From Octopus vulgaris (lineage: Eukaryota): DNA of 64,000 bases. Under the pieces are notes generated by a model. It was given only the letters and a program-made list of their open reading frames with translations. It was not told the origin of the DNA and made no database searches. The stretch covers positions 78,120,001-78,184,000 of the forward strand of contig OX597824.1 in NCBI GenBank assembly GCA_951406725.2, given 5' to 3'. The stretch's first letter is position 1, and the number at the start of each line of letters is the position of its first letter. Positions 1 to 64,000 of the stretch are shown here, piece by piece. The translations under genes were made by a program, and so were the position numbers.

Positions 1-155
1 AAAAAACGAGAGGTTAACACTTGAACAGTTTTCTTTTGTTGTCTGTATGTCAAGCTCAATTTTTTTTTTCTCACAGCAAAATAAATAATAACGGACGGCT
101 GATTGTGAGAGCGCAGACATTTTCAGCTGCTAACATTTTGCATCGGAAAGGTTAA
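1..155. mobile_element. Possible right end of a piggyBac-like element
   Basis: Ends ...GCATCGGAAAGG|TTAA. The partner end would lie outside the window. Confidence 0.25.
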
Positions 156-724
156 ATTTTCATTTAACAAGTTATGAGAAAACCAAGAATACAATATATC
201 ACATGGAGTTACCGCAAAATAATAAGCGACAGAGCCTTAATCTGTTATAAGTGCCATGTGGAAGACATAAATAATTTCCCAAAGTAAATAACGATGTAGC
301 TAGATGCAATATTAGATTTAACGAAACTACTAACGTTGGTATGCATAGTGACCAATGAAGAAAGTAAATTGACTCGTGTTGAGCGTACAGCATCTCTTAT
401 GGGAGAAGATTATGTTGAAGATGGTGAAGTAAAGGTCCTTTATCTCTTACTTGTTTAATGATTGGACTATGACAGTGATGAAGCAATCGTTGAAGTGTGT
501 AGTTGAACAGATCGACCTCCAGTATTTATTTTTAAGTCAGATATTTACTCTATCGGCTCGGCCACTTCTGCCGAATCGCTAGCTTGAGGGGTTGTAAACA
601 AACCGATTTGTGAAGCAGTGATGGGGAACAAACAGAAATACACACACAAATGTATATATACATATGTATGTATATATATCTGTGTGTATATGCATACACA
701 CACACACATACATACATACATATA

Positions 725-1179
<455 letters not shown>

Positions 1180-1363
1180 CCGATGCGTGTCTCTGTTTCT
1201 CTTTCAAATCCGATTACAAGGATTTGGTCGACCCGGGATTTTAAGACGAAATCCCTACCCAAGATATATATATATGCAGTGAGGCTGAACTTGAAACATA
1301 TGGGTGAAAAACATGTCTCTTACCACACGCCCATTACCATATATTATTATTATTATTATTATT

Positions 1364-3540
1364 CTATGTTTGACTTTTGCTTTATATTTGTACAAGTTGG
1401 CTCTAAGTCTCACCCAGAGACCTCAAGAGACAACAGGGTTGGAAGTTCATGTTGTTGTTATGCCTAGTGTGCCATATATTTGGGGGGTGGGGATGTTGTA
1501 CTAATGAATGTCTAAAAAAAAAAAAAAAAAAAAAGGGGGGGGTCCTTTCTTTTAAACCGAAAATTATGTTTGTTTTAAACCTTGAGATTACATAGAGAGT
1601 ATTTTGCGTAGGATATGAGCAGTTCCCATGAGCACTATCTTTTGAACTTCTGCCATTTTTGGGTTTCCTGGTATCTGAGTTAGGTAGCTATCAGCCCCTT
1701 TTGCTATCATTCCCAGGGCACCTATGACAACAGGTATTGTTTTAGTCTTCAGCTTCCACATTTTGCTGATTTCTATTTCAAGATCTTTATATTTGCTCAG
1801 TTTTTGGTAGGTCTTGACAGATACGTTTATATCGATTGGGACAGTCATATCAATGAGGAGGCATGTTCTTTGTTTGAAGTCTTTCAATATGATGTCTGGC
1901 CTATTTGCATCTATCTTCCTGTCAGTTTGAATGGTGAAGTTCCAGAGGAGTGAGATGTGGTCATTTTCAAGCACTGGGGGTGGTTTGTGTTCCCACCAGT
2001 TTTTTTCATGGGGCAAATCCAGGTTTTTACAGATTACCCAGTGAATATATTGTGCAGCTCTATCGTGCCTGTTGAGATACTCTGTAGGCGCTAGAGGCTG
2101 CACTTGGAGACCACATGGTCAATGGTTTCATTTTGTTGCTTGCATACACGACACGTTGGACTGCTTCTGATCTTTAATATGTTGGCCTGGTAGTTTCTTG
2201 TTGGTAGGCATTGATCTTGAGCTGCTATGATAAACCCCTCTGTTTCAGATTTTAAGCCAGAGGCCATTAGCCATTGATGGGTCAGGGCTTTGTCGATATC
2301 TGCATTATTCGCTCTCTTTGGGTATTTGCCATAGAGAGGTTTTTCTTGCCATTTATTATTCAGAATATCTAAGGCCACAGTTTTGGCACGGGTTTTCATG
2401 CGCCTAGCTTTTTCTGTTCTTGTTTCTTGTATATCTATCTCTAATTCCGAAATTGGTTGTATTCGGAATTCACTTAGATATTCCTTTGCCTGTTTTGTGA
2501 CTGAGTATGATGCTTTCTTGTTTTCATGTTTTGAGACAAGTTTTAACATCCAGTCCTCAGAGTTTTTCAGGTAGGTATCTAGGCCAATTGTAGCAATCTT
2601 CATTGTTATTGCCAGTTGCAAAAGACCACGGCCTCCTCTTTTCTTGGCAGATAGAGTCGTTCTGTATCTGCCTTAGGGTGGTGCATTCTATGCATTGTCA
2701 ACAGTTTCCTTATTTTTTCTGTCGAGCTGACATATTTCAGTAATTGACCAGTTAACAATATTGAAACTGTAGGTCACGACTGGTATAGCTAATGCATTGA
2801 TCGCTTCGATCCTGTTTCTTGCATTCAGCTCTGTCTTGAGTATTGCTCTCACTCTTCGATAGCATTCTCTCCTGATCCTTTCCTTCATCTCTGAATGCCT
2901 TATTCCGTTCCCTTCAATTACCCCTAGGTACTTGTAGCTCTCCGCTGGGTCTAGTTCTTTTATGACATTCTGTTGGTCAAGGTTAACGTTAGATGTTTCT
3001 GTCATTTTTCCTTTGATAAAGGTAGCCTTTGCACATTTATCGAGGCCGAATTGCATTCTGATGTCGTCACTGAATTGTTTGACTATCGCTAGTAAGCCCT
3101 TGAGTTGTTGATCATTTTTTGCAAAAAGCTTTAAATCATCCATGTAAACGAGATGATTTATATTTTTATCAAACATTTTATACCCGTACTGCGCGTCATT
3201 GAGCAGCTTTGAGAGAGGTATTAAGGATAAACAAAAGAGGAGTGGTGACAGTGAGTCAACCTGGAAAATGCCACACGAAATTTTTACATCACCAGCATTT
3301 AGGGATTCACTGTCACTGTTCAGAGTTAGTGTGGTTCTCCATGATCTCATAATTACAGTCAAGAAGTTTCGCAGAGTTGGTGCTATCTTATACATTTCAA
3401 GGCATTTCCTAATCCAGCTATGTGGTAGGCTATCAAAAGCCTTTTTATAGTCTATCCAGGCTATTGATAAGTTTTTGTGTCGTTTGTGACAATCTTCTAA
3501 GATCATCTTATTGATGAGTAGTTGGTCTTTACAGCCGTAA
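1364..3540 (-). mobile_element. 5'-truncated, frameshifted R4/Dong-type non-LTR retrotransposon (RT, CCHC finger, restriction-like endonuclease)
   Basis: ORFs 2688-3506, 2091-2621 and 1588-2103 form one broken frame: RT motifs WIDYKKAFDS, GIFQVDSLSPLLF and YMDDLKL, then CRVCKQQNETIDHVVSKC, then RHD...RPDIILKD...LIDMTVP...K..KY. (ATT)n lies on both sides. Confidence 0.92.
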
Positions 3541-3554
3541 TTATTATTATTATT

Positions 3555-4007
3555 CAGTAGTTTTATTTTTATTTTTATAGCGTGCTTTCACTTCACTACC
3601 GAGCGCAGCTCTGTGTGCCTTGGGTATGTGCTGTGATTTGTTGTGATGCTCTGATGGTTATTGTATGGAAAGTGTTCTGCGTAGGATGTGGGCAGTGCCT
3701 AGTAGTGCAATTTTCTGTATGTTATATGTGTTTGTAAGTCCTGGTGTTTTTGTTATGTATTTGTCTGAATATTTTTTTATCATGCCTAATGCACCTACTA
3801 TGATAGGAATTGTTTCTGTTTTCAGATTCCACATTCTAGTTACCTCTATTTCCAGGTCTTTGTATTTTGAGAGTTTCTCCATTTCTTTTAGAGACACGTT
3901 GTCATCTGCCGGTATTGATACATCAATTAAAAAGCATTTTTTTCTTCATGATCTCTGACAACTATATCTGGTCTGTTGGCCTTAATTTCTCTATCTGTGT
4001 GTATCGG

Positions 4008-4010
<3 letters not shown>
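3555..4010 (-). mobile_element. 3' fragment of a second R4/Dong-type family (RLE domain and 3' UTR)
   Basis: Encodes KLSKYKDLEIEVTRMWNLKTETIPIIVGALG...GTAHILRRTLSIQ*. It is nearly identical to the 3' part of 38260-38910 and is flanked by (ATT)n. Confidence 0.9.
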
Positions 4011-4062
<52 letters not shown>

Positions 4063-6717
4063 TCAATATTATTGATATTCTTTTCATTTCATAGCCCAGT
4101 ATATTGCAGTTTTCGATCTATGCAGAAAATAATTAATGCATAATGACTGGTTGTCGCTATGTAGCACAATAAACCATTCCACTCACGTCATGACCATTCC
4201 GAATTTTGAATGATTATCAATTGTGACCTCCTTCTTGAAACATAAAGAATCATCTGAAAGTCATTTAGCTAGTATTTTTTGCAGGTTGAGTAACCACAAG
4301 GGGGCTCACTTGTTGAATCATGAGGGTTAGTTACAAAAGACCGTGTTTTAAGGAATGAACCAACTTGTTGCTTCTATATGGTTAAATAACCAGCTAGAAA
4401 TCGATGGAAATTGAAAGACCGTCGTATTTATATATGTATGTGTGTATGCGCTTGTGTTTGTGCGTGTGTGTGTATTTATGTGTATGTGTCTTTGTGTCTG
4501 TTTTTGTCCGCCGCCACCGCTTGACAACCGCTATTGGTGTGTTTACGTTCTCGTAATTTAGCAGTTCGGCAAAAGATACGATAGAATAAATACTAAGAGG
4601 AGCAGGAGCAGGAGAGGTAGGAGGAGGAGGAGCAGGAGGAGGAGCAGGAGCAGGAGGGGGAGAACAGTAATAGTTCCTTGTAACTATACGCGTAGCAGCT
4701 GTACTTTTGCCGTGTAATCGCTATCTGGCATTACATCTCTTAACAACAATGCCGTAACTATTGTCATTGTGTATATATACATATACATATGCATATATAT
4801 ATATATATATATTCTCAATGTGGAAAAATATTATATTTAACCGTTAGGAAGTGGGAAAAACTAATTTTTTCGTACAGAATTCTTTCATCTCGCTTCGTCA
4901 AAAGGGTTATATCCAATACATTACACTTCTCTTCCTTTCGGCAAAATATTTTTTCCGTGTTTTGCGAACATTACGCATATAATATGTGCTCGTGCAAACC
5001 ATCAAAATTTCCCTCCAAATCTTCTGTTTTAGTCTATTATATTTATTTTGGTTAGTTAATGATATTATCTGCTGTTTACGTTTTACTTCAGTTTTTGTTT
5101 TGACTGTTTTCTCGTCTCTGTTGTATTGTAGTATTTGTACCTCTGAGTCACAATTGCGTTTGAAGTCTTTCATTTATATTTGCGAATATAAATCTACAAA
5201 GAAAACGGCTGTATTGATTACAGGATGTATCTTATGTGCTTTCGTGTGGGTATCTCTGAATATCTCATTGATTGCTTCTATAGCATTCGCTTTCTTGTGT
5301 ATTGTTCTGGTCAATATGACACCAAAGAAGCTTAACTACTACAGAACATTGCGCCGTTCGTTTAGAACAATGCTCTTCATTGGTCTTTATTATATACATG
5401 CTCCTGCTAGTTGGTGCCTACATTATTTTTAAGTTACTCCTTTCTTGAACCCCGTGACAGAATACAGATAGTTGATACGTAAATATGTGGAGTATATTTT
5501 TCAGTGTTAATATTCTCTCATCCAATATGGCGGCCAGCTGGCAAAATTTGAAACCAATATTTTCTGATCCAATTCGTCGAAGAATATCAGTAACCTATAT
5601 CTTGTAAGTAATATTTAATTTATTGTTAAGTTGGTGAGTTAGCTGAATCGTTACCGCACCGGCATTTTGTCTGCCTTTCCGTTCTGAGTTTAAATACTAC
5701 TGTGGTCGACTATGCCTTTCATCTTTTCGTGTTCGATAAAATAAGTACCAGTTGAGTACTGGGGTCGATGTAATTGACTTGCTCACTTCCTTGAAATTGC
5801 TGGCCTTGTGCAAAATTTGAAACCAATACGTAACATGTTGTTAACAATTATTACAGAGAATACGATTAATTAGAAGTAACTACGTCGTGAAGTAGTGAAG
5901 TTAGCGTTAACATATGTAATGTGAATTGCACAGAATAGTTAACAGCTACTAATTAGTTAATTATAAATATGTGGTGAAAGAGAGAGAGGGAGAGAGAGAG
6001 AGCGAGAGAGAGAGAGAGAGGGAGAGAGATTGGGTTAATCAAGGAAGTGGCGAAGCAGACAGATACTTAATTTAATTTTAACATAATTAATGTTATGTAA
6101 CGAATATTTAAATGACTAACTGGAAATAATTATGCGACGAGACGAAGAGATAAAGTTAGTATTAATATAATTAGTTTAAAGTTAGTAAATAACTATCTAG
6201 TAGTAATTATGTGCTAAAATGGATAGATAGTTAAATTAGTGACCAACAATCTAAATATAATTAATATTCAAACAGTTAATTAGAAATAACTATTTGACGA
6301 TGCACAGATAAACTTAGCGTTAACACAGTTAATGTAAGGGATATTAGATAACTATACAGAAATAATTACTTGGTGAAGCAGGGAGATAATTAAGTTAGTG
6401 TTAATTTATGTCTTGTAGGGTGTATTAAATAGCTAACGATAGATAACTACAAGGCGAGAGAGGGAGATAGGTAGCCCGGTTCTTTTTATCATATTCAATC
6501 AAAGACGCATTAAAAAGTTGACAAGAAATAAGAAGAAAAAACTGTATACTATGTTGAATTAACAGAAATGTATTTAATGCATGGAGCATAGAAGAGATAA
6601 CTAGACGCAATTAAGATGGGAATAGGTCACAAGGAAAGAACGTTGGGCGTATTTCACTGTTGTTCAACAGCTAAAGACAAACATCAATATAATAACACAA
6701 ATAATGGGATAAATATG

Positions 6718-7114
6718 TTTTCTACTCTAGGCACAAGGCCCGAAATTTTGGGGGAAGAGGCCAGTCGATTACATCGACCCCAGTACATAACTGGTACTTA
6801 ATTTATCGATTCCGAAAGGATGAAAGGCAAAGTAGACCTCAGCAGAATTTGAGCTCAGAACACAAAGACAGACGAAATACCTGTTTCTTTACAGCCCACA
6901 AGGGGCTACACACAGAGAGGACAAACAAGGACAGATAAACGGATTAAGTCGATTATATCGACCCCAGTGCGTAACTGGTACTTAATTTATCGACCCCGAA
7001 TGGATGAAAGGCAAAGTCGACCTCGGCGGAATTTGAACTAAGAACGTAACGGCAGATGAAATACGGCTACGCATTTCGCCCGGCGTGCTAACGTTTCTGC
7101 CAGCTCACCGCCTT
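6718..7114 (-). mobile_element. SINE family C with two body units
   Basis: Head GGCGGTGAGCTGGCAGAAACGTTAGC. TSD AAATAATGGGATAAATATG at 6699-6717 and 7115-7133. Confidence 0.85.
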
Positions 7115-7266
7115 AAATAATGGGATAAATATGGTGAAAATGAATTTAAGCTAATTATTAATTTCTACAACTTATATCGTCTTTTCTTTCACAGTAACTA
7201 TCATTTCTTTCACAGTGACTATCAATTACCGCTCGGTTTAAACTTTCATTCTCTAATTTTATATAC

Positions 7267-7328
<62 letters not shown>

Positions 7329-8176
7329 AAAAGAGAAAGAGAGAGAGAGCGTGTGTAACTATGTGTGTCTTTGTGTCTGTTTGTCCACCATCACCACTTG
7401 ACAGCAGGTGTTGGTGTGTTTACGCCCCCGGAGCTCAGCGGTTTTACAAAAGAGAATACAAAATAGAATAAGTACTACGCTTGAAAAGAATAAGTCCTTG
7501 AGTCCGATTTGTTTGCAAAGCTATGGGGACAACAGTTGTCAGGCGGTGGTGGTGGTGGTGGTGGTGGTCGTCGTCGTCGTCGTCATCGTGGGAGACCAAC
7601 CAAACACAAAGACATACACACATAGATACATTTTCACAAGAACACGCACACACACACACACGCACACACATATATGCGGCAGGCTTCTTTCAGTTTCCTT
7701 CAACCAAATTCACTCACGAGGCTTTAGTCGGCCCGAAGCTATAGTAGAAGACACTTGCACAAAGTGCCGTGCGGTAGGATTGAACGAGAAACCAAGTGAT
7801 CGGAAAGCCACGCTTGTACCAATTCTTGATGTCTGGCTTTTTCAATTCATGATTCTTTTCGTTATTGGTGTACCGGGGCGTACAATTTCTGCTCATTCCC
7901 CCCGATTTCAGTTAATGTGTACGAATGAAAATTTGTGGTTGTTGTCGTCTTCTAACTGTTATATTTAGCGTGCTGGTGTCACATGTAGCACCCGTAATTA
8001 TGTATATATATATATATATATACATATAGATGTAGGTATGTACATATATGTATGTATGCATATGTTTTATTTATTAAATTGTTATTATATGATTGAACGC
8101 ACGCGTCGTCTTCTTCCAAGCAAGTTTTATATATATATATTAATATAAATAGAGATAGATTGATAAATATAGATAT

Positions 8177-8245
<69 letters not shown>

Positions 8246-8934
8246 TATATATATATATATGCATGTATGTATATATTTATGTATGTATATGTTTTTATAT
8301 ACAGAGAGTGAGAGATAGGCAGAGATTAATATAAAAATATAATACAACTGTCCATTAATCAGCTATTTAAGAAATTTATGTCATCAGACAGACCTGAAGA
8401 TAATACGATTATAGTTTTTCAGACTATTAGCTTCGTCTTCAGAATTACAATATTTAATATTTTCATCTACACTGTCGAAAATATTAAGCACAACATTTCA
8501 AATGTCTTTGGATGTGGTAAATGGTCCGCAAACTTATAATCATTTTAACAATTCGTATCTTTCATTGAGATTTTACCTAGTGTTTTATTTAATTTATATC
8601 CTATTCAGGAAACTGTAAGATTTATTGTTCTCGTTTATCAAGTTAATTGTTATATTGAACATTTTAGTAACGATTTATAAAAAGAGTCATCATTTGGAGA
8701 CAGACAGAAAAGGAGGCATTTGTTATGTGGAAGTCTTCGAAAAACATCTGACGGCATTTTTTCTGCAATTTCGGATGAACCCACATCGCAGCAGGAGGCG
8801 CAACGAAGAGCAGCAACGTCAAATTTGATCCTTCACCAGAAGCAATACTGAAACAATTCCCGGATGCAGTACAGGCGGTGCACCAGCATGGCATCATCCT
8901 CTGGTTGAAATCCATAAAAGATAATATATATATA

Positions 8935-8995
<61 letters not shown>

Positions 8996-9047
8996 CGTAC
9001 GTATGTATGTATATGTATATATATTCACATATCTATCTATATGTGTG

Positions 9048-9091
<44 letters not shown>

Positions 9092-9126
9092 CATATATAT
9101 ATATATACATATATACATATATATAC

Positions 9127-9170
<44 letters not shown>

Positions 9171-9173
<3 letters not shown>

Positions 9174-9363
9174 GGAGTAAGCACATAAATGTGAAAGGTG
9201 GGAAAAAAGAGTACTCAAATACCAGAGGTACAGTAATATGGTTTATTTAAAAGCAGCAGAAATATAACAAAAGCTGTTACTCAGAGTTTCACGTTCCCGT
9301 TCGTCTATCCATCTACCTATCTGTCTCTCTGTCTGCTTGTCTGTTATATTTTTGCTACTTTTA

Positions 9364-9370
<7 letters not shown>
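9171..9370 (-). mobile_element. Penelope pLTR-like fold-back element with truncated HHR at 9274-9305
   Basis: Minus strand reads GACGA-ACG(GGAA)CGU-GAAAC-UCUGA-GUA-ACAG. Arms ~9243-9269 and ~9345-9370 are inverted, and the flanks are (TA)n. Confidence 0.65.
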
Positions 9371-9409
<39 letters not shown>

Positions 9410-9429
9410 CATACATAAACGTCAACATA

Positions 9430-9760
9430 ATGAATATTGGTCGAGCATTCTTGTCAAAGCTTCTCCCGATCACAAACGCCACAAACTGGATATCGTTATT
9501 TAGGACGGACAAAAAACGTATGTAGCGTCATAAAGTTCAGCTGCCCAGTTAATCTGAATGTCTTCGAAAATCAAAGAGGAAGTGAATATCTACGAACAAT
9601 ATCTTCACCCAGATTATAAATTCACATTTATATGAACATTGACTTGTGCTTCCCGTTTTAAAAGTAAATATCTAAATGACAATGTGGAGACATGTGAAAT
9701 CTCGTGTTGTTCTCTGCGTTCCAATGCTGGAGATTTGTATCTATGTTAGGGACCAACACC
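9430..9760 (+). mobile_element. Highly decayed RLE-type LINE fragment
   Basis: Broken frames give EYWSSILVKASPDHKRHKLDIVI* and CSVIKFSCPVNLNV, which resemble the RPDIVI...IEFSCP endonuclease region. Confidence 0.45.
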
Positions 9761-9764
9761 TACT

Positions 9765-10150
9765 TTTTACAAAGACATGGTTCTGGGTTCAGCCTCACTG
9801 CGTGGCATCTTGGACAAGTGTATTCTACTATAGCCTCGGGCCGACCAAATCCTTGTGAGTGGATTTGGTAGACGGAAACTGAAAGAAGCCCGTCGTATAT
9901 ATGTATATATGTAAGTGTGTGTATATGTTTGTTTGTCTGCGTTTGTCTACCCCCACCACCAACATTGCTTGACAACCGTTGCTGGTGTGTTTACGTCCCC
10001 GTAACTTAGCGGTTCGGCAAAAGAGAGACCGATAGAATAAGTACTAGGCTTACAAAGAATAAGTCCTGGCGTCGATTTGCTTGACTAAAGGCGGTGCTCC
10101 AGCATGGCCACAGTAAAATGACTGAAACAAGTTAAAGAGTTAAAGAGTAA
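9765..10150 (+). mobile_element. tRNA-derived SINE family A, with internal (TA)n(TG)n
   Basis: Matches the family consensus ...GGTTCAG.C.CACTGCGTGGCA...GACTGAAACAAGT, with an (AAAGAGT)-like tail. Confidence 0.85.
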
Positions 10151-10494
10151 ATTACAAATAGCAGAAAAGATACGTAACTTCCTGAGAAAGCAACAGGGAT
10201 ACAGAAATTCTGACGTGTGTTTTGCATTGCCAACCGATTCTTAACTTCAACATTGTGGAGTATGGTAATATGGAGTATAGTAACGCTGCTGGCAGGTTAC
10301 ATCATCACAGAAACTAATAAAGAATCGTAAGAATTCCACATACATCTAAAATCTGTCTCAATGCTTGATATTTATTGGAATTGTGTTTGCAGCTGCCGTA
10401 GATACAGGGTTCTGGATTGTACAATAAATATATCAACTAAAATTTTGTCTCTATCATGACACATTTTTATAATGCAGCATCTGTCTCTAATACA

Positions 10495-10495
10495 A

Positions 10496-10526
<31 letters not shown>

Positions 10527-10643
10527 TCTCTCTCTCTCTCTCTTACACCTCTCTCTCTTACACCTCTCTCTCTCTATCTCTCACTTTCTGTTTATTTATC
10601 TATCTATCTATATGTCTGTTTGTCTGTCTGCTTGTCTGTCTGA

Positions 10644-10700
<57 letters not shown>

Positions 10701-10790
10701 CATCTATTTATCTATCTATCTATCTATTTATCTATCTATCTATCCATCTATCTATCTATCTATCGATCTACTATATATCTGACTATCTAA

Positions 10791-10830
<40 letters not shown>

Positions 10831-10844
10831 ATATCCATCTATCC

Positions 10845-10938
<94 letters not shown>

Positions 10939-10947
10939 GTATCTATG

Positions 10948-11019
<72 letters not shown>

Positions 11020-11060
11020 AATCTACTATATATCTGACTATCTAACTATCTATCTATCAC
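10495..11060. repeat. (CT)n/(TCTA)n compound microsatellite
   Basis: Direct reading of the sequence. Confidence 0.95.
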
Positions 11061-11869
11061 TCTCTTTTCGCATTCTGAGATTGTTTCCAAGGTTTTTATC
11101 TAGTCAGTCTTCATTACCTTTTACTCTGGAAATACATTTTGATGAGATGAAATATAAAAAAAAAAAAAATCCTTTCATTTCTTGATTTTTTTTTTTTTCT
11201 TAGATTGTCAAGCCTATTGATAACCGTCTTGATAACTTTGAGATTAAAACTCTAAGAAACTTCAGCTCCTCCTTAAATATATTCTTGAACATGCATCAAG
11301 AATTTTTTTTTTTTTTTTTTTTTTTAGTTTTTCTTATTTTCCACATTTTATTTTGTTTTTATAAATTGAAGAAATAAACGAAACAGAAGAACCGAGTCGA
11401 CTTCTAGTTCAAAAGCAATGAAAACAATCTGAAAATTATTAACAAATTTTTTTTTTTCAATAATCCTATATCTCATTGTTTTGTTTGATTTTGTTTTGAT
11501 TTTCTTTTTTGTTTGCTTTTATTTTCTTTGCATTTACAGGATTTCAATTTATGAAGAATAATTAAAGAAAAGAAGAAGAGTTTACAATAAAACAAATCCT
11601 TTTTATTGCTATCTGAGAGAAAATATTTTGTAGTAAAAAAAAAGTTCGAACGTAAAGTAATAAATAGTATAAAACTAAAATATATAAATAAATAAATAAA
11701 TAAATAAATAAAATGCAGTTTTATGACCTAGCGATGATTTATCTATAGTTGTTGTTGTTGTTGTAGGCATCTATTTTATTAATTCCATTCCTTTGTAATA
11801 TGTAAAATGCATGTTATAATCATAGTAGAATAGACACCTGCACGCACGCACACACTCATACACAGACAT

Positions 11870-11932
<63 letters not shown>

Positions 11933-12002
11933 TACACACCTTTAAATATGAGTCTCTAAATATATATGCGAATATAAATGTCTGTACGCATATTTATGTA
12001 CG

Positions 12003-12033
<31 letters not shown>

Positions 12034-12176
12034 AGATATAGACATATATATATACGCATATATACATGAACATATATATGAATATATACACATATATACA
12101 CATGTATATACATATATACATGTATATATATATATATACATATGTACAAATGTATATATACACACACACACACTCG

Positions 12177-12222
<46 letters not shown>

Positions 12223-12250
12223 TAATACATATATATATATATATACTTAT

Positions 12251-12284
<34 letters not shown>

Positions 12285-12564
12285 GCTCATGCACACGCGC
12301 AGACCCACACATATATTTATGCACTTATAAATATGTCTGTATGTAGAAATATAATACGCATATATGAAAGTGTGCGTGTAAAAACAAAAACATATATACA
12401 TATGCCCCTATAATTGTGTGTGCATGTATATATGTGTGTGTGTGTATCTATGTGTGTATGTAGTGTACACTGAGACGTAGAATTACTTGGGTTGGGGTCA
12501 GAGAGTGCAGTAAGTCCATAGGGAATGAGAAAACTCTTGTCATTGCTAAAGCATCCCTTTAAAA

Positions 12565-12887
12565 CTTTGGTTCCCAACCGAGGCATATATGACTCCTGAG
12601 AGTCCTTATAAGATTTTTAGGGTTCCATGAAGCAACAATGCAAGTTGGGGGTCCACAATAGTATTTTAAGAGCCCATAAAAAGATTTTGCTTTAGATGTA
12701 TGTATTAGTATCTTTTGCAAGAAACAGCTAGGATAAATTCTCTAACATTTTACAAGTTCAACCTACAAAAGGTAATGCGTGAAAGGCACAATAGGAATTT
12801 TGAAAGAAGTATCTTTAAAATTAGTTTACAAGCATCAGGTTGCTAATAATCAAAGGGCCCATAGATAAATAATTTTTGAGACCCCTG
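12565..12887. mobile_element. Old hAT-like MITE
   Basis: Degenerate termini CTTTGGTTCCCAACC ... TTTTGAGACCCCTG resemble CAGTGGTTCCCAA-type hAT TIRs. No TSD is preserved. Confidence 0.45.
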
Positions 12888-13825
12888 CACTAGAAGAAGA
12901 GGAACACTTGTATAAAACCTGCTGCCCGACTGAGCTGAATATCTTATAGTCTGCTTGTCCCTAGGCTACGTGGTATCGTGGAGACGTGTGGTTTAGTTGT
13001 TAGGATGTTGGAATCATGATGGTAAGATTGTGGTTTCGATTCCTGGACCGGGTGATGTGTTGTGATCTTGAGAAAAACTTGTTTTTACGTTGCCGCAGCC
13101 AACTCAGCTGGCAAAAAAGGAATAATCCTGATATACAATAAGGCAGAGGTATAGTATACATATATGACCTTAACAATGAAGATGTAAGCAGTGATTTTTA
13201 ATGTTTCTGTTTGGTCCTCTTCATCAGATAATATGATGAAGGCAGGCAAGTCGAGACTTCGAACACACTATCAATCTTTTCCCTTATTTATATAGACACA
13301 CATACATACATACATACATACATACATACATACATACATACATACATACATACATACATACATACATACGTTTGGATTAGTTTAGGTTTTCAGAGAAAAA
13401 AATGAACTAGTTTATTCGACCATAACAATCTGTAGGTGGAACAGTGTAAATATGCAAGAATATTTTCAATTTTAAAATATTAATTATTGTTATCTAAATT
13501 CCAACGACAGAAATTTATATCTTTGTAAGAAACCAGCACTTTCCTGGGGCAGAGACTCCAAATAAGTAAAAATAGAAAAGAAAATCCATACATACACTCA
13601 CGCACGCACACACACACATACACGTACACGTACACACACAAACACACGTATATACATACATAAGTGCGCACATACAAACATATATACATACATATATGCA
13701 TACATACGTAGATTCATACGAACATACATACAAACATACGCAAATACATACATACACATATACATACATACCCATATACATACATACATACATACATACA
13801 TACATACATACATACATACATACAC

Positions 13826-13859
<34 letters not shown>

Positions 13860-14077
13860 TATATTCTTGATTTCTTGGTTGATATGAAAATAGGTTTTTC
13901 GAATAATGCGATTAAAATTTATTCCTGTAATTATGAAATCACAATTTACAAATCGTTACATTTTGTTAACAATTCTTAGCAAAATGGACTTACATCTCTT
14001 TCGACGATGAATATTCAGTCGGTCGAGTGGGTAACCTAACTCCTCAAGGGAGTAGCGCCTACGTGCTTAACTAGTTC

Positions 14078-14110
<33 letters not shown>

Positions 14111-14344
14111 TGCACTCACACAGAATTATATATATTCATATTTTTCTTTATATTAAGGTACAAGAAAAAACATTTTACCTTAAAATGAAGGATTGCTCAA
14201 AACTTTTTGTGCAGAACAAATGCATTATTCTTTAATATGAATTGTATTGACAGCGACTCCGAAACTTCGGAATTTTTGCCACCTAATCATCATCAGACTG
14301 TGCTACATTTGAGCGCATTTTGGCTTCATGCAGTCTTTCTTTCT

Positions 14345-14755
14345 CTTTTTTATTTTTATTTGTTTCAGTCATTTGATTGCGGCCATGCTGGAGCACCGCC
14401 TTTAGTCGAGCAAATCGACCCCAGGACTTATTCTTTGGAAGCCTAGTACTTACTCTATCAGTCTCTTATGCCGAACTGCTAAGTTACGGCGACATAAACA
14501 CACCACCATCAGTTGTCAAGTGATGTTGGGGAGGACAAACACAGACACACAAACATATACACACACATACATACACATATATATACATATATAAGACGGG
14601 CGTCTTTCAGTTTCCGTCTACCAAATCCATTCCCAAGGCTTTGGTCGGCCCGAGGCTATAGTAGAAGACACTTGCCCAAGGTGCAACGCAGTGGGAACGA
14701 ACCCGGAACCATGTGGCTGGTAAGCAAGCTATTTACCACACATTCATTCCTGCGC
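14345..14755 (-). mobile_element. SINE family A
   Basis: Full-length reverse-complement copy. Confidence 0.85.
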
Positions 14756-15812
14756 CAAATTAACCTATTCACTATATTAAATTGTCATTCTGACGAATAT
14801 GGTGGGTTGTGATGGTGGGGCATAAAGGAAAAATCATATTGATGAAACTTGGGATTATGTTATTATTCAGAATGCATTCATGCATGCAGTTAAACCTCAG
14901 TACTTAGGTATGTTCAGTTAAGTGCGTCAAATGTTAGGTTATGGAGTTTTTAAGGATTTATAAAAGAATGATAGTAGGTGGTAAGGACAATTGTTCAGCA
15001 GATCTCTTTAATTGCTGTTTCTATTATTTTAGATAGTTTACCCATTTGATATTAGAAGGCTGGAGGTTAACAGCCAAGTATGTCATGTAGTTATTTATGT
15101 AGAAATTTGTCTACCTTATGCTGTCATATTAAATGGTGTAGATTGTAAAGTTAGATTGGTCAGCAGATATCTCTCTTGGGATTAATTGTTCTAGTAGAGT
15201 TAATTGTTCTAGATCATTATTTAGACATTAAAATTTTTTGTTATAGGGTGGTTAAGGTTGTGGGCTATGGTTTTACAAAGTTTTCTTCTAACTGGTTTCG
15301 AGACAGGCTATTTACTAAAATATTACATATGACCTATGAATATTAGCAAATGTGAGACATTTTTATACAGGTATATATACAAACAGAAATATAAAAGCAA
15401 CATATGTTTTAACCAAGATAATTCCCTGCCACCCTTGCACGCGCCCGCGCATGCGTGTGTGTTTGTTTGTGAATCAAAGTGTGTGCACTTATATTACAAA
15501 ATAGTTGGTGAGAAAATTTTGTTTGGAAGTTGGGCAACTTTTAGATAATATCTAAAGTATTTGTTTAGTTGTAATGCTAGTGCTTATTTACAATCTGAGG
15601 ACAGCATGAGGTAAAGTCAGGTGAGAGGAGGAAAGGTAATGGAATATTTTCATGGTTAGCTGTTCATAGAACATATAGGTTTTACTATTTTGAATATTGT
15701 GTTTGTAGGGAGAAACTAATCCGGAGTTTCAGTTCGGATGCGTATCGACTGAAATGGAGAACACTTAGTTTTAAAGGTGTGGTTGTGATTATTCATTTCT
15801 AAATATATCAGA

Positions 15813-16252
15813 CTAGCAGCATAGCCCGGCGTTGCCCGGGTATGTAAGAGCCCCTAGTAGGCAACGACTAATCCCAATCTAGTCCTTTCCCTCTAGGGAA
15901 CGAAGGCGCATGTGTAGGTTGCAATGTCTTCTCTTCACTCGAATACTTCTGTGTATACGATGTTCCTAGCTGTCCCTTTGGGCGATAAAAAAGTCGAGTT
16001 GTGTCCCCTAGACAGAAAATGTGTTGCATAGGAAAAGCTTAGATTCTCGACCCCATGTCGAATTTATCGATTTTTGTCAGAACTGGGGGAACTTTTCAAA
16101 ATTTTCACTGCGTTAGTTTTGAATTATGACATTGGGCTATGTGTGTGTCAAGTTTCATCAGAATCGTTTGAAAGCCGGGGTCAGGGTGAGGGTACAACCT
16201 GACAGACACACAGACATACAGACAGACAAACTGCCGTTTATATAGAGAGAGA
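15813..16252 (-). mobile_element. Non-autonomous Helitron
   Basis: Minus strand runs 5'-TC...CTAG-3' with a subterminal hairpin (plus strand CCCGGCGTTGCCCGGG). It is inserted between A and T with no TSD and has (GTCT)-like repeats near the 5' end. Confidence 0.8.
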
Positions 16253-16440
16253 TTTTAACGCGTATGATAGACAAATTTCTATACCAACAACACCATGACA
16301 TACTTCACTGCTACCCTTCACTTCCCAGTACCCAACAGGAATAACCTCATAACTGACACAAATAACGAGTACAGAAATCTGCTAAACAACTATCCTTACC
16401 ATCTACTTACATTCTTTTGTGAACCCTTAAAATCTCTATA

Positions 16441-16970
<530 letters not shown>

Positions 16971-17303
16971 ACGGAGCTATAAGCTAGCACACCTAAAGAA
17001 TACACCTAAATATAAAGGTTTAAATGTTGGACTTAACTCTGAAATTTTACCTCCAGTGCCCCAGAAAAACGGTTAAATCTGAAAACGTTAGCTAACCTTT
17101 TCCACAATCCTAAATTTTCTTATGTATTCCATAAAAATCTACCCATTACCAGAAGGTGACACACCTAAATAGATACACCAAATTATTAATTTTTATACGC
17201 ATGAATAAAATTTGAATAGAAATATAACCCCAAATTCAATCAATATATAAATATTCAATAAAACCCATAATCAGTAATCAATAAAGCTTTACCTAAACCA
17301 GAT

Positions 17304-17689
17304 GGAGGCGCAATGGCCCAGTGGTTACGGCAACGGACTCGCCGTCATAGGATCGCGGTTTCGATTCCCAGACCGGGCGTTGTGAGTGTTTATTGAGTGA
17401 AAACACCTAAAGCTCCACGAGGCTCCGGCAGGGGATGGTGGTGATCCCTGATGTACTCTTTCGCCACAACTTTCTCTCACTCTTACTTCCTGTTTCTGTT
17501 GTACCTGTATTTCAAAGGGCCGGCCTTGTCACTCACTGTGTCACGCTGAATATCCCCGAGAACTACGTTAAGGGTACACGTGTCTGTGGAGTGCTCAGCC
17601 ACTTGCACTTTAATTTCACGAGCAGGCTGTTCCGTTGATTCGGATCAACCGGAACCCTCGTCGTCGTAACCGACGGAGTGGTTCCTTCC
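17304..17689 (+). mobile_element. tRNA-derived SINE family B
   Basis: A box TGGCCCAGTGG, B box GTTTCGATTCC, and TSD ACCTAAACCAGA at 17291-17302 and 17690-17701. Confidence 0.9.
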
Positions 17690-17744
17690 ACCTAAACCAG
17701 AAAATTTTAACTTAACACAGATAAAATAAAACCATGATGAGCTC

Positions 17745-18710
17745 GAATGTACATCAGTCCGATGATGCCTAAGCTGGCCTAAATTTCAAAGAGATCAAAG
17801 AAGAAAAGGATCCCATCACCTTTAAACGGAATCTGGGCAGATTTCTTCAAGGTGATCTCTTTCGGGAAAATGTTAAACAGGGCAGGACCTGTTGAGGAAA
17901 AGAAATTGAGTTGCAGTTTACCTATATGTTGTGATCCTGAATTGGGCAAGAGTCGTATAGCCCGAACCTTGAAACTAATGTTCAAGTCGTTTGTGCAATG
18001 CTGGCGTACAAATGATGTACCGCTCGCCGCGGCGCTGGAGAGGGTAGAGTTTCAAGGCTTTAAGGCAGTTCCAATAATCGAGGTCAGTCATGCCTTCAAT
18101 TCGTTTAGTGAGTGCCCTCTGGGGTTATTCAATCCTCGAGATGTTTTGCTTTATATGGGGAGACCACAAGGTGCAGCAGTATTCGGGGTGTGGCAGTACA
18201 AAGAAGGAGAAAAGTGGTATGATGACACCTTGTTCTCTGGACTGGAGGGTTCTTAAGATCCAGGAGCTCATCCCACGAGCTATATCGACCTTATTGTTGA
18301 TGTGGACACTCCAACTGAGATTGTTATCTACAATTACACCCAAGCTTCTGATATTATTAGATGCCGTGAGTGGTCCCATGAAGGAAGAAAGTATGGCTGT
18401 TTTAGCATAGACTTTCTTCCCAAATGCATCAGCTCAACTTATCCCTCGTTCAGTTGCATTTTGTTTTTGGCTGCCCATTGACTCGCAGCATATAGTTCAG
18501 ACTGAAGTTAAGTTCGGTCTTCTTCTTCATTGATGATTTGCTGGAGCTTAATGTCATCAGCAAACATTTTCACTTTGCAGTGATTTACGATGCTGGAATT
18601 GTCATTTATGTAAATTATATAGAGGAGCGGGCCCAAGACAGTTCCCTGAAGGACACCACTGGTGACTTTTGGTGGGCTTGAGTGGACTCGATCGACCAGA
18701 ACATGTTCTG
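17745..18710 (-). mobile_element. Degenerate CR1/L2-group LINE RT fragment
   Basis: Minus strand reads [20 protein letters not shown]...KMFADDIKL and RSLGVIVDNNLSWSVHIN...PHPEYCCTLWSPH, with stops and frameshifts. Confidence 0.88.
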
Positions 18711-18720
18711 TTCTATTCGA

Positions 18721-18838
<118 letters not shown>

Positions 18839-18949
18839 GTGTGTGTGTATGTACGTATATATGTATTTACATCACTTTTAAAGCTATTTCAACAGATTTT
18901 CTATAGAAATTAGAGGCAGAACTGAAAGTTATTCTTATACGAATACATC

Positions 18950-18984
<35 letters not shown>

Positions 18985-19115
18985 GGCATTATACATACAT
19001 GCCAGCGGGCATTATACATACATGCCACACGCTAAGAGGGACAATTAGTCATTTCTACCAAAAATATTCTAATCCACCGAGTGCAATTTTTCAAAGTAAG
19101 GCATTTAAAAATATA

Positions 19116-19161
19116 GACCTGTATCACAGTGATTTCATACTTACGTACTCATCAGCAGGCC
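19116..19161 (-). ncRNA. Type I hammerhead ribozyme (monomer 1)
   Basis: GGCCUG-CUGAUGA-GUAC(GUAA)GUAU-GAAA-UCACUGUGA-UA^CAGGUC has a full core, stem I GGCCUG/CAGGUC, a GNRA-capped stem II and a palindromic stem III. Confidence 0.85.
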
Positions 19162-19589
19162 TGAATGTCATCATAAACAAACGACCCTGCCCGCTTAAGT
19201 CGATCAGCTAACTGATCAACATCAACGAAGCACATGGGTGAGTTTACATATATTACATCCTGTAAATGGCATACTTTTACGAATTGCATTTCGGAGAGGA
19301 AAAGTTTTTTCGGAATAAAAATTTAGCAATTAAGGACAACTACTTAATAAGGAAAACTTAACAAGAAATTGTCAGGTAGATAGCGTGAAAACCTCATAAG
19401 AGAATAAATTTCGAAAATAATTATTTCTTATTGAACATATTAATTTATATATAGAGGGCATTATACATACATGCCAGCGGGCATTATACATACATGCCAC
19501 ACGCTAAGAGGGACAATTAGTCATTTCTACCAAAAATATTACTAATCCCACCGAGTGCAATTTTTCAAAGTAAGACATTTAAAAATATA

Positions 19590-19634
19590 GACCTGTATCA
19601 CAGTGATTTCATACTTACGTACTCATCAGAGGCC
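19590..19634 (-). ncRNA. Hammerhead ribozyme (monomer 2, one base missing in stem I)
   Basis: Same motif as 19116-19161, with CATCAGAGGCC instead of CATCAGCAGGCC on the plus strand. Confidence 0.7.
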
Positions 19635-20065
19635 TGAATGTATCATACATAAACAAACGACCCTGCCCCGCTTAAGTCGATCAGCTAACTGATCAACATC
19701 AACGAAGCACATGGGTGAGTTTACATATATTACATCCTGTAAATGGCATACTTTTACGAATTGCATTTCGGGAGAGGAAAAGTTTTTTCGGAATAAAAAT
19801 TTAGAATTAAGGACAACTACTTAATAAGGAAAACTTAACAAGAAATTGTCAGGTAGATAGCGTGAAAACCTCATAAGAGAATAAATTTCGAAAATAATTA
19901 TTTCTTATTGAACATATTAATTTATATATAGAGGGCATTATACATACATGCCAGCGGGCATTATACATACATGCCACACGCTAAGAGGGACAATTAGTCA
20001 TTTCTACCAAAAATATTACTAATCCCACCGAGTGAAATTTTCAAAGTAAGACATTTAAAAATATA

Positions 20066-20111
20066 GACCTGTATCACAGTGATTTCATACTTACGTGCTC
20101 ATCAGCAGGCC
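20066..20111 (-). ncRNA. Hammerhead ribozyme (monomer 3)
   Basis: Same motif. Stem II has GCAC instead of GUAC, giving one mismatch. Confidence 0.75.
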
Positions 20112-20541
20112 TGAATGTATCATACATAAACAAACGACCCTGCCCGCTTAAGTCGATCAGCTAACTGATCAACATCAACGAAGCACATGGGTGAGTTTAC
20201 ATATATTACATCCTGTAAATGGCATACTTTTACGAATTGCATTTCGGGAGAGGAAAAGTTTTTCGGAATAAAATTTAGCAATTAAGGACAACTACTTAAT
20301 AAGGAAAACTTAACAAGAAATTGTCAGGTAGATAGCGTGAAAACCTCATAAGAGAATAAATTTCGAAAATAATTATTTCTTATTGAACATATTAATTTAT
20401 ATATAGAGGGCATTATACATACATGCCAGCGGGCATTATACATACATGCCACACGCTAAGAGGGACAATTAGTCATTTCTACCAAAAATATTACTAATCC
20501 CACCGAGTGCAATTTTTCAAAGTAAGACATTTAAAAATATA

Positions 20542-20587
20542 GACCTGTATCACAGTGATTTCATACTTACGTACTCATCAGCAGGCC
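20542..20587 (-). ncRNA. Hammerhead ribozyme (monomer 4)
   Basis: Identical to 19116-19161. Confidence 0.85.
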
Positions 20588-21084
20588 TGAATGTATCATA
20601 CATAAACAAACGACCCTGCCGCTTACGTCGATCAGCTAACTGATCAACATCAACGAAGCACATGCAAATTGCTAAATTTTTATTCCGAAAAACTTTTCCT
20701 CTCCCGAAATGCAATTCGTAAAAGTATGCCATTTACAGGATGTAATATATGTAAACTCACCCATGTGCTCCGTTGATGTTGATCAGTTAGCTGATCGACT
20801 TAAGCGGGGCGTCTTTGTTTATGTATGTATTCAGCTTATTGATAAGGTCTATATTTTTAAATGTCTTACTTTGAAAAATTGACTATTATATATTTTGGTA
20901 GAAATGACTATTGTCCTCTTATGTGGCATGTATGTATGCCCGCTGCATGTATGTATAATGCCCTCTATATATAAATTAATATGTTCAATAGAAATAATTA
21001 TTTTCGAAATTTATTCTCTTATGAGGTTTTCACGCTATCTACCTGACAATTTCTTGTTAAGTTTTCCTTATTAAGTAGTTGTCC

Positions 21085-21130
<46 letters not shown>

Positions 21131-21724
21131 TATATGTGTGTGTGTGTGTATAAGGTAAACGTGTGTGCGTCTAGATACAGACATATATATAGAGATTGAT
21201 AGATAGATATAGATATATAGATATACACACACACATATTTATACATATACATATATATATACATACATATTGTACAGAGGTGGAATGTATTGTTACTTAG
21301 CCGATAAAATCCCAGAGTTCATTATATTGGAAGATATTTTAATGCCTACCGCAAGTTAAAATATGCTATAAATGGGTTCAGATTAAGTTACTGTAATAGC
21401 AACTAAAATGAATGACAAATATGTGTAATTTTTGTACAGGAAGAGAAAACTATGAACGTTTCAGAGCTATTCCATGTGTCAAGATAGAGAGAGAGAAAAT
21501 ATAAATAGAAAATAATCCGGATTCTGTTATACAACATATATAGATGAAGGAAGTGATTAGGCAAGAATGCCGTATCCGAACAGCGAAGTATGGAGCTGGA
21601 TAAATTGACGGTAAACAGAAATACTAGATATGCGCTATGAATGGTGAGGAAGAATAGACTAAGTCTGTGTGTACATGTATGTGTTTCCACGAGTGTTTGC
21701 ATGTTTGTTAGTGAGAATATGTAT

Positions 21725-22144
21725 ACTCTTACTCTTTTACTTGTTTCAGTCATTTGACCGTGGCCATGCTGGAGCACCACCTTTTAGTCGTGCAAATCGA
21801 CCCCCGGGACTTATTCTTTGTAAGCCTAGTACTTATTATATCGGTCTCTATTGCCGAACCGCTAAGTTACGGGGACGTAAACACACCAGCATCGGTTGTC
21901 AAGCGATGTTGGTGGGGTGGGGGGACAAATACAGACACACAAACTCATACACATACATTTATATATACATATACATATATACGACGGGTTTCTTTCAGTT
22001 TCCGTCTACCAAATCCACTCACAAGGCGTTGGTCGGCCCGAGGTTATAGTAGAAGACACTTGACCAAGGTGCCACGCAGTGGGACTGAACCCGAAACCAT
22101 GTGGTTGGTAAGCAAGCTACTTACCACACAGCCACTCCTACGCC
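21725..22144 (-). mobile_element. SINE family A
   Basis: Full-length reverse-complement copy. Confidence 0.9.
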
Positions 22145-22635
22145 TATATTGACATTCGAGTATGTGTCTGGGTGGATGAAGGTCAAGGCTGAAAGTGCGA
22201 ATGTCCTTGCTTCAGAAAACAGAGAAATATTTACGATTGCTGAGGTAATTGGGCGAAATAACATCTCAATTTTAGAATGCTCCATGTTCCCCAAAGTAAC
22301 CCAATGTATCATCCAAACACGAAACAGCGTTACTGGAGATGTTCCTCGGTGTTGAAATTGCTGCTCATGCATATTGGGAGTGTGGGAGTTTCTCAATGTG
22401 ACTCAAGGGCGACGGAAATACGGAAGCGTTAGGGGACTAATTAATTCCAGATAAAACCAAGCGGGAGAAACCTATCCAGTTGGAACATCTGCATTTGTCA
22501 TTTTTCGAAGTAATATAGCAGGTAAAGAAACATAGTGTTGTGGTAATCTGAAATTTTACTTAGAGTTGGCATAGCAACTGAATTGGCAAGCAGCAAATTT
22601 AGGAAAGAGTCTTAGAGTGTTCTGATGTATATATG

Positions 22636-22687
<52 letters not shown>

Positions 22688-22691
<4 letters not shown>

Positions 22692-22915
22692 AGCTTTATG
22701 AAAATAGACAAAAGACGAAGGCAGGTTTACGGAAATAAACAAAAGACGAAGGCAGGTGGAATACAAACAAACAATTGTATTAGTATGGCGCTCAGGAAAT
22801 ATAAATAAAACAAGTCTTTAACGTTTCGAGCCTGCGCTCTTCAACAGAAAGATACACAGAGAAGAAACACAGAAAGAAGGAGAGAAAAAATGCGTGCAGA
22901 GGCTAGCGAATCAAC
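22688..22915 (-). mobile_element. Penelope pLTR-like element with atypical HHR-like motif at 22815-22852
   Basis: Same family as 57158-57355 and 43960-44112. Lies in (TA)n. Confidence 0.65.
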
Positions 22916-22921
22916 ACACAC

Positions 22922-22993
<72 letters not shown>

Positions 22994-24191
22994 CAAAGTC
23001 ATTGCTTGCAATGTTACCCAGGCAAACTGGCGCATGATGGGAAAAAACTATGAATTAAATTTACATTGAAATGTTAATAGGAAAGGAATGAAACCATTGG
23101 AGCAATAGTTATGAAGATATTCGGGGTTTGGAGTATAAATACCCAGAACGGTGCATAATGTAAAAAATGTTCCGCATTTAACTTAATCCTGAAAGGGAAG
23201 AACTTCTAACCTTTGAATTAGACTGATTTGACAACGAAAATATACGATTTGCTTTTTTACATTAAATATATGTATTATATATACATACAACCTTCGACAG
23301 AGTAAGTCTTATGTACAACTTGAACAGACACACAAACCAGTACATAAACATACGTTTACATATACATACACATATACATACACATATACACACACGTAGA
23401 CACACGTAGATTTACATACGTAAATGCTCATATACATACATTCATAGATACATACATAAACACATATATATATAATGAACTTCGTAACCTTGGTGTGAAA
23501 TAGATTTTTTCCTCGAGGTTTTTTTTCGAGTGCATTCAACGTTATCTTACATCCAAAGATTTGGCTGATATTTCTAACACGCTCTGCTACTACGTAACAG
23601 CTATTTGCGATAACGGATCCGACATACCTGTTACGTGGTAGCAGGGCGTGCAAGAAAATCACCACTGTGATTTTGGACTTTTTCCACACCTTTTTTTTTT
23701 TTGGTTGATTGCGTCAAGGTGGTGGGATATCATAAGGCCACTCCTACATGTACTTTTACCCTGGTTGTTGGCCCATTTGTTGTATGAGGGAGTTTGACAT
23801 TGCTGCCCTCGTCTGTTTTTCCTGCCGGAGCGCTGGCTCTTTTGTATTGTGGATAGGAGACTGTTCAAAAGCATACGTGTGTATTTGTATGAATGTATGT
23901 ATGTATGTATGTATGTATGTATGTATGTATGTATGTATGTATGTATGTATGTATGTATGTATGGATGTATGTATGTATGTAGCAGCATTGGCGGCACATA
24001 GATAAAATTAGTGGACGCATTAATTGAGTAAATGTTTAGCCGACGTTTTAATATTCTTTTGTAAATCGACTTGCCTAACTTGCTTGTTCTTACATTTACG
24101 CTTCTACCAGCTCAAGTTCAAATCTCTTGAGCACTACGAAATGTATTCTATACGGAGAATATCTGTCTCTTATCTATAAACTATATAGATC

Positions 24192-24278
<87 letters not shown>

Positions 24279-24329
24279 TGGTTTATTTGTATTATATGTT
24301 TGCTAAGGCCTTGCAGAACGATATCTATC

Positions 24330-24760
24330 AAGGGGTTTCCAAATTTCACCACGACACACTTTCTGAAGTCCGTCATGAGGTTAATAGAGGTCATCTACAG
24401 TTCCTATTTCTGCTATATACATCTCCAGGGATCTGTCTTATGGCAAAGAGGATATCAATAGGGCTTCTTTCGCAACAAAAGCCAAGTTGGCTTTCTAGCG
24501 GTAGATTGTTAGCGTTAAATTGTTGAATGAGGTGAGTCAACATTATTGTTGCCAAGATTTTTCCGGCATCTGACAAAGGATAAATAATCCTATTGAGTGC
24601 CACGTGACTGTCTAACAACTTTGTTCTCATACAGGCGAATGTTTCAAACATACGAGAATTCTTAGAGAATGACACATCTTGACTACCTGAAGGAAATAGC
24701 TTAGTTATATATTCAATTGTCATTTCACCACTACAGGCAATAATATTTCAGCAGTAATTC
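24330..24760 (-). mobile_element. Decayed RTE-clade LINE RT fragment
   Basis: LSDAGKILATIMLTHL...LESQLGFCCERSPIDILFAIRQI matches the RTE RT N-terminal pattern. Confidence 0.75.
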
Positions 24761-24829
24761 ATTTTGCATCTATCAGATGGTCTTTTAAAGGACAGTGACC
24801 TCATAACTACACTGCTTCTTAAACAATAG

Positions 24830-25290
24830 TAGGAATTTCAGACGTGGCTGTGTGATGAAAAGTCTGCTTCTCAATCACATGGTTCCTAGTTCAGTATAGC
24901 TGTGTCCACCTCGAGCAAGTGTCTTCTACTATATCCTCTGTCTAACCAAATGCTTATGAATGGATTTGTTAGGTGGAGACTGAAAGAATCTCGTCTTGTG
25001 TGCGTGTTTATCTCCATGTGTGTGCGTGTGTCAGTTTGTTTGTCCGTGTCTGTGTCTGTGTATGTCTTTGTGTTTTTGTGTATGTTTGTCCCTATGATTG
25101 GGGACAAACTTGACAACCGATGTCGGTGTGACTATGTCCTCGTAATAAGGCGGTCCGGCAAAAGCGACTGACAGAATAAGTACCAGGCTTTAAAAAATAT
25201 TAAGTACTTGTCTCAACTTATCCGTCTAAAAAAAATTCTAAATGGTACTCCTGCAGGGTCGCTGTCTCACGACTGAAACAAGTAGGAGAT
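24830..25290 (+). mobile_element. Old SINE family A copy
   Basis: Diverged but colinear with the family. Confidence 0.7.
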
Positions 25291-26641
25291 AATAGATAAT
25301 TGTTCTGTTGATGGCAATCTGAAACAGATTCTGAACAGACTCGCCATTTGTGTCTGTGATCAGTTCAGAATATTCTTAAAAATTTCAGTCCTTCTTTCAC
25401 ATATTACGTTTTGGTTGTGATATTTGCATTTCGTTCTGCTGAGAAAAGGAAGGAAATAGGCGCACGGACTTAAAATGGACTTCATCAGAACTTCATTTCC
25501 TTGAATTGTTTGCGTCAGCACACATTTGCCTCCTGAGCCATATTTTCAAGCCAGCTACTTTTTTTCTTTTGCATTACTGTTTTACTTAAATGCAGATAGT
25601 TTTAATTAGCTTATTGTTTTTTTAAAGAAGCCCCAACTTCTTAATTATTTTCATCAAATCAACCCTTGTAAGATCCATTTACGAAGGGACCTGACCAAGT
25701 ATTCAAGCACGAGAAATTTACAGAGTCACTTTTACAGAAGCCTGGTTGCTCTCTATACCATGAAGCAGGGAGGGCATTTTGTCTTGTGTTTTAAGGAGGA
25801 TTTCATTTAAAAAGGTTTAGAAATGCAGATGATTTAAGATTCCTGTCACTCTTCTTAGTCGTCTCGGTTATAGAATACTCTAAAACTATCTCCTACGTCT
25901 AAATTTTAACTTTACTTATAACGAGGCTATGATCAGCACTGTATTCAACAACTTATGTAAGACTTAACTTATACATACATCGTTGTGACAGCACCTTTAC
26001 ACAGTTATATATTTCAGAAGTTACCAGTAATTGGAGTGAGAATGCAACCAATATATTCTGCATAATTCTAGAAAAGAAATTCTTGTTGGTTATAAACAGG
26101 CTGTTTTCATTTCATTTTCTTGAAAGCAGGAAGAAGCCAGTATTATTACCAGATCCGACCCTGCAATGACGAATGACATGAAACTAAGCAGTCGTCTGAT
26201 CTTTGTCTGTTATTGACATCGCCAAGGAAAAATAGCATATTTGACGATATCAACTAAAAACGTAGATTCAAGATTACAATCAAAACTTTTGCAGATGAAT
26301 ATGTCCCCTTCATCAATGATTATCGACTCACCCCGATTTATCTCGGTGGGTCAATAATCATTGATGAATATAACATGTTCCTCTTTTTAAGTGGACTTCC
26401 ACGAAAAATGATTCTATCGCTTATCCGTTTCCAGATAGAATCCAGTTGAGCAGCAAGAGAATATATCATAGAATCTTGCCACCGCTTATTCTGAGTTTTG
26501 TTCTTTCTTGGTTCTTCCAGAAAAGCATAAACTAGCACTTATGCTAGTAGCTATTGGACATTTTTATCGATGTTTTTTTTAACCAAATACATTATAAGCC
26601 ATAATTTACAGCTGTACTTCTTCCCACGTACACCGTTAAAT

Positions 26642-26684
<43 letters not shown>

Positions 26685-26730
26685 ACATTCATACACTCTC
26701 TTATCTATTTATATATCTCTGTCTCTCCTC

Positions 26731-26895
26731 AGTGGCAAGAGAGGAAGAGGCCGACCAAGAACCCGCTGGTTTGACACCATCAAGAGTGATACCGGAATGG
26801 ACATAGCCAATCTAAAAGAAGCGGCCCAGGATAGAACTGACTGTAGGACACTGATCCATCGAGTAACCGAGAGTCGACTTCGACTGAGCGGATAG
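26731..26895 (+). mobile_element. RTE (BovB-like) LINE 3' end
   Basis: Encodes SGKRGRGRPRTRWFDTIKSDTGMDIANLKEAAQDRTDCRTLIHRVTESRLRLSG*, followed by a (TAGA)n tail. Confidence 0.85.
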
Positions 26896-26993
26896 ATAGA
26901 TAGATAGATAGTCTCTCCTCTCCCTCTCTCCCTCTCTCTCTCACACACACACACCAACATATGTATGTTTGTGTATATGCGTGCTTATCAATG

Positions 26994-27379
26994 GGAGGTG
27001 CAATGGCCCAGTGGTTAGGGCAGCGGACTCGCGGTCGTAGGATCGCGGTTTCGATTCCCAGACCGGGTGTCGTGAGTGTTTATTGAGCGAAAACACCTAA
27101 AGCTCGATGGGGCTCCGGCAGGGATGGTGGTGATCCCTGCTGTACTTTTTCACCACAACTTTCTCTCACTCTTACTTCCTGTTTCTGTTGTACCTGTATT
27201 TCAAAGGGCCGGCCTTGTCACTCTCTGTCTCACGCTAAATATCCCCGAGAACTACGTTAAGGGTACACGTGTCTGTGGAGTGCTCAGCCACTTACACGTT
27301 AATTTCACGAGCAGGCTGTTCCGTTGATTCGGATCAACCGGAACCCTCGTCGTCATAACCGACGGAGTGCTTCCATCCA
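26994..27379 (+). mobile_element. SINE family B
   Basis: Near-identical to 17304-17689, with TSD TTATCAATG. Confidence 0.9.
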
Positions 27380-27804
27380 TTATCAATGACTTCTTTTTTA
27401 GCATACATCATACCTTCCCAAACACTAATAGCCACAACACCAAAACCAATAACATCAACGACAAAAACAGCAGCGAAAACAATATTACAAGCAGATACAG
27501 CCACAATATCAGCTATTTTGTGCGTGGTTCTTCTGTGTTCATTGACAACTTTTCAGAATAAAAGCGAAAAAAACTGAACACATTTAATACGAAGATATTG
27601 GATTATTGGAATAACTTGGAGACTTGTAGCTGTTAATATGACATCAACTTCAAAACAACAAACCGCTAAGGGAGTTTCGATGTCGCCGTTTCAGTTGCTA
27701 GAAATACCAGTCAAATTACCAAGAAATAATATACCATCTTAAAGAAATCTCCATATTCTTTGGTAAAAACAAAAAACAGATTATTTTTTTATTATTATTA
27801 TTAT

Positions 27805-28217
27805 TATTTTACTTGTTTGAGTCATTTGACTGTGGCCATGCTGGAGCACCACCTTTAGACGAGCAAATCGACCCCAGAACTTATTCTTTGTAAGCCTAGT
27901 ACTTATTCGATCGGTCGCTTTTGCCGAACCGCTAGGTTACGGTGACGTAAACACACCAGCATCGGTTATCAATTGATGTTGGGGGGGGGCAAACACAGAC
28001 ACACAGACATACACACACACACACACAAACACATATATATATATACATATATACGACGGGCTTCTTTCAGTTTCCGTCTACCAAATTTACTCACAAGGCT
28101 TTGGTCGGCCCGAGGCTATAGTAGAAGACACTTCCCCAAGGTGCCACGCAGTGGGACTGAACCCGGAACCTTGTGGTTCGTAAGCAAGCTACTTTCCACA
28201 CTGCCACTCCTCCGCCT
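27805..28217 (-). mobile_element. SINE family A
   Basis: Full-length reverse-complement copy. Confidence 0.9.
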
Positions 28218-28584
28218 GCAATGCTATGCAAAGCGAGAATGGATTAGGAGAATGAGTCATTCCTTAGTTGATTGTTTTACGTGTCTGTTTATGTGCGAGC
28301 TGACATGAACACTCTTTCGGTTCCTTGAACACTTGTCAGAGGATATGACAGCCGGAGGTAATAAGGGCTACACCAGCACCCCGCTGGAATTATTTATTTA
28401 CAATTGAACAAACTGAAACAACGTAAAATGAAGGACCTTGCTCAAGGACACAGCACGTCCCACTCAGTTGTGGAATTGAATCCACGATCTTATTTTTATG
28501 AACCGAAAACCATAATCACTAGATCTCGCATCTTCACCATTTGATAATATAATCAGTGGTAGAAGTTACCACTGATTATATTAT

Positions 28585-29035
28585 AGGAGTGGCTGTGTGG
28601 TACGTAGTTTGCTTACGAACCACATGGTTCTGGGTTCAGTCCCACTGCGTGGCACCTTGGTCAAGTGTCTTCTGCCATAGCCTCCGGCCGACCAAGCCTT
28701 TGTCAGTGGATTTGGTAGACGGAAACTGAAAGAAGCCCATCGTATATATGTATATACATATATATGTATATGTGTGTGTGTATATGTGTGTATATGTTTG
28801 TGTGTCTGTGTTTGCCCCCCCCCCCGCCTCCAACATTGCTTGACAACCGATGTTGGTGTGTTTATGTCGCCCGTAACTTAGCGGTTCGGCAAAAAGCGAC
28901 CGATAGAATAAGTACTAGTCTTACAAAGAATTAGTCCTGGGGTCGATTTGGTCGACTAAAGACGGTGCTCTAGCATGGCCGCAGTCAAATGACTGAAACA
29001 AGTAAAAGAGATTAAAAGATAGTAAAAGAGACTAA
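28585..29035 (+). mobile_element. SINE family A
   Basis: Near full-length copy with a tail repeat. Confidence 0.9.
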
Positions 29036-29703
29036 AAGACAGCTATAGTATACCTCAAATAAAATTACACCAGCTGGATATAGTTTTGTCAGGACTGTTA
29101 TAAAACTAAACAATATTAACAATGACAACAAGAGCAACATCAGTTTCAGCACAATAACAAAGGAACATTTACTCAGTTAATTTATTAGCTATAAAATTTC
29201 CCTCAAAGGAAACTTTCCAGTATTTTTGACAAGGAAAGCTACATTGATAAAGTATTCCTAGGTAACTTATAAAACAATTAATTGCCATTGCAACTATGCA
29301 GCCGTTCCTTTGTACATAGGTCTATTTAGTAAAGGCTGAACTGGAGTTAAACGATAACAATAACAGCACCAACACCGAGCATGCAACGCACATTTTTCCA
29401 GGTATTATCAGCAAAAAGCAGGGAAACACACTTCAATATGGACTGGAGAGGCTACCGAAACATTTGATAGCTTAGCACAGGCTTTTGAATCCTGAAGACT
29501 CCCTACATAAACAGAGAAACTGCAATGCATCAAACATGTTAAGTCAAAACGGAATTATTTATAAGTTAACAATGAACGTAATTAAAAGAGGACACATACC
29601 TGTAAGAAGAGAAATCTTGTACGAAAACTCATTAACACTTCTGGCATCCTGCACACTTTTATCTGCATTAATAAACGGCAGAATGAAACCAGAACTGGTT
29701 ATA

Positions 29704-30153
29704 TATTTCTTTACTACCCACAAGGGGCTAAACACAGTTTTTTTACTACCCACAAGGGGTTAAACACGGAGGGAACAAACAAGGACAGACAAACGGATTA
29801 AGTCGATTACATCGACCCCAGGGCGTAACTGGTACTTAATTTATCGACCCCGAAAGGATGAAAGGCAAAGTCGACCTCGGCGGAATTTGAACTCAGAACG
29901 TAACGGCAGACGAAATACCTATTTCTTTACTACCCACAAGGGGCTAAACACAGAGGGAACAAACAAGGACAGACAAACAGATTAAGTCGATTACATCGAC
30001 CCCAGTGCGTAACTGGTACTTAATTTATCGACCCCGAAAGGATGAAAGGCAAAGTCGACCTCGGCGGAATTTGAACCCAGAATGTAACGGCAGACGAAAT
30101 ACGGCTACGCATTTCGCCCGGCGTGCTAACGTTTCTCCCAGCTCGCCGCCTTT
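29704..30153 (-). mobile_element. SINE family C with two body units
   Basis: TSD CAGAACTGGTTATA at 29690-29703 and 30154-30167. Confidence 0.85.
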
Positions 30154-30497
30154 CAGAACTGGTTATAGTTAATACGGAAAAAATCGTACGCAGGATGAGG
30201 GCTCATTCGTAAAATTTTATATCGTATTTGAATGACTTAAAATATTTACAAAGGTCATTCGTCCCTAAAATAGTTTGCAAATTAGCGTCAAAGCATAAAT
30301 AACCCTTTCTAACATAAGTACAAGGCCTGATATTTTGGGGGAGGGTTAAGTTGATTATGTCGATCCCAGTGCTAAACAGATACTTGTTTCATCGACCTCG
30401 AAAGGATGAGAAGCAAAGACTACCGTGGCGGAATTCGAACTCAGAAAGTAAAGACGAACGAAAAGTCAGTCAGTATTTTCTCCGGCATGCTAGGAAT

Positions 30498-30884
30498 GGA
30501 TGGAAACACTCCGTCGGTTACGACGACGAGGGTTCTGGTTGATCCGAATCAACGGAACAGCCTGCTCGTGAAATTAACGTGTAAGTGGCTGAGCACTCCA
30601 CAGACACGTGTACCCTTAACGTAGTTCTCGGGGATATTCAGCGTGACACAAAGAGTGACAAGGCCGGCCCTTTGAAATACAGGTACAGCAGAAACAGGAA
30701 GTAAGAGTGAGAGAAAGTTGTGGTGAAAGAGTACAGCAGGGATCACCACCATCCCCTGCTGGAGCCTCGTGGAGCTTTAGGTGTTTTCGCTCAATAAACA
30801 CTCACAACGCCCGGTCTGGGAATCGAAACCGCGATCCTATGACCGCGAGTCCGTTGCCCTAACCACTGGGCCATCGCGCCTCCA
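30498..30884 (-). mobile_element. SINE family B
   Basis: Reverse-complement copy with TSD CATGCTAGGAAT. Confidence 0.9.
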
Positions 30885-30989
30885 CATGCTAGGAATACAA
30901 TCCCGGTGAACGTCTAAGCCAAGTCATGAATAATGTGCAATGCATTAAATAAATGTGCTAAAGTTATTGTATATGTAAAGAGGAAAAAT

Positions 30990-31384
30990 TAACAAAAATT
31001 TAGGAAATTAAATTAGATACCTGGATGCAATTCAAAGAATTCAACAAAAACTAGCAAAATATAATACTTTGGATTAAATAAGTCTAAGATTTCGCACAAA
31101 AATTAAAGAAGAATTTTAAGATTCCATGAAAGACAACCCGCTGTTAAAATGCTGGAGAAACCAGCTTATGCATCATTTACAGTTTCAACAAAAAGAAGAT
31201 AAAGTTAAATGTCTTGAAGAGTCGAGACAAATAACACCGGGGAACTACTTAATGTTCGAAAGCTTTCAGCGCAGAGTTGATGTAAATAGATTATACCCAC
31301 CCAAAATGGCTGATGCAAATAGAAAACTACAACGAAATAACAACAGTCGGAGTAGAAAACTACCTAGACGCAAATAGAGGGGAA
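30990..31384 (+). mobile_element. Decayed R4/Dong-like LINE fragment (post-RT region)
   Basis: DVNRLYPP resembles the DTERLYLP motif of the 1364-3540 element. The frames contain many stops. Confidence 0.4.
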
Positions 31385-31484
31385 TAGGTTTGTGTAATAA
31401 GCAAATGTGAAGATTTTTTTTTTAAATCTTATATATGGAAGCAATAGAATACAAATTGGAAATTAAGTACACCGAAGAGAATTA

Positions 31485-31898
31485 GGATATTTTCGGTTTG
31501 ATCGGCAGTTTTTTAAAAATAATTTCCACGTAGCTAAACACTTTTAAACTTCGTATACTGGTAGAATGTGTTTATAAAACATCTTTTTCTCTTGGCTTTA
31601 TTGAGAAAATTCTATAGTTTGTAAGATATTTGTTATTGTTTTTTCTTTAATTTCTGCAATTACAACCAATCAAATACATCTATTGAGGTAAAAACACATT
31701 CTGTGCTGTATGAATATGTCCCTCGTTTAAGAAACAGATTGGGTTTATTTACATTTGTGAAGAAAAAAAGATACCCTTCCCCTCACCCCTAACCCTAACT
31801 AACCCTAAGCCTAAATGAGATTGAAATGCAATAGATCGATACTAGGGTCATAATTATGGGTGACAATTTCATATGACACCGCTAGAAAAACTGCCGTT
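31485..31898. mobile_element. Same TTAGGG-containing TIR element in opposite orientation, right TIR partly lost
   Basis: Reverse-complement match to 53927-54358, CCCTAA repeats at ~31787-31813, and a ~92-bp flanking direct repeat. Confidence 0.85.
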
Positions 31899-32080
31899 GT
31901 GTAATAGGCAAATGTGAAGATTTTTTTAAAATCTTATATATGGAAGCAATAGAATACAAATTGGAAATTAAGTACACCAAAGAAAATTATTTACATAAGG
32001 ACAGAACAAAAATGCCAAGCTGTTTTAAAGGCGAAATCAAAATATCATTGCTAGATATACTTTCAAAATATAGAGAACTG

Positions 32081-32480
32081 GGATTTTTTCGGTTTGAACG
32101 GCAGTTTTTTCTAGCGGTGTCATATGAAATTGTCACCCATAATTATGACCCTAGTATCGATCTATTGCATTTCAATCTGTTTTAGGATTAGGGTTAGTTG
32201 GGGTTAGGGTTAGGGGTAGGGTTAGGGGTAGGGGAAGGGTGTCTTTTTTTCTTCACAAATGTAAATAAACCCAATCTGTTTCTTAAACGAGGGACATATT
32301 CATACGGCACAGAATGTCTTCACCTCAATAGACGTCATTGATTGGTTGAAATTGCAGAAATTGAAGAAAAATAACAACAAATATCTTACAAACTATAGAA
32401 CTTTCTCAATAAAGCCAAGAGAAAAAGATGTTTTATAAACACATTCTACCAGTATACGAAGTTTAAAAGTGTTTAGTTAC
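32081..32480. mobile_element. Third copy of the TTAGGG-containing TIR element, ending at an adjacent SINE
   Basis: Colinear with 53927-54320 and ends at the tail of a family A SINE. Confidence 0.85.
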
Positions 32481-32489
32481 TCTCTCTAC

Positions 32490-32783
32490 TCATTTACTTT
32501 TACTTCTTTCAGTCATTTGACTGTGGCCATGCTGGAGCACCGCCTTTAGTCGAGCAAATCGACCCCAGGACTTATTCTTTGTAAGCCTAGTACTTATTAT
32601 ATCGGTCTCTTTTGCCGAACCGCTAAGTTACGGGGACGTAAACACAGCATCGGTTGTTAAGCAATGTTGGGGGGACAAACACAGACACACAAACACACAC
32701 ATATATACATATATATAAATACATCTATACGACGGGCTTCTTTCAGTTTCCGTCTACCAAATCCACTCACAAGGCTCTGGTCA
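32490..32783 (-). mobile_element. SINE family A lacking its head
   Basis: 3' two-thirds of the consensus. Confidence 0.85.
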
Positions 32784-33259
32784 GAAACTCGGCGAGCTGG
32801 AAGAATCGTTATCACGCCATCCAAAATGCTTAGAAGCATTTCGACCATCTGTATGTTCTAAGTGTAAATAATGCCGACGTCGACTTTGCTTTTCATCCTT
32901 TCGGAGTCGATGAAATAAGTACCAGTTGAACGTTGGGAGTTGATGGAATTAATTTACCCTTTCCACTGAAAATGATGGTCTTCTGCCAAAATTTGGAATT
33001 AATATATGAACAACTATACTATGCAACCAGTAGAGTGAGACAATTGACCAAATTATTTCTGTTTACCCTGTTACGGGTATGAGGGAATCGTTACTATTAT
33101 CTGCTGGGAAATATGCCGATTCTTCGACGCGAAAACACCATTTTAACCAAGATATTCCACTGCGTGGCACCTTGGGTGAGTGTCTTCTTCTATAGCCTCG
33201 GGCCGACCAAAACCTTGTGAGTGGATTTGGTAGAAGGAAACTGAAAGAAACCCGTCGTA

Positions 33260-33300
<41 letters not shown>

Positions 33301-33303
<3 letters not shown>

Positions 33304-33748
33304 AAATAGGATAAATTCTTAATAAGAAATCTTAATAAGAAATTATCAGGTAGTTAGCGTGAAAAACCTCATAAGAGAAAAAATCTGTAAATTTTTTCAC
33401 TTGAAGATATTTATTTATATTATATAGAGGGCATTATTACACATAAATGCCACACGCTAGGAGGGACTTTTAAAGTCATAACTACCAAAAATAAACAAAT
33501 CGTACCGAATGCAATTCTCGAAGCGAGACATTTAAAAGCAGAATTTAGTTCCAGATCACCTGTGATTTCGCAATTAACATATTATTTACGTCTCTTGCTC
33601 TTCAGTGAAACGAATTTAAAATATATCATAAATGAACAAAACCAGCATACCAACATGCATTCGGTACAATTTGTTTATTTTTGGTAGTTATGACTTTAAA
33701 AGTCCCTCCTAGCGTGTGGCATTTATGTGTAATAATACCCTCTATATA

Positions 33749-33755
<7 letters not shown>
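33301..33755 (-). mobile_element. Divergent homolog of the HHR monomer with a partial inverted copy, inside the (TA)n of a SINE
   Basis: Shares TCAGGTAG.TAGCGTGAAAA.CCTCATAAGAGA, GAGGGCATTAT and ATGCCACACGCTA.GAGGGAC with the array. ~33657-33755 inverts ~33412-33512. Confidence 0.85.
33548..33611 (-). ncRNA. Type I hammerhead ribozyme
   Basis: GUUUCA-CUGAAGA-GCAA(...)UUGC-GAAA-UCACAGGUGA-UC^UGGAAC. All three stems pair. Confidence 0.85.
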
Positions 33756-33823
<68 letters not shown>

Positions 33824-34031
33824 TGTGTGTGTGTATATGTTTGTTTGTTATAATAATAATAATCCTTTCTACTGAAGGCACAAGGCTTCGAAATTTTGTG
33901 GGAGGGGCTTGTCGATTACATCGACTCCAGTGATTCCCTGGTACTTAATTTATCGACCCCGAAAGGATGGGCGTACTGGGCTTCGTATATTTTACCCCAG
34001 TGTCACTCTGATGGCATGCTCCACTACTCAA

Positions 34032-34087
<56 letters not shown>

Positions 34088-34102
34088 ATGATAATGATGA
34101 TG

Positions 34103-34149
<47 letters not shown>

Positions 34150-34150
34150 T

Positions 34151-34703
34151 GCCCTGATGCAGTACCAGGCAGTGGCTATCATGGCTTCTGATCTTAAATG
34201 ATTAGAAGTGTTATCATGTACATTGTTTTGTCTTGGTATAAAAGATGGGCTACAGCAAATATTCTGCTCAATACCACAGATTTGCTTGTCAGTTGTTTGA
34301 CCTTAACCAGTTGAGAATGTCCCTTAGTGGCTGACGATATGTGCATCTCTGATCACGAGCAGAAGTAGTGGGGGAGCATCATAGCCATGTGTTGAGAGTG
34401 ATTCTTTGGGATTTGAATAATTCACCTCTGGAAACATGGTTGGTTCTTTCAACATCCTTAAACAACCCTTATTCAGGGACCTTTTGAGCGGGATGGGCTA
34501 CTCGACCTGAAGAAATTTCTAACTGGGCCCCACCTGCAAGGTCATGTGCTGTTTATCTTGATATGAGACCACCATGTCGCGCACATATGGTTGTGATGCA
34601 TGTGCCTGGTGTACCCTTACCAGACGAGTAGTCATGATGGGTATATTAGGCTTCGTATATTTTACCCCAGTGTCACTTTGATGGCATGAACTGCTCTCTC
34701 ACT

Positions 34704-34704
<1 letters not shown>
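34151..34704 (+). mobile_element. ~550-bp non-coding element inserted in (AAT)n
   Basis: Same 5' end (GCCCTGA) and 3' end (CTCTCTCACTC) as 60418-60969. A 3'-only copy lies at ~33966-34029. Confidence 0.85.
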
Positions 34705-34763
<59 letters not shown>

Positions 34764-34972
34764 TAATCGCTGTTCTTCTATTAAGAAGAGAGTGAAAATT
34801 TTTGTGGATAGCTTGTTTGTTTGTTTGTTTGGATAGGTTATTTGTATCGACGTCAAGCACTTGACTGATTCCGTAATTTATTATCCGCCACTCCTGCAGT
34901 GGGACGAAAGACAAAGATTGACTTCGGTAGAAATTGAACTCAGAACGTGAAAGTAATGCATGGAGAACATAG

Positions 34973-35355
34973 GGGAAGCACTCCGCCGGTTACGACGACG
35001 AGGGTTCCGGTTGATCCGAATCAACGGAACAGCCTGCTCGTGAAATTAACGTGTAAGTGGCTGAGCACTCCACAGACACGTGTATCCTTAACGTAGTTCT
35101 CGGGGATATTCAGCGTGACACAGAGAGTGACAAGGCCGGCCCTTTGAAATACAGATACAACAGAAACAGGAAGTAAGAGTGAGAGAAAGTTGTGACGAAA
35201 GAGTACAGCAGGGATCACCACCATCCCCTGCCGGAGCATCGTGGAGCTTTAGGTGTTTTCGCTCAATAAACACTCACAACGCTCGGTCTGGGAATCGAAA
35301 TCGCGATCCTATGACCGCGAGTCCGCTGCCCTAACCACTGGGCCATTGCGCCTCC
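34973..35355 (-). mobile_element. SINE family B
   Basis: Reverse-complement copy, with ATGCATGGAGAA repeated on both sides. Confidence 0.9.
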
Positions 35356-36690
35356 TGTTATTATTATACATGCATGGAGAATATAACAAGGACAAAGAAC
35401 CGACAAAAATAAAAGCTGGGAGTCTTTCTTTGCAGTAAGCTATTTCTAGCCGTACGAGCGGCCATGTCGAATCGAGGCTCCATTGTTTGTTCGCCTGTTT
35501 CACACAATATCATTAAAGATACTGCAACATGTTATTACAAATGCCATTATCATCTCAATCGTCTCGTTACTATGAGCTTTCATAGCATAATTAAGAGTCA
35601 CGTTATGTAACTTCTAAACGCATCATGTGCTTTTTCAGCATCTCTCCGGTGTAACATACGATCAACAAATTAGCTGATGTCATAGTTATTTCGATTCCCT
35701 TTTTGTTTTCAAATTGTTTGGTTGCGTTGTTTTTGCCTGTTTTACTGCACAGCACAGCTTGCATAAAACCTACCTTCGACATCTCGGAAACTTCTGCACG
35801 TAGAAAGTTTAAATTATTTATTAATAAATTTTCGAAATAAATTAATTGCATATTATATATGATATATGATATATGATATATTATATATGGAATATTAAAG
35901 CTTGTGTATTATATATATTATATACGAGGCGCATTTCAATTTCATATTTTATATAATTTTAACATAGGCTAGGATTTATAGAAAATAAATGGATTACGGA
36001 AGAAATATTTCCATGCGTGGTTACGTAGCAACGCAATATCTTTCACATTTGTTAGTGTACAGAAAAGTTAGTAGCATAGAATATATTGAAGCAGTGACAA
36101 TAGATGAAGAGATGTATTCAGATGCACAAGCCCACACACAAACATACACACACACACACACAAACACATATGCACACATATAGACACACACACACACACA
36201 GAAATATAACAAATTTGTGACTACCATGAATGGTAACGTAAAAATATATTCAAATAGATATAATTGTTATTGGTGTGATATATATATTTGAGAAACGACT
36301 ATAAATGTAAATCTAATATGTAGTAGAAAAAGACATGACAATACTGACTGAATATACTGTTAAAATGGTGAATTGGCAATCGTTCCGAGTCTCTCTTCTC
36401 CGAGTTCAAATTCCGCTCAGGATAACTTTGCTTATCATCGTTCTGGGGTCTACATATGGAGTATTTATTTACCATTGAGAGGGATGTTGCTTCTTCGTTC
36501 TCTCTCACATCCTCCTCCTCTTCCTCCTCTTCCTCCTCTTCCTCCTCTTCCTCCTCTTCCTCCTCTTCCTCCTCTTCCTCTTTCTTCTTCCTCCTCCTCC
36601 TCCTCCTTCTCTTCTTCTTCTTCTTCTACTTCTTTTTTCCATCTCATTCACCTCTCTTTCTCTCTCTCTCTTTCTCTCTCTCTCTTTCTT

Positions 36691-36743
<53 letters not shown>

Positions 36744-37041
36744 ATATCTATCTATCTATCTATTCATCTATCTATCTATCTTTCCTTCTATCTATCTGTC
36801 TGTCTGTCTGTCTATGTCTTTCGATAGTAGCTGTAATTCGAAAGGGCAGCGTAGTCTAGCATTTTTCGCTTTGATTCATATGTCTACGGAATACTCGGGC
36901 ATTCACACGTGAATTTCACGAGAAAGAACTCATTCAATGAATCTACCAAATGCTCGCCATTGACGACGAATACGTAACACTCGCAAGCACTTTCACACAC
37001 TCACATGAAAGCACACACGTTCGTGATAGATAGATAGGTAG

Positions 37042-37095
<54 letters not shown>

Positions 37096-37221
37096 TTAGA
37101 TAGATAGATAGATATATAGATAGATAGATAGATAGATAGATAGGTAGGTAGGTAGGTAGGTAGGTAGGTAGGTAGGTAGGTAGGTAGGTAGGTAGGTAGG
37201 TAGGTAGGTAGGTAAGTAGGT

Positions 37222-37252
<31 letters not shown>

Positions 37253-37281
37253 AAGAAAGACAGACAGACAGACAGACAGAC

Positions 37282-37347
<66 letters not shown>

Positions 37348-38185
37348 AGGGCCTTGAAGTGATGGTATCTGCTTGTTTAACGCTCTTCTCCACAGGAACT
37401 CTCATGAGTTGCGGTAACAAGCTATGTGGGTGACCTATCTGGAGTTATCCCTGAGTACTTTGATGTATTGTGACTTGATACCTTACATTTCCAGAGGCTT
37501 CAGCGGAGTGAACCACACTACATGATTGCACAACCACCACTGGACTGGATATGTCACCATATTTACTGACAAAGATGGATCTGTATAATTGCCGAGTGGC
37601 ATCCAAGAAATAGGAAAAGGCTACTCAAAAGACTTCCACAATGATAGATTTGATTAAATGATTTGGGCCTTGATAGAATCGAAGGGTGCAACAAGAAAGA
37701 AATGGAAACCTATTGTGACAAGCAGTGTAGAGCAGCATGTTGATAATCTGGTTGACACAAGTGATTCAGGTAATGGCATCCAATTATATTTACAATGTAA
37801 TTGAAATCAGCGGATGCAAATAACCAAATATTGAAAAGTACGCAGGATCATATGATATAAACTACATCTTGTGTTTTACCATACATATGTCCTATTTCGT
37901 AAACCATATCCCTTAAGGCTGCAAATTACCGTAGTAAGCACACCACTTTATAGGAAGTACACTGGAACAATGATACAATTAACAATCGTGCATGCTGCTA
38001 TATCCTCATCTTATTATACTCACTTGTTTATTTGATAGCCTGATGACATGGGAGTTACATAACGCATTACGCACTCCAAGTAATTGCATTATGCTTCAAC
38101 ATTCCTAATGAAACAATTGTAGCAATGCCAGATAATCCTTTTGTCTGTTATTATTATTCTTGTTTATATCATAATGATGATGATG

Positions 38186-39009
<824 letters not shown>

Positions 39010-39084
39010 CACGCGAGATGTCGAAATATTGTTCATTCGATAATAGTTGCACCCTTCTTTATTGCAATAATAATAATAATAATA

Positions 39085-39122
<38 letters not shown>

Positions 39123-39750
39123 AATAACAACAACAACAACAACAGACAAAAGGATTATCAATTAGATTGCGTAATATGTTACGTAATTCCCAACTCATCA
39201 GGCTACCAAACAAACAAATGAGTTCAACAAGATGTGGGTATATATATACTGGACCACATATACGATTTCAATCGTTAGTGACGTATCCCAAATATACACA
39301 TTTTGGTAAAACTTATCCATTCCGTTATTAAATCAACATTAATAAATTATATATATAATTACCTTCTTTCTATCTTTCTTTCTCTCATTTATTTATTTTT
39401 TGATACATACTTCTGTCCACAGTTGCTACTGAATTATTCTGTTCCTCTTTTCCAAATGTCTCACCTACATTCTCATCTTTCTCTCTGTCTCACTCCCCCA
39501 CCCTCTCTCTCTCTCTATTTATCTATCTATCTACCTATCTTTTCGAGTGTGTATGCGTGTAGGTTTCTTGAGTCTGCTCTACTTCTTCACCCCATCCATC
39601 TCCTCCCCTTTCTGTCTTATAATCTTCTCGTTCCGCTTTCCATTCTTTTTCTGCCCTTTCTGAGTCCTCATCATCATCATCGCCGTCGTCGTCGTCACCC
39701 TTCTCCTCCTCAGCTTTCTACTCATCATCAACATCATCGTCATCATCATC

Positions 39751-39795
<45 letters not shown>

Positions 39796-39805
39796 TTCAT
39801 CATCG

Positions 39806-39859
<54 letters not shown>

Positions 39860-40244
39860 CTATCTTCATCATGGTCGTCGTTGCCGTCATCATCGTCGTA
39901 ATCGTTACCGTCCTCAAACAACATCGTCGTCATCGTCGTCATTATTATCGTCGTCGTCGTCGTCATCATCATCATTATCATCACCAGCGTCACTGTGCTT
40001 GTCAATAACTAGCAGAATCGTCAAAATGACCATCGTGTTCATTATCTACTCCTCAACACCAGCGCAGTCAGTCACTAACATCAACCACAACATCAGCGCG
40101 ACCACCTATGCTGCAATCACCACAATACTACCACCACCACCACCACCACCATCACCACCATCACAATCACTACAATCGTCATCAACACAAAAATCACACT
40201 ATCACCTTCACCTTCAACAGCATTACCATCACCTCTACCATTAA

Positions 40245-41258
40245 CCCCTTGACGCGGGTATTACCCGAGCCATGCGAGACACTGCTCCGGTTTTTATATC
40301 TAACTAGCAGTATCGCCCGGCGTTGCTCGGGTTTGTAAGGGAAATAACTATATAAGCATTTTTAGAGAGTTACTTCCTTTATAGATACCAATTCGGGCTT
40401 TCTTAGCCATTTCTGTTTTGGTGTCTTCAAGCCATGAAGTCGTTGTTCTAAAAGAACGCTGGTCTCCTTGACAACGCATTACGACGTTGATTTCCTTACA
40501 CTCCCTTCCCAACAGCTTCACGAGGGAGGGAAGAAGGAGGAGAAGCAACACACGTGCAGGTGTGACCATGGACGCCAACTCCGCCGCCATCGACACACGA
40601 AAAAATATGCATTAAAATGGAATAAAAAATGATGTTAAATTATTTTTAAAATCGTAGACTCATCGTAGACGCGCGCTAATACTCAGACGGGCTCGATATG
40701 AATCACGACTATAAGATACCCGAATTTGGTTAAACTGCACCGCAAAATGTGGGAGTAGTTAGGAATCTAAATCGAAGGGGACAGACACTCACACAACTAC
40801 AGTTTTATATATATAGATGAGGCCACACAAACACACAAGTACCAACGAGCTCGCGTCTACTTACGTTCACCGTTACAATAACATGGCGTCGTACATTTAC
40901 GTCTACCGGTTTATGAAAACGGACTATGTGGAGCTATTTATCATAATATGATATGCATGAGTTATTCTGCTCAAGTTAAAAAAACAGCTTGCGTGTGGTA
41001 GAACTCAATACACGGTATTATGCATGGAAAGTATCCACATGTCATTGGTCTACTGCTAGTCTCATGACACGAACGTATCCTAAAATAGCTAAGATAATGA
41101 ACGGGACGGCGAGCGCACGAACCTCAAGAGATAAAGTACACGATAGCCGCTAAAAAACCGTGATAGATGTAGTGCAGCTCTACATCGTATATTTACGTTA
41201 ACCGCGGATAGGCAAGCAAAAGTGTGATCGCATATTTGCGTCAACCGTTGTCAAGGGG
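40245..41258. mobile_element. piggyBac-type MITE
   Basis: TTAA|CCCCTTGAC ... GTCAAGGGG|TTAA (9-bp TIR, TTAA TSD). It interrupts a continuous (CAC/CAT)-rich tract. Confidence 0.8.
40304..40817 (-). mobile_element. Non-autonomous Helitron nested in a piggyBac-type MITE
   Basis: A|TC...CTAG|T termini on the minus strand and hairpin CCCGGCGTTGCTCGGG. The ends resemble 15813-16252 but the interior differs. Confidence 0.82.
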
Positions 41259-42085
41259 TTAACACCACCATCATCACATCACTACGAGTGCTAACACCAC
41301 ATTATAATCACCAATATTACTACCACCTCCACCATCACCACTACCTCAAACACCTCCACCATCACTACCGTCACCACCAGCATTACAACCACTACCATCT
41401 CCACCGTCAGCGCCACCACCTCCAACATCTCCACGTTTACACCGTCATCACCACTTCCAACACCCGCAGTATAACCGCCATCGCCACTTCCGCCAACATC
41501 TCCAATATCATCACCTCCACCTCCAATATCACCACCATCAACACCAACGCCACCATCATCATCGCTACTACGCCCACCATCACCATAACAACCACTTTTC
41601 AATCATCACCACCATCAACAAAAGTATGCATGCCATCGCCGCAGGTACCACTCTTTTTACCGACATTACTACAACCACCATCTTTACCATCGCCGCCATC
41701 ACAACAACGGGATCCTCGCCGTCACCACCACAACCGCACAGCCGCCGCTACCACTGAACCATTGTCTTTTTACTACAACCAAAATTTCTGCCACCACTAC
41801 AGCCGCACATTTCCTACTCTCACCATCACTACAACTACCAACACAACAATCAACACTACCACTACCACCACCGCCATCACCACAACCACCATCATCACAA
41901 TAACTGTCAACATCACAACCATGACCATCACAACGATTAGTGTTACCTATATGGCAATTTCCAGCATTTCTTCTCTCGTTACCAACACCATCGTCACATC
42001 ACCTCCATCGGCACCATCGCAACCACCACTACCACACTGTGTTACCTTATGTGTATGTTGTTTGAGTGTGTGTGTGTGTGTGTCT

Positions 42086-42139
<54 letters not shown>

Positions 42140-42576
42140 ATGCGTATGTGTAAGTGTTTGTGTACGTAGATCTTCAGATAAAAAGTAAATTCTCGGAGAT
42201 AATTCAACTTATCCTATTCCATGAATAACAAATTGCTTCCCCCGCTTTACATGTCTTTCATACACCCACAGAAACACACACACACACACAGACACACACA
42301 TACACACACACACGCACACACGTACACACACACGCGCAGACGCTCACGCAAATGCATACAAACGCAAGACTCCCGCGCATACCCAGCCATTCACAATTAT
42401 AGGTAAACACATTACGCCCACTTAAGAAACCTATACGCATACCCACTCGAAAAGATAGACAATTATAAACACATGCACAAGCATCAAATTATTAACATAC
42501 AGCTATGCTAATGTTTATGTATGTATGCTTTTATGTATGATGATGCAGACACACACACATACACGCATATATGTAT

Positions 42577-42610
<34 letters not shown>

Positions 42611-42703
42611 GAGTGTGCACGTGTGTGTATACACACACGAACGTACGTATATATATATATATTTGGATATAGATATATATGTATGCATTATGTATATATG
42701 TAT

Positions 42704-42770
<67 letters not shown>

Positions 42771-42809
42771 AATATGCAAACATACACACATATGCATAAA
42801 TACATACAT

Positions 42810-42846
<37 letters not shown>

Positions 42847-42926
42847 AATACATAAGAATAGTCATGTATTCATGTATATACGAATTTATATATGTATATA
42901 TATATACATATACACATACACATACA

Positions 42927-43140
42927 ATGGTGTATATATTTATATATATATATATATGTATTTATATATAATGATGTATATATTTATATATATATATGTA
43001 TTTATATATAATGATGTATATATTTATATATATATGTATTTATATATAATGATGTATATATTTATATATATATGTATTTATATATAATGATGTATATATT
43101 TATACATATATGTATTTATATATAATGATGTATATATTTA
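42927..43140. repeat. ~38-40-bp AT-rich minisatellite (TGATGTATATATTTATATATATATGTATTTATATATAA), 5-6 units
   Basis: Direct reading of the sequence. Confidence 0.85.
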
Positions 43141-43959
43141 TTTTTAAGGTGTGCCTGTCTGACAGTACGTCTCTCTGTATGCGTGCATGTCTATGTATGG
43201 ATGGATGGCTGCATTTATGTGTGTATATGTGTGTGCATATATTTAGAAAGAAGCTTTACCTTTTTAATATAAATACAATTTACGCTCTCTGTGAAAAGTA
43301 AATAAAGTGCTTACATGACAGATTTTATCTTTGTGTGGGCAGTAAAGCAGGGTATCAATAAATGTATGTAAGTAGTGTTCTGTCTTGCTAAACCTTCATC
43401 AGAGAAAGAATGGCTACCTATTGCCAAGAGATGTAAGTAGCTTATGGTTGCTCATAGCATAAACTCACTCTGACAGGCTTAACTCGTTTGTCTAATTTGC
43501 ATAACAGAAAGATACAGTGGAATGATAAATGAATTAATTAAATAAGAGTGCTCTACAAACGGTTTTGGTTAAAGGAAAATGTAATGTAAATTATTTTTAT
43601 ATGCCATCAAAATTTACCTTGTTTTGTAACGGAAATACAATTCAGTTAGCCTACAAATTTTAACTGGAATAACAGGATATTTTTCAGTAGATTTTGTACT
43701 TCCTTAACATGTATTTATACATTACGTACTTTTTCGTAGCTGTTGTTTCTTGAAACATGGGTAGCGCCTATGATTGGGACAACTTCATAGTTCGGTGACG
43801 TTGATAGTATTAATTCTCGTGTTGGAATATTTTCAGTTAACACTTGCATAAAGACATCATCGGGGTGAGGGAGGCCGGTTAAGTGGTCTGAGGTTCTTAA
43901 TGAATATGCTTGTATATATATTTATAATCTTGACCGCTAAATCTACAAGTTTGCTTTTC

Positions 43960-44109
43960 CATTCTCTCTCTGTTTATTTCCTCTTATTTCTTTCTGTTGA
44001 AGAGCATAGGCTCGTAACGTAAAGGACTTTTTCATTCCCCCTGAGTGCCAAACTAACTCACTTTCTTGTTCATACACCCGTCGTCGTCTTTTGTTTTTGT
44101 GTAAATTTC

Positions 44110-44112
<3 letters not shown>
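43960..44112 (+). mobile_element. Related pLTR-like copy (motif at 43989-44026)
   Basis: TCTTTCTGTTGAAGAGCATAGGCTCGTAACGT...CGTCTTTTGTTT, then (TA)n. Confidence 0.55.
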
Positions 44113-44149
<37 letters not shown>

Positions 44150-44169
44150 TGACACACACACACACACAT

Positions 44170-44250
<81 letters not shown>

Positions 44251-44360
44251 TGTAGATATAGATATATATACATACATGGATATATATATAAACACATATA
44301 TATATATATATAAATATATATACATATACATATATATATTTATATATATATATATATATA

Positions 44361-44768
44361 GGCGCAGGAGTGGCTGTGTGGTAAGTAGTTTGCTTACCAA
44401 CCACATTGTTCCGGGTTCAGTTCCACTGCGTGGCACCTTGGGCAAGTGTCTTCTGCTATAGCCCCGGGCCGACCAATGCCTTGTGAGTGGATTTGATAGA
44501 CGGAAACTGAAAGAAGCCTGTCGTATATATGTATATATATGTATGTGTGTGTATGTGTTTGGGTGTCTGTGTTTGTCCCCCTAGCATTGCTTGACAACCG
44601 ATGCTGGTGTGTTTACGTCCCCGTCACCTAGCGGTTCGGCAAAAGAGACCGATAGAATAAGTACTGGGCTTACAAAGAATAAGCCCCGGGTCGATTTGCT
44701 CGACCAAAGGCGGTGCTCCAGCATGGCCGCAGTCAAATGACTGAAACAAGTAAAAGCGAAAAGAGAAA
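44361..44768 (+). mobile_element. SINE family A
   Basis: Full-length copy in (TA)n. Confidence 0.9.
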
Positions 44769-45007
44769 GATATATATATATATATTGCTGCGTACGTTTC
44801 CACAAACCACATGCTTTAGTTGTTGTATTCACCACCCATAGGATATTACAAATATCATGTACAAAACCCGTGGAGAATACAACTAAAGTATGAGTTTTGT
44901 GGGAACGTATGGAGCAATGCATTAATGGATTTATGAGTTTACATCAAAAAGTTCTTGTTGTCACTATATAGATAGATAAATAGATAGATTGATAGATAGA
45001 TAGATAC

Positions 45008-45045
<38 letters not shown>

Positions 45046-45070
45046 GATAGATAGGTAGATGATAGATAGG

Positions 45071-45131
<61 letters not shown>

Positions 45132-45398
45132 GTGTGTACACGCACACGCACACGCACACACACACACGCACACACACGCACACACGCACATCTTTTGTTT
45201 CAGCATCTGAACTGCTATTATCCTATGGCAACACCTTCAAGGCTGTCAGTCGTAGAAATCAACACTAGGCACTTACTGTTTTAATTTGCATCTATTTTGA
45301 CGAAAAGGTAAATTAGAAGAACGTAAACACACCAACACAGGATATCGAATAGTGTTGAGAGAAAACAGAAACTTACACACAAATACACACTCATATAG

Positions 45399-45728
45399 AT
45401 ACCAGACTTTGATGAAGGTGAGATTTTTCAGCATGACGGAGCTCCATACTACAGATCACGTGCAATACAACAGAGTCTGGTTGATGGTGTTGCCGTATTG
45501 AAAGAGTGGCCAGCTCAGAGCCCTGACTTAAATATCATCGAGCAAATGTGCACAGAACTAAAGCGAAGCGTTCTTCAGAAGAATTCACGCAATCTTGAAG
45601 AGTTGCGAGATCTCAGCCACAGGGAATGGTATCTCATACCTGTGAATATGGTGTAGGATTTGTACGCATCTCTTCCCAGGCGAACTGAAGCAATTATTCA
45701 AGCTAAGGAAAGCCACACGAAATATTAA
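45399..45728 (+). pseudogene. Tc1/mariner (DD34E) transposase C-terminal remnant, not in the ORF track
   Basis: Hand translation gives IFQHDGAPYYRS...WPAQSPDLNIIEQM...ASLPRRTEAIIQAKESHTKY*. There are 34 residues between D and E and an internal TAG at 45654-45656. Confidence 0.9.
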
Positions 45729-46744
45729 CTATGTACGAGAACTTCTTGAAATGAAAATTATGTAATGAATTTTCATTACAGATATTTTTCTCTTTTAAAA
45801 CATTGTATCTTATGTGAGGTGGCCGGAAAGTTTTACACAGCCATTTTTGGAGGTCGTCTCGCATCTTCCCCTCTTATTCAGAACTCCTATTACGAAATAT
45901 AATGATTAGGTATGGAAATGACTCCGACAGGGGCCAATGTTTCATCTGTGAAAAAATAGAATGCGAAACATCCAATTATAAGTTGGTAATTAGTAGAAAT
46001 TTACAATAGTTTAAAGTGCACGGTACTGTATCTGTCTGTATGTACCCGTGTGTGTGTGTTTGCGTGTGTGAGTGTGTGTGTGAGTGTTTTGTCCCACCCC
46101 GTCGCCATCACCGCTTGACAACTAGTGTTAGTGTGTTTACATCCCCGTAATTTAGTTGTTCGGCAAAAGAGACCGATAGAATAAGTACTTGGCTTACAAA
46201 GGTTAATTCTTAGTGTTGGCCTAAAACATTTTAAGGCGGTGCACTGGCATGGCAGCAGCCAAATGACTAAAACAAGTAAAAGAATTAAAGAGTGTTTTGT
46301 GTGTGTGTGTGTGTGTGTCTGTCTGTCTGTGTGTGTGCGTGTGTCTGTGTCTGTGTCTGTTTGTGTCTGTGTCTGTTTGTGTCTGTGTCTGTGTGTGTTA
46401 TAAAGAAGAAGTGAATCACTCTCTGAAGTTTTAACTATCAAACAGTCTATTGTTTGGTCTTATTTTTGACGAAGTGATTCTTTGAAATTTTGAAGTCACT
46501 GCGGTCTGTGCAGTTTAATAAATATTAAGATTACATTTTGTTTGCAGGCATTTCTTCTGTTAATATCTTTGATGGATTTTTCTTTAAAACGCAACGCACA
46601 TACCACCTACACACAACCACACGCACATACACATATTTCTCTTATGTATATTATTTCTATCTGCCCCCATATATATGTATATAAGTGTGTGTGCGCGGGT
46701 GTAAGTATACACACACATACATACATACACTTACACACACATAT

Positions 46745-46839
<95 letters not shown>

Positions 46840-47064
46840 AATTAATTTTACCCTTTATTATTATTGATAATATAAATCTCTCCCTAACAGTAAACTGCAG
46901 TTTCGGCAGGATTACTCGTAACGCGCGTGGTTGATTAGGAGAGGGTGCGAGCCCTAACTCGTCTGAATGAATTCGGAAATACTGGTATTTTGGATATTAA
47001 TTTTGTTCGATGGCAATCAGTCAAATAAATATCTTGATTGCTAGTGCGCTCGAATTTATAATGG

Positions 47065-47121
<57 letters not shown>

Positions 47122-47124
<3 letters not shown>

Positions 47125-47463
47125 CGGGGTTGTACCTGCATAGCGAGTGACCCGATTTGAGATCGTGTGCTGAAACAAAAACAATTGCAGCGTGAAAGTT
47201 GTTTATAAGCCATTTAAAAAACAGACACAAAGACCGTTAGATTCACTTCAACATTTAAATTTAATTTGCCAAAATATTTTCATCGGTGAGACCGCGACCT
47301 AACCACTGAAAACTCCGTACATCACGGAATTTTGTCAGTGATCAGCTTGAGGTCTCAAAGCAACGAAAATACTTTGGCAAATCAAATTTAAATGTTGAAG
47401 TGAATCTATCGGTATTTGTCTGTGTTTTAAATAGCTTACAAATACCTTTCCCGCTGCAGTTGT
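47122..47463. mobile_element. Fold-back element in (TA)n with ~140-bp arms and a variant HHR-like motif
   Basis: 47181-47318 and 47324-47463 are reverse complements around a ~5-nt spacer. Confidence 0.75.
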
Positions 47464-47657
47464 ATATATATATATACACGCGCACACACATACACACACA
47501 TATATATATATATATATATTTGTATATACATAAGCCGATTTCAAACTCAAAATCATAAACGGATTTTGATATCAAAATTAAAATTTTAAAGAAAGCATCA
47601 AGCAGATTTTTGTTCATCTGCGGCAAGTCATCCGCTGCTCTCTCTCTCTGTCTTTCA

Positions 47658-47688
<31 letters not shown>

Positions 47689-47854
47689 TGACTTGCTAAA
47701 AGGATTGCTGAATTGAATAAACTTCTCTACGTAAGAGTACAATTGAGGCATACAAATGAGGAAAGAATGTAAGAAAACATTCAGCGTAAATTCGATGAAG
47801 TAAGAATTTGTGTAGGCTCCATAAACTAACTTACACACACACACACACATATAA

Positions 47855-47906
<52 letters not shown>

Positions 47907-48732
47907 ATGCATACGTATATAAATACATACATGCATATACCTATATATAATCAATTGAAATATACAAATAAAAAAACGAAAAAACGAACGAGAGGACGTG
48001 TAAGAGAAATAATTTAGCTTGACACTCAGGTGAAAGGAGAGAGTTTTGCGTTTCGTGCTTAGGCCTTCGTCGGAAAGTACATATATATATATCCGTGTAA
48101 AGCCGTGTTTACTACGTTCCAGTTTAAGCGGACGTGATAAAACCTATCGCTGCAGCATATCTCTGTATAGAATTCTGCACCTAGACTTGTGTAAACACGC
48201 ATCTTCCTTTAGGCTGGAAGTGGCGCTTTTAGATCGTAGACCGTATGTATTTCTAATATTTCTAATCGTTCATCTTCGTCAGCTACGAAAACTACGTGAG
48301 TCACGCAATTAAGAAAGTAGAAAAGGTATCGATCCTGCTAGTTTCAGCATTTTCTACCGTTTCGTCGTACACCTATTACTGACATTTTTTTTTTTTTTGC
48401 CATACGACTACAAATTTCTATTCTCTTTTCTCAGAAAAATGAGTAGCGTAAGTTTTATGGAAATGGTAAAGAAAAGGTCTTAAATCCGCTTGGTCTAACT
48501 CTTTTGATAGTTATTCAGCGAAAAACATATTGTTCAACAACGGTATTCATTTTTCATACCGAATCAAATAATGGGAGCATTCAGAAGGAAAAAAAAACAG
48601 AAACTCACATAAGTCTTCCTTAATTACAACAATATCGATAAAAAATAAAGCAAAATATAATATAATGTCAGTATCTGTATATCTGTATATAAATATATGT
48701 GTGTGTGTGTGTGTGTATAAATATATATATAT

Positions 48733-48858
<126 letters not shown>

Positions 48859-49765
48859 TATAACAAGCTTTAGGTGTATGTGTGACCGCAGCTTATGTGA
48901 GAGCGTGTGTGTGTCTATGAATGTGTTCTTGCGTGTGTGTATATATATACATACACACATATATGTAGGTATCCTTATGTGTGCGTGCGTGTTGTAGCTA
49001 TGTTTATATATATGTATATCTTTTTTTATCTAATGGAATATATATATATCTATATGTCAGTCTCTTGTTCCCTTTTAATCCTTCTTTTCGTGTCCCCTCT
49101 CCTCCTCCTCCTGCCCACATCATCTCGCTCGTTGCTTACGCGCCAACACCGCCCCAACACCATCATCATCAACATCAAATCGCATCAACATCATATCTTA
49201 TCACGTCACTCACCCTTTCAGTTGATTCCCGAGATATAGTATGTTATTGTCTGTCATTCGGTGAGAATTAGTTGATACACTCAGATTACTTTTCATTAGA
49301 ACTTGTAAAGCAGGATTATGTTCTAAAAGCAACTCTCTCTGGTACTTTTCCGAACATGATTGACGGAATAAAGGAATGAATTAGTCTCTAGGAGATTAGA
49401 GACATATGTAGAACGCTACAAATGTAAAATGGCTGACTGCCGCACTTAGCATTCTCGCGCAACCTCATACAGATCTCAAAATATACATTTGAAAGGGTAT
49501 CAAAATAATTATAACTAGTTACTCGCTTTTTGCTCTGTTATCTCTTGCACATATCTGTTATATCTGTAGGCGCATGTGTGTCACAGTGCTTAAGAGAATT
49601 GCTTCTAAACTACAACTACACATATACAGGTTCCATCCCAGAACGTGTCAGTCTGAGTACGTAATTTCTACAATGGCATCAGGTCGACTGAACGCCTAGC
49701 AAGTAAATTTTGACAGCCTGTATTCATGTATGGATGTATAGATGGATATATATATATATATATAT

Positions 49766-49845
<80 letters not shown>

Positions 49846-49925
49846 TGTTGGTGATAGATATAGATATATATACATACATATTTATATACATATATATACA
49901 TATATATATATAAATATATATAGAG

Positions 49926-49976
<51 letters not shown>

Positions 49977-50629
49977 AAGATAGATAGATAGACAGATAAA
50001 CACAGATATTAATATAATTAATTAATCAATTTATAATTATTAATCTTACCAACTAGTTCGGTATGTTAAAAGAACCATTATCGGTAATCTTATACAAAAA
50101 TTATTATAATTATAAACATAATTATAATTAAGATTTAGCATAGCAAAATTTAGAAATAGCAGTTAAATACTATTCTACTACCATAAGATATGTCCCAGAC
50201 AGCAATATTCTCAACACACACAGGCAAAGAGAAAAAAATAACGAATCCACCCGGCGTTGATTAACTATATACGCATTCCTGGACGGATAGGTGGCTTGAT
50301 GGTTGGACGGATAGGTGGCTTGATGGTTGGACGGATGGATGGATGGATTTTTGATTATTTCAAGTTTTCCTGTAAAGAAGGAGCTGGTATCTTACAAAGA
50401 AACAATGCTCTGTCGTGTCATAGTAGATAGCAAAAACAATGTTATATTTCGAACTTAAGAAAAGTCTTTAATGTTTCTACTCTTCCGCTTACAGATTGTC
50501 CTCGTAACGTAATTCTACCAGCATCTTGGTTGATTTCTTTTTTCTGAAAACCGTATTTTTAAAAACTTTATTACAAAACTTCACTTATACATTTACTAAC
50601 AAAACAAAATGCATACGTATGGATATGCT

Positions 50630-51030
50630 CGGTTTAGGAATGGTTTCAGGTTCAGTTCCAAGCCGCAGCACCTTGAGCAAATGTCATCTATTATAACAAC
50701 AGACCGACTAATGCTTTGTGAGTGAATTCGGTAGACGGAAACTGTGTGGAAGCCCGTCGCATATATATGTGTGTGTGTGTGCATCCTTGTGTTTGTATTT
50801 CCCCCCCACACACACACACACACACATACACACCAAAATTTCCGCGACTTGACAACTAGTGCTGGTTGTTTACGTACTCGTAACATAGAGGTCCGTCAAG
50901 GGAACGATAGAATAAGTACCAGACATGAACGTTAATTTTGGTATTGACCTGTTTGGCCCTAAAACATTAAATCTTCAAAGCTGTGCCCCAGCATGGCCGT
51001 AGTCCAAACCCTGAAACCAGTAAAAGATAA
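50630..51030 (+). mobile_element. Old SINE family A copy
   Basis: Diverged but colinear with the family. Confidence 0.7.
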
Positions 51031-51638
51031 ACGATAACCAAAAAGGGATTACATTTTTGTTAAAAGTAATGGGTTTCTTTTATTTTTTTAATGCTTAAAT
51101 CTGAGATGAAAGGACAGCACAAATGACCCTTTTCAAAATTTCAAGTCTGTTCATAGGAAATTATCCTCAAACTAGAGACCTAGATCAAATGTTTGAAACA
51201 GAGTGGACTCCAGAATATACAGAACAGGCCCATATCGTATTGCAAAAGAGCTCAGCTAAACAACGTCACCCGAACAACAGTGGATGTCTATTGGAGGTAG
51301 CTTTGTATCTGAAGATTAGTCCAGGAAATGGCGTCTACGTGTTTTGTGCTAGTTGTATAATAGCTGCAATGAAGATCTTATCCATAGAATTAATTTAACT
51401 AATGAAAAATTCTGTATACACGTTCATCTTTCATTCAATCTCATCTTTAAATTTCAGTCTGAAATATAGTAATTTCTTTCTCAAGTATTTTCTTTCTCTA
51501 ATATTTATGCATTTACTTATTTATGTATTTATGAAGGTATTTACGTATGTGTTTTTCTTGAGAATTTATTTTAAGACTTTTTTTTACCTTTGTAGAGTTC
51601 ACTAACAAATCTGAATTAGTTGATGTATATATATATAT

Positions 51639-52045
51639 AGGCGCAGGAGTGGCTGTGTGGTAAGTAGCTTGCTTAACAACCACATGGTTCCGGGTTCAGT
51701 CCCACTGCGTGGCACCTTGGCATGTGTCTTCTACTATAGCCTCGGGCCGACCAAAGCTTTGTGAGTGGATTTGGTAGACGGAAACTGAAAGAAGCCCGTC
51801 GTATATATGTATATATATATATATATATGCGTGTGTGGGTTTGTGTGTCTGTGTTTGTCACCCTAGCATTGCTTGTGTGTTTATGTCCCCGTTAGCTAGC
51901 GGTTCGGCAAAAGAGACCGATAGAATAAGTACTGGGCTTACAAAAAGAATAAGTCCCGGGGTCGAGTTGCTCGACTAAAGGCGGTGCTCCAGCATGGCCG
52001 CAGTCAAATGACTGAAACAAGTAAAATAGTAAAATAGTAAATAGT
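51639..52045 (+). mobile_element. SINE family A
   Basis: Full-length copy. Confidence 0.9.
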
Positions 52046-52424
52046 GAATAGTATGTGTGTACGTGTTTTTGGCATGTTTGTGCGTGCGAATAAACTTGTA
52101 TCGTGACACGCGTGGGTGTCAGTGTCACGTTAAACAAAAATATATGTTTCACTGCTGTTTATGTTTGCGTGTGTTTATATATATTCCACATGTATAGGTG
52201 ACTGAGTGCATATGTTCACCTGGATACCTGAAATGAAAAATTCCTGAAATATTTTAAGATTTTTCACTGTTCTATAATCGTCTGTACCTGGAAAGGGCAA
52301 AGCTATTTGCATTTTTCTTTTGTGGAAAAGATTTTCCCTATATGTATGCATGTCGATAGTCAAGTAATGCATGCGTGTATGCATTGATCGGTTGAAAAGT
52401 TACATAAATACCAACGACATAGCG

Positions 52425-53215
<791 letters not shown>

Positions 53216-53926
53216 GTGAAATACACAACAGTGGCTCTCTATTGGAGGTAGCTTTGTATCTGAAGATTAGTCCAGGAAATGGCGTCTACGTGTTTTGTGC
53301 TAGTTGTATAATAGCTGCAATGAAGATCTTATCCATAACATTCAGCATAAATGATAAATGACCTATAAACCAACGGCAACAAGAAATATTTTAATGGAAT
53401 TGCTTTATAGAATTTTAAAATCTCCATGTCATTTTAAATTTACTTTCCTCTCTGCTTCATCCGAAATTACTAACAACCACATTAATTTTTGTCGAATATT
53501 TTTATAAAACATTTATATCTGTCTCTATCAATTTCCATATTTTACTTTATTCTAGTTTAAATAAATGTAATTAACGTATCACTAATGATGTTGTACGAAT
53601 GAGACACAACCATTTCGACATAGTCTATCTGTAAATATTTGAAAAATAAACATTGTAGGTGAAACGTAATTTAGTGAAATAAATATCAAGGAAAAATACA
53701 GCGTATTTTCTTTCATTAACGAAATAGAAAAATATTTCAGTAACACTTGCTTTTGTTGCAAAGAAACTAAATAAATCACATGCGAAGCAAACCCACAATG
53801 CTATTGATATCCATGTTGTTACGTTGAGCACAAAATGAGTAATTGTTGAGCAAGTTACTTAAAATGTGTTCTGTCTTGATTTGAAGGCAATTTAGCTGGT
53901 ATTTCTACTAATTCTGAACGGCCGCG

Positions 53927-54358
53927 GGAACTTTTCGGTTTGAACGGCAGTTTTTTCTAGCGGTGTCATATGAAATTGTCACCCATAATTATGACCCTAG
54001 CATCGATCTGTTGCATTTCAATCTCTTTTAGGGTTAGGGTTAGTTAGGGTTAGGGTTAGAGGTGGGGGGAAGGGTATATTTTTTTCTTCACAAATGTAAA
54101 TAAACCCAATCTGTTTCTTAAACGAGGGACATATTCATACGGCACAGAATGCTTTTTAATTCATAAGACGTCACTGATTGATTGAAATTGCAGAAATTGA
54201 AGGAAAAAACAACAAATATCTTACAAACTATAGAATTTTTTCAATAAAGCCAAGAGAAAAAGATGTTTTATAAACACATTCTATCAGTATACGAAGTTTA
54301 AAATTTTTTAGTTACCTAGAAATTATGTTAAAAATTGCCTTTCAAACCGAAAAGATCC
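53927..54358. mobile_element. Complete ~430-bp TIR element with internal (TTAGGG)n-like tract
   Basis: Imperfect TIRs GGAACTTTTCGGTTTGAACGGCAG ... TTGCCTTTCAAACCGAAAAGATCC, TTAGGG repeats at ~54028-54058, and a 29-bp flanking direct repeat. Confidence 0.85.
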
Positions 54359-54507
54359 GGTATTTCTACTAATCATGAACGGCCGCGTAGAGACTCGCTT
54401 ATTGACTCAAAAGAAGTTCATGTTTCTGAATTCAATCCTAAATTCATCTTTAGGAAAACAAATATTAAATTTTAAGCAGCTCACATATACGCAAAATTAA
54501 ATTTGTG

Positions 54508-54808
54508 AAGGCGCAATGGCCCAGTGTTTAGAGCAGCGGACTAGCGGTTGGAGGATCGCGGTTTCGATTCCCAGCCCGGGCGTTGTGTGTGTTTATTGAG
54601 CGAAAACACCTAAAGCTCCGCGAGGCTCCGGCAGGGGGTGGTGGCGACCCCTGTTGTACTCTTTCGCCCCAACTTTCTCTCAATCTTTCTTCCTGTTTCT
54701 TGAGTAACGCTGCGATGGGCTGGCGTCCCGTCCAGTTGGGGGAACATATACGCCACAGAAACCGGGAAACCGGGCCCATGAATCTGGCTAGGTTTAAAAA
54801 GGGCGCAT
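54508..54808 (+). mobile_element. SINE with family B head and a different 3' half
   Basis: Matches family B up to TTCCTGTTTCT (~54700), then continues GCTGCGATGGGCTGGCGTCCCGTCCAG... to an (AAAT)-like tail. Confidence 0.8.
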
Positions 54809-55973
54809 AAATAAAAAATAAATAAAATATTAGATTTACCTTTATTTATTTATTCATTTATTTATTTACTTGGAAATGTAGTGAGCTAGCAAAATCCATA
54901 GCGCGTCGAACAATAACGCTTAACGGAAATTCTCCTTGCTCTTTAGGTTCAGAGTTCAAAATACACCGAGATCGTGTGTTTTTCATCCTTTCGTGGTTGA
55001 TAAAAAAAAGTATACCAGTTGATTAACTGGGGTCAATGATATTGACTAACGTCCACCTATATCCACCAAAAACAAAATTGCTGACCTTGCACAGAATTTT
55101 GCAACGAATTTATTTATGTTACTGTTAGACTTGATCAGATGTTTATTCAGATAGTATTCTTTATACTGGGACATCGCTTTCAACGACATTTATTTTTTAA
55201 CCATTACTATCGAACACTGTACTTTGCTTCCTACTCCATTTTTTTTTCGTACTGGTTCTCCGTCGGTTACGACGACTATGGATCCCACTATCGGAACAAC
55301 CTGCTCATGAAATTAACGTGCATGTCACACACACGTGTGCCCTTAATGTAGTTCTCAGGGAGATTCAGCGTAACATAGAGGGTGACAACTCTGGAATTTT
55401 GAAATACAATTGCTACTCATTTTTAGATTGGAGCAATGTGAAATAAAGTGTCTTCCTCAAAGACAATGCATTGCCAGGAATTGAACTCACGACCTTGCGA
55501 TCGTAAGTCGAATACCCTAACCACTAAGCCACGTGTTTACCTATTTTGTCGACCTCATAAAGAATTGAAGGCAAATCAAGCTTGACGCCAAATATATACA
55601 AATCGAACAAAATTAATCTCAAAAGAAATATTTGTTCGACGCACAGATTTTATGCAGATCACGTATACGCAAAACTCATACATGAAAATTTGAAAGAAGA
55701 GAAATCAAGAAACGTTCTCGTAAGGTGATACAAAGCGGTCAAGGTTGACTTACGTGTAAAGGGACGTAACTTAAACGGAACTAGTTCAAACAATAGATTT
55801 CCTTTTTTTAAAAACACTTGTATTTTCCTCCCATGTATATATATATATATATATATATATATTAATTAGGAAAAATAGTGTGGAAGATAAAAAAAAAAAG
55901 ATAAAAACAGCGTCTGGCCAGTGTTGGTAAAATATAGTAAATATGTTATATCGTGAGTGACGATATATGGTGA

Positions 55974-56007
<34 letters not shown>

Positions 56008-56785
56008 GTAACAATATATATCACAGTACCAAATATAACCTTATATCAATAAGCATTATAACAAAAGTTGGTCATCTTATTATAACCATGCGCACAATAA
56101 CAATCCAATACTCCAACGCAGAAAAAATACCGAGACTAACGCTTTCACAGTTCGACCTCAACTGTCGACTGGCTCACCTATTTATAAGACTCGTCCATTT
56201 TACTGAGAGTCATGTGCGATGGTGTCAGTTTACTCCACGACAAAATGAAATTCGTAAACGAAGTTAAATTCGAAAAACATACCTTCATCAGAAAATTTGC
56301 TTTTTAGCGTCGCGAGAATCTATCATATTTTAGGAAATTTTCGTATAAAATTTATGCTGACTATCGTAGTTTTCTTGAATACGTAGGCGGAAATTTTTAT
56401 CAGCATTATCTCATTTAAAATCAGTTGCCAATAGGAATTAGAGCATCCTCAATAATTAAATCAGCTTACCATTCAGTGTAACATATTGTTTCTCATTTAC
56501 GTTTAAAGAACATTAGGGCAGCAAGTTGGTAGAATCGTTAATGTGCATGATAATATGTTTAGCATTATCTTTCTTAGCCTTCTCTTTTACTCTCTTTTAC
56601 TTGTTCCAGTCATTTGACTGTGGCCATGTCGGAGCATCGCCTTTAGTCGAGCAAATCTACCCCAGTACTTTTTCTTTGTAAGCCTATACTATTGGTCTCT
56701 CGCGCCGAACCACTAAGGTACAGGAACGTAAACACACCAGCATCAGTTGTCAAGCGATGTTGGGGGAACAAACACAGACACACAA

Positions 56786-56828
<43 letters not shown>

Positions 56829-56877
56829 TACATACATACATACATACATACATACATACATACATACATACATACAT

Positions 56878-57139
56878 TTCGTTTTTGGATTTGGTTTGCA
56901 AGATTCTTTATATGAGTTCGTGTGTTGAAACATATTCTGTTGCGTCTGGGGAGAGTCATTTTCTTTTTGTGCCTTATAATGTAACACACACACCGGTAAA
57001 ATTTCCACTTATTTCTTATTTTTATTTTCCTAAAATTTTCGTTGCGTCTTACAACCATTTCGATAGTTTTGAAATCTTACTGGTGAGTGTGTTACGTTAT
57101 AAGGCACAAAAAGAAAATGACTCTCCCCAGACACAACAG
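56878..57139. mobile_element. Fold-back element with ~69-bp arms inside a SINE microsatellite
   Basis: 56937-57005 inverts 57071-57139. The spacer has GUUGU(AAGAC)GCAAC-GAAAAUUU on the minus strand, a partial HHR-like motif. Confidence 0.7.
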
Positions 57140-57157
57140 TATATATATATATATATA

Positions 57158-57353
57158 ACGGGAAGGTTTACGAAAATAAACAAAAGACGAAGGCAGGTGG
57201 AGTACAAACAAACAAATGTATTAGTATAACGCTCAGGAATAGAAATAGAAAAAGTCTTTTAAGTTTCGAGCCTACGCTCTTCGACAGAAAGATACACAGA
57301 AAAATCAAGGAGAGAAAGAAATGCGTGTAGGAGCTAACGATCTATCATGGCGT

Positions 57354-57355
<2 letters not shown>
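57158..57355 (-). mobile_element. Related pLTR-like copy (motif at 57255-57292)
   Basis: Colinear with 22725-22915, with (TA)n flanks. Confidence 0.65.
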
Positions 57356-57419
<64 letters not shown>

Positions 57420-58124
57420 AAATGAGAAAATGGAGAAATATATCTAAATCAATCATCAACCATCAGATAATACCCAATCAATACTTTATTAAACCATTAC
57501 ATAATAGCAATGATATTATACATTAATATAGTACAAATATAACAAGACATAGAAATAGAAATATATATACATATATACAACGGCCTTCTTTCAGCTTCCG
57601 TCTACCAAATCCACTCACAAAGCTTTGGCCGGCCCGAGGCTATAGTAGAAGACACTTGCCCAAGGTGCCACGCAGTGGGACTGAACCAGGAATCATGTGG
57701 TTGGTAAGCAAGCTACTCACCACACAGCCACTCCTACGCCGGTATATTCTAAGTTCAAATTCCGGCGATGTTCGCTTTGCGTTTCATCCATTCGTGATCT
57801 ATAAAAAATATACCAGTTGAGCACTAGGGTCGATGTAATCGACTATCAATTTCCCATTAAGACAGTATACCTTGTGCTAAAACTGGAAACAATTACAGGC
57901 GGATAGCTGAGAGAACCATTAGTGCGTCAGACAAAACGTTTGGCGGCATTGTTAACGACTCTTTAATTTCCGAGTTGAAATCCGGCTGAGGTTAACTTTG
58001 ACTTTGATCCGTTCATCATCAATAAAAATAAAGTGTCAGACAAATAATGGGGTCGATGTAATCGACTAATCCTCTCTCCCGAAAATAGTTGGTTTTGTAC
58101 CAAAATTAGGAGCAATTAAATAAT

Positions 58125-58697
58125 CATTTCTATGCCTAGATTTTGTGGTGAAGTGTAAACCAATTACATCGACCCTAGTATTCAACTGCTACTTAATTTA
58201 TCGACCCGGTATGGGATGAAAGGCAAATTGAACCTCGGCGGAATTTGAACTCAGAACGTAGCGGCAGACGAAATACCTATTTCTTTACTACCTACAAGGG
58301 GCTAAACACAGAGAGGACAAACAAGGACAGACAAACGGATTAAGTCTAGTACATCGACTCCAGTGCGTAACTGGTACTTATTTAATCGGCCCCGAAAGAA
58401 TGAACGTCGAAAGTCGACATCGGCGGAATTTGAACTCAGAACATAGCGACAGACGAAATACCTGTTTCTTTACTACCCACAAGGAACTAAACACAGAGGG
58501 AACAAACAAGGACAGACATAGGTATTAAGTCGATTATATCGACCCCAGTGCCTAACTGGTACTTAATTTATCAACTCCGAAAGGATGAAAGGCAAAGTCG
58601 ACCTCGGCGGAATTTGAACTCAGAATGTAGCGGCAGACGAAAGACCGCTAAACATTTCGCCCGGCGTGCTAACGGTTCTACCAGCTCGCCGCCTTCA
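58125..58697 (-). mobile_element. SINE family C with three body units
   Basis: TSD AGCAATTAAATAAT at 58111-58124 and 58698-58711. Older family C copies lie near 5630, 30300, 32790, 36370, 54880, 57745, 57900, 58715 and 61545. Confidence 0.85.
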
Positions 58698-59373
58698 AGC
58701 AATTAAATAATTATTTCTTTATTGCCCACGAGGGGCTAAACATAGAGGGGACAAACAAGGACAAAGGCCAGCAACTTCGAAGTAGGAGGGAAGTGGATTA
58801 CTAGAGATCAACTGGTACTTACTTTATCGACACCGCAAAGATGAATGGCGAAGTCGACCACCTTGATGACATTTGAACTCAGAAAATACAGACGGACGAA
58901 ATGCCGCTAAGCATTTTGTCCGATCAGCTAACGATTCTCGATGCTTTGCTTTCCTTTTATGATGAGAGTGAATAATAAGAAAAGTATAAGAAGAGAAAGA
59001 TGCTATTAAATGGTAAAAGAGTGTAAAGAAAGAGTAAAAAATAAAGATCACAAAATTCTATACAAACGTATTGGTGAAATATATTTAAATATTTGCAATT
59101 GGAAGTTGGCAATAGCAAATTTAATTTTAGACAGGAGAATAATAAAAACACGGAATGTTTCCAAAAATGATTTACTTAAAGATAATTAAATTTGCAACTG
59201 TAGTGCACCCACCAAGGGCAAGGGATGTTACAAGAAATACAAAACAGCAAATGCAAAACAGATTGTGTGCATACTCGTTTATACAGACGTACATACATAC
59301 ATACATACATACATACGTAGATTTACACATATATATATATACACGCACATGTACATGCTTGTATATATGTGTG

Positions 59374-59413
<40 letters not shown>

Positions 59414-59565
59414 CATGCATATATATATACATATATATATACACATATGGATACATAGATAAATAGAAGATGTGTAAATAAATATATGCAGGTAAAATAA
59501 ATAAGTATATATGACTATATATGTATATGAGTGTTTGTAAATATTCATACACAAACACACACGCA

Positions 59566-59628
<63 letters not shown>

Positions 59629-59761
59629 GTGTGTGTGTATATATGCAAGTGTGTATATATGTAAATATGCATACATATACGTGTATGTGTATGCATATAC
59701 ACATACATATTTACACACATATACATCTATAAATGCGTACATACGTACATACATACATACA

Positions 59762-59792
<31 letters not shown>

Positions 59793-60175
59793 GTACATGC
59801 ATACATACGTGCTTAGACGTGCGTATTTGTATATGTATGTCTGCATGAGTAATTATTATTCTTATTCGAAATACGTCAATCACCTGTTTTCTGCTCGCGG
59901 AGAAAAATAACAACAAACATTTGTTTACATTTGTCGAACACTTGCAGCATCGTATAAATGCTCAAAGGCTGGAATAAAAATCTAATAATAATAACAATAA
60001 ACATTTAGTTTTACCTGAATACACATTTATAATTATCCACACACAAACATACCCACACACTCCTGTACGCAACGACAATTAATTGAATTAAAGGCTAAGA
60101 AAACTTTAAATTATACTTGTCAGACCAACTGATTTTTCGGCTCCACCACATTTATTGGCTATAAATAACAATGAG

Positions 60176-60227
<52 letters not shown>

Positions 60228-60417
60228 GAAGGAGCGTAGGAAAAATAACTTGTGAAAACAAAACCAGCTGAACTCAAATCTATATCATTCGTTTAACATC
60301 GAGTTACCCACTTCCCCTGAATTTACTGGCGTTGAGCCAAAATTTGAAATCATCATCCCAACCACCACCATCATCATCATCATCATCAACATCATCAATA
60401 TTATTATCATTATTTTT

Positions 60418-60969
60418 GAGTGAGAGAGCAAAGTGACACTGGGGTAAAATATACGAAGGCCAGTATACCCATCATGACTACCCGTTTGATAAGGGTACAC
60501 CAGGCACATGTATCACAACCATATGTGCGCGACATGGTGATCTCATATCAAGATTAACAGTGCATAACCTTTGCATGACCTTGCAGAGGAAGCCCAGTTA
60601 GAATTTTTTAAAGTTTGGTTAGCCCATCCCGCTCAAATGATCCCTAAATAAGGGTTGTTTAAGGATGTTGAACGAAACACCCATGTTTCCAAAGGTTAAT
60701 TATCCAAACCCAAAATAATTCCTCTCAACACATGGCCATGGTGCTCCCCCACTATTACTGCTCGTGATCAGAGATGCACATATCGTCAGCCACTAAGGGA
60801 CATGCTCAACTGGTTATGGTCAAACAACTGACAAGCAAATTTGTGGTATTGAGCAGAATATTTGCTGTAGCCCATCTTTCATACCAAGACAAAACAATGT
60901 ACATGATAACACTTCCAATCAGCTAAGATCAGAAGCCATGAGAGCCACTGCCTTGTACTGAATCAGGGC
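60418..60969 (-). mobile_element. Second copy of the (AAT)n-inserted 550-bp element
   Basis: Reverse complement of 34151-34704, with (ATT)n flanks. Confidence 0.85.
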
Positions 60970-60977
60970 ATTTATTA

Positions 60978-61050
<73 letters not shown>

Positions 61051-61067
61051 CATCATTATTATCATTA

Positions 61068-61113
<46 letters not shown>

Positions 61114-61154
61114 CATTATTATTATTATCATTATTATTATTATTTTTATTATTA

Positions 61155-61216
<62 letters not shown>

Positions 61217-61271
61217 GTTATCATTATTATTATCATTATTATTATCATCATTATCATCATCATCATCATCA

Positions 61272-61342
<71 letters not shown>
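60970..61342. repeat. Long (ATT)n/(ATC)n microsatellite
   Basis: Direct reading of the sequence. Confidence 0.95.
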
Positions 61343-61344
<2 letters not shown>

Positions 61345-61929
61345 TGGTGTGCACGGATGTCTTACATTCAGAATCAAATCAGTGTCCTTTATATCGGCTC
61401 ACAACCAGTTTCCCTAGACATCTTACTATCCTAGCTGTTCCCAATCGTGCAAATAACTGAATTAATGCAGACCACGTAGTTACACCAATCTCGACGAGGG
61501 AACTGTTTAGTCTGTTAGCGATGCCCTTAAACAACTGGGTTTAAGGCGGCGAACTGGCAGAATCGTTAGCACGCCGTCAAAGAAAATACTTGAGAGCATT
61601 GTTATCTGTCTGAAAGTTCTGAATTCAAATCCCGTTAAGTTCGACTTGGCCTTTCATCTTTTCGTAGTTGATAAAGTAAGTACCAGCCCTGTACTGGGGT
61701 TTATGTAAATCAACTAACCACTTCTCACTCAAATCAACAGTAATAGTAATACTACTAATAGTACGACTCCTAAACTATGTTCGAATTTTTTATATAATGT
61801 TTGTACTGATTTATTTAAGCCTATTTTCATCATTTTGTTTTCAATCTATATTTCAGAGACTTAAATCTAAATTAGTCTGAAGCAATTCGTCTTTCTGACA
61901 GCTATACCATAAACATATGAGCCTCTAAC

Positions 61930-62006
<77 letters not shown>

Positions 62007-62403
62007 GTACGCGAGCATGGGAACTAGAACTGCGTCAAGAGCAAATTTATGTCACTATATTGATGACGATGAGGCAAGATAGCAATGCTTCTGAAAAATG
62101 TCAGACATGATTAAGCAGGATCTAACCCACTCTGCCAGTTGGATAAGTTTCAGATATAGATAATCTAGTGGAATAACAAACGCTTTAATACGCACATCTA
62201 TCTATTTATCTATCTATTTATCTGTCTGCTTGTGTACTGATCTATCAAAGTATATATTTATTTATCTATCATTCCCTATCTCTTTCTCCCACTCCCCCAC
62301 TTTATACACATCCACATGTATAGATAAAATATGGTATGTATATGTATATCTATATGTGTGTATATATATGTGTGTTTGTGTATATTATATGTGTGTGTGT
62401 GTA

Positions 62404-62469
<66 letters not shown>

Positions 62470-62648
62470 TGTGTGTGTGTGTGTGTGTGCGAGTGTATGT
62501 GAGTTGCGAAACTACTTGGATGTCTCGGACATTGACGGATGAGGAATCAGCCGCGAAACTTCCGTTTACGATGGTTTTGTCAAACTTTCCGTTTGTTCTG
62601 TTTTCATAAAATATTTCCGTTTGTTGTGTTTTCCTCATTAAGTCCTTG

Positions 62649-62719
<71 letters not shown>

Positions 62720-63229
62720 GAGAGACAGAGAAAGAGAGAGAACAGCAGTTTGAAATGTTTAACCAGAAAGGAAATCTATAATTGTCACTAAATGTGACTA
62801 GGATGTTAGAAACACCTACATTGTTAGAAATAAGAGCTAAAATGTTCAAATGATGTAGCCAAAGCACATAATTGTATACATATTTACAGGCAGGACCTAC
62901 AATCGTCCAAAATCACTGTTCGAGAATTCCTTATGCTGAATTCAGTTTCGGCTATCTCCGTTGTCTCATCCGTAAGGACTGGCTCTACTTCGGTAGATTT
63001 CGGACTTAATTCTCAGTCTGTATATATGGTGTCATCATAGGAATCTGCGAGTGATTTAGCGAATATCTAATGTGTATATGCCATTCAATATTTGTTCTGT
63101 CTCTTTACTTACTGAGGTCGCTTGGTGCCTGACTGTATCGGGCATCTTTGAGCAATATTACTTGTGTGAACAGGAATGATTTTCTGTCTAGATTATTACT
63201 GGTCTTCCATAACAAACCCTTACCTATGC

Positions 63230-63798
63230 AACACACAAATATATACACACACATATATATATATATATACACATACATACGATGGGCTTCTTTCAGTTTC
63301 CGTCTACCAAATCCACTTACAAGGCTTTGGTCGACTCGGCCTATAGTAGAAGACACTTGCCCAAGGTGCCACGCAGTGGAACTAAACCCGGAACCATGCG
63401 GTTGGTAAACAAGCTACTTACCACACAGCCACTCCTACGCCTTATAAAAATAATTCAGTATTGAGTCGATTTGTTCGACTATACCCTTCAAGGAGACGCT
63501 ACAGCATGGCCACAGTCCAAAGGCTAAAACAACTAAAAGAAAAGTTCTAAGAAGTACAAGCACAGTGTATAACTTATGTTCTCTTATATGTTTCAATCAT
63601 TTGACTGCGACCGTGCTGGAGCACCGCCTGAAAGGGTTTTGATGGAACAAATCCCCCCCAAGACCCTGTAAGCCTAGTATTTATTCTATCGGTTCTCTTT
63701 TGCTGAGCCGCTAAGTTACGGGGACGTAAACACACCAATGTCCGTTGTCAAGCGATGAGGGGACAAACACAAACACTCATACTTATATATACACGTAA

Positions 63799-63841
<43 letters not shown>

Positions 63842-64000
63842 TACACACACACATACACAGACACACACACACACATATATATTTATATATGACGGGTTTC
63901 TATCAGTTTCCGTGTACCAAATCCGTTGACAATGCTTTTGTCGACCCGAAGCTATAACAGAAGACACTTCTTCAAAGTGCCACGCAGTGGGACTGAACCT
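63230..64000 (-). mobile_element. Cluster of SINE family A pieces (63230-63441 minus, 63460-63540 plus tail, 63590-64000 minus)
   Basis: Each piece matches the family consensus. Confidence 0.8.

Follow-up and report, generated by a model that had tools for sequence, protein, structure and literature searches.

A truncated two-armed copy of a hammerhead repeat in Octopus vulgaris, probably an animal non-LTR retrozyme mobilised by a Penelope-like element

We analysed a 64,000-nucleotide stretch of the Octopus vulgaris genome (assembly GCA_951406725.2, contig OX597824.1, positions 78,120,001 to 78,184,000 of the forward strand; hereafter the window). We interpret the insertion at positions 33301-33762 of the window, with a probability of about 0.8, as a truncated two-armed copy of a non-coding hammerhead repeat of ~470 nt, i.e. 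an animal non-LTR retrozyme, likely copied in trans by the reverse transcriptase (RT)-endonuclease of a Penelope-like element (PLE) and with a hammerhead whose function is likely kept up solely in those source copies which spread. This kind of element is already known; the novelty lies in a quantified covariation of the ribozyme stems and in the neutral decay of the inserted copies. The insertion, its target and a related array of the same window are arranged as follows.

18965..20664, minus strand: family-A array with four hammerheads (cores at 20581, 20105, 19629 and 19155) in ~3.6 units of 477 bp; the 3' end lies at site S1
20667..21089, plus strand: inverted arm that gives the family-A array the same layout as the 33301-33762 insertion; its 3' end lies at site S2 and leads into (TA)n
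33129..33257, plus strand: dispersed SINE-like repeat (a putative SINE) of family D20, whose TA tract took the insertion
33258..33300, no strand: left portion of the (TA)n target, flanking the insertion
33301..33655, minus strand: main arm in hammerhead sense, a copy of the family-B unit (~470 nt) truncated at its 5' side, 3' end at site S2
33301..33406, minus strand: 'tail' separating the two end sites, S1 and S2, on the main arm only
33548..33611, minus strand: type I hammerhead, predicted cut after C17 (33554)
33611-33606, minus strand: 5' strand of hammerhead stem I, GUUUCA
33605-33599, minus strand: hammerhead core CUGAAGA
33570..33598, minus strand: bipartite stem II, GCAA-(21 nt)-UUGC, with a 4-bp inner helix, a 2x2 internal loop, a 6-bp outer helix and a 5-nt loop
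33569-33566, minus strand: GAAA of the hammerhead
33566-33555, minus strand: palindromic stem III of the hammerhead, AUCAC-AG-GUGAU
33554, minus strand: C17, with the predicted cut directly after it
33553-33548, minus strand: 3' strand of hammerhead stem I, UGGAAC
33656..33762, plus strand: inverted arm, joined head-to-head to the main arm and matching 33407-33513 at 97% identity; its 3' end lies at site S1 and continues into (TA)n
33763..33820, no strand: right portion of the (TA)n target, flanking the insertion

An earlier, sequence-only reading had described an element aligning with the monomer of the array. The alignment stands, with ~74% identity to the array over query positions 8-237, but the element is not one monomer: it consists of a main arm of 355 nt and an inverted copy of 107 nt. 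Compared with the full family-B unit (470 nt in copy L025), the main arm is truncated ~100 nt upstream of the cut. No large target-site duplication (TSD) is visible at the (TA)n target, where the TA repeat would mask any duplication. Because this copy carries a single hammerhead, it would presumably be a dead end. Elsewhere in the window, a SINE-like repeat occurs as tandem copies of 184-185 bp (29738-30102 and 58165-58646), short degenerate TTAGGG runs lie at 32182-32240 and 54028-54059, and two broken LINE-type reading frames are present at 1591-3587 (minus strand, with an RVT_1 match for 2691-3587) and 38047-38736 (plus strand), which we take to belong to a restriction-like endonuclease LINE.

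Read on the minus strand, 33548-33611 satisfies the type I layout, namely a CUGANGA, GAAA and UH core and three helices with helix I open, which bears out the hammerhead originally proposed there along with its stems. The GCAA/UUGC pairing of stem II is likewise present, but what had been taken for a long loop contains a further 6-bp helix. Catalysis is predicted from the sequence, with a putative cleavage triplet AUC versus AUA in the family-A array. In three of the four array units, with small changes, the hammerhead reads GGCCUG CUGAUGA GUAC-GUAA-GUAU GAA AUCAC U GUGAU A CAGGUC; the unit at 19629 lacks one stem I base. An Rfam search returned no match at the gathering score, and no hammerhead appeared among the 150 listed of 197 matches with E≤1. 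The inverted arm of the array is oddly divergent, possibly through an assembly artefact at the palindrome: its portion 20667-20973 has lost the hammerhead, carries many small deletions and matches the unit at only 83% identity, and its last 120 nt are 99% identical.

The family is widespread in the genome. A hammerhead pattern gave at least 914 matches versus none for the reversed pattern, and a 3' motif independent of the hammerhead gave 1346 versus none for its control; searches with the hammerhead region initially yielded 1117 (family B) and 755 (family A) candidates. Full units measure 459-496 nt with 33-34% GC and fall into seven full-monomer types that are 64-91% identical, and 26 real copies were hand-picked as subfamily representatives, many more than the 'at least two subfamilies' first suggested. 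Retention of the CUGANGA, GAAA and UH core, also put forward by the sequence-only reading, extends to 45 of 49 units picked independently of the hammerhead. Non-coding, low-GC tandem units with a hammerhead in each are a feature of the superfamily (the family-A array, L134 and L155), and no tandem double-hammerhead copy occurs among the best 30 family-B loci. An antisense open frame of ~100 codons in families B and C is closed in family A and was discarded. Single-copy core variants CCGAUGA and CCAAUGA were seen in L145 and L160. Older and remoter hammerhead repeats (L211-L240; 30 pattern matches versus 0 in the control; examples at G000:C1:159161045 and 159161464) retain the AUCAC/GUGAU stem III and (TA)n-type flanks, one of them with a 419-bp period.

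Whether stem sequences turned over while structure was kept, as had been claimed from the window, is only suggested by the two in-window sequences alone, which differ by four double changes in stem I, several of them on one long branch. Across subfamilies, the covariation of stems I and II holds under a tree-keeping null and against shuffled and slid controls. Nineteen representatives entered the main test, the other seven having a stem I out of register; a one-base bulge restores 6/6 stem I pairs in six of these seven. In the null, the 3' partner was swapped for a flank column with a similar parsimony-change count on the flank tree, flank columns being relabelled in the most favourable way. 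All six stem I positions are paired in 19/19 representatives, with GC or AU at I.1, UA, CG or UG at I.2, five pair types at I.3, CG or UA at I.4, GU, UA or CG at I.5, and a fixed I.6. For the stem I pairs varying on both sides, 95/95 cells are paired (null 76.7±5.6, P<1e-5), and for stems I and II together 146/152 (null 121.3±7.2); none of 200,000 null draws reached either observed value. Stem I was absent from both genome-wide patterns, and the 11 representatives also recovered by the hammerhead-blind motif gave 55/55 (null 42.4). Forcing five bulged subfamilies into register gave 116/120 (null 95.7). Taken singly, only I.3 (0.021) and I.5 (0/69) pass and most pairs are not significant alone, because several changes fall on the long branch separating A-like from B/C-like sequences. 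A pair counter applied to an independent MAFFT alignment found 94.8% of cells paired, 12 pairs with double changes and 69 double-change cells versus 24.6 after shuffling, a control that ignores relatedness; slid registers were 26-38% paired.

The other parts of the motif vary less regularly or not at all. Stem II pair II.1 occurs as G-C, G-U or A-U, with an A·C mismatch in 3/19 representatives, and II.4 is U·U in 3/19; the II.1 A·C recurs in many copies and whole subfamilies (L011, L018, L023, L028, L029, L124, L134, L143, L150 and L153). Beyond its six pairs, stem I is extended past an internal loop, but this extension, which bears on a loop I-loop II tertiary contact, is conserved in part only, its outer pairs being paired in 9-19 of 19 representatives. 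Stem III does not covary: it is invariant (5/5 pairs never vary) and offers no covariation evidence for that reason; it was fixed in the hammerhead pattern search and is nearly fixed in hammerhead-blind units too. In the core of the 19 representatives, N7 is free (U, A or C) and H17 is never G. A consensus fold of the whole monomer has double changes at 32/137 pairs, a count made with no null and not used as evidence.

Selection for ribozyme function had been proposed from the conserved structure, and this proposal survives for the replicating source elements but not for their inserted products. Private mutations in 44 inserted units (26 of family B and 18 of family F) affect 7/484 core positions (1.45%), 20/1232 stem positions (1.62%) and 99/7884 flank positions (1.26%), with p=0.29-0.67. 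Inserted copies hence decay neutrally: with core, stems and flanks mutated alike, they are unprotected, and selection would act on source copies rather than on a host function; we infer that the hammerhead is under selection in replicating source elements only. A ribozyme RNA domesticated by the host and selected at genomic loci would account for the covariation and the core conservation across subfamilies; the equal mutation frequencies and the residence of this copy in a SINE microsatellite make it highly improbable.

The insertion ends are strongly constrained. Seventy of the 1346 matches to the 3' motif were fetched from the first 100 listed (C1-C2) and, with four duplicates dropped, gave 66 loci with 102 arms, whose 3' ends lie at S1 (52) or S2 (50), 105-122 nt apart, nearly all of them into (TA)n. 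These loci include 35 head-to-head pairs, four of which have an unclassifiable end; 30 of the other 31 combine one S1 and one S2 end, where independent ends would predict about half. In a partly overlapping set of 38 pairs the proportion is 33/34, and the two exceptions are short nested fragments. The rule also holds for both insertions of the window and for an array of 31 units (G000:C1:64638000-64656000; L244 and L245). The tail of 105-122 nt is thus on one arm only in 30/31 and 33/34 pairs, as with two RT start sites. The length of the inverted arm varies from copy to copy, the arms are asymmetric (S1 versus S2), and 5' truncation, which is polar, is met in the family together with partial tandems and the head-to-head inverted arm.

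Could such copies have spread as DNA, in the manner of a satellite or a MITE, the hammerhead being a fossil of a Penelope repeat? Terminal inverted arms with TA flanks do look MITE-like, and in the array of 31 units, which carries 10 substitutions over 14,432 bases, two variant columns recur in non-adjacent units, as fits unequal exchange; the array itself leaves rolling-circle copying and later expansion undistinguished. Arm lengths that differ in each copy, the S1/S2 asymmetry and the polar truncation speak against spread as DNA, from which covariation of RNA stems is not expected either. Polarity and the S1+S2 rule largely refute it, and we give it very little credence.

The insertions look Penelope-made by their (TA)n target, 5' truncation and head-to-head arms. 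PLEs are described as 5'-truncated and biased towards (TA)n, with an arm in inverted orientation and a tail that is often confined to one end (PMC8557442, PMC3846280); reverse transcription can start at two internal sites, and the enzyme is predicted to be a dimer (PMC11167929). Among arms reaching position +30, 50/59 cross the cleavage site, with no stop peak there; the templates are therefore mostly uncleaved multimers or circles. Cleaved linear monomers were rejected as the copy source, the stop hazard at the cut site (0.15) showing no peak relative to neighbouring bins (0.16-0.22). In the predicted fold of the seven monomer types, an invariant UAGCGUG/CACGCUA pairing, ~+94 to +215 from the cut site, encloses S1; this pairing is a candidate enzyme-binding domain.

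Copying through the cut site also suits a different role for the hammerhead, in which the Penelope enzyme and RNA packaging rely on its conserved fold as a signal, structural or protein-binding, while cleavage is slow or dispensable. Alternative folds are predicted to outscore the hammerhead fold, and II.1 mismatches are spread across whole subfamilies. For the PLE PAc, insertion in vitro does not need cleavage, hammerhead mutants still insert and hammerhead cleavage requires protein (PMC11167929). A circle, which needs prior cleavage, equally predicts copying across the site, however, and the core, including the free N7 and an H17 that is never G, obeys catalytic rules while the stems turn over; we consider a purely structural role unlikely.

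Folding predictions fit cleavage that depends on dimers, a behaviour reported for type I hammerheads of metazoans (PMC4209133, PMC7229834). By itself, the stem III palindrome folds into no hairpin, and it is predicted to form a duplex of -11.2 kcal/mol. The nearest-neighbour minimum free energy structure is an alternative fold in 19/19 representatives; for the 18 that were scored, it is more stable than the hammerhead fold by 0.4-5 kcal/mol. Circular monomers are predicted to fold better than their shuffles in 4/4 cases (z -2.4, -7.0, -3.2 and -6.4). Of nine Xenopus retrozyme dimers, only one cleaved in vitro (bioRxiv 10.64898/2026.07.22.740005). In the octopus, assembled contigs of four sequencing runs, not on record as RNA, cover parts of the family-B unit, their ends, strand and level not being readable.

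On the retrozyme reading, which the tested features make probable together with Penelope mobilisation, tandem source arrays would be transcribed, and the hammerhead, probably dimeric via its invariant palindromic stem III, would cut multimers to unit length; the unit-length RNAs may circularise. A Penelope enzyme, probably dimeric as well, would nick a (TA)n tract on each of its strands and start two cDNAs, one from each of the sites S1 and S2, on an RNA template that is either multimeric or circular; both cDNAs would end prematurely and be joined head-to-head. A bolder version, possible but doubtful, holds that a radiation of viroid-like RNA circles of ~470 nt, unrelated in sequence to any resident Penelope element, recruits a Penelope dimer through structure alone, that a single circle offers two fixed sites from which the two target strands are primed, and that a conserved alternative fold and the palindromic stem III serve as a switch for dimer-only cutting.

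PLEs that target (TA)n are abundant in the genome. Two PLE families were compared with the unit in search of a partner, one Neptune-like with 19,431 candidates, the other a further GIY-YIG family with 17,518 candidates. An optional tail of ~40 nt was present at 7, lacking at 17 and unclear at 5 of 29 loci. No autonomous PLE sharing the sequence of the unit was found in the Neptune-like family (29 loci) or the second GIY-YIG family (19 loci), which have only short AT-rich matches to it (E>=0.002); a 38-nt antisense AT-rich match (E 0.003) was dismissed as chance, not being kept in family A. Among the hammerhead loci checked, no PLE open reading frame (ORF) is continuous with any hammerhead unit, and PLE frames near these loci were rejected as partners, being instead hosts or neighbours of the insertion. 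One young Neptune-like PLE (L241:1327-4140) has an open frame of 811 aa with an RVT_1 match and, by eye, a GIY-YIG-like end; it ends in (TA)n with the optional ~40-nt tail, and its 3' region contains half a hammerhead only (GAAA-CCGG-UA).

Two described groups resemble the octopus family. Animal non-LTR retrozymes, as presented by Cervera & de la Pena 2020 (PMC7229834) and by Li, Clavereau & Pollet 2026 (bioRxiv 10.64898/2026.07.22.740005), likewise consist of non-coding low-GC tandem units that each carry a type I hammerhead and occur as anything from monomers to ~30-mers. They too form several families in a genome, have a circle predicted to be self-paired and co-occur with PLEs, and they have been proposed to be non-autonomous PLE derivatives (bioRxiv 10.64898/2026.07.22.740005). 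The octopus units, at 459-496 nt, exceed the 150-450 bp given there as typical, and the 350-390 bp of mussel units (PMC7229834), while falling inside the 51-972 of Li et al. Their stem III is a 5-bp palindrome with a 1-2-nt loop versus 1-2 bp in the retrozymes described, stem II is often bipartite, and insertion is into (TA)n, where no large TSD can be seen. Endonuclease-bearing (EN+) PLEs and their non-autonomous pLTR derivatives, as described in PMC8557442, PMC3846280, PMC4209133 and PMC11167929, share 5' truncation, partial tandems, the head-to-head arm, the one-end tail, two RT start sites, microsatellite targeting and a hammerhead in the repeat. In contrast to these, the octopus unit has no ORF, its use of one S1 and one S2 is nearly strict and its tail, at 105-122 nt, is roughly triple the 30-40 nt described. 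In the octopus and cephalopod literature on hammerhead ribozymes and PLEs, with subscription papers mostly outside this scope, we found no description of the family.

The current picture of these elements is not overturned by our results. Two published results bear on the role of the hammerhead in Penelope elements and retrozymes: cleavage was dispensable for PAc insertion in vitro, and eight of nine Xenopus dimers did not cleave. Here, ~20 natural subfamilies indicate that selection maintains the fold in lineages that replicate but not in copies once inserted, and they provide a ready-made set of compensatory and mismatch variants. Models of inverted insertion by Penelope enzymes have to accommodate the near-strict rule of one S1 and one S2 end.
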